A DNA stretch of 64,000 bases, taken from Catajapyx aquilonaris (Eukaryota). Below, piece after piece: positions 1-64,000 of this stretch; the first letter of the stretch is position 1; every line of letters starts with the position of its first letter. Both the position numbers and the translations under genes were made by a program. The notes under the pieces were generated by a model. That model did no database searches. It was not told the DNA's origin and saw nothing but the letters and a program-made list of their open reading frames with translations. Where the stretch lies: positions 1-64,000 of the forward strand of contig JYFJ02001520.1 in NCBI GenBank assembly GCA_000934665.2. The letters are read 5' to 3'.

Positions 1-363
1 AACTTTGTTTTTCCAGGTCGACCTTAAGTTTAATCATCAAGAAATTTTAATGGAATTTCTCTCGCTGTAACTTGGCCATTGCTCTTAAAACATTGAAGCA
101 GTTGTATAGAATCTATTCAACAATACCTCGGACATGAGCAATGGCCAAGTTACAGCAAGAGAAATTCCATTAAAATTTTTTGATGATTAAACTTACGGTC
201 GACCTGGAAAAACAAAGTTGGTGGTTTAGGTTGAAGAATTTAAGAATGCCAGTAATGAGTACGACGTTGAACTTGGCCGTATTTCAGATCTCACCACTTT
301 TGACGGCCAAGCAGTCGGAGAACTTGGCCTTTTTTTACAGAAAGGTTTTTGGTGGGATATTAT
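1..363. mobile_element. Foldback/MITE-like palindromic insertion in intron 4 of aspartic protease copy A (truncated by window edge)
   Basis: 1..84 is a near-perfect reverse complement of 137..219 around a ~52 nt spacer. Similarity to the paralogous intron of copy B (~8035 onward) begins only at ~364, so ~1..363 is absent from copy B. The left end and any TSD lie outside the window. Confidence 0.6.
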
Positions 364-508
364 AGTCAGCAAAGAAGACGGAAGCCCACATGATTTTTTT
401 ACGAATATCCACACACACGCAGGTTTTAAATACACACATCATTTTAATCGTGGGTTTGAGATTGGTTTGAGACAGTAATGTCCCACTCTCCACGCATAAA
501 GCACTTAC

Positions 509-3500
509 TTTGATATTATCGCTGGACAGATATCCAAACGCTTTCACTCCTGCCGTTTCATTGTAGTTAATGGTCGTTACAGTTTGAGTAGGCCTATACG
601 TCCAGGATTGTTCGCCGTCGAATCGATTACGCCCATCATGAATAGGACCTGAAAAGCATTAAAAATGCGAACACAGTGCAAAAAAACAGAGGGTGAAATT
701 ATTATCCGCTCACCATGGCAGCGGAATGATTCTTCTGTATACCCATAAGGTGGACAGCGAGTGGAGTACACCCAGAGGTCGGCTGATCCTGTATCAAATA
801 TCACGTTCAAGATTTGCGGAGGCTCTCCGATTTCTATGGGCCCGATGTATCGTCTCTAAGGAGAAATTTTGACAGTTGTTTCAAAATTTGTCCTATAAGT
901 GATATCAGAAATAATGGCTGTTCCAATCGAAATGCCCGTTTTCGTTATTACCACCTTTTTATTTCAATTAGTTACTTTTTAATTGTTATCGACTATTATC
1001 TGCCGCTAATATTATGTCGAATTATCTGAGTTTGGATTAGTGCTTCTACATATCCGGACTGTCCGGTATCCGGATATCCGAACCTGAATCAGAACCCTCT
1101 TCCCAGATCCGCACTATCCGGATAGTGTCGGACGGTCCGGATAGTCCGATTTTCGGACTATCCGGATAGTCCGAGTTTCGGATCCGGTCCGCGTAGTCCG
1201 GGTTTCAGATCCGAAACTTTGTAACTATCCTACTATCCGGATCTTGGGTTCCGTATCGTGGGTGTAGGGTAATAAAATGAGGTCATACATGAACAGTCTC
1301 TTCTTGAGTTAGAGAAATGTCAATAATTTCAATTACATCCACAACATACATTATGAAATGAAGACTATTATAGCTTCCATAGTACCGGTGAAAGAAAGTG
1401 CAGTGTTACCTATAGAGTATATACGTAATCGAATTTATCAGTTTGACCAAGGTTTGACTTATTGCATAGATATAAACAGAGAAATAAACCCTACAATCCG
1501 AAGCCCACACATGAAAAAAAAAATAGAAACCCGGGATTGAGAACTGTGACCTCTAACCGGCGACATACACACCACAGCACACATTCTTTTACACATACAG
1601 AAATTCGGATAGAGTCTGACTCTGAATGCGTAAAACGAAAGGGCCACGCGCAAAGTGACGACTCGTTTTCCGGCGGAAACTGGTTAATCACGTACTACTT
1701 TTTGTAGTCAATAATTTATTTCTCGCGATAATTTTTTTATGACAATCTTGTAATTGTCTATAGAGAAAACGCGTTCTGCTGCTGCCGACGTTCCAATACT
1801 GCTGCACTGGGTATATTGCTAATATATCATTGTTTGTCATTAAGTTTGTTTTTTGTTTACATTTGTTATTTGAAATTTTGAATAAGTAAAATAAACACAT
1901 TTTTGGTGGTATCTTATCTTTTTCTCAAACCATAATATGAATTTTTCCACCTAAAATAATTAGTTAGCGGAAAAAACCTAGTTATTTTTAAAGAGAACCC
2001 GTCGCGTAGGATCTATACATCATGTCTCCTTTTCTTTCTATTCGTACATGACGGTTCTCAATCTAATTTTTTCAGGTTACATTGGGTTGGATTGTGGCCA
2101 TATTAAGCTGACATAACGGCTCAAAACATTCACAGTTTTGTTCCATGACGTACGGTAACATTTTTCTCCTTTGTTTTGTTAATTTACTTTTTCTATTCGC
2201 TGGGCAACTGGCAGGGAGGCAACTCCACCTGCCGGTGGCGCCGCGCAGCGGCGCCCGGCCCGCCAAAAAACGAATTGTATGTTATCGGGTCGATCCCAAT
2301 GCGATTTTCCCGACTTCATAACTCGCGATCGGGTTAATCGATTTCAAATCGGAAACAAGATTTACACTCCGCTCACTCCAGTTTCAAACTTTAGCTGGAT
2401 AAACAACAACTAGGGCCATTACCGGGGTCATTAGCCGGGGTCAAAGTTCAAAAAAGTGTCGTTACTTAGACCAGGGTACAGCCTAAGCGGTGCGTCGTAG
2501 AGGGTCATACAATGTGTTATTCGAACCGCAATGTTCCCAGGGGGTGCCCTCCTGCCTACCTTTTTTTTGAGAAAAACCTTTACTTTTTGAGCTACAAGGC
2601 GATTTCGAAAGTGTCAGTTTTGTGGCTCTCGCTCCCTTTCTGTACGCTGTACCGAGACTGAGGGTGGCGTTGGAAGTCCCATTGTCCCCATAGTAAACGT
2701 CTTTCTCTTTCCTGAAGTACAGTACTTGGTACACACAGATATCGTGCCTTGTCGAAGGGGTCAATAACACACGACGTCGTGTTATTTTAAAAACCTGCCA
2801 TTTCTTTACATTACTTTATTCTGATGATGAAAAGAATTAAATAAAAATAAGCAGTAAAACTGCCGAAAGTTATTCTTCCTCTGGGTGAGATTAAAAGTAA
2901 GAAACAAGTCCATAGGTGGGGGTTGGTTCGTGTCATAGGGATGTGTGATAATCAAATATAATTCAAAACATTCGTGCTTTGGGTCTGGGAAGAATTAGGC
3001 AGATATCGCTTTTATGTACTCCTCCGACTCTCCTACTCTGCCTAATTCTTCCCAGACCCAAAGCTCGAATGTTTTGAATTATATTTGATTATCACACATC
3101 CCTATGACACGAACCAATTCCCACCTATGGACTTGTTTCTTACTTTTAATCTCACCCAGAGGAAGAATAGTTTTCGGCAGTTTTACTGCTTATTTTTTTA
3201 TTCAGACCTTCTCGCGGTCCAGACGAAATAGCTTCGGGGTCAGGATCCGGACCGCGCTCCTCCAATTGAGTAGCCCTGCACTATCCGATTTAAACGAGCA
3301 AAATGCGAAGAAACACTTAAGTACGGTATATGTAGAAACCCGACTTAAATGTATTATTTGAAAAGAAAGAAGCCCTAATAAGAAGGAAATAGAGCTTTTC
3401 TGCACGGAAATCGAATTAACCTCATGTTTTGACATAGACACTAGGCCTTTGGGACGGCCCATTTGACTGGAGGTTTTTACCTGCCTCCAATAAATGCGTT

Positions 3501-4451
3501 TTTAATATATTATGCGAATAAAATATACTAATTTCTCACAACAAACGTTCGATCCGGATCCTCGGATCCCGATGGGTACAAAGTGTCTCGGACCGGATCC
3601 GAAACCCGGACTATCCGGACCGGATCAGAAACTCGGACTATCCGGATAGTCCGAAAACCGGACTATCCGGACCGTCCGACACTATCCGGATAGTGCGGAT
3701 CTGGGAAGAGGGATCCGAAACAGGCTCGGATATCCGGATACCGGACAGTCCGGGAATCCGGATAGATGTTGAAGCACTAGTTTGGATTGCGTGTTATTGG
3801 CTGATTCGATTCCGTGCCATTGAACGTTCACGATAAAATATTTCTTTTTGTAAGGCTACTAGCTTGCTAGCTCTAGTTAAAAAATATGGACTTCCTGCCA
3901 CTTAACACTAGCAGATACGACTTTTTAAAAATAATAACCGAAAGTAACTTGAGATTATGTGATTTAAGTAGCTTATGCAACTAATTATGTAGCTTAAATA
4001 TCAAAATAAATTGCCAATATTATAACAGACATTTCAATAATTATTATTGAAGCCCTGTGTAGGTACTACATGTTTTACTGGGCAACAACTGCTGCTAATA
4101 ATCCGAAAATTCTGACACGTTATAATACACCTATGGAGTGCAACTGCGACTCCGAAGCTATACCTGGGCATATTCAACTCACGTCATATTCCCGAAGGTT
4201 GACTTGAGTTCCATTATTGTGTTTTGGGTTTCTTGCCCGTACTCTGAATGACCTAGGGTTTCTCACTCCCTGACCTCTTTCGAACGGCGCTAGGACCGAC
4301 TTGACTCGGGTCAGGGGAATGCTGTCCAAAAAAAAAAAGAATATGTCAGGCTTGATGACTTGAGTGATAACAAAGGGGCCTACTTGGTCAAGCAGAGGCT
4401 GCAGGAGACAAGCGATGTGACGATGGCCAAGAAACGGATGGATGTTATCAT
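509..4451 (-). CDS. Pepsin/cathepsin D-like (peptidase A1) aspartic protease, copy A, 5' part only (continues beyond left edge)
   Basis: Exons 4451-4384, 4321-4183, 855-714 and 648-509, all GT-AG and in frame. Signal peptide [20 protein letters not shown], a basic propeptide, then [31 protein letters not shown] (first catalytic DTGS motif) and GYLSSDNI. Exon structure matches copy B. Confidence 0.88.
1038..3779. mobile_element. Non-autonomous hAT-like DNA transposon (2742 bp) in intron 2 of protease copy A
   Basis: 8-bp target site duplication GTTTGGAT at 1030-1037 and 3780-3787. Termini TAGTGCTTC...GAAGCACTA. About 200 bp imperfect inverted subterminal arms packed with TCCGGA/ATCCGG motifs. 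The paralogous intron in copy B (~8670) lacks the insert. No transposase ORF recognised. Confidence 0.88.
2839..3203. repeat. Near-perfect long inverted repeat (~165 bp arms, ~33 nt loop) inside the hAT element; probable nested MITE
   Basis: ~2839-3003 (aataagcagtaaaactgccgaaa...tctgggaagaattaggcaga) is the reverse complement of ~3037-3203 (tctgcctaattcttcccaga...tttcggcagttttactgcttatt) with only a few mismatches. Confidence 0.85.
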
Positions 4452-6791
4452 GGTTTTGCTTCCCAAATGTTCCTTCGAACTTTTTAAATGCGGAACTGCT
4501 TCTCTCTCTCTCTCAACAATATCAGGGTGGAAAATATTGTCTGTTTGTTGTTTATAATCGGAGTTCTGGAGACAAGGGTGGCCATTGTCGTGAGTTTTGC
4601 TAATAGTGCATTTTGTGACAAAAGTATGAAACTCGATACGTCAGTTCTTTGGACACTTCTGAGGATATCTAGACGTGAAGACATGATGGCCGAGTCCGCC
4701 GGGGGTCTCTTTCGCAGAGTTACCATATCTACCAGGTAGGCCTACAGCATTCTTTAGGACGTTGTATTCGATTATACGTATGTCGGACCTGCGCCGGTTC
4801 GGGGTTCGAATTTAAGTTGGATGGGAATGCAGGTCAGGTGCGCATTAAAATAATTTAGATGCAAGGTACAGTTTAATAGCATTCTTTAATTATCTCTTTT
4901 TATTTTTTTGGTTATTAATTCAAGACATGGTTACTGCACTCTTCTGTACACGATCTACATGATAATTAATCACAGTTACAATTTCACAACTGATAACTTT
5001 AGACATTGAAATCACTCTCGTATCAACATGTTCCACTATTCGTCACATGATTCTAAATGCACTGATACACATTTCAAAACACACTTTCTCATTCTATGGT
5101 TACATAAAAGGAAAAACCTTTGCAATTGAAAATTTTCCAACAGGCTGGGCTTACCTATGACAGGTGGGTGTATGTTGTCAGCGTCTAGCTGTCTCTGTGG
5201 GGTCTGCTCTTTATTTTAAAATTCGACTTGTTTTAATAGGGTCTGATTTGGGGTGGGGTTGGGTTCATCTGAGCATCTTTTTGGTGATCTATAATCTTCC
5301 ATTATCTGGTTTCCCCCCAGCACTATAGACGTGTCCTCCTCGACCGAAGGGGCAAGGTGCTACTTACATTGATTCAAATCCGCAGTACGCATATGCCTTC
5401 GCTGGACCTGGCTCTAGTGGCCTTTTTTATTGCCTTTTGGCGCCAGCAAACCTGCCTCGTATTGAACTCTTGCTGCAATGCGTATTCTCACATGTCAAAA
5501 TAACTATGTAAAAATAATTACAATCACGGCAAAATGACTACAAGTGTGTCAAGTATGACCTGACTTGACAATAATTATCCTCCCTCAGCGGTAAAAATTT
5601 TCAATTCCCTTTTAACCTCTTCCACATAATGGTTAGCAACTTACACATAATGTACTCCCTTCATATAACAGTCCTCTAGTCACATAACATCACATAATAA
5701 ACAGTAATATAATTGTGGCGCATTGCACAATACAAACATGTGTAATAACAAATTAAAGTCCATCTCCAAATTCCTCAAGGGGTTAACCACTCGACTGTAG
5801 AGTGTACACTGTTGCTGGGTACTGCGTTGTCAACAAGCATAGGAGCTGACCCAGATAACATAGTAGAGCACTTTTTCTTTTCCTCTTCACTCCTCTCAGT
5901 TCTTACAGTTCCATATGTTTGCCCTGAAGAAGTTTAGAAATGTACGTAGAGATCCATGGTGGGAAATTTTCCCTGTCGTGATTTATTCGTGTCTGGAAGT
6001 CTACTTCCAAATCCCACAAATTCCCGGAATAACCATACGATACGAACTCACGTGAGATGTCCATCTTGAATGGTTAGCGTAATTGGCGGATGCGCCATGG
6101 TTTTGGCTGCGGGACTCACTCATAATATTTATTTCTGAGAGATCAATGATGGTGACAAAGACAATCCGGTTAGTGTACTCTCTCAACAATCCAAGAGTAG
6201 GCAGCAGTGATGTTGTTTATCGACATTTGCCCTGAACGTTGTCTTGATGAAACCAGCAGGTGTCCACCTCTCCACTTGTGGTTTGACAAAATGTTAACTT
6301 TGCACATTGTAATAGCGATATTCCGAAGCCACAACTCTTTTCTCATAGCTCATAGGACAGGACTTAATAATTCATGGTACGATCGATACTTTCACTTCAT
6401 TTACCAATATTATTTTTTAAATTAATCTAACGAATCTATTGATCTGTACATTTGCTGATCCTTCTGTAACTGAATTCTCATAAGGCCAGTGATTAGTGGC
6501 TCTAAGAGGTGAAACACAATCTACATAAAGTTAAATTCATGTACCGGCACTGTTTAATTTTGATTCCGAGCCCCCCCTCTCTCTCTCAATGAAAGGTTGC
6601 AATGATGACAAAAGTTGCAACTATACCACTACCAAATTTTAACTAACACCATGCCATCTCTCCATCCTGCTGATCGTCCCGTTCACGCAACATCCACGTG
6701 CATTCGCAGCCACGTGAATGCCACAACCAATAAGGCAGAGGTACACCATCTTCGGTCCTGGTTCCACGACAGATTCCCAATCGCCGCGTTC

Positions 6792-9038
6792 CTATATAGG
6801 CAAGTTCGTACGCGAGTTCGTAGGCTTGTTGCGGTGAGCAATCCCCACCTTGTTCTGGCCCATATCAAAAGCAACGTGGAATATGCGTAGGAACATGTTA
6901 CCAAAGATCCACAAGTCATCCTCCTCGTTTTCCGATGGCTTGAACGCGGAGAAACATTCGTCACGCCGCCGCCGGCGCGGTTCCTAAAAAAGGTCAGGCC
7001 ACTGTCACTCAATTTCATGCTATAAAATATTCCTTACCTGCCAGATGTATTCGCTTGCATTCATGGTGAAGCTGAAGTCGCCAAAGACGAACGTGACAAG
7101 CGGGAAGGAGTCCTTGATGTTGCAGTGCACTCGGTAGTTTCCTGATTCAGGCCAGGCTCCGATCCGGCCGTGAATGCCCTCCACAATGCTGGGTGGACCG
7201 AAGATGAGGTGCCTCCAGGTGACGAATCTGGCTCGGCAACCACGAATCTTGCAGTTTCGGTCGTAGTTGCCTATCTTCACGTCGTCCAAGAACACCTCCC
7301 AGTGCTTCATCTGACCTGTATTCGCATCCGGAGCCACATCCAACCAAGTCATAAGCTCTTGGAAGCCCACGCCGCCGACTCCTCCCAGTGTCAATGTAGC
7401 CATACCTCTGCTATTGTATTCAGAACTTTCCTGACCCCTGTCATGAAACGGTATCGTGTAATCAGAAATAGTTATTTTACGCAGAACTTGACACTAGAAC
7501 TAATAAAGTTTTTACTAAATATTTTGTTGCATATCTTAGGGTTTCAAAATATACGTGCCACAGTTCGAAAGAGAACACCGGTTCTCTCAACATCTTCCTC
7601 CCCACCAAGTCGAGAAAAACGGGTGTCTGGTAGGATGTGGAAAGAGACTTGTAGCCCAATCCCATCACGCCGTCTGCCCGAGAATCGAATTGCGGATCCG
7701 AAGTAATTTCAGTAAATGTTGTCCTCATCGAAAATCTCGACACCTGGAAATGCCACAACAGAGCAAACATGAGGGGGTAGAAACATTCGGATGCAAAGGT
7801 GCAAACCAGCACTTTCCTCCCATAAAATGGACGCCATCGTTTTGACTGATGTCACTGCAGTTGCAGTTCCGCTTAGAGGTATAATAAAAGAAAAATTCAT
7901 AACTGAAGAAGTACGAGTTATTATGAGGGAAGGTATGCGCCGATGGAAAGATCGGATTTGAATATTTTATGAAGTGCATTGGGATATAATATTGTACAGT
8001 TGATTCTATTATTCTTGCCTGTGAAACGCATTCAGTCAGCAAAGAAGAAGGACAAATCCACATGATTTTTAGCGAATATCCACGCACACGCAGGTTTTAA
8101 AAACACTAATCATTTTAATGGTGGGTTTGACATTGATTTGAGACTCTCCACGCATAAAGCACTCACTATGATCTTATCTGCGGACAGATATCCAGAAGCT
8201 GTCCCTCCTGCCGTTTCATCGTAGTTAATGCGCGTTTCGGTTTGAATGCAGGTCCTGGATACTGTGCCGTCGAATCGTCTTCTATCGTAATCACCTGAAG
8301 AGGATTAAAAATGCGAACACAGTGAAAGAAAACACTGGGTGAAATTATTATTATCATCCGCTCACGATGGCATGGTTCTCTCCTGGAATCAGCTGGACAG
8401 CGAGTGGAGTACACCCAGAGGTCTGCTGATCCTGTATCGAATATCACGTTGAAGATTTGCGGAGGGTCCCTTATTTCTATGGGCCCGATGAATTGTCCCT
8501 AAGGAGAAATTTTGACAGTTGTGGTTAAATTTGTTCCAAGTGATATCAGAAATACGGTAGTGGCTGTTCCAATCGAAATGCCATTATTCGTTACCAACTT
8601 TTTCTTATTTCAATTACTAGTTACTTTGTTATCGACTATTATCTGCTGTTAATATTAATGCCGAATTATCTGAGATGGGATTTCGTGTTATTGGCTGCTA
8701 ATAATCCGAACCTTCTGACACGTTATAATCCACCAGTGCAACTGAGGCCCCGAAGCTATACCTGGGTATATTCAACTCACATAATAATCCCGAATTTTGA
8801 CTTGTGTTCCATTGTGTTTTCCGTTTCTTGCCCGTACTCTGAATGACCTAGGGTTTCTCACTCCCTGACCTCTTTCGAACGGGACTACCGACTTGGCCAC
8901 GGGAATGCTGTCAAAACAAATTAGAATATTATGTCAGGCATGATGACTTGAGTGATAACAAGGAGCCTACTTGGTCAAGCAGAGGCTGCAGGAGACAAGC
9001 GATGTGACGATGACCAAGAAACGAATGAATGTTATCAT
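6792..9038 (-). CDS. Pepsin/cathepsin D-like aspartic protease homolog, copy B, ~410 aa, 7 exons, predicted catalytically inactive
   Basis: Exons 9038-8971, 8907-8781, 8498-8366, 8294-8167, 7743-~7555, ~7430-7038 and 6983-6792 (TAG); the exon 5/6 junction is ambiguous. Signal peptide [20 protein letters not shown]; motifs [41 protein letters not shown] and [25 protein letters not shown]. The second catalytic motif reads [15 protein letters not shown] instead of C.AIVDTGTSLI.GP. Confidence 0.9.
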
Positions 9039-10631
9039 GGTTTTGCTTCCGAAATGTTCATTCGAACTTTTTAAATGCGGGAATGCTTCTCTCTCAACAA
9101 TAACAGGGTGGAAATTGTAGTCTGTTTGTTGTTTACAATGTTTCTTGTCCTGGAGACATGAGTGGCGATTGTCGTGTGAGTTTTGCAAAGTAGGCCACAA
9201 AGAGCTTAATACTAGGAAGAGTGGAAAAAACGGTTTCCAAGCGTCGCCACTTTTTGGCCAGTTGTTTGGTCAACGGGTTTGGCTGTCGGCCACTACGCGG
9301 CGCCACCGTCGAGTGCTGTCGAGATGAATTTCAATACACTGTGTTGATTTAATATCAAGAGGCACATAATTAAGAGTTACAAATCTAAAAACTGACCAAT
9401 ATGAGGTCGTATGGGGTTAAGGAACTAATATTGGACCCGAAACTGATATTCTGCGCAGCTGGCCACCCTGCACCTAACAATACAAATAATCACCTCGTTG
9501 CTTAGAAATCACGTTCGAATTTCGAAATTGAACAAGTTCCTTTCCCGGCATAGTGTGGCGTAGACGTTCGGGTGCCGCGTGCTACTACTGCTGTTCGCGC
9601 ACAGGGTCTCGGATCACATTCTTTTCGTTACCAAAGGGCCCTCCACGGCTCTCGAGTTCACGGGAAGAAGAACAAGCCCGTCCCGCCACGACAAGATGGA
9701 CATAGCAGCGGGGGGTATATCTTCCTGTCATGTGACCATGTTCAGCATCATTATCAGTGTGTACCTTGGTGTGTATTGTATAGAGCAGAGTGTGGGATTG
9801 TAGTGGAAATCAATAAACTTTTGGCAAATAATATTTGCTTTTCGTGATGGTTTTTTATTCACAGGTCTTCCGCAACGTGTTTTGTCGGCAATTTGAAGGG
9901 AGTATACTAGTACTTATGACTTATTTCCAACCTCTGGGGCTTTTATTGCCATATTTCCGGCACTGCCTCGATCTACCGTATTGTACAATACTGTATCAAG
10001 TTTGGCTGTCGATCGCCAGGTGGCAGGTCAGTCGATTGGAGACACGGTTGCTATGCTACCAGCTGTTTTTTCCACTCTTCCTAGTATTAAGCTCTTTGGT
10101 AGGCCACAGATGAAATTGGCTGGCGGTGGTCGCCCTAATTATTTTGACCTTTTGTTATTAGATTCGACTCAACAATGGCAGTTTCTTCAATGTTTCTGCC
10201 ATTACCATTAATGCAATAATTGTGATGGTGACCAGGGTTGTCATCATGAGGCACAATAATTATTCAGTACTTGTCCCACCAAAAAATTCGGAATGCATCC
10301 ATTGCATTGTTTCGAGCTGTCACGTACCGTAAACACAACTGGCGTCATTCAAACATCTGTTAGGACCGGCGCGATTCGGTTTTTCCGCAATTACGCAACA
10401 CTATTGCTGGGAACCAACTAGATAAGAGCATATAATATCTGCTCATTTTTTTTTGTACCTTCTGTAATCAACCCGCAATGCGCTTTGAACACTGATCATT
10501 CCGCTTATCCTCGTATCCCTGAACCCTTACATAAAAAATATGACGTGCGTTATTGAGTCACGTGTCTCTCTGCAACTACTGACAATGATGGGACGGAAGA
10601 CCCGTGGGACTTGCTTGTCAGTCTGCAAATC

Positions 10632-13326
10632 ATGGCCAAGAAGAGATGTGCTGTCCTGCTGGAGCCGGCTCTTTTCCTCTTCATGCTGGCTTACGACATG
10701 AAGAAGAACGCTCTGATGGATCTCATCTACAGCAGGACGTGTCAAGGGTCGTTCACCGATCAGGTCTGCGCCAATCTGAAGGACGAAGGGAACCAGGAAG
10801 CGTTCGCTGAAGTGCAGGCCATGTCTAGCTTCTGGATATTCATGACTCAGGTCAGCATAATGGTGCAAATGTTAAAATAGTTGCCATTTTGACGTCGATA
10901 TCCGAGTTCCGCTTCTGGTTGAGCTGTCATAAATATTCAGCAAAGTATTTTAAAACTGGAACAAAGTGACACGCCATAATTATTTGCAATTATTGCAAAA
11001 ATATCAAATGCATTAGACAACCAATTGAATAAGATGTACTTTTGAAGCGCCAATATTTACAGCAAATTACGATATTCAGAGTGACATTATTATCGCTGTG
11101 ACCTGAACTTTTTACTCTTATTATAACCTATATAATATTTGCACTTGTGAGTGTCAAAGTGTCAAAGTGCATGGCTGGCAAAGTCGCATAAATATTGTGT
11201 CACTCCATGATAAATTAAGATATTGAAATGCAATATAAATATAGTTTTTTTTACTGAAACTGCATTCATCCCTATATACTGCCTAGTGACAGTGTGACTT
11301 TGCTGCCTGACGTACAGTCTATCAATGCGCTATCCCTAACTCTATAGATTCCTCTTATAATGTTACACACAACCTACTCAAATGATAATCACAAACTTAC
11401 CTTATCCGGCAGACAAAGGTTAGCGCTTGGGAATATTAGCACAAGAAAAGACATCCCACTTTTGGTAAAGCAATGTACAAAGTGCACAGTAAACATGGTT
11501 TTCTCCCGATACCGTCAATATATTGAATGAAAAAAATGATAATAAATTATTGAATAATAAGAAATGCATGACTCAGTCATATTTTCCTCTGATTTCAGGT
11601 GTTTCTAGGTGTACCTGGCCTGTTCACTTGCTTATACATGGGCAGTTGGAGTGACCACACGAATCGGAAGCTTCCACTGATAGTGTCCTCTTTGGGCGAG
11701 ATCTTCTCAACACTCCTCCTGGTCCTTCTGGCCAACACAAACAACGCTTCTCTGTGGGTTGCGGCCATATCCTGCGGTGTGTCAGGCCTAGGAGGCAACT
11801 TCATAGTGACCATTTACGGAATAGTCAGCTACATGACGGACATCAGCTCGGAGGAGAGTCGGACTATCCGGATGTCTATCCTGGAAGGGATGGCAGGTGC
11901 AGGGGCTATCGTGGGACCCATGGCCAGTGCGGTGGTCATCGAAATGACAGGTCACAAGTATGTGTACCTAGTGGTGCTGGGTCTGTTCGTGACCCAGTTC
12001 ATATACGTCATTTACGCTGTCCAGAGCAGGAAGCCGGAATGCCCTGTGGTCAAGTACGGAGAGGAAGGATGCTGCTCGGACCTTCTCAGACCTTTCAGGG
12101 ACATGTGGCAGACACTGACCAAGGAGAGAGAAGGAAGGGGAAGGACATACATTGCCCTAGACGCCTTCATCTTCATGTCGGCCATCATCGCTTCATTTGG
12201 TACGCAGCTAATTACGTATAGATAATGCCAGAATATTTCTGGCCACTCGCACAAAAATTAGCAAACTGCAGCCTCCCAGGCTCGTGCACAGTGACATAAC
12301 TTCATCCTTCTGAAGGTCAAGTCCTTCCCTCTTTTTTAGAGTTTCCAACACTTCAGACATGTCGACTCCCCCAGAAGTGTCTGCTGTCTGATTAGTGATA
12401 AACCTTATCTAATAATGACCGCGTTCTGACTCACTCTGTAACAACAACCGTTTTTCGATTGCAGGTTACTTTGACATATTGTATCTTTTTGTAAAAGACG
12501 AGCCTCTTGAATGGAGCTACACGACATACAGCACGTTCGTTAGCATCATTTTCGTCGGAAGGACCACTGGTGCTCTCATCTTGTTCCCTCTATTTCGACG
12601 GATCACAGGAGCATCTGATCCCACAGTGATTGCTGTCGGAATATTCTTCAAGATGCTGAGCATGATCATGCTCGGATTCACCACAAACGTTGCCATCGGA
12701 TTTGCAGGTACGATATATAGTATGACCTTTGAATCGGTTTGATCCGGAACACGGAAGATGATCAAGGTTATGTGTAATCAGCTAAGCGATACGTGTTATC
12801 ATGCCAATGATTGTTGCAAAAAAGACAGGGGATGTTGACCTCATGATTTAATTATTCACTTTCATTTCAGTTGCAGCAACGAATGGATTCTTTTCGTTCA
12901 TAATGGCTGGATGCAAGTCCCTTCTGTCCAAGCTGGTCCAACAGGACGAGAGAGGTAAAATATTCTCCGTGTTGGCCTCCCTGGACAACATTGCAGTTCT
13001 GGTCGCCTCTCTAATATTCAACACATTATATCCTCTGACAAGGGCCATTTTCAACGGACTGCTTTTCGAGTGCATGGCAGTCATGTTGGTCCCATCGTTT
13101 ATTATCGCATGGTAAGCAGGCAGAATTTCATGCCATTACACTTCTTGCGGTTAATTATTTTTAAACAGTGCACAATTTAATCGGGCATGAAAATTTTCAT
13201 TGCAGTGGGATGAGCGTGTTGCACAAACCAAGGCAATACACCGAAGAAGTGAACGAGTTCCATCCGCTTCTGAAATCGACCAGCAGCAGTCAAAAAATTG
13301 GCCAAGTGCACGAGACTGACCTTTGA
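10632..13326 (+). CDS. SLC46-family (PCFT/SLC46A3-like) MFS transporter, 5 coding exons
   Basis: Exons 10632-10850, 11599-12199, 12465-12707, 12871-13111 and 13206-13326 (TGA), GT-AG and in frame. N-terminal LEPALFL with a paired-Cys lumenal loop and EVQ..S.W; MFS motifs GSWSDHTNRKLPLI, SYMTDISSEESRTIRM, LYLFVKDEPLEWS and KSLLSKLVQQDERGKIFS. AATAAA at 13525-13530. Confidence 0.9.
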
Positions 13327-14622
13327 CAAAGGGCTGAGAAGCCTTTATTATTTGTTATATTTATTCGCCCATTATATTGCTCATGAGATATTTTTACTTT
13401 CATGTTTTTGTTCTTATGCAAACTATCACTCAATGAGTGAGTAGTTTATATCTCTAATGAAGTCTTTTCTCAGGTTTTGTAACATGTTCGTCCGTGTAAT
13501 ATAATAATTATGTCATTGTGTGTTAATAAAAAAATGGCAAAACATGCTGATATCATCATAGAGGACTTTTTGTGATAACCGCCTTTATTAATCAGCGAAT
13601 GATTTATGTGTGTGGAAAAATTAATATTAATAACATGTGCATTGGCACTGACGAAATTGAATCAAAATCTAATGAAAACACGAATCAAAACCTTGTCACT
13701 ATCATGCGTTTAATTTTTTATTCCCTTCTTGATGAATCGTAATTTTTTATTACATGATAATGAAATCTAATATTTGTGAACGTTTGTTTGTTTGTTGTTA
13801 GAATGCAAATCAATATGAAGGGATAATTATATAGAAATTTTCAAGGAGATTCACTAGGGGTACTGTAACATTTGATGGGGTAGGTCATGGTCACATTGAA
13901 TTTGACCTCTGATGTCATAGGGTCGCCAGACGAATACTTTAATACCAGTCAACGCCGAGTATTTTGTTGCATTTATTTTATTTTCTTCTTATTTTATTGA
14001 GAAATGTTTGTTTGTTTGTGTTTTTATTTACACAAGCATCTGGTATAGGGTATAAAATGAGTCACTTTTGATGCTGTACAGCTGTAAAAAATATATGAAA
14101 AGGGCGGGGTTATTGATAAAGTAAGGCCTTTCAGATAGACCCACTGCGACATTAATTCATACAAACATTCTGATGCACTTGGTTTTTATCCGCCTGCAAC
14201 ACCGGACTGGACACATACTCACGACACATTGTTCGCAACGTATTGCATAATCATTTCTGTAGGGAAACAGACCGTGTCAGATTCTCACAATAAACGTCAC
14301 CTTGCAGGAATAGGACAACAAACTTGGCACTTTAGCGCGACGTAGGCCGAAACCTCTTTCCATCACTCTTGTCAGGAATATGCTGGACAATCTTTAATCT
14401 TGTCCTGCCCACACCAAAATAACAACCTGATCCTGGGGAAGCGCCCCTGGGAAACTCGAATGGTGGTCATCCTCCTTGCGCACTTCCCTTAACCACAATT
14501 AAGCCGAATCCTACACAAACCTCATTACCTGTCAGTCAAACCGGATTAATCATTCTCCCCGAATTAACCTTATTGTGTCAATCTGGAAACCAGTGGGGGT
14601 TATCCAGTCCGGATTGAAGTAG

Positions 14623-14630
14623 TATAAGAA
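14623..14630 (+). promoter_or_regulatory. Putative TATA box of the pyrokinin gene
   Basis: TATAAGAA about 63 nt upstream of the ATG at 14686, with a CAGT initiator-like sequence about 30 nt downstream. Confidence 0.5.
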
Positions 14631-14685
14631 CCCTGGGCATGGGAGTGAGAAGAAGCAGTGCAAGAGCAGAAGGACATTAGCTGAC

Positions 14686-15728
14686 ATGGAGGTACTTCAC
14701 GTCCTCATTTCACTCGCGATGGTGATGGCCTTCACTGGATCAGAAGGTAAGTTGTCTTATTCTACTGTTCAATTACACCTGACTGATTTCAGTAACATGT
14801 AACAATGTTTCTTCATAAAGGACTTTACGTGATGAAAAAATCCAGCCCATCCCAGCACTCAGCAACAATGGTTCTGATACCAGCAACTCAAGAGGAAGAT
14901 TCTGGACTGTTGGTTCGGAAGAGACGGTCTCCAGAATACGCCCAAGACGAAAACGACAACATACGTCGTTTGGATCCAGCCGACTTGGCCGAGCTTCTCA
15001 AAGACACACCCTGGGCTCTCATCGCCATCAAAGGTTAGAATTATTAAATCATAGGCCCTATAATATTATAAGTTACAGAATTCACAATCCGTGACTCAAG
15101 CATGTAAACAAGTTGACTCATCACCTATAAGTAGAAGTGACCGTAACTTTAACTTTCCCAGTTCAACAATATATTAGAGGACAGTAGTGTAGCGCCCTGG
15201 TGGATTTTGTCCGTGAAGTGACTCATCACCAACGTGCAGGTAGTACTACTTGTCCTGTGAGAGCGGCAGCCTATACGTACGCCAACTGGTAGTGGCATAG
15301 CGTACTACGTCCAAGTGGGGGGGAGGAGTGTTGCCAAAATTTGGCAACGGGTTCGCTACTAGTTTAATTTAATTTAAAAAAAATGGGATCTGAATTTTGC
15401 ATTTCCAGACTACAACACTCAGAAGAGAGGTGGTGGCAACTCGTTATCCACAAACTTCGTACCACGTTTGGGTCGTAGTTACCATCAGTTCTCTCCTCGT
15501 CTGGGCCGCTCCGATGTCCAGTTTGAAGAGGAAGAGGACAACGAGGAGTGGGACGGGTCCACCACTTTTGTCCCCAGGTTGGGTCGGGCGTCCAGAGGAA
15601 GCGGAGGGTCCAACAATAACAACAACAACAAGGAGGACGGAAGAGGAAACTCGCAGCAGGACATTTCAGCCACCACCAAATTCTCGCCAAGACTCGGACG
15701 TGGAGGATTCTCACCGCGTTTGGGGTGA
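14686..15728 (+). CDS. pk: Pyrokinin (FXPRLamide, PK/PBAN-type) neuropeptide precursor, 3 exons
   Basis: Exons 14686-14746 (signal peptide MEVLHVLISLAMVMAFTGSEG), ~14821-15033 (acceptor uncertain; an in-frame alternative lies near 14862) and 15409-15728 (TGA). Five FXPRL-G peptides flanked by basic sites or the C-terminus: GGGNSLSTNFVPRLa, SYHQFSPRLa, SDVQFEEEEDNEEWDGSTTFVPRLa, ...GNSQQDISATTKFSPRLa and GGFSPRLa. ATTAAA at 15809-15814. Confidence 0.93.
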
Positions 15729-17016
15729 TTTGATTGACTTTTGATTTTAAAGGCCAACATGCCTTTTTTTAGCTTGTTCGCATTTTTATTGTAAAGATTG
15801 TAAGGAAAATTAAAGTGTTACCAATGCCAAAAACGGCATATTGATATTTCTTTGAATACGCCTAGTACTAATAGTCCATAATGTGATATTGTTTAGTCTA
15901 AAACAACAAGGCCCATAGAAAGTATAAAAGTCAATTAACACACAAAAAAATTATCAGTACACTATACTATTTGCTACACTTATTTTCTGCACAATAATGC
16001 TATTTTTAAGTCCAGATTAATTTTCCCTTCAAGTTATTAATTGACCGACTAAGCTCCGATTTTAGCAATCCGAGTGTATAAAAACGATGCGATTATTCCT
16101 GTTATTAATCGGTTGATAATTATTCTAAACAATAAGTAATAGCAAAAAAAACCTACAAGAACTGCGATCCAGTAATTTTAACAGTTTGAAACAGACGTTT
16201 TTTAAATATAGCTTAATTTGTATTTTTAATGGTTCACTGCTAGTGATATTATGACAATAATTTAAGAAAATTTTCACACAAACCAAAGAAATTAATGTGT
16301 ATTTTAAATTTTGATTAAGGTTTCTACTTTTCAGTGGTTTACTCTCAATAACGTTATGACTTTTTAAAGAAAATATTACTTCACACGTCGGATTCAGTAA
16401 TTGAATCCTTTAATACCCCAAAAAAAATCCTCCCAAAAAGAAACGGATCCAATTTGAAGTGCAGAAAGGGGGGGCGAAACCCCACTCAAAGTGATTAGCC
16501 CTCCCCGATAATTAAATCGCAACAATTAACCCCTTTGACTCTGCCAGTTTCCAAAGAGGGATGAAGAAGTCTGCAGCTTAGAAATCACGTCTCGACCTTC
16601 TCTCTCCCCCACCCCCATCCCCCTCCCCTCTCATCTTGCTCTCTAAAAATACAATCGACTTGCGATCCTTTAATTTTCAACCCCCGCCCACCTTTGCGAA
16701 TTTGTTCTCCGAGCTGGCAATATAAAAGGCTCCAGTAGGGAGGCAATATGGTGTCCTAATCGCGGACTTTCCGCATGGATTAGGGTGCTCCCCAGGACCA
16801 CGTCGCCGTTTCCTAGGCTTCCAAACAGCAGGGTTTCATTTTGGAGACTTAGCTCCTTCTATTCCTCTCTTCTTTTTTTTCTCCTCTTTTACCTTTTTTT
16901 TTCTTCAGCTCTAAACCCCCCCCTTCCCTCCTTGCCACCCACTCCTTTCTCCCCTTGAAACTGGACAAGAGACACCACGCAAACCTGCTCTGCAGGGGGT
17001 CAGCTCCAGGCAGGGG

Positions 17017-17023
17017 TATATAA
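17017..17023 (+). promoter_or_regulatory. Putative TATA box of the capa gene
   Basis: TATATAA in G/C-rich flanks about 130 nt upstream of the ATG at 17150, with an initiator-like TCAC/TTCA about 30 nt downstream. Confidence 0.55.
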
Positions 17024-17149
17024 GGTCCAGCCCCAAGGCGATGAATTTTCACTCCACAAACTGCATCCAGGTGTGAGCTGATACTGCAACACCACCACAT
17101 AACTAAAAAATATCCGATATTTTTTTTCTGTTTTGAAAAATCGAAGAGA

Positions 17150-18790
17150 ATGGGGTTTGTCAGAGGAGCACTTTTCTTCGCGCTTTTGGTCGCCGTTTCC
17201 AACTGCTGTGACGGTAAGGTATTTTTATTGCATTCTTAGGAATCAGCATGTTTAAGATGATTCCCGTTTTTTGGGGGGAATCACACCTATAACCGCGGAC
17301 TCAGAGGCCTGTTTCCAATAACAACAAAATGTTTCACACAAGCATTTTTTGCATGCGTGTAAGTCGATATTGGCTTTTCGCATAATATCCTATAGTTTGA
17401 AGGGGGAGTTTGAAAAAAATGCCAATTTTCATATTCCGAGGATAAAATGTGCAATTTCGTGCTCGTAATAGGTGAAACCAAGAGAATCCAGAAACGACAG
17501 TCAATAATCCCATACCCGAGGGTCGGAAGAAGCCAGTGGTACATGGAGGATAAAAGAGGCGCTCCAGGTCTCATCCCATTTCCACGAGTAGGGAGGTCAC
17601 ACCTAGATGAAGATGGTGACCTACCTTTTATTGCCTTTATTTGAAGAAAAAAATGCGACAATACTGATACAACTGTCCTTTCAGTGTTTCACGAGATGAA
17701 GAGACAGCTGATTCCTTTCCCAAGGGTGGGCAAGAGGCAGAACACGATTATTCCTTTCCCTCGTGTGGGACGATCCTCAGCAGCCAGCACCCTGTACCTC
17801 GTTCCTCTTGAAGAAGAAGAGGGCCTCTGGGAGACGGACGTGGACAACGACGATGATTCCCAGCAGAAGAGGAACGGGGCAGGTGCCACCGGACCAGGAG
17901 GAATGTGGTTCGGACCTCGTCTTGGACGGAAGAAGAGGTCTGTGGACTACGACGATCATAAGTCTGACGTCGTCCAGATACTCAAGGACACTCCATGGGC
18001 CGTCATTTCCATGAAAGGTATGTGACTCGATCACTTGCATACAATGTCAATGACGAAATTTTCAGCTTCATTGCAAATAAATCTCACTGTCAGATTGAAG
18101 ACTATTCAGAAGAATCACTTGCGGATATTAAGTTTATTACCAGTTTAATTGAATTAGGTTCAATTCTATGTGAAAACAGAACAAAATATATAGAGTGTCG
18201 GTTTACGTTTGTGTTGAAAAATCATCTAAAATTTTTAGCTAAATATTACTTTCATTGTCTTGGAGCTTCAGCAAGTTACACATTTTCAGGATAGAAAATG
18301 AGATCGCCCATGATTTCTAACAAAATTTATCTTAATTACAGTTTGCCGGTTTGATTACACTGCAAACTATTAATTGACCTAATGTGAAGGGATTAAGTCC
18401 AAATATTTCAAACACAATATGTTATAGGAATCAGCTTAATATACAGTATTTAATCGCTTAATGATTTTCAATTTAGAAAATTTTTAGGCAGAAATGCCTT
18501 GATTTTTATATTAATATTTCAAAACGTATTTTGTTGTTTAGATATTTTCTTTAAACAATATTGAGCTCAAGCCACTAGTCCCAATTTTCAAGCCAAAATA
18601 TGTCCCATTTTATCCACCTGTTATTAGTAATTTTGTGTATTTTTTCACAGGTCACAACCCAGAGGAGATGGTCGAAGGTCATTCAGTCCACAACGAGGAC
18701 TCCGAGGACTGGCCAGCGGCATCGGAAGTCGGACACTTCCCGTCCACGATAGGCGAAGTTCCTTTCGTCGCCAAGTCAAAGCATCACTAA
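17150..18790 (+). CDS. capa: CAPA (periviscerokinin + tryptopyrokinin) neuropeptide precursor, 4 exons
   Basis: Exons 17150-17213 (signal peptide MGFVRGALFFALLVAVSNCCDG), 17472-17615, 17685-18017 and 18651-18790 (TAA), all with phase-1 GT-AG introns. Peptides: QSIIPYPRVa, GAPGLIPFPRVa, QLIPFPRVa, QNTIIPFPRVa and NGAGATGPGGMWFGPRLa, each with KR before and G-R/K after. AATAAA at 18953-18958. Confidence 0.95.
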
Positions 18791-19081
18791 CAATGTACAC
18801 TACCTAGAACTGTAGTCGTGAACATGTGTCGTCCGAACAATGGTGGAGCAATCATCCTTGTTCGATTGTTTAAAAAAAAGAGAAGTCACAGGAGCAGATG
18901 TGAAAAGTAATAACTGACGGTGATAATGTATGTGTTTATGTGTAACAATAATAATAAAAAGGCGACAACTTTTACACATGCAGTTTTGTTGGTCACCTAC
19001 TTCACAGGATAAGCAAGATGGGGAGAAGACTTTCTGGCTTGCTTTCTGGCTCTCAGTGTAAGAATTTCTCCCGTTGAATTT

Positions 19082-19105
19082 ATCATCATCATCATCATCA
19101 TCATC
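19082..19105. repeat. (ATC)n microsatellite
   Basis: About 8 tandem ATC units. Confidence 0.9.
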
Positions 19106-22100
19106 CATTTTCGTATAACATTTGCTTGCGAAGGAAAAACATTTAATGTACAACGGACCGTAGTTGTAAGAAGATTATTTTCAATGTACTGTTACCGTAC
19201 CAACCAGAAGTACAGTACGATGAGTAGGTAAAACGTAATAGGCCCATCAGTTTAAGTTAGATTGGGTAGGCACATATAAAATGTAATTTTGGTTACAATG
19301 CGAAGAGATAAGAGGGACAATATTGTCACTTCAATTGAGCTGAAAGGATAGGAAAGAAGGGTTGCGTGTGAGTAGTACAGTAAGCATTATCATGTTTTCT
19401 TTTGTACAAGTATATTGCTTTTATATTTTATTCGAAAGGATATAATAGAACATGAAACCATTTCCCCCCCTCAAGTTACACCCACCTGAAATTACTTGCA
19501 TGCCTCCCCAACCTGCTTCTATTGGTCTCACGTAGAGCACGTACAGGCAGTAAATATCCGGAGCAGACATATTTCCCCAATATATATTTTTTCTTCGCTC
19601 TTTTTTTTTCTCTCTCTCTCTAGCTACCTCAATCTCTTTCCATGTCTAGACGCAATCCCAGGTCTTGTACCCCTTGTAATCACACAAGTGATGATGTCGA
19701 ATGGGGGCAAAGGATTAAACCTGGTTGGGACCCCCCTTCTCGCTTTCTTCATTATGTCGGGGGATTCACAGTCCCCACTTAATCTTCATGAAGCTGAACC
19801 AAAAAAAAAAAAGGTTGGGTCTAGCAAATCCCTACCCCGTGCACACTGACGGACCCGTGGGTGTTGATTAATTCCTCTGGGGCAACTACAGCACGCAGGT
19901 CACACATTTTAAATTCCCGTGCATCGGGAGGTCACCAGGATAAACCTGCGCTTGTGGAAACTGAGAGAGAGAAAAAAACAACTGGAATCAAATCGAGGAA
20001 ATTCCGTATAGTGTTTATTTGAAGCAATAAAAAGGTTTTTGCGAATTTTCGCGGATTTGCTGAGATTGTGTGATGCGCAGCTTGGTCTTCCATCTCGTGG
20101 AGGATTAGACAATTGCAAAGAGGCTCTACCCAGCGGAATGAACGTGTACTTCGTCCAGTCACGTTGTTGGAGTTGAACGGAAATAATTACCATCATTGAA
20201 TTTATTACTATTAGATGGCACACACATCAAGCAACTTTTTAACAAATACAATATGTAACTACGGAGAATGCAATCATTGAATAAAATCAGAAATACAGAT
20301 GATTTCTGGTTATGGTTTATTCTGAATACTTGCGAAGTAGCCTGCTACAGCATCCTGTACATTAGCCAAAATAATATCGAATAGAGATCACAAAATGTTT
20401 GTGAACAATGGCCAGCCCATTGTACATCTGATAATAGCAAAAGGAGCTGTCAAATGTAAACTACACAAAATTTTGTAAATTCCGTCAATAACTGTCCTGC
20501 AAAATATATTGTGGCGGAGATAACACAATGCAACTTATCGATGCTAATGTATGGAAGGAGGGGAATAGTTGCGATCAAAATACACTATTTCACCTGGCAG
20601 GCATAAACATGTCGAGAGGTACGTACAGTGAAGGCTCCAGAGTGACGTTATTATTGTACCTATTGACATTTACCACGTGCATTCATTCCCGAAATCAATG
20701 GCAAAATTAAAAGGGCGGGCGCTGATGTATTGTCGGGGGGTGAATCACATTATTGGCGCTAATGAGAGCTCGAGTACTGCATGTTTTTGTCTGATAGAGT
20801 CGGTTACTTTGATCGGGTCCCCCCCTCACCAGCTTTTGATTTTCGATAATCAATGTTACCAAAGGCCTAGCGACACCATGTGCACCGATAATTATTGTAG
20901 CGTATCAGATTCGAGCCAGCCTGTAACCCAAGTGCAAGCAAGTGTTCGACGAACTTTGCAGTCTATACCTGCTCTCCAATATTTTAATAACTCATGCATT
21001 TAATCCACCTCTCAAATCCAATTTCGATAATCGTTAATAATGTGCCTAAAATCTCATCAGTAAATTCACATGAGGTTTGAAGCTGAAGGAAGAGATTTAT
21101 GTATCGGCTTGATCTTATGCGTTTTATTAATTTTTATGTATGGATTTCGTGTTCAGCACTTTTTCTGTGATTGCCCAGGGTGCGGTAAAGTTAACAGAGG
21201 GGTTTGTGTTGAACAGGCCGGAAAACGGAGTGAGGGTTATGTTGAACACGGATCGTGTCAGCGGGCATGGGGCTTGTCAGGAAGCGAAATTGGAAACGTG
21301 TCCTTTTCCTCGGTGTATGTCGCACCGGGCGATAAATCTGCTTGGGGCCAACGGTACCTCTGGACAGCTCGAGTCCATTTGGCTGCCACTTGGTACACCC
21401 CAGCAAAAGCACAGAGTCTGATCGGAGGTGCGAAGGAAGCCTGCTGACAGCAGTTGGCCGATCGTAAAACCGATAATCGTCCATCAAAAACTTCTGCTTC
21501 ACGCTTCCCAGCAAGCCGGACACGTTCGTTATTCACACAGCCACCTAGTAAGACATACTCTTACTCCGATGGTTCCAAGTTGCGCAATGCACAATGCGAT
21601 TAACCACACACGATGTCATGTATCTGTCGTGTATGCCATTTGTCACGTGTGAGTGTGAGAAAAAAAATAGGGAAAGACTTTTTGATTTGTCTCTCTGGTT
21701 TTAACATATACCTACTTAGCCGTTACTCCATTGTAGCTCTTTCAATAACTATTATGATAATATAGAGAAAGAAAATATGTCGAGTGTCGTCAGGTGAGTA
21801 ATAACAACAATATTGAGCTTTCTCTTGTAAATCGCCTCTATACTAACGAATGGGAATAAAAAAGTGCTGCTTTTCAATATGTTTTTTCTCACGTATGCTG
21901 CCTTCTGGGCTGCGTAATATTTTTTTACCTTTCTCTTGGCCGATAGAATCGCCTTTCGTCAAACAATCATCAGTTAGAAAAAGCTATTCGTAAGAAAAAT
22001 ATTAAGTGAACCACATTTTGCTAATTAGTTGATTTCTCACACGGTAGATGGCGCTAAACAGTGTTTTCCTGCCCGATAGATGGCGATAAAGCAATGCCAA

Positions 22101-25100
22101 TATTTCCATCATGGCGGACAAGCATTGCGTGCAAACGATGGATCCGATAAAAATTTTCAACGCCACAAATTGGGGCAGTTAGAGTATGTTTAAAACTCAC
22201 TCTTCATGCAAAGCTGAGCAGCGCATGCGACGTTATGTGCATATTTATCGGACGTGAAAATATGAAACTTTATCATTGTCACATGTGGTCGATATTGTTG
22301 TATGGCTGGTGGGTATGGAGGAGGGAATGAGGCGTAAATGTCAGGGGTAATTACCCCAAGAGGGATTTGCCCCGGTCATGGAAAAGCACGCCATAAACAT
22401 TGGCTTCTATTGGCATGCCCGCAGCAATTTTCAGGCACTAATTTTGACTTTGCGCCACCCTCCTGATTGACCATAGTTGTCTCTAATTAGTGGCGCGTTG
22501 CAACGGCGTAACTTGAGCAACCTGTAATTTTAATCGGGTTAATTTTTGAAACACAACTGAGATAATTTGGTTACAACACATGCAATTATTCACTTAACTG
22601 TTTTTTGTGCACTTATTATAAATGCAGTTTTTTAAGAAAATCAGGATGAAACGGACCTTTCAATTGGAACACTCCGCATTACAATCATCTTATCAGCTCG
22701 TCCATTGGCTTACAAAATACCCATATTGTAACATTGTTATAACAACGTCCGGAGGGAGCATAATATAATGGGGCACAGTTATCAATTTTTCCGCTCTGTA
22801 TTTTTTAGGGCCACGAAGGGTCAGCAAATTGTTTTTCTAACGGTGCCAGTGGGTTGACCCCTAAAACCGCATCGTAGGAAAAGGTCAAGATGATGAATAA
22901 TGACCTGGCAAAATGCTCCTGGATCCCTTGTATTATGCTTGGCACGCCTCATTGCTGATGAAGAATATGGACATTTTGTAAATAAATTTTTATCGTTCAG
23001 ATTCAATCTACTTTTCGTACTGTTTTGTTGGTCAGTGTCGTTCGACTGTAAAAGGACTTGATGTGACAGGATCCAACCATATTGATCACCGGAGAGGATT
23101 TACCATAAAACCAATAATCGGTTCGGTTGGTGCGGTGCCATAGCTCCGCAATAATCGGATGATATACACGTTTGGAACGTGTAACTCTCCACACCATAAC
23201 CAGTGCATTTATATCGCTGCACAGTCACTCTCTTTGTCATGCTCCCCACCTACACCAACATGACCCTAATTATAATTATCCCATGTACACAGCAGGGTAG
23301 TGCATTGCTCAAGTACACACCCTGCTGTATCTTGAATTAATTAGTTAGTATATATACTCCTAACAGTTAATAATTTTTTTGATCTGTGGTGTGTCAAAGG
23401 GAAGTGGGTTTGGCAACGAAAAAATAGGTGTGTAATTACAGGGCTGTTCAAAGGAATTTTCCAGTGGCAGTTCACAGTTGACCGGAGCCCCTGTACAGTT
23501 GCAAATGAGAGATTAGCTGCAGCCATTTCACGGGATGGTTATAATGGAGGACGCGTGTAATATGAATGCTGTCAGATATTATGATGGCTTCAAAAAAAAA
23601 GAGGGGAGTGTTAACAACGAGTTTCATGAGTGGATTTCGTTTTGAATCAAGCTTGAAGGGAGGTGTGCAGATGTAAAAAATACTATGCGAAATCAATAGT
23701 ACTGTGGGCAAAAATTCTAGTTTCGAATTCTGTTATTACCATACGTTGCAATGCACATTGAGTAATAAAGCTACAGTCATTTATGTATGAACGAAAAATT
23801 ATTTTGAAAATATAATTAATTGCGTGCCTTTCATATAAGTTACATATCAGTCGAATGATTTAGCATGCTTAATAGAATGGATCAAAAATTTCGTATGGCA
23901 ATTACTTAAGTATTCTTCTTCATGAGCAGTGTTTATTACACCTCTAGACTGTTTGTCCAGCAATTAGAGCTCTCATTATGGGCTACTGCAAGAAGGCACT
24001 CTTGACAAAGCATATCAATTCCTGAGCCATTACCCATAATTAATGAACGCATGAAAGCACCATTACAGGCACTTCACATTTTTTTTTCGTTGAGACCATG
24101 CCTTAACAATTAAACGCCATTTGTGCTCCGGAGCAGCGAGGGGAAATTAATCTTATTAGCATGGAAGACAAGTTGCCGAAGCAAGGAGAAGGCTGCTGGG
24201 TTTAAACGGAGTTTTTTTTTCTGCTCTAGAAATTAGCGTTCTATAAATTTTTTTTACTATGCAATTTTTCAAGTTTTTATCTCCACTAGACAAATCTTCA
24301 TCAGAATATGCAAAAATATAATCGACCCTTTTCACACACTCAAATTTTTTTTGAGACATGCGCAGTACAACTTTCTCTTTCTTCATTCTTCATTGAGAAA
24401 AAAATTGGCTTTGAAAACAATAACTCACACAGCTTATAAACCGGAGCCATTGACTTTGGCAGAGCAGAACACGCAATTTCCTCTCCCCTATTGTTGTTTT
24501 GGAGCAATGAGGAGACCCCACGACTAATGAAACACATGCAGGAAATTGACTTGAGGAACAATCGGACAAGGACGTGAACTATTTCTCTTGTCGATTTTCT
24601 TCTTCTTCTTCTTCTTCGTCTCTCCTTATCTCCCGTTTGTTGCAATGGACAAGAAAGGTTGCGTGCGTGGCCTTGAAGAAAAGGAAACAGTTATTGTTTT
24701 GCGAGGTGTGTGCACTTTGGTGTGTCAGGTATATACATGTGGGATGGAAACAAGGAGTGGGAAAAAAAATTGTTAATAACACTCTGCGTGCAACTTTCGC
24801 AAATTTTTAAATGATGCACAGATGTTTCTAAATCAAATCAGGTGATGGTAATTATACAGGAGGATGCACTGATTACTCTCCACTTCAAGAAATAGTTGAA
24901 TGAGACATTGTTTATTCTATAGAAACCAGATCAATCTGAAGTTAATAATATTGTGCGTCCAATCGGTTGCTTTTTTTTCAATTTGTTGCTGGAGTATAAA
25001 CAAAGCTCTCTCTTTGAAAATGTGACTTGAGCAGTACATCACCCTGTGAAGCAATCGCGTGGCCTGATAATTTGACAGCCAACAATAAACAACATGCTAT

Positions 25101-27541
25101 ATTATTAAGCTGAACGAGTCGACCTTGCCATTATTTGTTTACATATTTTTCTAGATCTGCAGCCTTTAATGCGCTGTTCACATGCGACCGCTTACAATAT
25201 GATATTAAACCCTAAATTATGCGCCTAATAAATTGGTACAAAAGTAGCTCAATTACCTGTAAGTATATTTCAGGCTCAGTATGACTCATCATATTGGAAT
25301 GAATGAGGCACCAAATTCTTCACATGAAGGAACCTAATTATTTTTAAGAGATGCAACAATCACAATTGTTGCTAATGTTGAACTGTTAAACTGTGACCCT
25401 GGGCACGCACTGTACCGAACACAGTCATTACAACATTTTAATCAGATACTCCAGCAGCATTAAAATTGGATATAACAGCGCTTAACAAATTAATTCCATT
25501 GATTTAATTACCCCCGCTAAATGACAAGTGCAGCCCTCCGCAGATGAACAGCTCCCATTATTATTTTATCCCACATCCGGCTTGTTAAGTGAATAAACTG
25601 ACATGCCCAACACACAACATGACTCAACACTAACCCAACATGTATTTTCTATATACAGAGGCTTTTTCTCCACCATTCGCTCTCCGTATATATAAATCAA
25701 TCAGGGCAACCTAAATCCGGAATTATCCTCGCCAGCTACATTTTGAAAACCGGCGGAAAGAGTTACACGCTAAATGAAATATGAACTCTTCCGTGTATAG
25801 TTCCGGCGGCATAATATTGTGGCCTGGCTTGCACACCGGGCCATAAATGATGTATAAAGCTTCTAGCTCTCTCTCTACCGGAGTATCCGGGAGGTCCCAT
25901 CCGGATTATGGAGAGTTTTTCTCTATTCATTTGCTGCAGTTCCAACTACCTTTGGTCCGCTGTCGCCATTAATATCATATGACCGCATGTGGGGAGACTT
26001 TTAACTCGATGAAATTCTGCCCAATTAATAATGTCTATTATTTTGGAGCCGCTCTCGCGTCGACAAAACGTGCTTCGAACATGGCAGAAGGTATGATAAG
26101 TACAATGCTGTGGATATGAGGCGATGGAAATGTCATAGGCTGTATTTCTGTAGAAGATTGAGGCCAGTCTGCAATATAGCTAAAAAAAAACTTATGCAAT
26201 TATTTCTGACACTTTTGATTTGTTTGAATGAAAAGTTGGGTCTTGGATTGAAATCAAGACCTTTCATATCCAGACGTATCAGCGACCTTATACTATATTG
26301 AAAATTCCCGGAAGCAGCTGTTCCACATTTTGCTTTTTTTCTGTCTTCCTGTGCGAAGTGATGAATGTGGTTGGTGATTACTTGCCCTGGAAACTTTCGG
26401 TTTTTGCGGAGAATAATTATACGGTCTTGCTTGAAAAATGTAAATTGGATTGTCAGTCATATTGTTTTGCCATTATTTTGGTTAGCTTTCATATCAGGAT
26501 AATGCATTGTGAACATGAAAAAAATGGGCTCGTTGGAAATGAAGGAAAGGCCAGTTTTGAACTCATATCACATACTATTTCATACTATCAAAACTAATTA
26601 ATAATTATTTTACTCTAGAGTGGTAGATTGCGTATTAATGACAATTTAATTACCGCGCTATTGTTGTTATTATTATTGGATTTGCCAGCATCGCAATAAG
26701 TTGATATACCGGTATGTTAGTAGCTAGAATTAATTCATCTCGCCAAGTGCAACGGTACCATGTCCGTACACCGTGACAATCGCGAATCCATTTCAATAAT
26801 GACACCATGCTTGTGTAACAGTTTTTATTTTGCTTGAATGTGTGTCGGATGAAGAATTCCACACCTTCTTCTTAATTTGCATGTGTTACTTTGCTGGAAG
26901 GCTGTGGATTGGAACCAGTAGGCCAAGGGAGTGAACAAGCTCTGTGTGTGTGTGTGAAGAAAAATATATATAAAAAATCCTGGACGTGTACGACATTATG
27001 CCAAATTACCATGAACGCTATTGATGGTGGGAATGCCCATGATTGCAAGTGTTACATCTGATATATCCAACCACGCTTTCACCATGTAATTTATGCGTTG
27101 CAAAATGACATAACTATGCCCCTCCGCACGCATTAACAAATTATGGAACGGCCGACTTCATTTAATACTCGCCATGTTATGACTGACATGCAATTGTTCA
27201 TTATGCCAGCCTCGAAATCCAAATTTTATATTGACTATCCAGTGCAATTTTTTTTTAAAACATTCATACAGTTGTGTAATTATTAACATGCGCTACAGCA
27301 GCACTGTTGGTCCATTAAGTAAAGAGAATCCCAGCACCTCTTGAACTTTATACCATAGCCTACAGGCAGTATAACTCGCAAAGTCTAATACCATATAGAC
27401 TTGAAAAACATGGGCGTGTAGCCAGAAGAAGGAAGTTCAAACCCTCGGGTATAGTGAGACTATGGAGAAAGTGACGTCAGTTCTCGGTTAAACTGCCCTC
27501 GAACACTTTTTCTTCTTCTTTTTTCTTTTTTACCTTTGCAG

Positions 27542-27548
27542 GTGTCAG
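27542..27548 (+). other. Candidate 7-nt microexon or recursive-splicing exon
   Basis: A ~30 nt polypyrimidine tract and TTTGCAG, then GTGTCAG, then a consensus donor GTGAGT. Confidence 0.4.
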
Positions 27549-30500
27549 GTGAGTTTCGGTCAAATAACAGAACAGGAAAGTTTGGGAAGGCTCGTGCTAT
27601 AAATTAGCTCCCTTCCAAGTACGGAAGTGCGACCAGTCAGCCCCCAACCACTATTTATTGCCCAGGCAGGAAGCCAGATTTTTGTGACTGTCCAAAGTTG
27701 TTTACCCCAGCAACCAGAAGCAACAATCGGGGGGTGAGAAGCAAAACTTGAGAACAATATTGATCATGAGGGATGGAAGTGTTGTTGGAGGTTTAATAAC
27801 ACAGAGCCAGGGGTTGGTTGGCTGAAGTGCCCTTGTTCATTAGCGCCCTTGTTCATCAGGCCCGAGCTATTATCGCTGACACACACAGGGTGACTTAAAA
27901 GCTGCAGGCGTTTGTTCAACCGGACCGCTAGACCGTGTCAATCGCTCCTGTCATTTCTCTGCAGGCGGTCAACCACGACTCTTTTTTTTAAAAAGCAAAA
28001 AAAAGGCTGGAGTCAAATTGCACAAAGGGCCTTATTAAAGGCTAAACCAACGCAGGGGTTAATTATAGTGTAAAAAAAATCCGATTCTGAAACACCCTGT
28101 AGATGTTACATTTTTAATGAACTTCCAGAAACCGTCTGGTGCAATCAGGCTCGTGTGTAGTACTGTACTGATGCAAAGGTCAATCCGTGAGGTCAGCAAG
28201 TTGGTGGTGTCATCCGTCCACATTCCAAAACGTGTTTTTAGTGTGCTCACCTGTGGCCAGACGCACGTGGCACCAAACAGGAGGCACGTGTACCCAAGAT
28301 AAGCCCCGCCTCTGATGAATATTAAGTTGCCACAAACATAACACACTCTGAAATAAATATTTCGCTATAAATATTGGCATATTGAGACTTGATTCATTTG
28401 CAAAAGAATGGACATCTTTACGGTTATCGGAAAGCCACAACTTTTAGGAAAGTCTTCTCGGGGGGGGTTTTTTTTCGGGGGGAAAACCGCACTGCAAAGA
28501 CTTTTATCTTTTGAAGACTAGGCCAATTCCTCACTTTCCAGGCTTGGAGACGTCAAAGAACGGCCCCCGAATCTAGTAACGGATCACGGATGATTCAGCG
28601 TTTCACGATGCGGACTTTTTTTTATTTTTTTACTGAAAGACCGGAACCAGAAAACGGAAGGTTGCAATTCGACACACTCTGAAAGATTCTTGGAGGAAGG
28701 AAGTGAAGGCTATCGAATTGCCTTAATATCGTCCCACCCTCAAGGCCTTTCTTCGCCCATAAACGATCCCCACCATTCCTTTGGGAAACTGCGGTTGACC
28801 CAAACTGGGCTCAGATGCAAATTTTCAAGATGAATCTACCACAATTTTCCATAAAGGCCCCTCCGGAGAAATTCCGGGAGATCACTTTTTTGTTTACTTC
28901 CCAACCATAACCAAGCCTTAGCCTAACATTTTGCTTCATACGATAGAAGATTTATAGGCGATGATGAACTAGCCAATCAGCAATTTGGATTATCCGGAAT
29001 ATGTCCCCAAAAAAATCTGCCAAGTCCATTAAGGTGAAAGTCAGGTTACAGTGAAAGTGAAACAGATTATGAAGGTAACAGAGTTGAATAAACAGATTGT
29101 ATGACTTAAGTGTGAATTTTGAGATAATATTTCACCCCATACTTTTGACTGTACATTGTCAGAATATTGTATAATTTAACAGTAACTGTCCTCAACTTTT
29201 CAGAAATTTCTTTGTAGACGTCAAGTATGGCCAACGAAGCTCACAAAAAAATGGACAAGCCATGTCCTGCCTTACCAACCTGCTGAATAATTAAAATGTG
29301 GCAAACGCCCCGTACATTCTTCTTGCTCCGAAACTTTCACTCGAGCGTCAAATAGAGGACTCCACATTTATTAAGTCTTGTAGGTCACATCCTTTCTCTT
29401 CCCAAACCTCTCCAACATTCACCGTACCTGTGACATTTAGCCTACATCCTCGAGCAACTCTGCGTCGGATGTTGTTACTGGTTACAAAAAAAGAAAGAGA
29501 AGTATGGGCCACACTTTTGTTCTCCGCATGTGGACGCGTGGAGCAGAAAATTGCCCACATCTTTCAAGACGACTCGAGCCAAGTCACGCATCGCTGACGT
29601 CCAGATTACGGAAGAAAATAAGCGCTTTTACTACACACAAGAGGGGGGTCTCTTCTTCTTTCTTCTTATACATCCAAGATAGTACGAGCAAGAATATAAA
29701 AGAAAAAAAAAATGGGGGGGACGTTTCATCAAGCCTGAAATTAGACGCGGCAGGGTTGTCAGTCGGTGACCTGCTTGTGAAAATGGCTGAGCAGTCGAGG
29801 ATATAGAGAGGACACTTAGGCGCACGTGCCTTTTAAGATGATGGAGATAGAGGCGATGATTCCTGTTTTTTAAAGTGGTCTTGTGGAATGCTACAAAAAA
29901 AATGATAAAAATTGGAAGCTCAACATATCTTGGACTGCTTTTTCATATGGGTGTGCTATACAGTGCTGTATACTGAGACACGCAATTTTAAGTCTCGACA
30001 AGTCTACATACCCTGACAAAATTCGACAACACTGTCCACCGTTTTCTTCAGCTGAGCCACTTTCGAACAATGAGTCTCGCAGCTCCCAAACAAACATCTT
30101 CAAGAGACACTATTCGCTATACGGATACATTATAAACAGTCGATTTAAAATCTGTGGGTGTCCGGAAGCTGCGTCCAAGCACAGAGAGCCCTTTAATATG
30201 CGGCGCACATATTACCATCCGGTATAATGAAGAAGGGATCCGTGCTGTGGCCATGAAAGGGGCCAAGATGAGATCCATGGTGGCTGGTAGAGGAAGCAGT
30301 TTCATTGACCCACAAAAATAACGCCCATAGAGTATAAGCCCGGCACGTAACTTTCATACCACCTTCACCCAAGGATCCACACTGAAATTCTTGGGCGTTG
30401 CATACGAATGGTTCAGATATTGCAAATTCAGAGGCGGGGGAAACACTTCTGCATTTCGAGCCACACTGCTTGCTATAAAGAGGTTTTCCGTAAATAATTT

Positions 30501-33500
30501 CTGCTTGTTTTTAACGAGCTCCAATTTTACCTTAAAAATAAGCCCCCTTCCATTATAATTACCGTGGGTCGTAACCGTGCTGGTGACGTCCCCTGCGACC
30601 TTTCTCAAACACACTTATTCAGAGAAGGACAGTGCTTGGCGACATCCTGGGAAAACAACGGAGACAATTTACTGGCACAATGAGACGGACCCCCCTCTAG
30701 TTTTTCAGTGATGGAATTTCAGCAAGAACGGTCCTCCGCGAATCTCCATAACAAATGGCGACTTGATTAAAGGGTCTGTGTCAACCTAATTGAAACGCCA
30801 GGGTTAGTCTATGGCTCCCTATTGTGTTCAGAAGGAGGAGAAGAGACTAAAGGCAAAGAGGGGGATAGTAATGAGTCTGTTTGTTTAGTCATTGCCTCAG
30901 CATGAGGCTCTGCAAACTCCTACGCTTCTTCCTAAAGCCAGTTTTTTTTCCTCCCATGCAACCTATACCTATACAGAAGGCATGAGATTGGAAAATGGAG
31001 AGAGTTTCGCGAATTTGACTGCCAAATTCATTCGAGATGGCCCCCAACCTCCCTCCACAAATGGGTTGCGATAATACACAAAACATGTTTGGCCTGGAGG
31101 GACGTTCCAGCAATTTTTTTTAGCTGAGAGAGAAAAAAATGGGCGAATTCCAACCGCTTGCGAAAAACGAATCAGTAGCTGGAATGGGAATGGTCGAGTG
31201 AAAAAGAGTCTCGGTTGCACCGAAAATCGTTTCTTCCTTAGGCCAGTCTTCTTCGGGGGGGAGGTTCTCTCGTTTTTTTCATTCTTTTTATTTCTTCTCC
31301 TTCTACCTCTGGCTTGCCAAGTAAATGGATCTGTCACTTTGGCATTTGTTTCCAGAACATCAGTTCAGCGGGCGAAGTCGAGCCGAATTCTATACGATAC
31401 GAGAACGAAATATCTTTTTCGATATACTCCTCATGAATATTATGGAAATAGCAATGGCTTATGTTTTTCAATTGATTCCACAGCACGTGATGATATCGCG
31501 GTCACTCCAAGGCCATACACTAACACAAAAATGGACTCTTCATCTCCTTCTGGTGCCTTCTGAAGATGGTTCGCTGGAGCGGAGAAGCATCCAGTGCACT
31601 TTCTCTCTCTCGATACAAGTATGCATTTTTTGGGGTCCGTCCTTGCCCAAGCAAAAGCCTTCCCCAGTAATTGGAATCCCAGCAAAGCTATTTCCTTACT
31701 GGAGCATGTCAAGAGCACATTCTTGTGCTGGGACTGGCAGCTATGCAGGGAGAAATGTCTCGTGGAAAATGTGTCCATCGATATAGAGAAAAATCGGAAT
31801 TCCGAACCCGAAAACTTTGAGCAAAATTCCAACAAGAATATTGCTGGGGGGAAGGGGGGGGGACAAACATTGCAAACTGATGATCAAGAAAACAATTAAT
31901 TAATTGTCACCTTTTCTTTTTTCTTTCCATTGAGCGTGACAAAAGGTGGCACTCCCTAAGAATGTCTGAAATCTCGAACATTTCCGGTCATATCCGGTCC
32001 TCTTTTTTTACGTGTCGCCAAAGCGTGTCGGAAAATCGCTGGCTCGTGCGAGGACACAGCACAACACGAGCCGATGTGCACACGACCGGGTCCAAACTTT
32101 GTCCCCCTCTTCTGTCCTAAAAAAAGCCAAATTTGTCATGCTAATGGACAACTTTTTTGGTGGGGAATACGTCTGTCTCCGCTTAGAGAGGAAATTTGTC
32201 ACAAATGAGGGTATCCTCCACCTTTTTTTTGCGTCCAAAATCGATCTGGACTCATCTGTTTGGGGGTCGCTAATGAGAGATGTTGGCGGTTAAGTAGGAT
32301 TATGACATATTTGGGTGGTAAAAAATGTGAGGGTCTAATTTCGGCGCCAATTTTGTTAGGAGGGGTGATGTTCTGAATGATTAATGATTGTGGTGTTGGC
32401 TTAATTTGGCACCGACTTAGATGCCACATCACTGCATAAATTAGTGTGTTATTTTGGCCTTACATCTGATTTTAACGAGGATGTGTTCCTATGGTGTTTC
32501 CTAGTGCGAAATTTTGCATTTAAAAAATTTATTTAGAGATGCTCATACTAATGTGACACTTTCACCTACATTCGAAAGCGGTTTTATTCCATGGGAATAA
32601 CTAACAGTCCACGAAATTGAAAACAAGTTAAGCGCACTTTAACAGAAGAGTTATGGAACTGCCTACCGTAATGACCTTCCCAGCTGTAATTCAACGAATC
32701 GTCATTATAAATCTGCTTTTTTTTTTCATCCGACCCAAGGCTTTTCCAATCCAGAATATGTGGTTGAAGAAAAACAAGTTGGCCATAACTACACCAGACA
32801 AGTCCGCTACTGGTCGTTTAAATCGCGACATGCAAAAAAAAAACGTAAATATGCAAATGAGAAGCTTATCATCTTACGCTATCAAGGACGCTGTGGGCTA
32901 GTTTGGAAGCCTCTTTACAACTGGATCTATATAAACTAGGAGGGGGAGGGCTGGTGCCATTAAACGTGCCCGGTTAAGTAGGATTAAAACCACCAAAGTC
33001 TGCGAAACTCGGGTGGGATCTAGTGTCTCGCAAAATAGCCAGAAATTGGCGAAGGAAAAAAAATTCTCCCGGAACAAATTGCGATTTTTTTTTCTCTCTC
33101 TTCGGCTCGGTCTTCTCGAAACCTTGTAACCTCAATTTCCAGAAAAAGAAACAGTATAAAAATTCCTTCTCTCCTAGTGTTTTTTTTCCGGGCCGTAACC
33201 CCTTTCATTGTGTCTTGAAGTAGGTTGTAGATATTTCGAAGTGGAAAATTTGCAAAAGTCGGTATGCAAAAAAGGGGGCGGCCTAACGTACCGTAGAGAA
33301 TGACAATTATGCAAACCCTCAGATTGGGGTAGAATCTCCCGGATTCGCGATCTAGGTTTAGATCTATGTTAAAAGGGGCGGGCCTTTTTTGTTGTTGTTT
33401 CAGCGGTACTGTTCCGAATTTTCAAGCAATGTGGGACATGACCAGCATTGTTGCGTTTATTAAAGCAGAGATTTGCATCGGATGTTGGCCCTCGTGTCCT

Positions 33501-34827
33501 CTCAGCACAAAAGGCGTTTGCATATCGGAGTATGATTATTTAGGCAAGGCGGTTTGTTCAGGCTGCTCGGTAATGATGAGAAATTTACACGGTGCTTGTT
33601 ATGCACTGGCCAAATTCAAGAGGAGATGCTGCTTCCAGCTATAGTTGTGACATGTCAACAATTTTAAGTACGTTCATGCAGTACATTCCAAGCTAATATG
33701 CGAGAATCGCATTACCACATGTAATTATTTTTGATGCTTCGCTGTCTGCTGTAATAACTTGCACGCACACGAGTTGCTGAAATTATGCGACAACTACAAG
33801 ATTTTTTTTATCACTGTTTAACCCTCCACAGAATCGCCAGCACGTAACGTCACCTGGCTCGTGTGAATAGGCGTTTCCAATCGGTACCACAAAAGCATCC
33901 GTTGTCGACCAGGCGCGGAAGAGAGGTAATTGTACCTTTTATTCTGCCAATAATAGTCTCCTCAACATGCGCATCTATAGCGGCAATTTGCTGTATGTCC
34001 TGCTACTTTAGCGGTAAATTAAAAGTACCTACTTTCAAAAACGGTGGTGCATTTTAGAGTGTGCCTGGCTCTTAAAAATAATTCTTAAAAGCCAGGCAAA
34101 AAAATTTGCCCAAATAAGTAACAGCAATAATTATAATTGCTGTTACTTATTTGGGCAATCATTTTTTTGGCAAATTCTTTCCTCACTATTTTTTTTATTA
34201 TTAACCATCCGTTTCTCTCACCTGCCGCGGCCAGCAAACCCTTGATGCCTGAAGTCCCCACAAATAGGCCTTGAGGAAGGCAATCATCCGTCATTAGGCC
34301 CTCTCTTGTGGTGTTTTCCGGATGAGCAAAAGGCGTGGGCAGCCTATGGGCACGGCCCCATCCTAGTGACAGCCCAGAACAATTTTTTGGAGGGAAGAAG
34401 AAGAGGAGGAGAACCAACCTTAAAAAGAAGGAGGGGGGGTTTTGAAGCCACGTTAGTTACGTGACCACCGTGCATTAAGGCTCCAGAGAGAAAAAAAAAG
34501 TGTGTAGTGGTTGGCTGGCTGAGGGGGGGCAGAAAACGTTTCAGGTTCCCCCCTTTTCCAACCCTCCAGGTGAGAGAGCTTTAGTCGAGATCTGGCAGGT
34601 GAACAGGCAGGACCTAGGGTTGTGGTTCATATATGTTGTGATCGGAACTTTTGAATCCACGTGTGAACAGTGTTTGTGTTTTTTTGGGTGAGCTTTTGTG
34701 TTAGTTCTTGGGGACCAAAAGTGCGCAGAATCGGATTTTCCGGGGAGGAGTCTGACTCCGGATGGGGATGCTGAGTCTCAGAGCTGGAGTGGAGTCGGAG
34801 AGTGGTTGACGTTTTATTAACTCGACG

Positions 34828-34852
34828 ATGCAGATGACGGCACGACAACCTG
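34828..34852 (+). CDS. Candidate short first coding exon (MQMTARQP) of an unidentified long-intron gene
   Basis: ATG CAG ATG ACG GCA CGA CAA CCT G followed by a strong donor GTGAGTA, at the end of a G-rich 5'UTR-like stretch (~34500-34827). No downstream coding exon was recognised in the window. Confidence 0.3.
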
Positions 34853-37800
34853 GTGAGTACTTAGTAATGATGAGGGTTTTTTTTCTTCAACCCCGGATGA
34901 GAACCTAAAAAAAAAAGTGTAGCAACTTCCTTCAAACCCATATCTTGTAAACCGGAAAAATGGAACGGCGCAGTTTTTGTTTCGTAACACTGCGGGTAGA
35001 AAACGGGCACTTTTTTTTGTCGGATAAGGAAGGAGGCAATTTAAAGATGATGGCAGTGTCTTAATGAGACCATGTTGCTCGTTGCGGTGTGTTTATTGTA
35101 GGAAGCGAAGGCTATACAAGGATGCCCTTGATGTCTATATTATACGGGCGTTATCAGTGATCACTTTGTCAAACACTCTGTCCTTGTCAAGTTGTTATTT
35201 GGAGCATTGTATGGATGAAAATTGAGGAAATATGTATTGAGAATATTAGATTTTTCACATACTTTTCGGCTTTGATGATGATATTGATGAATATACAGTA
35301 ATTCCGATATGCAATTTTAATATTCATTCGCAATATACTACAAATTGTAAAAATTTATGTTATTTTTGTTAGCAATTGCCAATATGGTAATAAACATTTA
35401 CATTATATTTTTTTGTTTCTAATATTATAGACGTCTTGCATATATTCCCACTGCAATCCTTATGTTTCGTCCTATTTATTAATTTTTATATTAAAACATG
35501 AAAGCTGCTACCAATATCAGATTGTTTCCGAACATGCTTTTACTTATTTTAAATACACATAAAATCGATGTGACACAAAAGTACATAACTCTGTTGAATC
35601 AAGGGTACAGTGCACAACGTTCAGATTTTTATTATTATTGCTGCTTTGATTATAATATTAATTTTTAACGACTTCAGCCGTATCATTGGAGGCATATTTT
35701 GCGTGCGAAAAAAGTGTCGTAAGCCGAGCAGTTTTGAAAGTGCTCCGTTTTGCAGAGTCCCATAAAGCCATAAAATTCCAGTAGCCTCATCTTCACATTC
35801 TCCCAGACAATCGATATGTGTAACTGTAACAAAAGTACATGACTCAACACACTCACTGTCATGGGAAAGTGTCCCGCGATGGGATTTTTCTTCTTCTTTC
35901 TATTCTGCAGCCCCTGCTATACTATACGTACTAAGGGCATTACTATTCTTTATTAGCTTCTCACAGGTAGGCCAGCCGGAAACGTTAATTAAGACTCCAG
36001 CACGTAAAGAGCCCGTCTTTTGTTACCGTTGGGAAACGAAGACCTCTTTTTTTCCTATCCGCAGCTCTTATATGTGACATAAATCAGCCCGACAAAAATT
36101 TTCAGACTATAAAAGAGGTGGCGCGAATGACTTATAGTTGGGAAGAATTTAAAATAAGGTGAGTGACATTGAACTTGACTCGCAACACGCAGTTTGTCAG
36201 GCTCAACATGCTGTAAAAAATACGGTGATGTGCTACAGTTGCGTGTACAGGATGTTTTGCGACCACACAGGTTTTGCGAATTATTTTGAACTGTTTTTGC
36301 TATTTTTAAAGTGGAGCTGATGCTGATTAATGCCTTCAGGTGAGGATTTCCTATCAATTAGACATTATGTGGCAAAAACCTAACGTAAATAATTAAATAT
36401 TAATTAAAATACTGATTAGTAATTAATATAACAAACAGGTATTTGGTGCTTAAAAAGCTCGAGTCTAAATCATTTCTCGAGGTCCAAATTATGGGCTTGA
36501 TCCTGTTAGGGCGTTGTTTCTGGCACACCCTGTACCGCAGCAGTAGGCCAAAGCGAACTCCTCGTATTGTTTCGATCAGGCTCGCTTCTTCCAACTGTCA
36601 ATTACCAGTCCGTTTGGAACCACCTGACCGTAACCAGAAGACTTCAGGTGAGGCGTGCATCCAAGAAAATTGGCCAAGTGTGACAGACAACATGCCTTAA
36701 AAGTACCCTTCCCTATTTTTTTTAGCACATACTTTTCAGGATGTTAAATTTACATCGATTATTACAACGTTAGCAGGCCATTATTGCTCCAGTGTGCTAT
36801 TCAAAAGGCGAGCAGGTGATCATAATTGAGTGTAAAAAAAAACAGAGCACACCTGCCTTTTATGTTCCCAGGTTTTTGCTGAACCGTTGCAGCTGAAAAA
36901 GTGAAGCAAATATTTTTGAAACTATGCATTTTTTATAATAAAACGGAAGAGCATTCGGATATGTAAAAAAAATACATTCCGCGCCGGTAGCTACTCTAAT
37001 GAAGGCTGGGACCTACTTTTCACAAGGATAATGACCATATGATTAATCACCTTGACAATTGTAATAAAAAAAATAGTAAAGAAAATCAAGGCGCAAGAAT
37101 GCGAGGCAGGTCCTGGCACAGATTGTTCATAGACTGTAAACAATGCACAAAAAAAATTTACTTGCGTACGTGCCAGGTTTATGGTACGCAAAATTGTCAG
37201 GGACACATTGCGACGAATTTGAGACCAGCATAGGTGCAACTGTAATTGGTCAAAACCAGTTCGGGTGTCCTGTACCCAGTAAATTACGCGTTTGGGGCAA
37301 GGCGGAGTCTATGCAGTTGTCGTACTTATACCGTTGTGCATTTGCATCTGGTGTAGGCGCCACACATAAAATTGTCTGGCTGGTCACGGAAATAAGTGTG
37401 TTGCACTAGGAAAATCCGCTTTGAAAGGAAAGTTGACCCGCGTGCTTTTGCTTCCCGAGGCGAAAGGTTTGCACTTGATAGTTCTCTTGACAAGTCTGCT
37501 ATTGAGTAGCCTAAAAGTACAGTATGATATATGTCACATAATATAGTACGTATTCTGCGCAGTTGCAGAAACAGTACTGAAATTATAATGAAGATGCGTT
37601 TCTTGCTGCAATTAGTTTAAAAGGGCGACAGGTATGTATGCAGCACTCAGGCTAGAAAGTCTGGCTTGTAACTCTTGGAAAAGGCACTTAGAAAGACGAG
37701 AAATGGCAGGCACTTCACTATTTGCAAATTTATTATTTATAGCACATAATGGAGGCCTATATGTTAGAATCCAACCTGGAGACGTTACGAGACTTAAAAA

Positions 37801-40800
37801 TCCCTGAATGTTAGCAAGTCCAGATATTTTCTGACATTGTTTTGACCAGTCCTTGGCGCATTTTGTGCATCCCTATGTCCAACTGCTGTGTCCCCATAAA
37901 AGCCAGATTCTGCCAATAATAGTCGAGTATGGGCGGGCAAACGTAATGACTGCGAATAACAAACACACTCTCATTACTGTGAACACACGGCCCTTTTATT
38001 GATGCAGAAATATTTTTGGGGGGAATTGGATTAAGCAAACAATTCTACTTCCACTGCATGCATCCAGAATTCAATTATGTTCATTCCCTCTTTTGAATGT
38101 CAGCAGCATTGTTTGCTCTTATCTCGCAAAGATATTTTTTGATTCATAAATTTAATTGTTCTGACCATTTACATTCCGACCACTCTGAATTTACCACATC
38201 CGATTTTTAAAGTGTGGTGATATTCAAATAGCATGTCTTGCCGACGTTAAAAATGTTATAAAAACGCACAATACGCGGATGCATTATTATAATAATCCGC
38301 ATGCGAAAAATTCATCAAGGAAATGTATCGGTCGTGCTTATGCGGAGGGAACAATAGAGCAATATCCTGGATCCCTGCTTGCATTCAGTGTGCACCCAGT
38401 TGAGTTCTCTTTTTTTCTTCTTTTTATATTCTTGAAGCATGGGGGTAAAGGAGGGTATTATCCTAAGGCCATCATGAAGCGGGGGAGGGAAAAAGCCACG
38501 GCGGCGTGACAGACTTGCTTGGCTGCCGTGCTCTTCCAGTCGGAAACATCTTGCTCTTGATACGCACCAGAATTTCATAAGAAGCTTCACCGTGCGAACT
38601 GTTCGATGCTCAAATCCGATTAACTAATAACTCCCACGCGTTTCATTTCGTTAGTCACGTGGGAATTCCGAAATTTGAGGTCCAGGAAAGAGAAGATGAT
38701 GAATTTTATTCAGGGAGACATTTTTTTATACAAAAAAAAACAGGAATTTGATGTGTTGAATCGAATTATTGAACCTTCAGTTGCATTAGAGGCATGGCCT
38801 ATGTTTTTCAATCCATGACATGATGAACATCGATGCCGGAAGCGTGTACATCCTCGTTCAAACTTCATCAAGATAATTTACATAAATCACGTGCATGCTA
38901 CAGTACATGCACATTTGACAGCAGAATTGCCAACAATAATGATGCAATGGTAGAATGAACCAACAACTTGAATTGTTAAAAACATTTCTAAATTTTGTAT
39001 TAAATAGTGCACTTGTTCAATAATTAATAACAACATTTATTGCTGTCCATATTCCTACAGAATTATGAAAATCTATCGTAAAAATGATCATGCCTAATTT
39101 ATTTCAATGCCTTTCATTTTGAAGTTATGATGTAGGCTACTTTTCAATACACTCATTGCCAAATGTGATGTCCGTAATAAATATGTATCTGTACACTGTT
39201 GTATGATATATCAATACGTCTGCTGATATCAGCACCAATTTCTCACCCTGTTTCCAGTTCGGCCCATATTCAAATAGCATTTTAATGGTCCTCGCTGGAA
39301 CCACAATTCACAATATAATTGACAAGCCCCTATGTCAATGTGCCCCCACTACAAGCCATGTTACTTTGTTTCCTTAATGCATCTCAAATTGCGAAGCCGG
39401 TGTTTAACAACAATAATAATGGCCAGTTTATATTATCCGCGAAACATAGTACCAAAGTGACTCCTAACAAAGTCCCCAATCGACCATAATAAACTCTGGA
39501 TGGATAAAAGCTATATACAAAGACGCTCAGGCCACAGGATTTTTAGTGTCATCAAACGTCATTAAATGTCACCCACCAGCAATAAAAACATTCAACAGCA
39601 CCTGCCTCATTGTAACGAGAGCGTGGGACTCTCAAAGAAAATGAAAATTTGGCAACATCCGGAATTTCCGTCACGCGTTCAGGAAGTCGAATTATTTGTA
39701 GTCCCCCTTTTTTCCATATTATCGTGCACGTAATTCTGCTGACATAACCTCTTTTTTTTACGTGATTCCCACCGAAATTAAAGAAGCCGGATTTTTTTCT
39801 TCTTCATTATTCATGAGAGGTCTTTATCGATGGCACGTGACTTGTACCTTGCTACCTTCGAAATCCTGTGAAAGGGAAATTCACGACAGACAAACCGTGT
39901 CACGAGCACCTGACGGCCGCAATTTGCATACAGCCAAGTATATACAAAATATCCGGCCTTTTGTTTTTTCGAAAAATCTTGTCAAGATTTCGGATAATAA
40001 TAGCATTTTCTGTTGGGTGCCAAGTAGGCAAAGGTCGATGGGACGCAATTTTTCTTACAGTCGGCACGTGAAAATACCTGTTCTGTACACACAAGCTGAA
40101 AGGAAGTTTCTTCAACACGCACATAACTACACGGCACCCAACTGACATTTTGTAATTAGTTTTATTTCCCCGGCGTGCAGCCAGCAGGATCTCTAAGGCA
40201 AGTGTCACAATCCAGGTCGAAACCTCTGCAAAAATATATTTTTCGCGAATCCTCCAGAGGCGCATAAAACATGGCTCATTAAACTGGGGGAGCTCCCAGT
40301 GTTAATCAGCAATGTTTTAGACCCGGAGCCGCAATAAATTGGCTAATCTACTCGACCTCGTGTAATGAGTTTCAACTCGGAGAAAACCTGAGGCACTGCT
40401 CCAAAAAAGCTGGTGTTTTTCCAGCTCCAGTAGAACCACGATCGGTTCGTAGATTCCTGGAAAAAAAATATTCCAGGTGTAAATCGTTCAAGTGACAGGT
40501 TGACGAACCTAGGTATTCTTCTGAAAACTGCTCGTCAGGACACGCGTCTTTGAGGGGGAAAAAAATCTGAGCCATTCACCTGCTCAAGATTTGTGTAGAA
40601 CTTTTTTTTATGGGAAGAAAAAAAAGTTCGAGGAAGGTTTTAAATCTTGGGCGTAAAAAAAGTGAGCCGTAGAGTTTGGAAGAAAGAAAATAGTAAAAAG
40701 AGGTCGGAGGCGTAACGCGAGGTGTTTGGACACTTTGAAAGTTTTTTATGGCTTCGGGGTCCTGGATTTAGCAGTTGCTGTAACAGCTTTTCTTGCACAA

Positions 40801-42756
40801 TAAGATCCGAAGCCATATAATACAACAGCAGGTCACCTTCATATTGTACATCAGGTCATCAAACGGCAGTTAAAATTTGATGCCTTGAACTCGTCGATCG
40901 TATACACTTGCTTTTGAAAAAAAAAAATGTATATACATATCTGACAATATCAGCACTCTAGCAAGGTGAAACGTTTAATTTACATTTCACATTAATTTTT
41001 TTCTTTCTAAACTGCTGATTGTTGCCAGGGTACATTTTTGTCTGATATTTTGTCAAAATAACTAAAAATCATCATGCAATGAGACGGAACGTGCCTGGCA
41101 GGGCCACAAGACGGACAGCACTGGTGCAGTCACCCCAAAGCCATACAGCTACATCTCAGCATATTTTTTTTACAAAAATTATTTATTTATTTGCTTGTGG
41201 TATATGTGAATTTGGGACCCTGTACTTCACGTCGGGTGAAGCCATTTAAAGTTGCGCCAACTTCGACACATTTTGGCCTCATGCCTTTTAACCACTTTGC
41301 ATGTCGCAGCCACTCAGGGAGCAATCAACCTAAATTGTTGTTTCTAAACATGGTGCCAGTGGACCCCGTCGAAAAATAATGATCAACAAAGTGTGTAACT
41401 CGATTTCCATATCATATTTTAGCTCCAAGGAGTTAATCGACCGTGATCAAAGGGGTGGCCACAAAAACTCATTAATCCGTTCCTAATCGCATTTAATCCT
41501 AGCGCCGGGGCCTGGCCCCTAATTGAAAGCGAAAAGAGAGGGGCAGGGAATAGCGTGCAAAAACTATTAGTTCCTAGAGCTAGCCGTTAATCCTAGTCCC
41601 CCCCCCCCCCCAAATGANAGATGACACTCAGGCTCTCAAAGTCTGTATAGCGAAAACGGACGCCAGACGCGACGCCTTTTTGTCAGGTTTTCCTCCAGCA
41701 AGTGACATTGACCGACCAACGTGCGGACAGGTTACCAAATGGGCCATCTACTCGTTACAGATAAAAGAAAGGAAAAAAAAGTACAGGGCTGTTCACTGCC
41801 ACTGTTTTAAATAAGAAATATTTTGTGTCACCAATAAAAAAAATGCACAGAGTTAAACAGTAAATCTATGTTATTTACAAAAGGCAAAGTTTGTATGTGT
41901 GTCCAATCTATTTGCTCTAAAAGCAACCTGCTTTGAATAGCAGCGCTTGCTTATTGCTTCTCTTTATATAAACAAGTCGTAATGACTTCTGCCCTTGGAA
42001 GTGGAGACCTGGGCAGTGCACCACCCTGTGTAATGGTGTCTGGGATGAAACTCGTTGCTGGCAAGAAAGAACCAGTTGCAAAAACCTTTCCGCATTGCTG
42101 GGTGGGTGGGGGGAGGGGGATGGGCGTGACGTCGTCTAAAAAAAAACTCTGGGTGCGAACAATGGAGGGGACTGTCCCATTTATCTCCTGCTCGTGCAAA
42201 AGGGGCACCTGGTCTTTAGTGTGTCCTGCTGCAAGGTAAAGTGTGGGACAACTAATCAGGACTGTTGTTAGAGCAAAGAAATAAATAAACTGGCTACTGG
42301 ATTTGTCCAGGAGATACAACTGTAGCTGCAATGTCATTGCAATATTTAGCACTTTTTAATGACAAACCCGACATGAACAAAAAAAAATAACAAATAAAGA
42401 GTGTAAGTTTTATCAGACAAAACGGCACGGTCAATGCAATAAACCTGGTGTAATGAATCGAAATAGCATGGGTTGGATTATGACAAAGTAGGTTAATGAA
42501 AGGAGAGATTCGATTTTAATAACGGCTATAATAAATTGCATTGCGGGGGCCATGGCGACCCGTAATCACACTGTAACAAGCTAAATCGTAATGATCTGAT
42601 GGTGGATAGTGATTGGTCTTTTTTTTGCATTGCAGCTATATATTATATAGCTAGACGGAAATTCGATCAATTTGCTTGTAGGTCTGCTTATAAACAGTAC
42701 AGTACATACAACTTCTTGGAAGTAATGTGGTTTGTGTGAAGATGCCCATACGTACT

Positions 42757-43230
42757 TTAATAGTACACAGTGCATAAATAGTTCACAGAGAGTACACGGA
42801 AAGTACACAGATAGTACACAGAGAGTACACGGAAAGTACACAGATAGTACACAGAGAGTACACGGAAAGTACACAGATAGTACACAGAGAGTACATAAAT
42901 AGTAGGACACAGAGAGTACATAAATAGTAGTACACAGAAAGTACAGTACATAAATTGTAGTACACAGATAGCACCGGTACATAAATAGTTCAAAGAGAGT
43001 AACTTACATATAATTATAGTACTGTTCATAAACAGCTCACAGAGTATAATTATAATATATTAAATAATCAAAGTACATAAGTAGTATGTAGATAGTACAC
43101 AGTGCATAAATGGTACGTAGATAGTACACAGTGCATAAATGGTACGTAGATAGTACACAGTGCATAAATGGTACGTAGATAGTACACAGTACATAAAATA
43201 GTGCGTAGATACATAGATAACGTAGTACAT
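42757..43230. repeat. Compound AGTACAC-based minisatellite (33-bp and 29-bp units)
   Basis: About 3 copies of agtacacggaaagtacacagatagtacacagag from 42791 and about 4 copies of gtagatagtacacagtgcataaatggtac from ~43088, with degenerate copies around them. Confidence 0.9.
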
Positions 43231-46200
43231 GGTGCGAAAAATTCGCTCTGTGACAAAGGGAACAATTTCATTGTATGCATTGTGTTGTGACAAGTACTGT
43301 ACTGTACGTATACTGTAACAAGTACTATGAAAAGTATCCATGGTGACTTGTTGACAAAGGTATGGAGGCAGCAATTTCAACCGGATAATAATTATTTCAC
43401 AGGGGCAGGTCAGGTCTTCTCTAATGAAGAGTCTCCATGGAGATAACGATGCCATATTGTGCTCCTTCCGATCAACGACTTTCCGCTCCAATAGTCCTCT
43501 CCGTGAGTCGATAATAAAAGTTGGAGGTAGCCGATGGGGAGGGGCTTACCGTTATCGCTCGTAACATTGTAAGATGCCATCAAAAAAAAAGGGGGGGGGG
43601 AAGTAAAAAAGAAAAATTTGGCCACGAGGATGATTGGCTCTGCGCATAGATGAAACCAGACTATCCGGTTTTTTTTCTCTCCTTCTTCTCCAGCAATCTC
43701 CGAATTGCTACGGGGTGACTTACGGTCAGGCTTTTACGGATAAGTCGTCATCTCTCCAGCCAAGTTGCGCGAGGTGGGAGATCGGGTTTCACGTCACACC
43801 CACACCTTTCTCCGGCCGATAAGATTCAGTTCAGGAAAAAGGGTTTTCGCGGTATGTACTGGCTACAAAGGAGAAGAAAAAAAAAACGCTGGCTAATTAC
43901 GGTGTGGGCAGGATGGGGGCGCTGACTCTGCCCCCCTTTTTTTCCAACTGGACCTTTTCCATGGCGTGTGCGGTATCCACGTGACCATCTCGGGCACCGG
44001 GACTCTGTATATCTATTGTTTGTCAGCACAAGCACTCTGCAAGAGCAGCACTTATCTAAATCCATATACGTACAGACGGTATACAGGAAGGCTTGTCCGC
44101 TACGTATCTCACACCCCAGGAGAAAACTTTGTCTAGAGAGTGGCATTAAATTCTGATGGAGAATATGAAAAGGATCATAATGGATTGCTCCCGTCTGGAA
44201 AGAAATTCACCGTGTGACTTATTCATCTAAAGACATTGTCACGGACGTGCACTGAGGGGATTAAAGTGTATAGCTAGGGGTGCACAGACGGCTAGAAAAT
44301 GCTGAATTATTTGGTGTTGGTAATGGATCCCTGTCGTCTTCGCGGTAGATTTGGAGTCATCTAATATGACACGGGTTAGCAGGGCGGACCAAATTCTTCC
44401 TGACGCTCTACGAGTAACCCTTTTCCAACGGATTAAGGAAAAGAAAAAAATAGGTACTCTCTATAAAAACAATGTATCCAGAGTACAGAAGAAAGTACAC
44501 AGCATTGTGTTTAAAAAACATATTATACAAATTGTGTACATTAGGTACATTTTTATGGACACATATTGTGTATTCACGTGTACTAGTACAAAGAATAGGC
44601 TAATAACCACATGGTGTGTATCTTTGTACGTAATAAGTGCGTCCAAATAGAGCAAATCCAGGTGTGACAACCTTTTTTTTTTGCTTATGTTTATTCATAA
44701 TTTTATGCCCTGTTCTAGAACTGTAATAATGAGGTCCGGCCTGCTTTTCCTTCCGGCTTATAACTTCACGCCTCTGGAAAACAAAGGTTGCCACATATTC
44801 ACGCGCTAATTACGCAAACAAATTATCAATTTATGGTTTCCTAATTTTGCTGGGGCGTTGCCTAGAAGCTCGTGCTGAGTTGAACTTGCAATTAGTTCTT
44901 GGCTGTGCTTCGTTTCTCAAAACTGGTTCTGAGCCTTGTTTTCTGCTCGTGGACTCAATCCTCTGCTGCTGCTGCTGCATCGTATATATATGTTCCGGTA
45001 CCGCATCTAATTCGTATTCTTTTAGGGAGGGCCAACCTTTCGATCGGGATTCCGATCATGTGTGCGTCACCTCGCCGTGACATTTTTTGATCATGTGCCA
45101 GGAGACGTGCTGGACTATTGATTAGAGGTGGGATGGAGATGTGTACTGTTATGTGCCACTTTGGACCTTGCAGATGTCTTCAGTACTACCGAGTACTGAA
45201 ATGGTTGAGGTGAGGCGCAATTTGCACAAGTAATAAAATGAACAGAGCATATCGAGAAAGATTTAGGACAACAATCAAGAGTCTTGCAAAGTATGAAAAT
45301 GTACTGCAATATGGTCTCAAAATGCGTTATGACAACATGTCACATATACAGCCTTCAACTGGCTCATTTTGTCAGCGAATATTATTATAATTTAATTTCA
45401 ATATAAATTATAACTCTAATGGGAGCTAATTTTATTTTGTTGACGCAACAGATTAACAGTGCTCTAGGACCGATTTAATGCATATTTATTCTATTAAGCG
45501 TCTGTTAAATTTGTGTTAATTTATTGCTCGTTTATGTCATGCAGACGAATTTAACTGTAGTCCAATAATGTTGGTGCAGTATTCACATTATCAGTAATAC
45601 AATCAATATCGCACACATTTGGCAGATTCTTCAATTTTGATCTCCCACATCACATATCCAGGACTCAGGATAGACCGTGCTAAATTTTGTGAAATTAAAA
45701 AAAAGTGATATCAGTATTATTAGGGTATTCAGTAGACCTATTAGTGTTAGAATTATTAGGATATTAGAGGGTGACCCTATAAGGTCTGGACAAATAGGTA
45801 ATTGGCAATAATTGGTGTTCTGATGACAACCTGTACAGTACATGTGTCCAGATTTTATAGTCACCCTGTATTTCAAACAGTGCAATGCAGCAAATGTGCT
45901 TTAAATAAGATCATTCTTTGATACGGTTGTGGCCTTTAATGTCCAACATTTCTTTAACTTGACAAGAAAAGGCGTGTTTTAGTGCTTAGAATTAATTACA
46001 AAGGTAGCTGCAGTCCATGCACGAGCATTCAGTCCGACCTTTGAAACGGCCAGAGGCAAAATAGCCACCGCATAGTAGGGCTGGGCACACTCCTTGAACC
46101 TTGACAAGGCTTACGTCAAAGAGGAAAACCCCTCGAAGCATAAAACATCACCGCAGCGCAAGTAATTTCCTGGCTATGAACCTCTAAAAGGCTTCCCTCG

Positions 46201-46588
46201 GCATCATGTATAGCATCATCCGTACTGTTGGTTCTAACTGTGTGTCCCCCCCTTGATGCCATCCGCATGATTATCTCTAGGAGGGGAAAAAAAACACTGA
46301 AAAGGACGCCCCAAGTGTGCGGCTTTTGGCGTCACCGCATCTTCTCTCTTATGTTTTTGTCCCCTGCAGCCGTATAACCCAACTTCTATCACCATTCATC
46401 CTCAGGACTCCACTACTTGTCTCGCTACTTGTCTCATTTCATCACCGATCACGAACTTGCTCCGATGCCATACAGTCACTGGTTATACACCGCAATATGT
46501 GCAGTGGGCGGACAGGACCACGGAACTCTTCTGTGGGCTATTTATTGATAGTAACGGAAAGTGTAATGCGATATTGTTGGCAGCTATA

Positions 46589-46758
46589 CGATTCGTATTG
46601 ATTCGTATAGAATCGTAGAATTCGTATAGATTCGTATAGAATCGTAGAATTCGTATTGATTCGTATAGAATCGTAGAATTCGTATAGATTCGTATAGAAT
46701 CGTAGAATTCGTATAGATTCGTATAGAATCGTAGAATTCGTATCGATTCGTAGAGAAT
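46589..46758. repeat. 29-bp tandem minisatellite (ATTCGTA-based)
   Basis: About 5.5 copies of attcgta(t/a)(t/a)gattcgtatagaatcgtaga. Confidence 0.92.
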
Positions 46759-49700
46759 TGAATAATTATATACGAATTTTTTACGAGAGCAACCGAGTGT
46801 GACAGACACACCCGCGCAGCTCTATTGTTCATTCAATAGCCTTGGCAACGTCGCAAACGTCGGCCATATCGTCCCCACCACTCTCCAAATGTAGCGTTGG
46901 AAATAAGTGCAGCGCAGTGCAGAGAACTAACCAGATATCATTGATAATGCCAACCGTGCACTCTGCGGGAACTGTGCTGCGCACTAGGTTGGATTCGTAA
47001 AATAAATCGTCCATATATATATGAGCATTTACATGACAATAGAGCATTGTTTACCTTTTGTATGATGTGACTTACTGCCGAGTATTGTGCACATCGGCTT
47101 GTTTCAGTACCGGTATATATCGGCCAACCGCTTCATAATGAATGAGTCTCTTTTTTTGAGTGCAGAAATCAGGCCTCGAAACAACTGCAATTGAGTTAGA
47201 AGTAGCTTTCGAAAATGGTGACACTGCAAATTTCTCAAAAGGAGCCGCTCTGTTTGCGTTAACCCTTTGTCGGGGGGAAGAGGGGCTGTCAATAGGCCCA
47301 ACTTTTCATCTATTCATGCCAGAAACAAAAGCCCGGTACTTTCTGGAGGGCCTGGCTTGGAAGAGGGGAAGACGAGTAATTATTGGCAACTGTGAGAGAA
47401 AAGTTTGGTTTTTGGGGATGTTTCTTCTTCCAAGTCCAATTAACTCTTCTCTCTTCTCCCTTTTGTTTCGATCTTGCTGATTACTTCTCTTTGTTCAAGC
47501 CTGGAATGCAGGTTCCTTCTGCAAGTTTTTTTTTTACTGCAAACTCTTACCTTTAACCATTTACATATAACCAGGGTTTGAAAGCTTCCTCGTGTTGTTG
47601 ACGCCAGTAGTAAAATATTTGCTTCTGGGGACGATAGGATTTCCTTTTTTTCTCTTCAGGCGAAAAAGGCGAGGTAAATCAATATGCGTCCCAGTGATTT
47701 TTGCCTTCATTAAAACCGGTCTCCAAACTCAGCTTATATTAGGTTACGAAATCGAATAACGAACCTTCTCCGTTTTCGCGATTTTTTTTGTGCGCCCCAG
47801 GGCCAAGTGCTATTGGCGAGAAAAACTTCTTCCTATCGATTTCAACGACTTTTGCAAACACACACAAAAAAAGAGACTGTGAAATGTAAACAAATTTGAG
47901 GTCCATTTCCAGGGACGACGTTTTCCAAAAAGTTATGAAGTATACGTTGGATGGATGAGGGGAAAAGAGCAAAGTCTGCAGGAGACGTCGTTTAGTCCCA
48001 AGGTTTGAGTTTCAGAACAAACTTTTTTTTCTTCTTCTTCTTCATGTGCTTCCATCTTGGTGCCCCCGCAAACAGCACACGAGGTCAATATTTTTGCAAA
48101 GTTTTTTTTTTCTTCCTTCTCACTTGATGTATCGTGTGCACGTACTGGCTATATACTGCACTTAACAACAGGGCGGGCTGTCATCTTCTTTCATGCTTTG
48201 CCAGAGGTAGAAAGGGAAGAAGAAGGTTTACGAGCTGCGAATACGTGGAAGGTTGGTTAAAGCTGAAAAAAATAATGGTGCTTTACAGCATCTTGAACCT
48301 GGTTCCGAGTCACAAGAATGGTGTAGACACAATCAACTACTGTCAACTTGGCCAATCATGAACAGTGATTGCGACAGTGATTTCTTTATTTTGGGGGGTC
48401 TGAAGATGCTGCCAACTTCTTTAGCATCACACCCAGTCCTTTTCCTTCCACCAACACCATACAACTTTTGGACATTACGGCAATTATGCAAAGTAGTCTG
48501 GAAGTTGGGCTTCATCCAATTACGCCCGCTTGATACCATCATCAAATTAGGTGGACATCCGCCCCTGAAAAACCGCCTTGAGGTCTGCTCAAGTGGTAAG
48601 AGACGTGATCGATTACTGGTCTTTTTAAACCAGGTTACCTCTGCCTCCTTCTGGATGCTGACAATATTCGCACACTTTCAGAGATGCTTTTTTTCCAAAT
48701 TTCAGCAACAGTTTGATTAAATTTCTGCTCGTAAGTACAGATATAAAGTTGTTTTTTTAACTCTCTTTTTGCTTCGATGCTGGTGATCATTCTGGTGCTG
48801 CAGGCTGCTGCGCCAGTCGATGTAATTCTAGCCATTGGGTTGGGGGAAAGAGCGGAGGATAATGTCCCAGAAGTAATTAAAAACGCGGGGGTTTTCGCAC
48901 TTTACTGGCGACGATGTGGACTCGACGGGGATTCGGGATTTTGTAGGGACTGAACAATGGCTGAAAACGCATCTGCACCGAATGTTATGTGAGCCATCTT
49001 GGAAGGATCAAATTGCGGGCATGCGCTTGTCAAAAAGTTGATGAAACAGTCCCAGAAAAAAAAAACATTCTTGGAGATAATGTCAGCTGTAATATTTCAA
49101 TCATTTTTGATTGTTAATTCTAACCTCAAATTCTCCTGAGAGGCGGTGAAAGTACGGAGTTGCCATATCCTGCAATTAGGTTGATCACTTAACCATTACA
49201 TAGTCATTCATTTGGAGCAGATGTGTTCCAAGCTACTGGAGTGTGGGTACAATTGCAGCTGCAGCACATTTTCCAGCAAAATGTACAGAATATTCCAACA
49301 AAAATTTCACATCAGTTTAGTTCAGGCGTTATGGTTGGTTCACTCTGTAGAACACGCTCGTGACAAGATCGAGTTCATCCAGTGAATGAGAGACAGTTCC
49401 AGCATGCGAAGTGTATATCGTACAGAAAAAAAATGAGCAGACTTATTTTGATCACGCAATCTCTCAACTCACGCTTTATTTCTGTTGCGCACACTATATA
49501 CCACTTAAACCACAACGATGCAGATGAGGTGCTGACACGTTCGGTTGCGAATTATAGGTGATAATCCACGAATTTATATTTTCAAAATACCGGAGGGCAC
49601 GTCAGCACGTGTTGAGCTCCAGGAAATCCATCATGATCATAACAATCATAATCCTGTATATGCCGCATGTTGTGTGAACAGAATCACATGTGAATAATTA

Positions 49701-52700
49701 ATTATATACTGGAATTTTTTCCAATAAGTGTAACCTATCGGAAAATAAGAAATAACTAGCAAAAATATCAGCATAAAATAAACTAATTATTGTAATGAAC
49801 CCATGGCATATGAACTATTTGTTCATTTGTAGTGGAGTTATTCTGATGAAAAGGAGTAATTTGGCCATCATGTAATCGAGAAACTCCGCCAAAATTATCA
49901 GACACAAACCTTAGTCCTAATTAGCCCACGAAAGTTGGTAACGAGCTATCATGATTGTATGACATCTTGAGAGAAAACTGTTGCTATTTAAATATTGATT
50001 CTTCTGATGCCGGAACTGGGTTGTATGCGAAAATAATGCGAAATTCTCTGTGCCACTGCTGATGGAAACACAGTGCAAATATTAGGCCACCAAAAAGTGC
50101 TATAGGTTAGCAGCATTTTGCACTGACAATCTGTAAACGCAACTTTTTCAACAGAGTAAATATTTTCTCAACTTCTAAACTACTTGTATAATTATATCCA
50201 GAGCAGTTATACATATGTGTCTATATTAAAATTAAAATGACCATGACATTTTCAGTAAGATTTAAAGTAGGCTAAACTTGCTCTAGAATGATATTATTCT
50301 GCGCATATGGGAAGGACGCTCAGTTGACTAACAATCGAAGCAGATTTTCCCAATTTTCTCATCGCTCGATAAAACCATCCTCGCAATAAATTTCTCCGCT
50401 GCATGTCCGGTCATTTGGAATTTGCAAAATAAGCCTCGGTACCGATGCACCTTTTGTGCGCAACTAATTATCATTCCGTTCCGTCCGCTGTCCCCCTGCA
50501 AATAAATGACAAACACACACCTCTATTTGCGAATTTAGCATAGGCCATTACCCCGGCAATTACAGTTCAACAAGCTGTCACATGGCGCAAAGGGTAATTT
50601 TTTTTTGGGGATGCGTTGGAAAAAAAATGTAAAAAAAAAGCTGGAAGCGTCGGTTCTCTCTCCGATTGTTGTTGTGAATGGGCCATTAGCAGACTGGCCG
50701 TGTGTCCAGGTGGAAGACAGGTAGCAAAACTAATTTGCCCACCACGATGCCAGACTGACGGAAGCTCTCCATCAAGCTTGGAATTTTTTAAAATCTAAAA
50801 AAAATAAAACCAACTCCTATAGTCCAACTTTTCCACACAAAAAAAGAAGGAAAAAAAATCCGACCAGATTTATGAGCAAAAATTAAAAGTTTTATCGGTC
50901 ACTTGCTAAATGGGCAATCTTGAAACATATGAGGCGTGACCTGCTTGACAAGTTGAATTGCTTTTCTTCGCAACGGCTATTTACGTGCGTCTCAATAACA
51001 ATTAATCTAGTCTCTATATAGGTACCTTGTTTGTTTTTTTTAAAAAAAAGGCGACCTGAGCGGAAATTTTGTGCCGATTTTTGCGACCCTAACTTTGTAC
51101 GAGGTGAGCATAAAATCGGAAGCTGGAGATTGGCTCGTAAAAAAAACAAAAAAAACCCGAGAGTCTTGTTACACAAGTTGCTCAATTAGGAGAAGAAGGT
51201 GTTTCGCCCAAGACTTTAAGTGATATTGATTCTGTCAATTAGTCGGCTATAAAAATCCGGAATGTTGAATTATAATTGCAGTAAAAAAACTTTTTTTTTA
51301 CTTGAACACTTTACAAGTACGGTTGTACTTGATGTGTACAATAATTGTCATTGATTGTTCATTGATGTGAAATTAGTTTCGGTATAGACGCCTGCCGAAA
51401 AGGCGTGGCTATTTGAAGGATTTGATCCGGAATTCCAGGTATCACATTTTTTTGGGGGGAGAGGTCAAAGGTCGAACGTGAATGAAGATTCGTGACTACA
51501 CGCCATGGGAAGGTCAGAAAAAAAAGCGACGGTTAGTCGCCTCAAAAAGCTCCGCAGGCTGCTGCACTTGTAACGTTCTTTTCTATATAATGACTTGACC
51601 TCGAACGTAAATGTGCGCCTATCGCACATCTTCAGGAAATAGTCTTGCTCATTATGCGAACGCATTTCCTCAAGTATACATTCCTTCCTGTGCCCTAAAA
51701 ATTTATGCCAAGGTTGATTTTGCATACTCCGCAAGTGGGAATCGACATTTCCAATAAATTCGCCGATAAAATGCAAATCTGCTGATTTTTCAGTCGGGTT
51801 TTTTTTCGGTTCCTTATATGCAGTATTTTTTTTTCTAGTTTACGAAACGAGGTGTGGGGGGGCCAATAGAGCGCGGAGGCAGTAAAGTCACGCCGTTTTG
51901 ATTCCAGATGACGACTGGTTAGGGACCCTGCTGACTCAGGGCCAGTCGGTGCAAAAAGGCATTGGCCTTCGATGAGGATTTTCTGGAGCTCTTCTTCTCA
52001 CGTGTTGGGCGATGCGCTCGGGTGAAGGTCTTTTCCCCAACTGGCATAGTGTCTTACAAGGTGGGGGAAAGAAACACCATGGGGGAAAAAAACTAAAAGG
52101 AGTGTGACACGCTTTTCGTTTTTTGTATAGTGGAAAAAAAATGTGGAAGTGTCATAAGCTGGTAAAATTTTGTAACCTGATGTCCTCTGAAAGTAGCTGA
52201 ATTTTTCATGCTGTAGTCTTACAAGAAAATTTGGAGGTCGTGCGGATTACGCGGAGATAAAGAGATAAGAAACGAATCGATTCTATCTTGCCTTGACGCA
52301 GTAGCGTTAGTCTAATTCAATTAACCTAGAAAACTAATGTGCCCTGCAAGTGAAATACGAACCGTGTGATGTACCGGTGCTTGAACCATCCTGTGATATG
52401 AAGTTCAGTGTTTTCCAGCCATTAAGTTGGTTTTTACACGATAATTACAAAAGCACAGTTGTTTGTGCAGTATGTTCACTTGCTGACGTAGGAAAAAAAA
52501 GATTGAGCCAACAGCAATATATTGTTCTGTACAGTACGCGTAACAGAATGCAAGGTAACATTGTGTGAGCTTTATTAGTTGCGAAATTACATTGTCAGAC
52601 GCAGAATATTCAAGGTGGTCCATATATTGTTGATGTCCACATATTTTTCGGGTGAAAATAATATATTCACGCCTCAAGGAAAAAGTGACGACATAAACGC

Positions 52701-55700
52701 ATACCATTTATAGACGCCCATCCCCATGCAACTATCTCCATTGTTCGCAACTTCCTCCAGCTTATGTGCACCGCTTTTGTTCGAAAGGCGTTTCCCAAGG
52801 TAACAAATTCGCACAAGACTTGTACGGCTCGAATATAGATGGCTGGCAAAAATTACTGAACTATAGAGATAATATTTACACTTGGACATTTTTTTGGAGG
52901 CGCAGATTATCTTCACCCAGGCGTAGGCCTAAATTTTCCTCCCTACCGGTTCCTTGTGACCTATCGTGACTCGTGACCCCATCATTCTCATAACGGTCGA
53001 CATCACATGCATAGGTCCATACGATATAATTACGACACTCTAATGATGAACGAGGCTTGAAATTGTGCCGCATCGTATACTTGGAGGTTTACTTGTGAAA
53101 ACTTGTTATTCCAGTCCTGTACAGTATGTGGCGTACCTGGCACATATTGGGAAATATAATTTTAACACATATACACACTAACTGATTTTAAACTCAGTCT
53201 CATATTGTAATGTCTTCGAGCCATACCCAGCGGTTCAACCATATCAATTTACTCGCCTGTTGAGTAACGACTAACGAGGTTTCCTTATATACAGAAATTA
53301 TTACCTATACCTCTTCATTAATTACAAGAAAATGTCGGATCCTCTCCCTTCTCTTGCTGAAATGACATCCGCGGACTTGTAATGACTCTGTAGAGCACTT
53401 CAAAGTCAATTCCCCATCCATTCATTTCCCCGGGAAAAGAAAATTTGGGGAGGAAGGAACCGGGCGTGCCTTGAGGATAAAACCATATCCTGCAAATGGG
53501 CGATGGAGATGTAATTAATCCGACTAGTTACCGATAATAATTCATCAGAGGCATCTTCCTCGACCCCTTATCCTTTTGTCGCTACGTACACAGGAAACAT
53601 TGCCATATACTCCGGCGTCCCTGTTGCAAGTTTAAACCCGGGGTTTTCCTCCTCAGGTTTCCTTTGTAGATTATTTCGGAATTATGCCGCCGGAGCAAAG
53701 TTTCAAAGGAGATGCTCTTTACTCATCCGTGTCTTTCCGATGTCATATTGCAGGAGTTGATGCAAACTAGTTGCGCGAATATTTTGCGGGTGCTCGGAGC
53801 CTGCTGCAGGCTTGTATATAGCTATATAGGTATATAAAGTCCATGAATGAGACAAATGGTGCCTCGACCGTCCCCAAGGCATGTTGGAGACCATAACTCC
53901 GTGTTAACATGGAACTATGCAGAATGGTGCAGAGGTAATGCTCAGTCATCAATGAAATGCCAGCGAAATTGTGAAAATATCTTGCAAAATTCCTCACATA
54001 GATGGCGCATCCTCACTCTCTGGACAAACACACACCCAAACAGAAGTAAATTCAATATATGATGTGTAACAGCTTTGACCCAACCAAGGCTTGAAATTGA
54101 CCAGTAAATGAACGCAATTTAATGAGCGACTTGCATGAAAGGAAAGGTGCGCAATTTATTTCGTTAAATGTGTGGCATCAAATCCAGCTTCCGTTGGATG
54201 CGACTGCACGTGTGGTCATATTCATCCCCCGCTGAAATGACATAAAAATTTTATATTCAAATGAGAATATCGATCCCTTCTTTTTTCCAGGACGTGTGCA
54301 TCACACTTTATATATGAATTTTTTTTTTCCCCAGAGGTTTTGGAGAGCAAACTTGCATGAAAAACCGCGGTGGTGTAGAGTCGAGCGCTGCATTAACCAA
54401 CAGTTTAGTAAATACCGGATTATAACGCCGATGTCGACCCAAATACATTTTTAAGAGGTGTGTGCGACGATGAGCAACTAATATGCAACACGGTCACTAT
54501 TACTAAGGCTCGAGTAATTTTCACGCAATTTTTTTTGTTGAAAATGTAATGACATGTCAATATCAGTGCTACATGAATCAAATTGCATTGTGTAATAACA
54601 TGAGTTTGTACACTTTCGTCACGCTCCATGAAACTTCCATCTTCCAAAAGATTGTTCCAAAAAAAATCAGTTCGGCTTAGTAACTCACGTCCTTCCAGTT
54701 CCCATGAGGTCAGTTATTCCAGCGTGGGATAACCTACTGGAAAAATTTATAAATTAAGTTAGCTAGACAGGACAATTTTCGCACGAACGATTTTTCCTTT
54801 CTAGGGGAAAAAAAACTCTGTTCAAAAAAAAGTGTTGGCAAGTTTCATTTCCTCACTTGCGAAGTGTCCAGACCGCCTCAAAAACTTCTTCTCTCTAGAG
54901 ATGGATCTCTTCTCTCTTGGAATCAGACCTCTTCTTTTTTTCTTCTTCTTCTTCTTCAGGTCGGTAAACCTTCCCTTCTTCAAGTTCCAATCAATCCTGC
55001 TGCCCCGCGCCTTGTGCTCGCTCGTGCAGACAGATCTAAGCTCAAACCCACATTTTCCAAAAGGCATCGCTACAAATAACCTGTGCCTTCAGAAATGTAC
55101 AGGGTGTGTTCAAAACAGCAATTTTAAAAGCCTAAACATTTGCAGAAAAAAAAATTTACGTTTTATTGACTGAATCCAATCTATGCTGATTGAAAATAGT
55201 TCTTTGGATGAATCATAACTTGTCCTATAAGACCACACCGAAAACTAGCCACATGTGTGGGCTACATCTTTCACACGATGATCTTTGATCACGACTCTAA
55301 CGGTACGTACAGGTTTGAACCTTACGAGAGTGGATCTCTAATAACTCAATTCGCCAAAGATGCTTCTGTTGGAGGAAACATTTTTCTGAGAGGTTTTATA
55401 TTAAATGATTGATCGCTGAGCCTCGGGTTCATCTATCTAAGCCTCCCCTCAGGACCGGGTTTTGCACACACACAAAAAATATTAAATAGAAAACGTCGAT
55501 TTGTTGCCTTCTCACGTGTCACTGATAAGATCGCCCGATAAATTCCAGAAGCCTCTTTAATATGAGCAAATTTGTCAGTCAATTTCTGAGGCTAGCAGTA
55601 TCTACTAAGCGCTTTTCATCGTTCTTAATTAAAAACTCTCGTTTCCTGGAAAATGGTGGTTCATTAAAAAGTTTCTAAAAAAGTAGGGGCTTCCCCTTGA

Positions 55701-56574
55701 CAAGTTAATTAAAAGTAGGCAAGTTGAGCCTTAGCGGTATTGGTGGTCACCGCCAGAACTAATCTTGTGGAAGAGGACACTCTCGGAAAAAAAGTTGCAG
55801 GGCCAATGCAGCTCTTCTCTGATAAGTATCTAAACACATTTTATTCGGATTAGTTCGCCGAGGGAAGAAGCTGTAAAAGCTGCAACAATTACAGGGCGAA
55901 TCTCCTAGAATTGGAGATTGGATTTGGCCCCGATTTTCGTATACCGCCCTCTCTTTTAGACCCCTGGTTTTTTTATCTTTAAGGGTGTAAAGGGTTTTTG
56001 AGCCCGCCCCCGCCTTGACCCCGAAGAAAACTTCCTCGCCCTTCATTTCACAGCCAGTGGGCCTAGAATCCGGTCGCCGCCTTCATTATACCGAATCCCT
56101 CCGATATGGTCCGTGCACGACCCAAACTGCACTCTCACACTTGTTTTGCATTTTTTGGATAGGATAGGATCCTTGAACATACTCCAATGTGTTTTATTGC
56201 TTGCAGTACGTTCAGTGGCATTAATTAGTCTGAAGGGGGGGGGGGTTGATGTATTTTTTTGACACGGGTTGGGGGAAGTTCAAATGAATCAACGATGCCA
56301 GCGACCTGGAAAATTGAGTGGCGTTACACGTGCCCAACACGACCATGAAAATGGCACCAGCTGAGGTCCAACACAAATTATACCAGCACATCTTGGCAAT
56401 GTAAAAAAAAACACCGACCATATGCTTTCTTTTTACACACCTGTCACGGTGTTTGATTGTGTCAAATTATGCAACGATCGTGCAAGTACTTCCTGAAAAT
56501 ACTTGGCCATAAATCCATTGCAAAATGAATGCAATTATTGCCATTTATTTCAGCTTAATTTATTTGTTTATTTA

Positions 56575-56915
56575 TATATAACGTGATGAACCTATAGCCT
56601 AACCTAGGCTCAATCTAACCATAACTAATCTATCCTAATCTAACCTAATCTAACCTAATCTAACCTAATCTAACCTATTCTAACCTTACATAACAGTTTA
56701 TATCATTTTCAGTGTGTGATTCCCTCGTTAATATATTATTTATTATTATATATATTACGATTATACATCGTGATGAACCTGCAGCCTAACCTAGCCTTAA
56801 CCTAACCTAACCTAATCTAACCTAACCTAACCTAACCTAACCTAACCTAACCTAACCTAATCTAACCTAACCGTTTAGATCATTTTCAGTGTGTGATTTC
56901 CACGCTAATATATTT
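56575..56915. repeat. Two tandem ~190-bp units, each containing a (CCTAA/TCTAA)n telomere-like tract
   Basis: cgtgatgaacct..agcctaacctag, a (CCTAA/TCTAA)n tract and tcattttcagtgtgtgatt..c.cg.taatatatt occur twice (from ~56581 and ~56768). CCTAA is the complement of the arthropod telomeric repeat TTAGG. Confidence 0.85.
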
Positions 56916-59900
56916 TTTGTTCCATTCCAGGTGTGGCCTCATCATCCCGCCTAATTTCCATATCATCGCAATAAGTCGAGGGTGAGTACATCGCACATGA
57001 TCTGGTCGAGTAGAGCTCCCGGAGAGTCAGAGCAGCATGAAGTGATCGCCATCTTAAGAGAGGCCTGAAAGCTAATGCTTTTCCTGGGAGCCGCATTGAG
57101 TGTGCTTGAAAGCACCGCTCCTAACAAGGAGTCGCTTATGGCTTTCCCTGATTTTCCCTGCTACAATGAACTTTGTCGAGGAATGTTTGGGCCGGAAATG
57201 GTGTAGGAGAGAGAGGGGGGGGGTAGTATTTCGGGTTAATGGTGGCACAGAACTAGGGGTTCAAGTGAGATTAGGGGAATTGCTAAGGGTATGACGTCCC
57301 AGCGTGGTGCGCTGCAATTATCTTCACAATGCAGCAATACTCTCCAGCAGAGGAAACCTGAGGTGACTCTGTAAATGCAGAGCCATCGATTGTTACAATA
57401 TTCCGCATTCATGCCGCCTACCGTGTTGCCTAAATCCGACTTGAATAGTTGCCATAATAAGTGTCGTACGTGGCCAATATTGATCCGGACCTCATACGTG
57501 CATACAGGGTGATCCAAAAATATTTTGTATGAAACAGATGTTACAAATATATATATATGCAGAAATCTGCCTCACATCAACTGTCAGTTGCAGTGCTCCC
57601 TTTGTAAACTTGTTTTTGCCCGTATTAAAACATTCATTCTGAGCATGCCCACATGAACATGACAAATACAAACAACCTGAGAAGCCTTGGAAAATTCCTG
57701 CCCCCAAAAAATATTTTTACTACTCCAAGTTGGGACCGATTGGTCCCCCCCTTTTACTGAAAAAGCAGCACTCTAATCCGATTATCCGGTTCGGAACATC
57801 TAAAGGTGGAATCGAAACTCTGTACACTGCATGCTTTTGCATCGTGCCCCTCCCCCCCAAAAAAGCGACGCTACCTTTGAGACCTGCACTACACAAGGCT
57901 GCAACTTGGAAAACAGTTTCCGACAAAGCGAAAAGGCTCTACCCCATCCACAAATACCGTTTTTAAACCCAGTTTCGCCCGACTCTCGACAACCTGAACA
58001 TATATATTACTGGGGAACAAACCAGAGCAGCACAGAGCAATTAGTAGAGTTTACTGCAGCACTACTTGTCCCTCTACCCAAACTATAGGTTCGTCGCCTG
58101 AAATCAAGTGTTTGCATCCAGATTTTCCTTTGATTTTCGAATCTTCAAGGGCTGTGATTTCCGTCAAATCAAAGCAACCAATTCATTACCATAAGCTCAT
58201 TGGAGCAATCAGAAACATAAGGCTGTGTGCAAATGATGACATCCATGCAAATATGTTGGACCAATTAGGCCACGAAAAAATGACAGGGTATGTACACAGT
58301 TTTTGATTTGTTTCCGCCGCACTTCAGCGCATTGTTTGGAGTGTAAACAGAGCATTGAAAGTACATCCGAAAAACATTTTTAATTGAGCTTACCAGCAAC
58401 CTGAACAACATTAATGTGAGTATATGGCTGCCATATCGCAATTTTCATGAGCATGCGGCTGAGGGTGATCCCAAGTTAATTTCGCAGAGGAGTTAATGGA
58501 GTCTAGATTGCGTTTTCTAGGTGCTGGGGCAGTATGAATTCTTCAGGGGAAATTTCGCCAATAACGGCCTTGGTACGTTCTGCTTTGACAAAACTTTCGG
58601 ATTGTTTAATTCCCCAACGCACTTTGCACATTTTACTACCTGGGCCCCCCATAATACATATGAAACCTGAGCCTGGTTGAGCCACAGGCCGGAGGGCACA
58701 TTAAGAATTTCCAAAGCAAACCCGAAAATTACAGGGGCATTGTGGGGGGGGGGAGCTACATTGCCTCCTGCTAGGGCTTTTGGAACAATATAATTTATTG
58801 TAACTTGCTCTGAATGGAATGCTAAATCATAACGTTACGTCATTTCATGCTGCCATTTCCAGGTAGATATAATTTTAATCATTTTAGAGAGAGCCACAAA
58901 CTGGTTTCAGAATATTATACTGCATGGCTTTGCAGTGGACGAAACGAGGTTACTAGAAGTTAAATCATAACTGTAATATTATATAACTTAGTTAAAGCAT
59001 TAATGTACTGTAAGTAGTTTGCAGCGTATTAGATTGAGCTTGTAGATACAATATATGGGTGTATTTAATTTGTTGCTTAATTAAAAATTAGTTTATGGAT
59101 AAATGCTAATTTTTTCCATAATTTTCACGCACTTTTGTCTGAAAAACGCATAGTTTAAAGCTTGCGGCCACATATTGTAGGTGGAAATATTTCTCACAAT
59201 TTCACGTAAAGGTGTTTGCACAATCAAATAATTGTTATTAATGCAGCCATGATGTCGGTGAGAACAATTCCACACCTCTAAAAGCAAATGTCTCTCTCCA
59301 GTTTCCTTCGTCGCCTCCAGTCCATTCCAAACTTCAGAAGTTTCAGCCAGTGAATCAACCAAAGTCCTGGTTGTCATTTCGGATCAACATTCGTTACTCT
59401 ATACGTCCGCAGCATTAAAAAAAGTTACGCTTGCCAACTGGCTACTATGCCCATCCAATTTTACATACCATTACCATCACGCCATTTATTATTCATGAAA
59501 TGTACTCATGAAGCATACAAAGATGCTTACTAATAAAAATCACAGAAATTGTGCTGTATTGTAGCCTTCAACCTGACACCCTGTGGTAAAAACCGCAATG
59601 TTGGCACCTGCGTATGATCAAACATGTCACGTCTAGTTGCGGCTAATGTCAATCACCACCTTGCTCAGGTTCTCAGTACATCGACAAGCATACACCCTAG
59701 GGCTTGAACTATGCCTAAAAAATATAAACTTTGGTGACACAGTGTCTCTCTGTAGCAACAAAATTTTCCACCCAAATCAGTCAAAATTGGGTGGGCCTGT
59801 CATTTTTGTTTTTCCAACTGAGTTCCGGGACGGGTTTCCGGGAGTCCCTCAACCGCAGAGCTGCGGCGTCACATGTCGATGACAGCTGTCGGTATTACTT

Positions 59901-62900
59901 TGTGCGAGTAAACATTGATACAGTGTTCAGTGTACATTCTGCCTGGAGTGGTTACGTCTGACTGGATTTTTTTTTTCCTTTCCTCTCAAAAGATAAACTC
60001 CAGGAAAGTGAACTTCGTTCAGCATTGCTTTGCAGTAAGAGCACTTTTTGATGTCCAGTTGCCTCTTAGACATCATGATGGGGGCAAATTGAGATTGTCG
60101 TTAAGCGACGCATTTTGTCAAGGAAGATCGGCGGAAATCGGGCAAACTTAGTGTGAATCCCGCCGTCTAAAATGAAATTCGTGTGATGTAATACTTTATG
60201 ATTAGATTTAGCCCGGTGCACTCTGCTCGGCAAAGATTAAGTTTGTGTTGCCGTGCTGAAGTAATGCACGATTATTTTTTTTTGAGGGGAGATTCTCTCT
60301 GTGTGTATAGAAAAGGGGAAGGGAGGCCTCCAACGTAATAAATCTAATCTGGCGACTACGTAATCAAGTTTTCTTTCCATCCCGCCGACATTCTGATAAG
60401 CCCCGTTTTTAGTGGAGAGGGGGACCTCTTCTTCCTCCCCTTTTTCCTCTCGGATACGCCACGGAAAAAAAAGTTTCTTAGCTCTTAACTAGTCACTCAG
60501 CCCCGGGGCAAATTCGCCCCTCCCTTGATGAAAATATTCGCCACAGTTCAGCAGTAACGAGCTGTGCCACAGAAAATTTCATTCCCCATTTTCGCTGCAC
60601 GACGGGATTTTTTTTTGGAAGGTATGTCATATATGACCACCACTTAACAACAACGACAAAATAATAACTAACAGAAGTTGCCATGGTACACGTTCAAACA
60701 AACAAAGGTTGCCTTTTTATCATAATAAAACGAGACAGACTATCCATTTCATATACCCATCATTTTATAGTCTAAAAATAATAACAACCATTATCATCAC
60801 TACCCAGTAGCCTAATTGTTGACCAGGGTCTAGTTTACTCGTGGCCGCTTAAATGCACTGGCTAATTAAACGACTGATCGATGTTGTGAAAGTCTCTCTT
60901 ATCTGTGGTCCATTCCATGAAGATCGTCCGTTGCGATTTGCACGGTACGGGAAGCTGTTTTACATGCTGCGTAATGCAAACATATCACGGTACTTTTTTC
61001 CGTTTTTTTTGAAGGAGGGGTGGCTCTCTCTCCCCGAATTGCGCCATAACTAACGTAACGTGTGGCCATGGCTTCATTTTGGAATATCAGGAGAGAAAAA
61101 TTCTATTCAGAAATTGCGAATATGAGAAGCTTGTCGTGACTGTTAAGTCTATAAACTTGATTCCCTTCTTTGAAATGAGGCGGATTACCACAGAGGCGCC
61201 AAGACTATTACGGACGATATCCTCGTGTAATTTGCAGGAAAAAAATAAACAGTACAGTTAGGCCTGAGGGTTACGGGACAAATTCCGTGGAGGTGGCCGA
61301 AAAGCGTGCAGATTTTTTTTCCCCCTGGCCTGTGAGAATTGTTGCACTTTCACGCACACGAGTTTTACAGCTCATGGCATCAGTCTATCACTAACTTAGA
61401 AAAAAGAAATGCTCAAACACTGTTACATAACCAACATATTAAAAATTTACTTCCTTTTTTTGCATACCAATATATTTTTTTGTGCTTCCTTAGAGAGAGG
61501 ACAGCACACAGTAGGCTGCATTATTAAAGCGATTAAATATTTCACAGGCTTCAAACCCCCTTAGGGTCGACCACAATTCATTCTGAGCAGTTTCCATTTT
61601 TGATGGAGAAGGACCTGTATACCTTTGGGGGGAAGAGGTTAAAGTGCATCGGATTTATTTGCAACGGAAATTCAAGTCTGGAGAAGGGAAGTTTTGAAAT
61701 GCCTTCTCCGTCGAGTCATCTCGGGCGAGTCACAATGGAGAAATCTCCAGGCGCATAATATAAGGAGACACGAATGTTTGTTGAAGGCGGTGGGAGACGC
61801 CGCCGAGGCGAAGAATGGGGAGCCTGGGCTCTTCCAATTGCGTTTTTTTTTTTTGTCAAGAAAAGATGCCGGATTTGCCAGAATAATGGATCAGTCAACA
61901 AAACTCGGGGCCACACTCGGCTTCAAGACGGATGAAAACGTTACTTTAGGAGCCAAGAGGAAGTCATTTAATAGATCTGGCTAAAATTACATTTATGGGG
62001 GGTTATCCTATATACCATTTCACATGCAAATAACCATCAGAAAAATAAATTACTATTATAGTCTACCCAGGAAAAGACTGCAAGAGATTTCTAGGATTTT
62101 GAACCCGATATACATACGCCATACCCACTTTGAAAAAAATCCCACCTGGCCATCTGTACATTTTTGTCCAGAATAAACATAGGGGACGATGGGGTAGGGT
62201 GGGAGCCAGAATATTTTGGTAAAATCCCACGTATGTCCATAATTTGTTGTCGCCTTTTAGTTGCATGTTGAACGTACAAAATTTGGATATAAACACCATG
62301 AAGCTCAGCAGGACGGAATAATCCAGGGGGGAATTTTCCATCGTGTTTTTCTAAACCTCCATTAATTCACAGTGTAGTGTGTGGTCGAGGTCTGGAAAAC
62401 ATGCGATTCTCTGCTTGATGATTAAATTTTGTTAAAACCGAGTTGTTAATATTTTTTTTTCTCTCCAAACATTTATATATGTAAAAAAAAGAAGGCTCAA
62501 TTTTCATGGGAACGGTACTGGGCTTTAACAACTATTATTACCCTTGCCTGCGAAACATTTGCATAATATGTGTAATTATACAGTGCAGATATGATGTACC
62601 CAGCTTATTACACATTTACTGCTCACAATTCCTAGTCCTCACCGTGTCTGTTTTATACGTTTAAAAAAATTATTTGAAAATTACACTTCCACGTATATGC
62701 CCTTCCTATACTTTTTTCTTCTGAAAAATCAAAGAGGCTGCAATTATTGTAAGGCCGTCAGTCTTTACACGCCTGGAGGTAAACAGTAGCTCCTTGATAA
62801 TTATCTTGGCTTCTCCTGACACTTCCCAAGGCGAGTATTTTTTCCTGGTTAATTGAGGGACCCTGTGAAATAATGAGAGGGTGGTAAAGCGCTACCGATC

Positions 62901-64000
62901 TAGAACTTTTTTTTCCTTAACTATTCGTTTTCTCTTCTCTGCGACTGACAGGTTGATAGCATGATAAAATCAGAAAAGTTACGAGAGATTGGTTATTAAA
63001 ACCGGGATTGGAAATGTTAAATATTAAAAATGCAAAACTTGCACCTCCCAATTTCAAAAAGGTGGTTTCCATGACCATTTTTGTTACACTCTTTGTTTGT
63101 AACCTACAAAAATTGCTTTCGGTTTTCTTGGGAAATATAAGTGCGGGGCTGCGGCCAAATTCTGATACATATTTTTTTTTATACCGCCCGAAAAAAAAAC
63201 TTGGGTTTTGGAGCCAAGAAAGCGTGGAAGTTTTTCCCAAGAAAGTGGCCGCGGTTCAAAGTCACGCCGAAGGTTGCAAACTTTAAGGTGAAAGCTAGGT
63301 CGCAAGATATTGTTTTGTCGCGCTCGTGCTCGCATATTTCGTCGGAATGTTGGAAATAAGCAGTTTTTTTTAAAAGCGGAATATTGCGAAAAAATATCCG
63401 CCCATATTGCAAAAAAAAAATTGTCCCCTTTCCATGGCACATGATCACACTGAGGAAATTTCTTGCGTTACATTTTGTAAGATTCAGGTGCTGGGACATT
63501 AATGGTGTCGTACAGTGCTGGACCTGTGAAGGTGGTCATCCGGAGGAAGATTTTTTTTGCCTCTTTTGCCGACATTTGGTTCGGGGTGCCACCAGTACGA
63601 CCAGTTTCACCTTTATTTCCGATTATCTTGGACCAGGTCCAGAAAAATATAAAAAGGACATCAGGGAATTTGCATGCGCCCAATTCTAAAGAGAGTTTGA
63701 AATGCGTGACTCTGGGGAAACATTTGCGCCGGTTTGTTTTCCAGCCCGCCATCATTGATCCGATTAGTTCCGGGACGCGCCCCGCATTTCTGATGACGCC
63801 CAGTTTCCGGGTACTGTCGCATCCCCTTCCATTACGTGTACTATCAGTGCATACTACAAGGGGTGTCATAAATATTTTGATGAAACGAGAGTGAATCGCG
63901 ACATTAGTACCAAATATCGTAAATAGATGGCGCCGCATCCGTTTTGCACACTGCTGATGACTCACCGCGGACAAACAGAAGCACATACTTTTTATGTTAG

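Follow-up and report, generated by a model that had tools for sequence, protein, structure and literature searches.

Two adjacent PRXamide precursor genes

The window, the whole 64,000-nt stretch of DNA that was analyzed, contains two PRXamide precursor genes, pk and capa, which lie co-oriented and head-to-tail on the forward strand. The pk stop codon (15728) and the capa ATG (17150) are separated by 1,421 bp, in agreement with an original prediction, made from this DNA, of two co-oriented PRXamide genes about 1.4 kb apart. The models comprise three exons and 197 codons for pk (594 nt of open frame) and four exons and 226 codons for capa (681 nt). All five introns possess GT..AG boundaries and fall in phase 1, including those behind the two signal-peptide exons, for which a phase-1 end had also been predicted.

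14623..14628, + strand: TATAAG, a TATA-like element 58 nt 5' of the pk ATG, read from the sequence; putative promoter element
14686..14746, + strand: pk exon 1, 61 nt with the start codon and a hydrophobic signal peptide, phase-1 end (model; joint 14743>14818, cut +3, in a contig of run X1)
14821..15033, + strand: pk exon 2, spacer, RKRRS site and LKDTPWALIAIK module (model; joints confirmed in the X1 contig)
15409..15728, + strand: pk exon 3, five pyrokinins and stop codon (motif scan, model, Pfam)
15809..15814, + strand: ATTAAA, putative polyadenylation-type signal of pk (pk contig end, 15836)
17017..17023, + strand: TATATAA, putative TATA box 5' of capa (capa contig start, 17120)
17150..17213, + strand: capa exon 1, 64 nt with the start codon and a putative signal peptide, phase-1 end (model and X1 contig)
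17472..17615, + strand: capa exon 2, two periviscerokinins (PVKs), QSIIPYPRV-G and GAPGLIPFPRV-G (motif scan, model, X1 contig)
17685..18017, + strand: capa exon 3, PVKs QLIPFPRV-G and QNTIIPFPRV-G, tryptopyrokinin, RKKRS and LKDTPWAVISMK module (motif scan, model, X1 contig)
18651..18790, + strand: capa exon 4, 45 codons without a PRX-Gly peptide, then stop (model and X1 contig)
18953..18958, + strand: AATAAA, polyadenylation signal of capa (capa contig end, 18969)

Both transcripts are represented among the Logan contigs of a single public run, X1, whose library type is unrecorded and whose contigs contain splice joints. A contig of 723 nt joins 14665-14743/14818-15031/15407-15836 (pk) and a second of 890 nt joins 17120-17212/17471-17614/17684-18015/18649-18969 (capa), each with 0 mismatches and with joints that equal the modelled splice sites once the cut offsets are applied. 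The two contigs are separate, and each constitutes a complete open reading frame with its own ATG and stop, as expected of the two predicted transcripts. Contigs of this kind are blind to transcript starts, ends and rare isoforms, and it carries no weight that the X1 contigs listed include none over 15837-17119 and none in which pk and capa exons are spliced together.

The ligand content of the two precursors is complementary, precisely as originally predicted. The five pyrokinins (PKs) of pk, NFVPRL-G, QFSPRL-G, TFVPRL-G, KFSPRL-G and GFSPRL-G, are all encoded in exon 3 (F-x-PRL-G sites at 15462, 15495, 15573, 15687 and 15714), and each precedes a basic residue or a stop, the final copy being Gly followed directly by the stop codon. 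Residues 50-105 of this exon match the Pfam PBAN family (PF05874; 30.8 bits against a cut-off of 22.7, E=3.4e-7). A motif scan detects neither PVK nor WFGPRL in pk, and exon 2, which ends in ...LKDTPWALIAIK|G at phase 1, encodes no amidated peptide; in a comparison of this exon with longer proteins, 0 of 33 candidates scored. The DH/PK1 peptide (tryptopyrokinin) that typically stands before the PKs in the pyrokinin/PBAN family is thus lacking from pk. According to the available text of a 2023 review (PMC10755894), DH/PK1 is also absent in Diplura, Odonata and Heteroptera, so its absence is no bar to family membership.

The capa precursor begins with MGFVRGALFFALLVAVSN.., a hydrophobic stretch in the translation and a putative signal peptide. 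Its four PRVG sites (17516, 17582, 17720 and 17759) share the general form P-[YF]-PRV-Gly; the copies read IPYPRVGR, IPFPRVGR, IPFPRVGKR and IPFPRVGR, and KR precedes each. They are followed at 17915 by a single tryptopyrokinin, ...GGMWFGPRL-G, in the context KR-NGAGATGPGGMWFGPRLG-RKKR; it conforms to the MWFGPRL-Gly consensus, quoted in PMC4237046, and stands behind the PVKs as in hexapod capa. Exon 3 closes with ...LKDTPWAVISMK|G in phase 1, and the last exon lacks FXPRLa. Pfam returns no match for capa exons 2 and 3, the PVK family model being very short, or for exon 4. Local BLASTP aligns exon 2 with the two-PVK exon of two three-ligand-type precursors (P0014, P0016; E about 2e-10 to 3e-10). 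Exon 3 has 103 relatives at E<=1e-3; of 30 proteins listed at the same threshold, 15 are named, all of these are from insects, and 11 are called CAPA or cardioacceleratory peptide 2b.

A six-frame scan of the whole window for P-[RK]-x-G yields 14 matches, ten of which are the pk and capa peptides; the other four, at 6191 (+), 55904 (+), 56608 (-) and 16765 (-), lack peptide context. Rfam and tRNA scans of the window give no match, nor does Pfam on 31 other long open reading frames. The same window also contains an MFS exon at 11593-12225, for which a comparison with longer proteins gives no match at E<=1e-10 and an Atlas search points no more narrowly than to Arthropoda. The window is thus of arthropod origin, and a hexapod is its most likely source.

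A module exon present in both genes

The original prediction held that the two genes share a homologous internal exon around an LKDTPW motif, ending at the same phase-1 position. Alignment of pk exon 2 with capa exon 3 bears this out, with 16/41 identities by BLASTP (E=7e-8) and a semi-global score of 85 against 14.9 +/- 6.1 for shuffled sequences, a score attained by 0 of 2000 shuffles; both exons end at a phase-1 donor. The similarity is modest before RK[KR]RS, where the score is attained by 4 of 2000 shuffles, and stronger after it (0 of 2000). The pk exon aligns to the 3' two-thirds of the capa exon with one in-frame gap in pk of about 31 residues, which spans capa ...KR-NGAGATGPGGMWFGPR, the position of the tryptopyrokinin. 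Across 12 module codons nine residues are identical, five of them specified by different codons, and blastn of the pk region against the capa region finds nothing at E<=0.01. These two results show the duplication to be old and the module to be maintained by selection at the protein level; they leave no DNA similarity from which the event could be dated.

The "RK[KR]RS...LKDTPWA" module extends beyond this locus: 33 of 118 retrieved relatives possess it. In other arthropods it is found in precursors of the capa type, of the pk type and of an undivided PVK+PK type, and two of the PVK+PK precursors with the module lack a tryptopyrokinin (P0067, P0100). Of 15 module copies, 13 from metagenome loci and two from the window, 14 are succeeded by a donor G|GT in an identical phase-1 position, the exception (L005) being cDNA-like. 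Three metagenome contigs (L001, L003 and L004) carry an undivided three-ligand gene on one strand, with a signal-peptide exon, a two-PVK exon, an exon encoding PVK, tryptopyrokinin and module, and then PK exons. We regard the module as a probable precursor domain that is not itself a ligand and is kept by purifying selection; to assign it to sorting or processing would be speculation. In the searchable text of the literature, which takes in neither figures nor most supplements, nothing was found on the module or the locus peptides in a neuropeptide context; the only peptide-string matches are QFSPRL, in two locust papers, and IIPFPRV, in one cockroach CAPA paper.

Probable duplication with complementary loss, and the question of independence

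We consider it very likely that pk and capa are two separate head-to-tail precursor genes that go back to an ancient tandem duplication of a capa/pk gene with three ligands. Duplication with reciprocal ligand loss is well supported because the two internal exons are homologous, the module is common to capa, pk and undivided precursors, the phase-1 donor is conserved, and undivided genes exist. The ancestor would have possessed a signal-peptide exon, a PVK exon, an exon with PVK, tryptopyrokinin and the 'RK[KR]RS...L[KE]D[TA]PWA...[KR]' module, and one or more PK exons. The upstream copy, pk, would then have lost its PVK exons, and its tryptopyrokinin by an in-frame deletion, but not its pyrokinins or its module exon. 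In capa, the downstream copy, PVKs, tryptopyrokinin and module would have been retained, and the gene ends in a peptide-free exon. As a test for a decayed PK exon, capa exon 4 was compared with pk exon 3. The best local match, EDNEEW/EDSEDW, scores 31 and is not significant, since 350 of 5000 shuffles do as well, a number that rises to 769 of 5000 when gap penalties are softened; decay in place and replacement of the exon are both compatible with this result.

By analogy with insects, the signal peptide would direct each precursor into the secretory pathway, cleavage would occur at the mono- or dibasic sites flanking every peptide, and the C-terminal Gly would give rise to an amide. The capa precursor would yield four PVK-amides and one WFGPRL-amide, and the pk precursor five FXPRL-amides; these peptides may act on three distinct PRXamide GPCRs. 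With three distinct receptors, two promoters could permit cell-specific release.

A single gene might instead give rise to PK-only and PVK/tryptopyrokinin-only mRNAs by alternative promoters, splicing or polyadenylation. The proximity and common orientation of pk and capa are compatible with this, as is the uniform intron phase, which would keep any exon combination in frame, including a read-through pk-capa chimera, and the accessible text of Derst et al. 2016 (PMC4770511) describes two splice variants of one collembolan capa/pk gene. Each contig, however, has an ATG, a putative signal peptide and a stop of its own as well as a poly(A)-type signal near its end, TATA-type boxes lie 5' of both genes, and there are two module exons, where alternative splicing of one gene would not require a second. 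We therefore regard a single gene as highly improbable. Even less credence is due to the notion that one copy is a decaying, non-functional duplicate, most plausibly pk, given its deleted tryptopyrokinin and lost PVK exons. Its exon 2 does lack an amidated peptide and is shortened relative to capa, but the frame is open over three exons, all five PK sites are intact with a basic residue or stop, a correctly spliced contig exists, and the module has been kept at the protein level despite saturated synonymous change. Moreover, PK-only pk genes are normal in several hexapod groups, as far as the available text of two sources shows (PMC4770511, PMC10755894).

Two paralogs with complementary ligands are what the original prediction had called subfunctionalization, and this part of it stands on the exon homology, the donor at 14 of 15 module copies, the undivided genes, the tryptopyrokinin gap and the separate contigs. 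Its further suggestion, put as a possibility, that the duplication is lineage-specific and independent of the capa/pk duplication of pterygote insects, we rate as somewhat less probable than the converse. In its favor, the ligand split equals pattern C1, which the accessible text of Derst et al. 2016 (PMC4770511) reports from all Diplura studied and deems a separate duplication, and the tryptopyrokinin is missing from pk in four Diplura in the corresponding part of the 2023 review (PMC10755894). The capa precursor here carries 'RKKRS' and a long spacer before LKDTPW, like pk-type and undivided precursors and unlike named pterygote capa, which has R[LR][QN]KR and a short spacer; its exon layout and exon 3 are closest to undivided, probably collembolan-type genes. 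Nevertheless, the same review records pk without tryptopyrokinin in 35 of 35 Odonata examined and in Heteroptera, so this pattern is not diagnostic of Diplura.

The tree of the shared module that the original prediction had envisaged was built from 32 rows and 52 of 65 columns, omitting P0093 and P0096, in which no cleavage site was found, and P0066, a tryptopyrokinin-only gene. In this tree pk groups with the pk-type row P0086 (support 85/95) rather than with capa of the locus, and forcing the two locus genes together costs 7.8 lnL, although the AU test does not reject them as sisters (p=0.21). Placing pk with the pk-type rows costs 2.15 lnL (AU p=0.38, the constraint taking in the pk fragments P0046 and P0072), and for capa constrained to the pterygote-like capa rows the cost is 2.33 lnL (AU p=0.37). 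These values are to be read against the 52 columns, a long pk branch and groups that were named after the tree had been seen. With three of 29 inner branches well supported and 19 open, and with none of the arrangements rejected by the AU tests, the tree cannot settle between an independent and the insect duplication.

A broader reading, which we put forward only tentatively and judge rather unlikely as a whole, joins two propositions: that the locus derives from a hexapod outside the pterygotes, for instance a dipluran, in which capa and pk separated independently of the insect split, and that the module with its fixed phase-1 intron is a hitherto undescribed domain, not a ligand but under functional constraint, that arthropod capa/pk precursors share. 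If true, this would be the first genomic view of such a split, a tandem duplication whose copies have remained in head-to-tail order until now, with ligands lost in situ through the tryptopyrokinin deletion in pk and the loss of PVK exons.

Comparison with known capa and pk genes

The capa/pk family is a classic example of a neuropeptide gene with several ligands that underwent duplication, after which the ligands were sorted between the copies. The present locus represents neither a new kind of gene nor a new mechanism. What it adds is gene structure, namely adjacent, co-oriented paralogs, a shared exon with the same phase-1 boundary, and a clean tryptopyrokinin deletion, all of which fit tandem duplication followed by complementary loss. 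Linkage, intron position and module also provide markers for surveying named genomes and counting the splits.

As here, a single WFGPRL-Gly tryptopyrokinin stands behind the PVKs in pterygote capa (Anabrus simplex, Carabus violaceus, Halyomorpha halys, Polyplax serrata and Diptera). The pterygote genes encode two PVKs rather than four, and in contrast to capa of the locus they possess an R[LR][QN]KR cleavage site and a spacer of 5-8 residues before the PW motif. A PW[AT]L remnant of the module persists in Anabrus, Carabus and Polyplax, and the pattern used did not find the module in the Diptera and Halyomorpha matches.

Pterygote pk/pban genes (for example termite-gut-metagenome L008; P0060, P0086) share the layout of pk at the locus. 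Behind signal peptide and spacer they have a basic cleavage site, which reads RREKRS in P0060 and RRDRRS in P0086, and then an acidic spacer, LKDTPWAL (P0060) or LKDAPWAL (P0086), a phase-1 intron and the PKs. P0086 and P0060 are the best pairwise matches of pk exon 2, and the locus pk matches Pfam PBAN. The pterygote genes keep the tryptopyrokinin (DH/PK1) before the module, where the locus pk has a gap. Within a few kb of flank at L008 and L023 there is no PVK exon, so linkage to capa is not seen there.

Undivided capa/pk genes (pattern B/B1 of Derst et al. 2016; L001, L003, L004 and P0014) show the same exon order as the locus. In these genes and in capa of the locus, the exon behind the two-PVK exon opens with ..HE.KRQLIPFPRVGKR and closes with tryptopyrokinin, RKKRS, module and phase-1 donor; the undivided PK array opens with NF[TV]PRLG and closes with two close FSPRLG copies, and that of the locus pk does likewise. 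The module itself differs, reading HNFNWAIVPIK in the undivided genes and LKDTPWA.I..K here. In the undivided genes, moreover, the PK exons lie 350-630 bp behind the module exon of the same gene, whereas at this locus the PK exon sits in another gene, upstream of capa, that possesses a signal peptide and a module copy of its own.

In ligand content, the closest parallel is pattern C1 of the Diplura, in which capa encodes PVKs and tryptopyrokinin without PKs and pk encodes PKs only. The accessible text of Derst et al. 2016 (PMC4770511) reads C1 as a duplication of a three-ligand capa/pk gene and describes duplication with sorting of the three ligands in Zygentoma and Pterygota as well. The ligand split was therefore already published from transcripts, an eventuality for which the original prediction had allowed as bearing on novelty. 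No published statement on chromosomal linkage of pk and capa was found in the searchable text of the sources consulted (including PMC9853942, PMC11874938, PMC4237046 and PMC10755894), which excludes figures and most supplements. As presented in that text, the dipluran C1 data are transcriptomes without gene order, distance, intron positions or relics, whereas the locus described here is genomic; its head-to-tail linkage and the relics inside its genes are new.

Linked pk and capa genes and their transcripts

The window encodes two co-oriented PRXamide neuropeptide precursor genes, pk and, downstream of it, capa. Their structures were derived from a reading of positions 14000-19500, a six-frame motif scan and explicit gene models, which yield open frames of 594 nt in three pk exons and 681 nt in four capa exons.

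Features of pk and capa, forward strand (a slash marks the exon boundary)
14686-14746, +, pk exon 1: 61 nt, start codon and hydrophobic leader
14821-15033, +, pk exon 2: without amidated peptide; 3' end ...RKRRS...LKDTPWALIAIK/G
15409-15728, +, pk exon 3: five F-x-PRL-Gly units
17150-17213, +, capa exon 1: 64 nt, leader
17472-17615, +, capa exon 2: two periviscerokinins (PVKs)
17685-18017, +, capa exon 3: two further PVKs, then MWFGPRL-Gly, RKKRS and LKDTPWAVISMK/G
18651-18790, +, capa exon 4: 45 codons, without a PRX-Gly unit
14665-14743 / 14818-15031 / 15407-15836, +, pk transcript contig, 723 nt
17120-17212 / 17471-17614 / 17684-18015 / 18649-18969, +, capa transcript contig, 890 nt
14623, +, TATAAG upstream of the pk contig start, putative promoter element
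17017, +, TATATAA upstream of the capa contig start, putative TATA box
15809, +, ATTAAA of pk, putative polyadenylation-type signal
18953, +, AATAAA of capa, putative polyadenylation signal

All five introns have GT..AG borders and lie in phase 1, and 1,421 bp separate the pk stop codon from the capa ATG. Each F-x-PRL-Gly unit of pk exon 3 is followed by a basic residue, except the last, which abuts the stop codon. A six-frame scan of the whole 64-kb window for PRX-Gly gave 14 matches, ten of them pk or capa peptides, and no further convincing unit. Reading, scan and models thus bear out every detail of the two genes in the original prediction; the finding is real and was rightly read.

Transcript data came from one public sequencing run (X1, Logan contigs, with no library type recorded) that contains 30% of the sampled words of the window. 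Two of its contigs match 14400-19100 with no mismatches, one spliced across pk and the other, separately, across capa. Once the cut offsets are applied, all five contig joints equal the model splice sites exactly, and each contig therefore carries one complete open reading frame with its own ATG and stop. ATTAAA and AATAAA lie 11-22 nt short of their contig ends; the putative TATA-type and poly(A)-type signals fit the positions of the contigs, which cannot themselves prove transcript ends. A C/T-rich low-complexity tract occupies the intergenic positions 16580-16950, just 5' of the capa TATA box, and holds a second TATAAAA at 16721.

Surroundings of the genes

Genes recognized upstream of pk
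7020-8498, -, aspartyl protease, at least three exons (Pfam Asp, PF00026, E 1e-8 to 5e-10)
11593-12225, +, MFS transporter exon, 210 codons (MFS_1, E=5.5e-16)

The aspartyl protease, on the strand opposite to pk, is of eukaryotic type. The nearest Atlas clusters to the MFS exon are of arthropod MFS and proton-coupled folate transporter types, and a search against longer proteins gave no relative at E<=1e-10. Two short arrays with units of 25-27 bp (1124-1213 and 3589-3679) lie ~2.4 kb apart; by our own reading their consensus units are mutually reverse complementary at 26 of 27 bases after rotation, an arrangement like that of a transposon with subterminal inverted repeats. They enclose an ORF at 2483-2815 for which Pfam gave no match.

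An interstitial (CCTAA)n array of 17.4 copies (90% match) stands at 56785-56872, with another at 56599-56686 and adjoining CTAA-rich arrays of 10 and 15 bp; read on the opposite strand, the unit is TTAGG, the repeat usual at arthropod telomeres. Minisatellites at 42778-43211 and 46591-46758 have periods of 11, 25, 29 and 33 bp and up to 98% match, and the long ORFs that cross them were rejected as repeat artefacts. Pfam searches of 27 long ORFs between 20 kb and 64 kb gave no match, and this part of the window looks gene-poor.

Homology and distribution of the shared exon

That pk exon 2 and capa exon 3 are homologous, as originally proposed, is upheld by BLASTP (16/41 identities, E=7e-8) and by a semi-global score of 85 against 14.9 +/- 6.1 for shuffles, none of 2000 reaching it. 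Both halves stand above chance: the score of the portion after RK[KR]RS was reached by 0/2000 shuffles, and that of the portion before it (S..T..L.P..EE..GL, the stretch aligned in the prediction) by 4/2000. The alignment has one long gap in pk, where ~31 capa residues, a spacer plus KR-NGAGATGPGGMWFGPR, lack a counterpart and ...EEDSGL is joined directly to LVRKRRS. A single long gap at the position of the tryptopyrokinin (tPK) indicates that pk lost this peptide through an in-frame deletion and that point decay was not the cause. In the DNA, blastn finds no similarity between the two gene regions at E<=0.01, and in 12 codons of the common module (RK[KR]RS...L[KE]D[TA]PWA...[KR]) five of the nine identical residues are encoded by different codons. 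These sequence comparisons indicate an old duplication and retention of the module by selection on the protein.

Among 1.84 billion representatives, 103 proteins match capa exon 3 at E<=1e-3. A word-indexed search listed 30 proteins, the 15 named ones all insect and 11 of these bearing the name CAPA or cardioacceleratory peptide 2b. The Pfam PBAN profile matches pk exon 3 above its threshold (30.8 bits vs 22.7). The module-core pattern occurs in 33 of the 118 retrieved proteins, in three kinds of precursor: capa-type (tPK-RKKRS...LKILHNFNWAIVPIKG in the closest unnamed group, ..APWALVALK in Carabus); pk-type (for example the retrieved protein P0060, ...MELLKDTPWALLPLRGGKR); and precursors with PVK and pyrokinin (PK) but without any tryptopyrokinin, the proteins P0067 and P0100 (FTPRLGRRKRS and FNPRLGREKRS, followed by ..LEDTPWAIL and ..LRRTPWAIV). 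Judged by these sequences, the module is a general feature of the capa/pk family and not peculiar to the pk-capa locus. Since P0067 and P0100 carry it without a tryptopyrokinin, it seems older than that peptide, whose place in these two proteins is held by an ordinary PK.

A phase-1 donor, G/GT, directly follows the module in 14 of 15 copies (13 in metagenome loci and two in the window). The exception, locus L005 (1-1059), carries every PVK and tPK motif, together with the module, in one frame within ~540 bp; the frame stops two codons past the module (..VKGKA stop), and GGC replaces the GT donor of the genomic loci. L005 looks like a cDNA of the undivided gene type, and possibly represents the short form of transcript, PVK/tPK-only, that the available text of Derst 2016 (PMC4770511) reports for Collembola. 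Locus L011 (1264-2500) has two tryptopyrokinins, two NFTPRLG pyrokinins and the module as ..EGPWTIVSLKG with a phase-1 donor behind it, and no PVK within 1.2 kb upstream; by sequence it is a pk-type or tryptoPK-type paralogue, from the metagenome that also yielded the undivided genes.

Probable ancestral layout and division of the ligands

The metagenome scan gave 27 loci, three of which (L001, L003, L004) hold an undivided gene on one strand, with exons in the order leader, two PVKs, PVK plus tPK plus module, and two PK exons. In Derst 2016 (PMC4770511, available text) this three-ligand arrangement is pattern B. Both genes of the window fit it, capa as the presumed ancestral gene minus its PK exons and pk as that gene minus its PVK exons and tPK. 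The resemblance of the last capa exon to a PK exon is non-significant. At L002, PVK and tPK exons are present and no PK unit follows within 2.4 kb of the module; this locus may be another capa-only gene or have its PK exons further off. L008 (11 kb) and L023 (10 kb), both pk loci of pterygote type, show no PVK exon in flanks of a few kb, far too short to judge linkage. The literature searched, figures and most supplements apart, yielded neither a statement that pk and capa adjoin nor a mention of the module.

The duplication had been suggested to be possibly independent of that in insects. In a maximum-likelihood tree of the module (32 rows, 52 columns), only 3 of the 29 inner branches are well supported. 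AU tests, for which the groups were chosen with the tree already in view and in which the pk branch is long, reject none of three arrangements: a sister relation of window pk and window capa (p=0.21, cost 7.8 lnL), window pk grouped with every pk-type row (p=0.38, cost 2.15 lnL), and window capa grouped with the capa rows of pterygote-like type (p=0.37, cost 2.33 lnL).

That a three-ligand gene was duplicated, and that PVK, tryptoPK and PK were afterwards sorted, is already described in the available text of earlier work (PMC4770511, PMC9853942, PMC10755894). The locus adds gene-structure detail to this known story and opens no new one: the tandem linkage, the common phase-1 exon boundary and the deletion relic. 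Its value would rise if the host were a non-pterygote hexapod and linkage could be compared across named genomes. Tryptopyrokinin, found only in Hexapoda or Remipedia according to the available text of PMC4770511 and PMC4237046, points to one of these as the host group. The division of ligands in the window is pattern C1, that of Diplura, as set out in the available text of Derst 2016 (PMC4770511), and a dipluran host is about as likely as not. According to a 2023 review, however, tryptopyrokinin is likewise missing from pk in Heteroptera and in every one of 35 Odonata examined (PMC10755894, available text).
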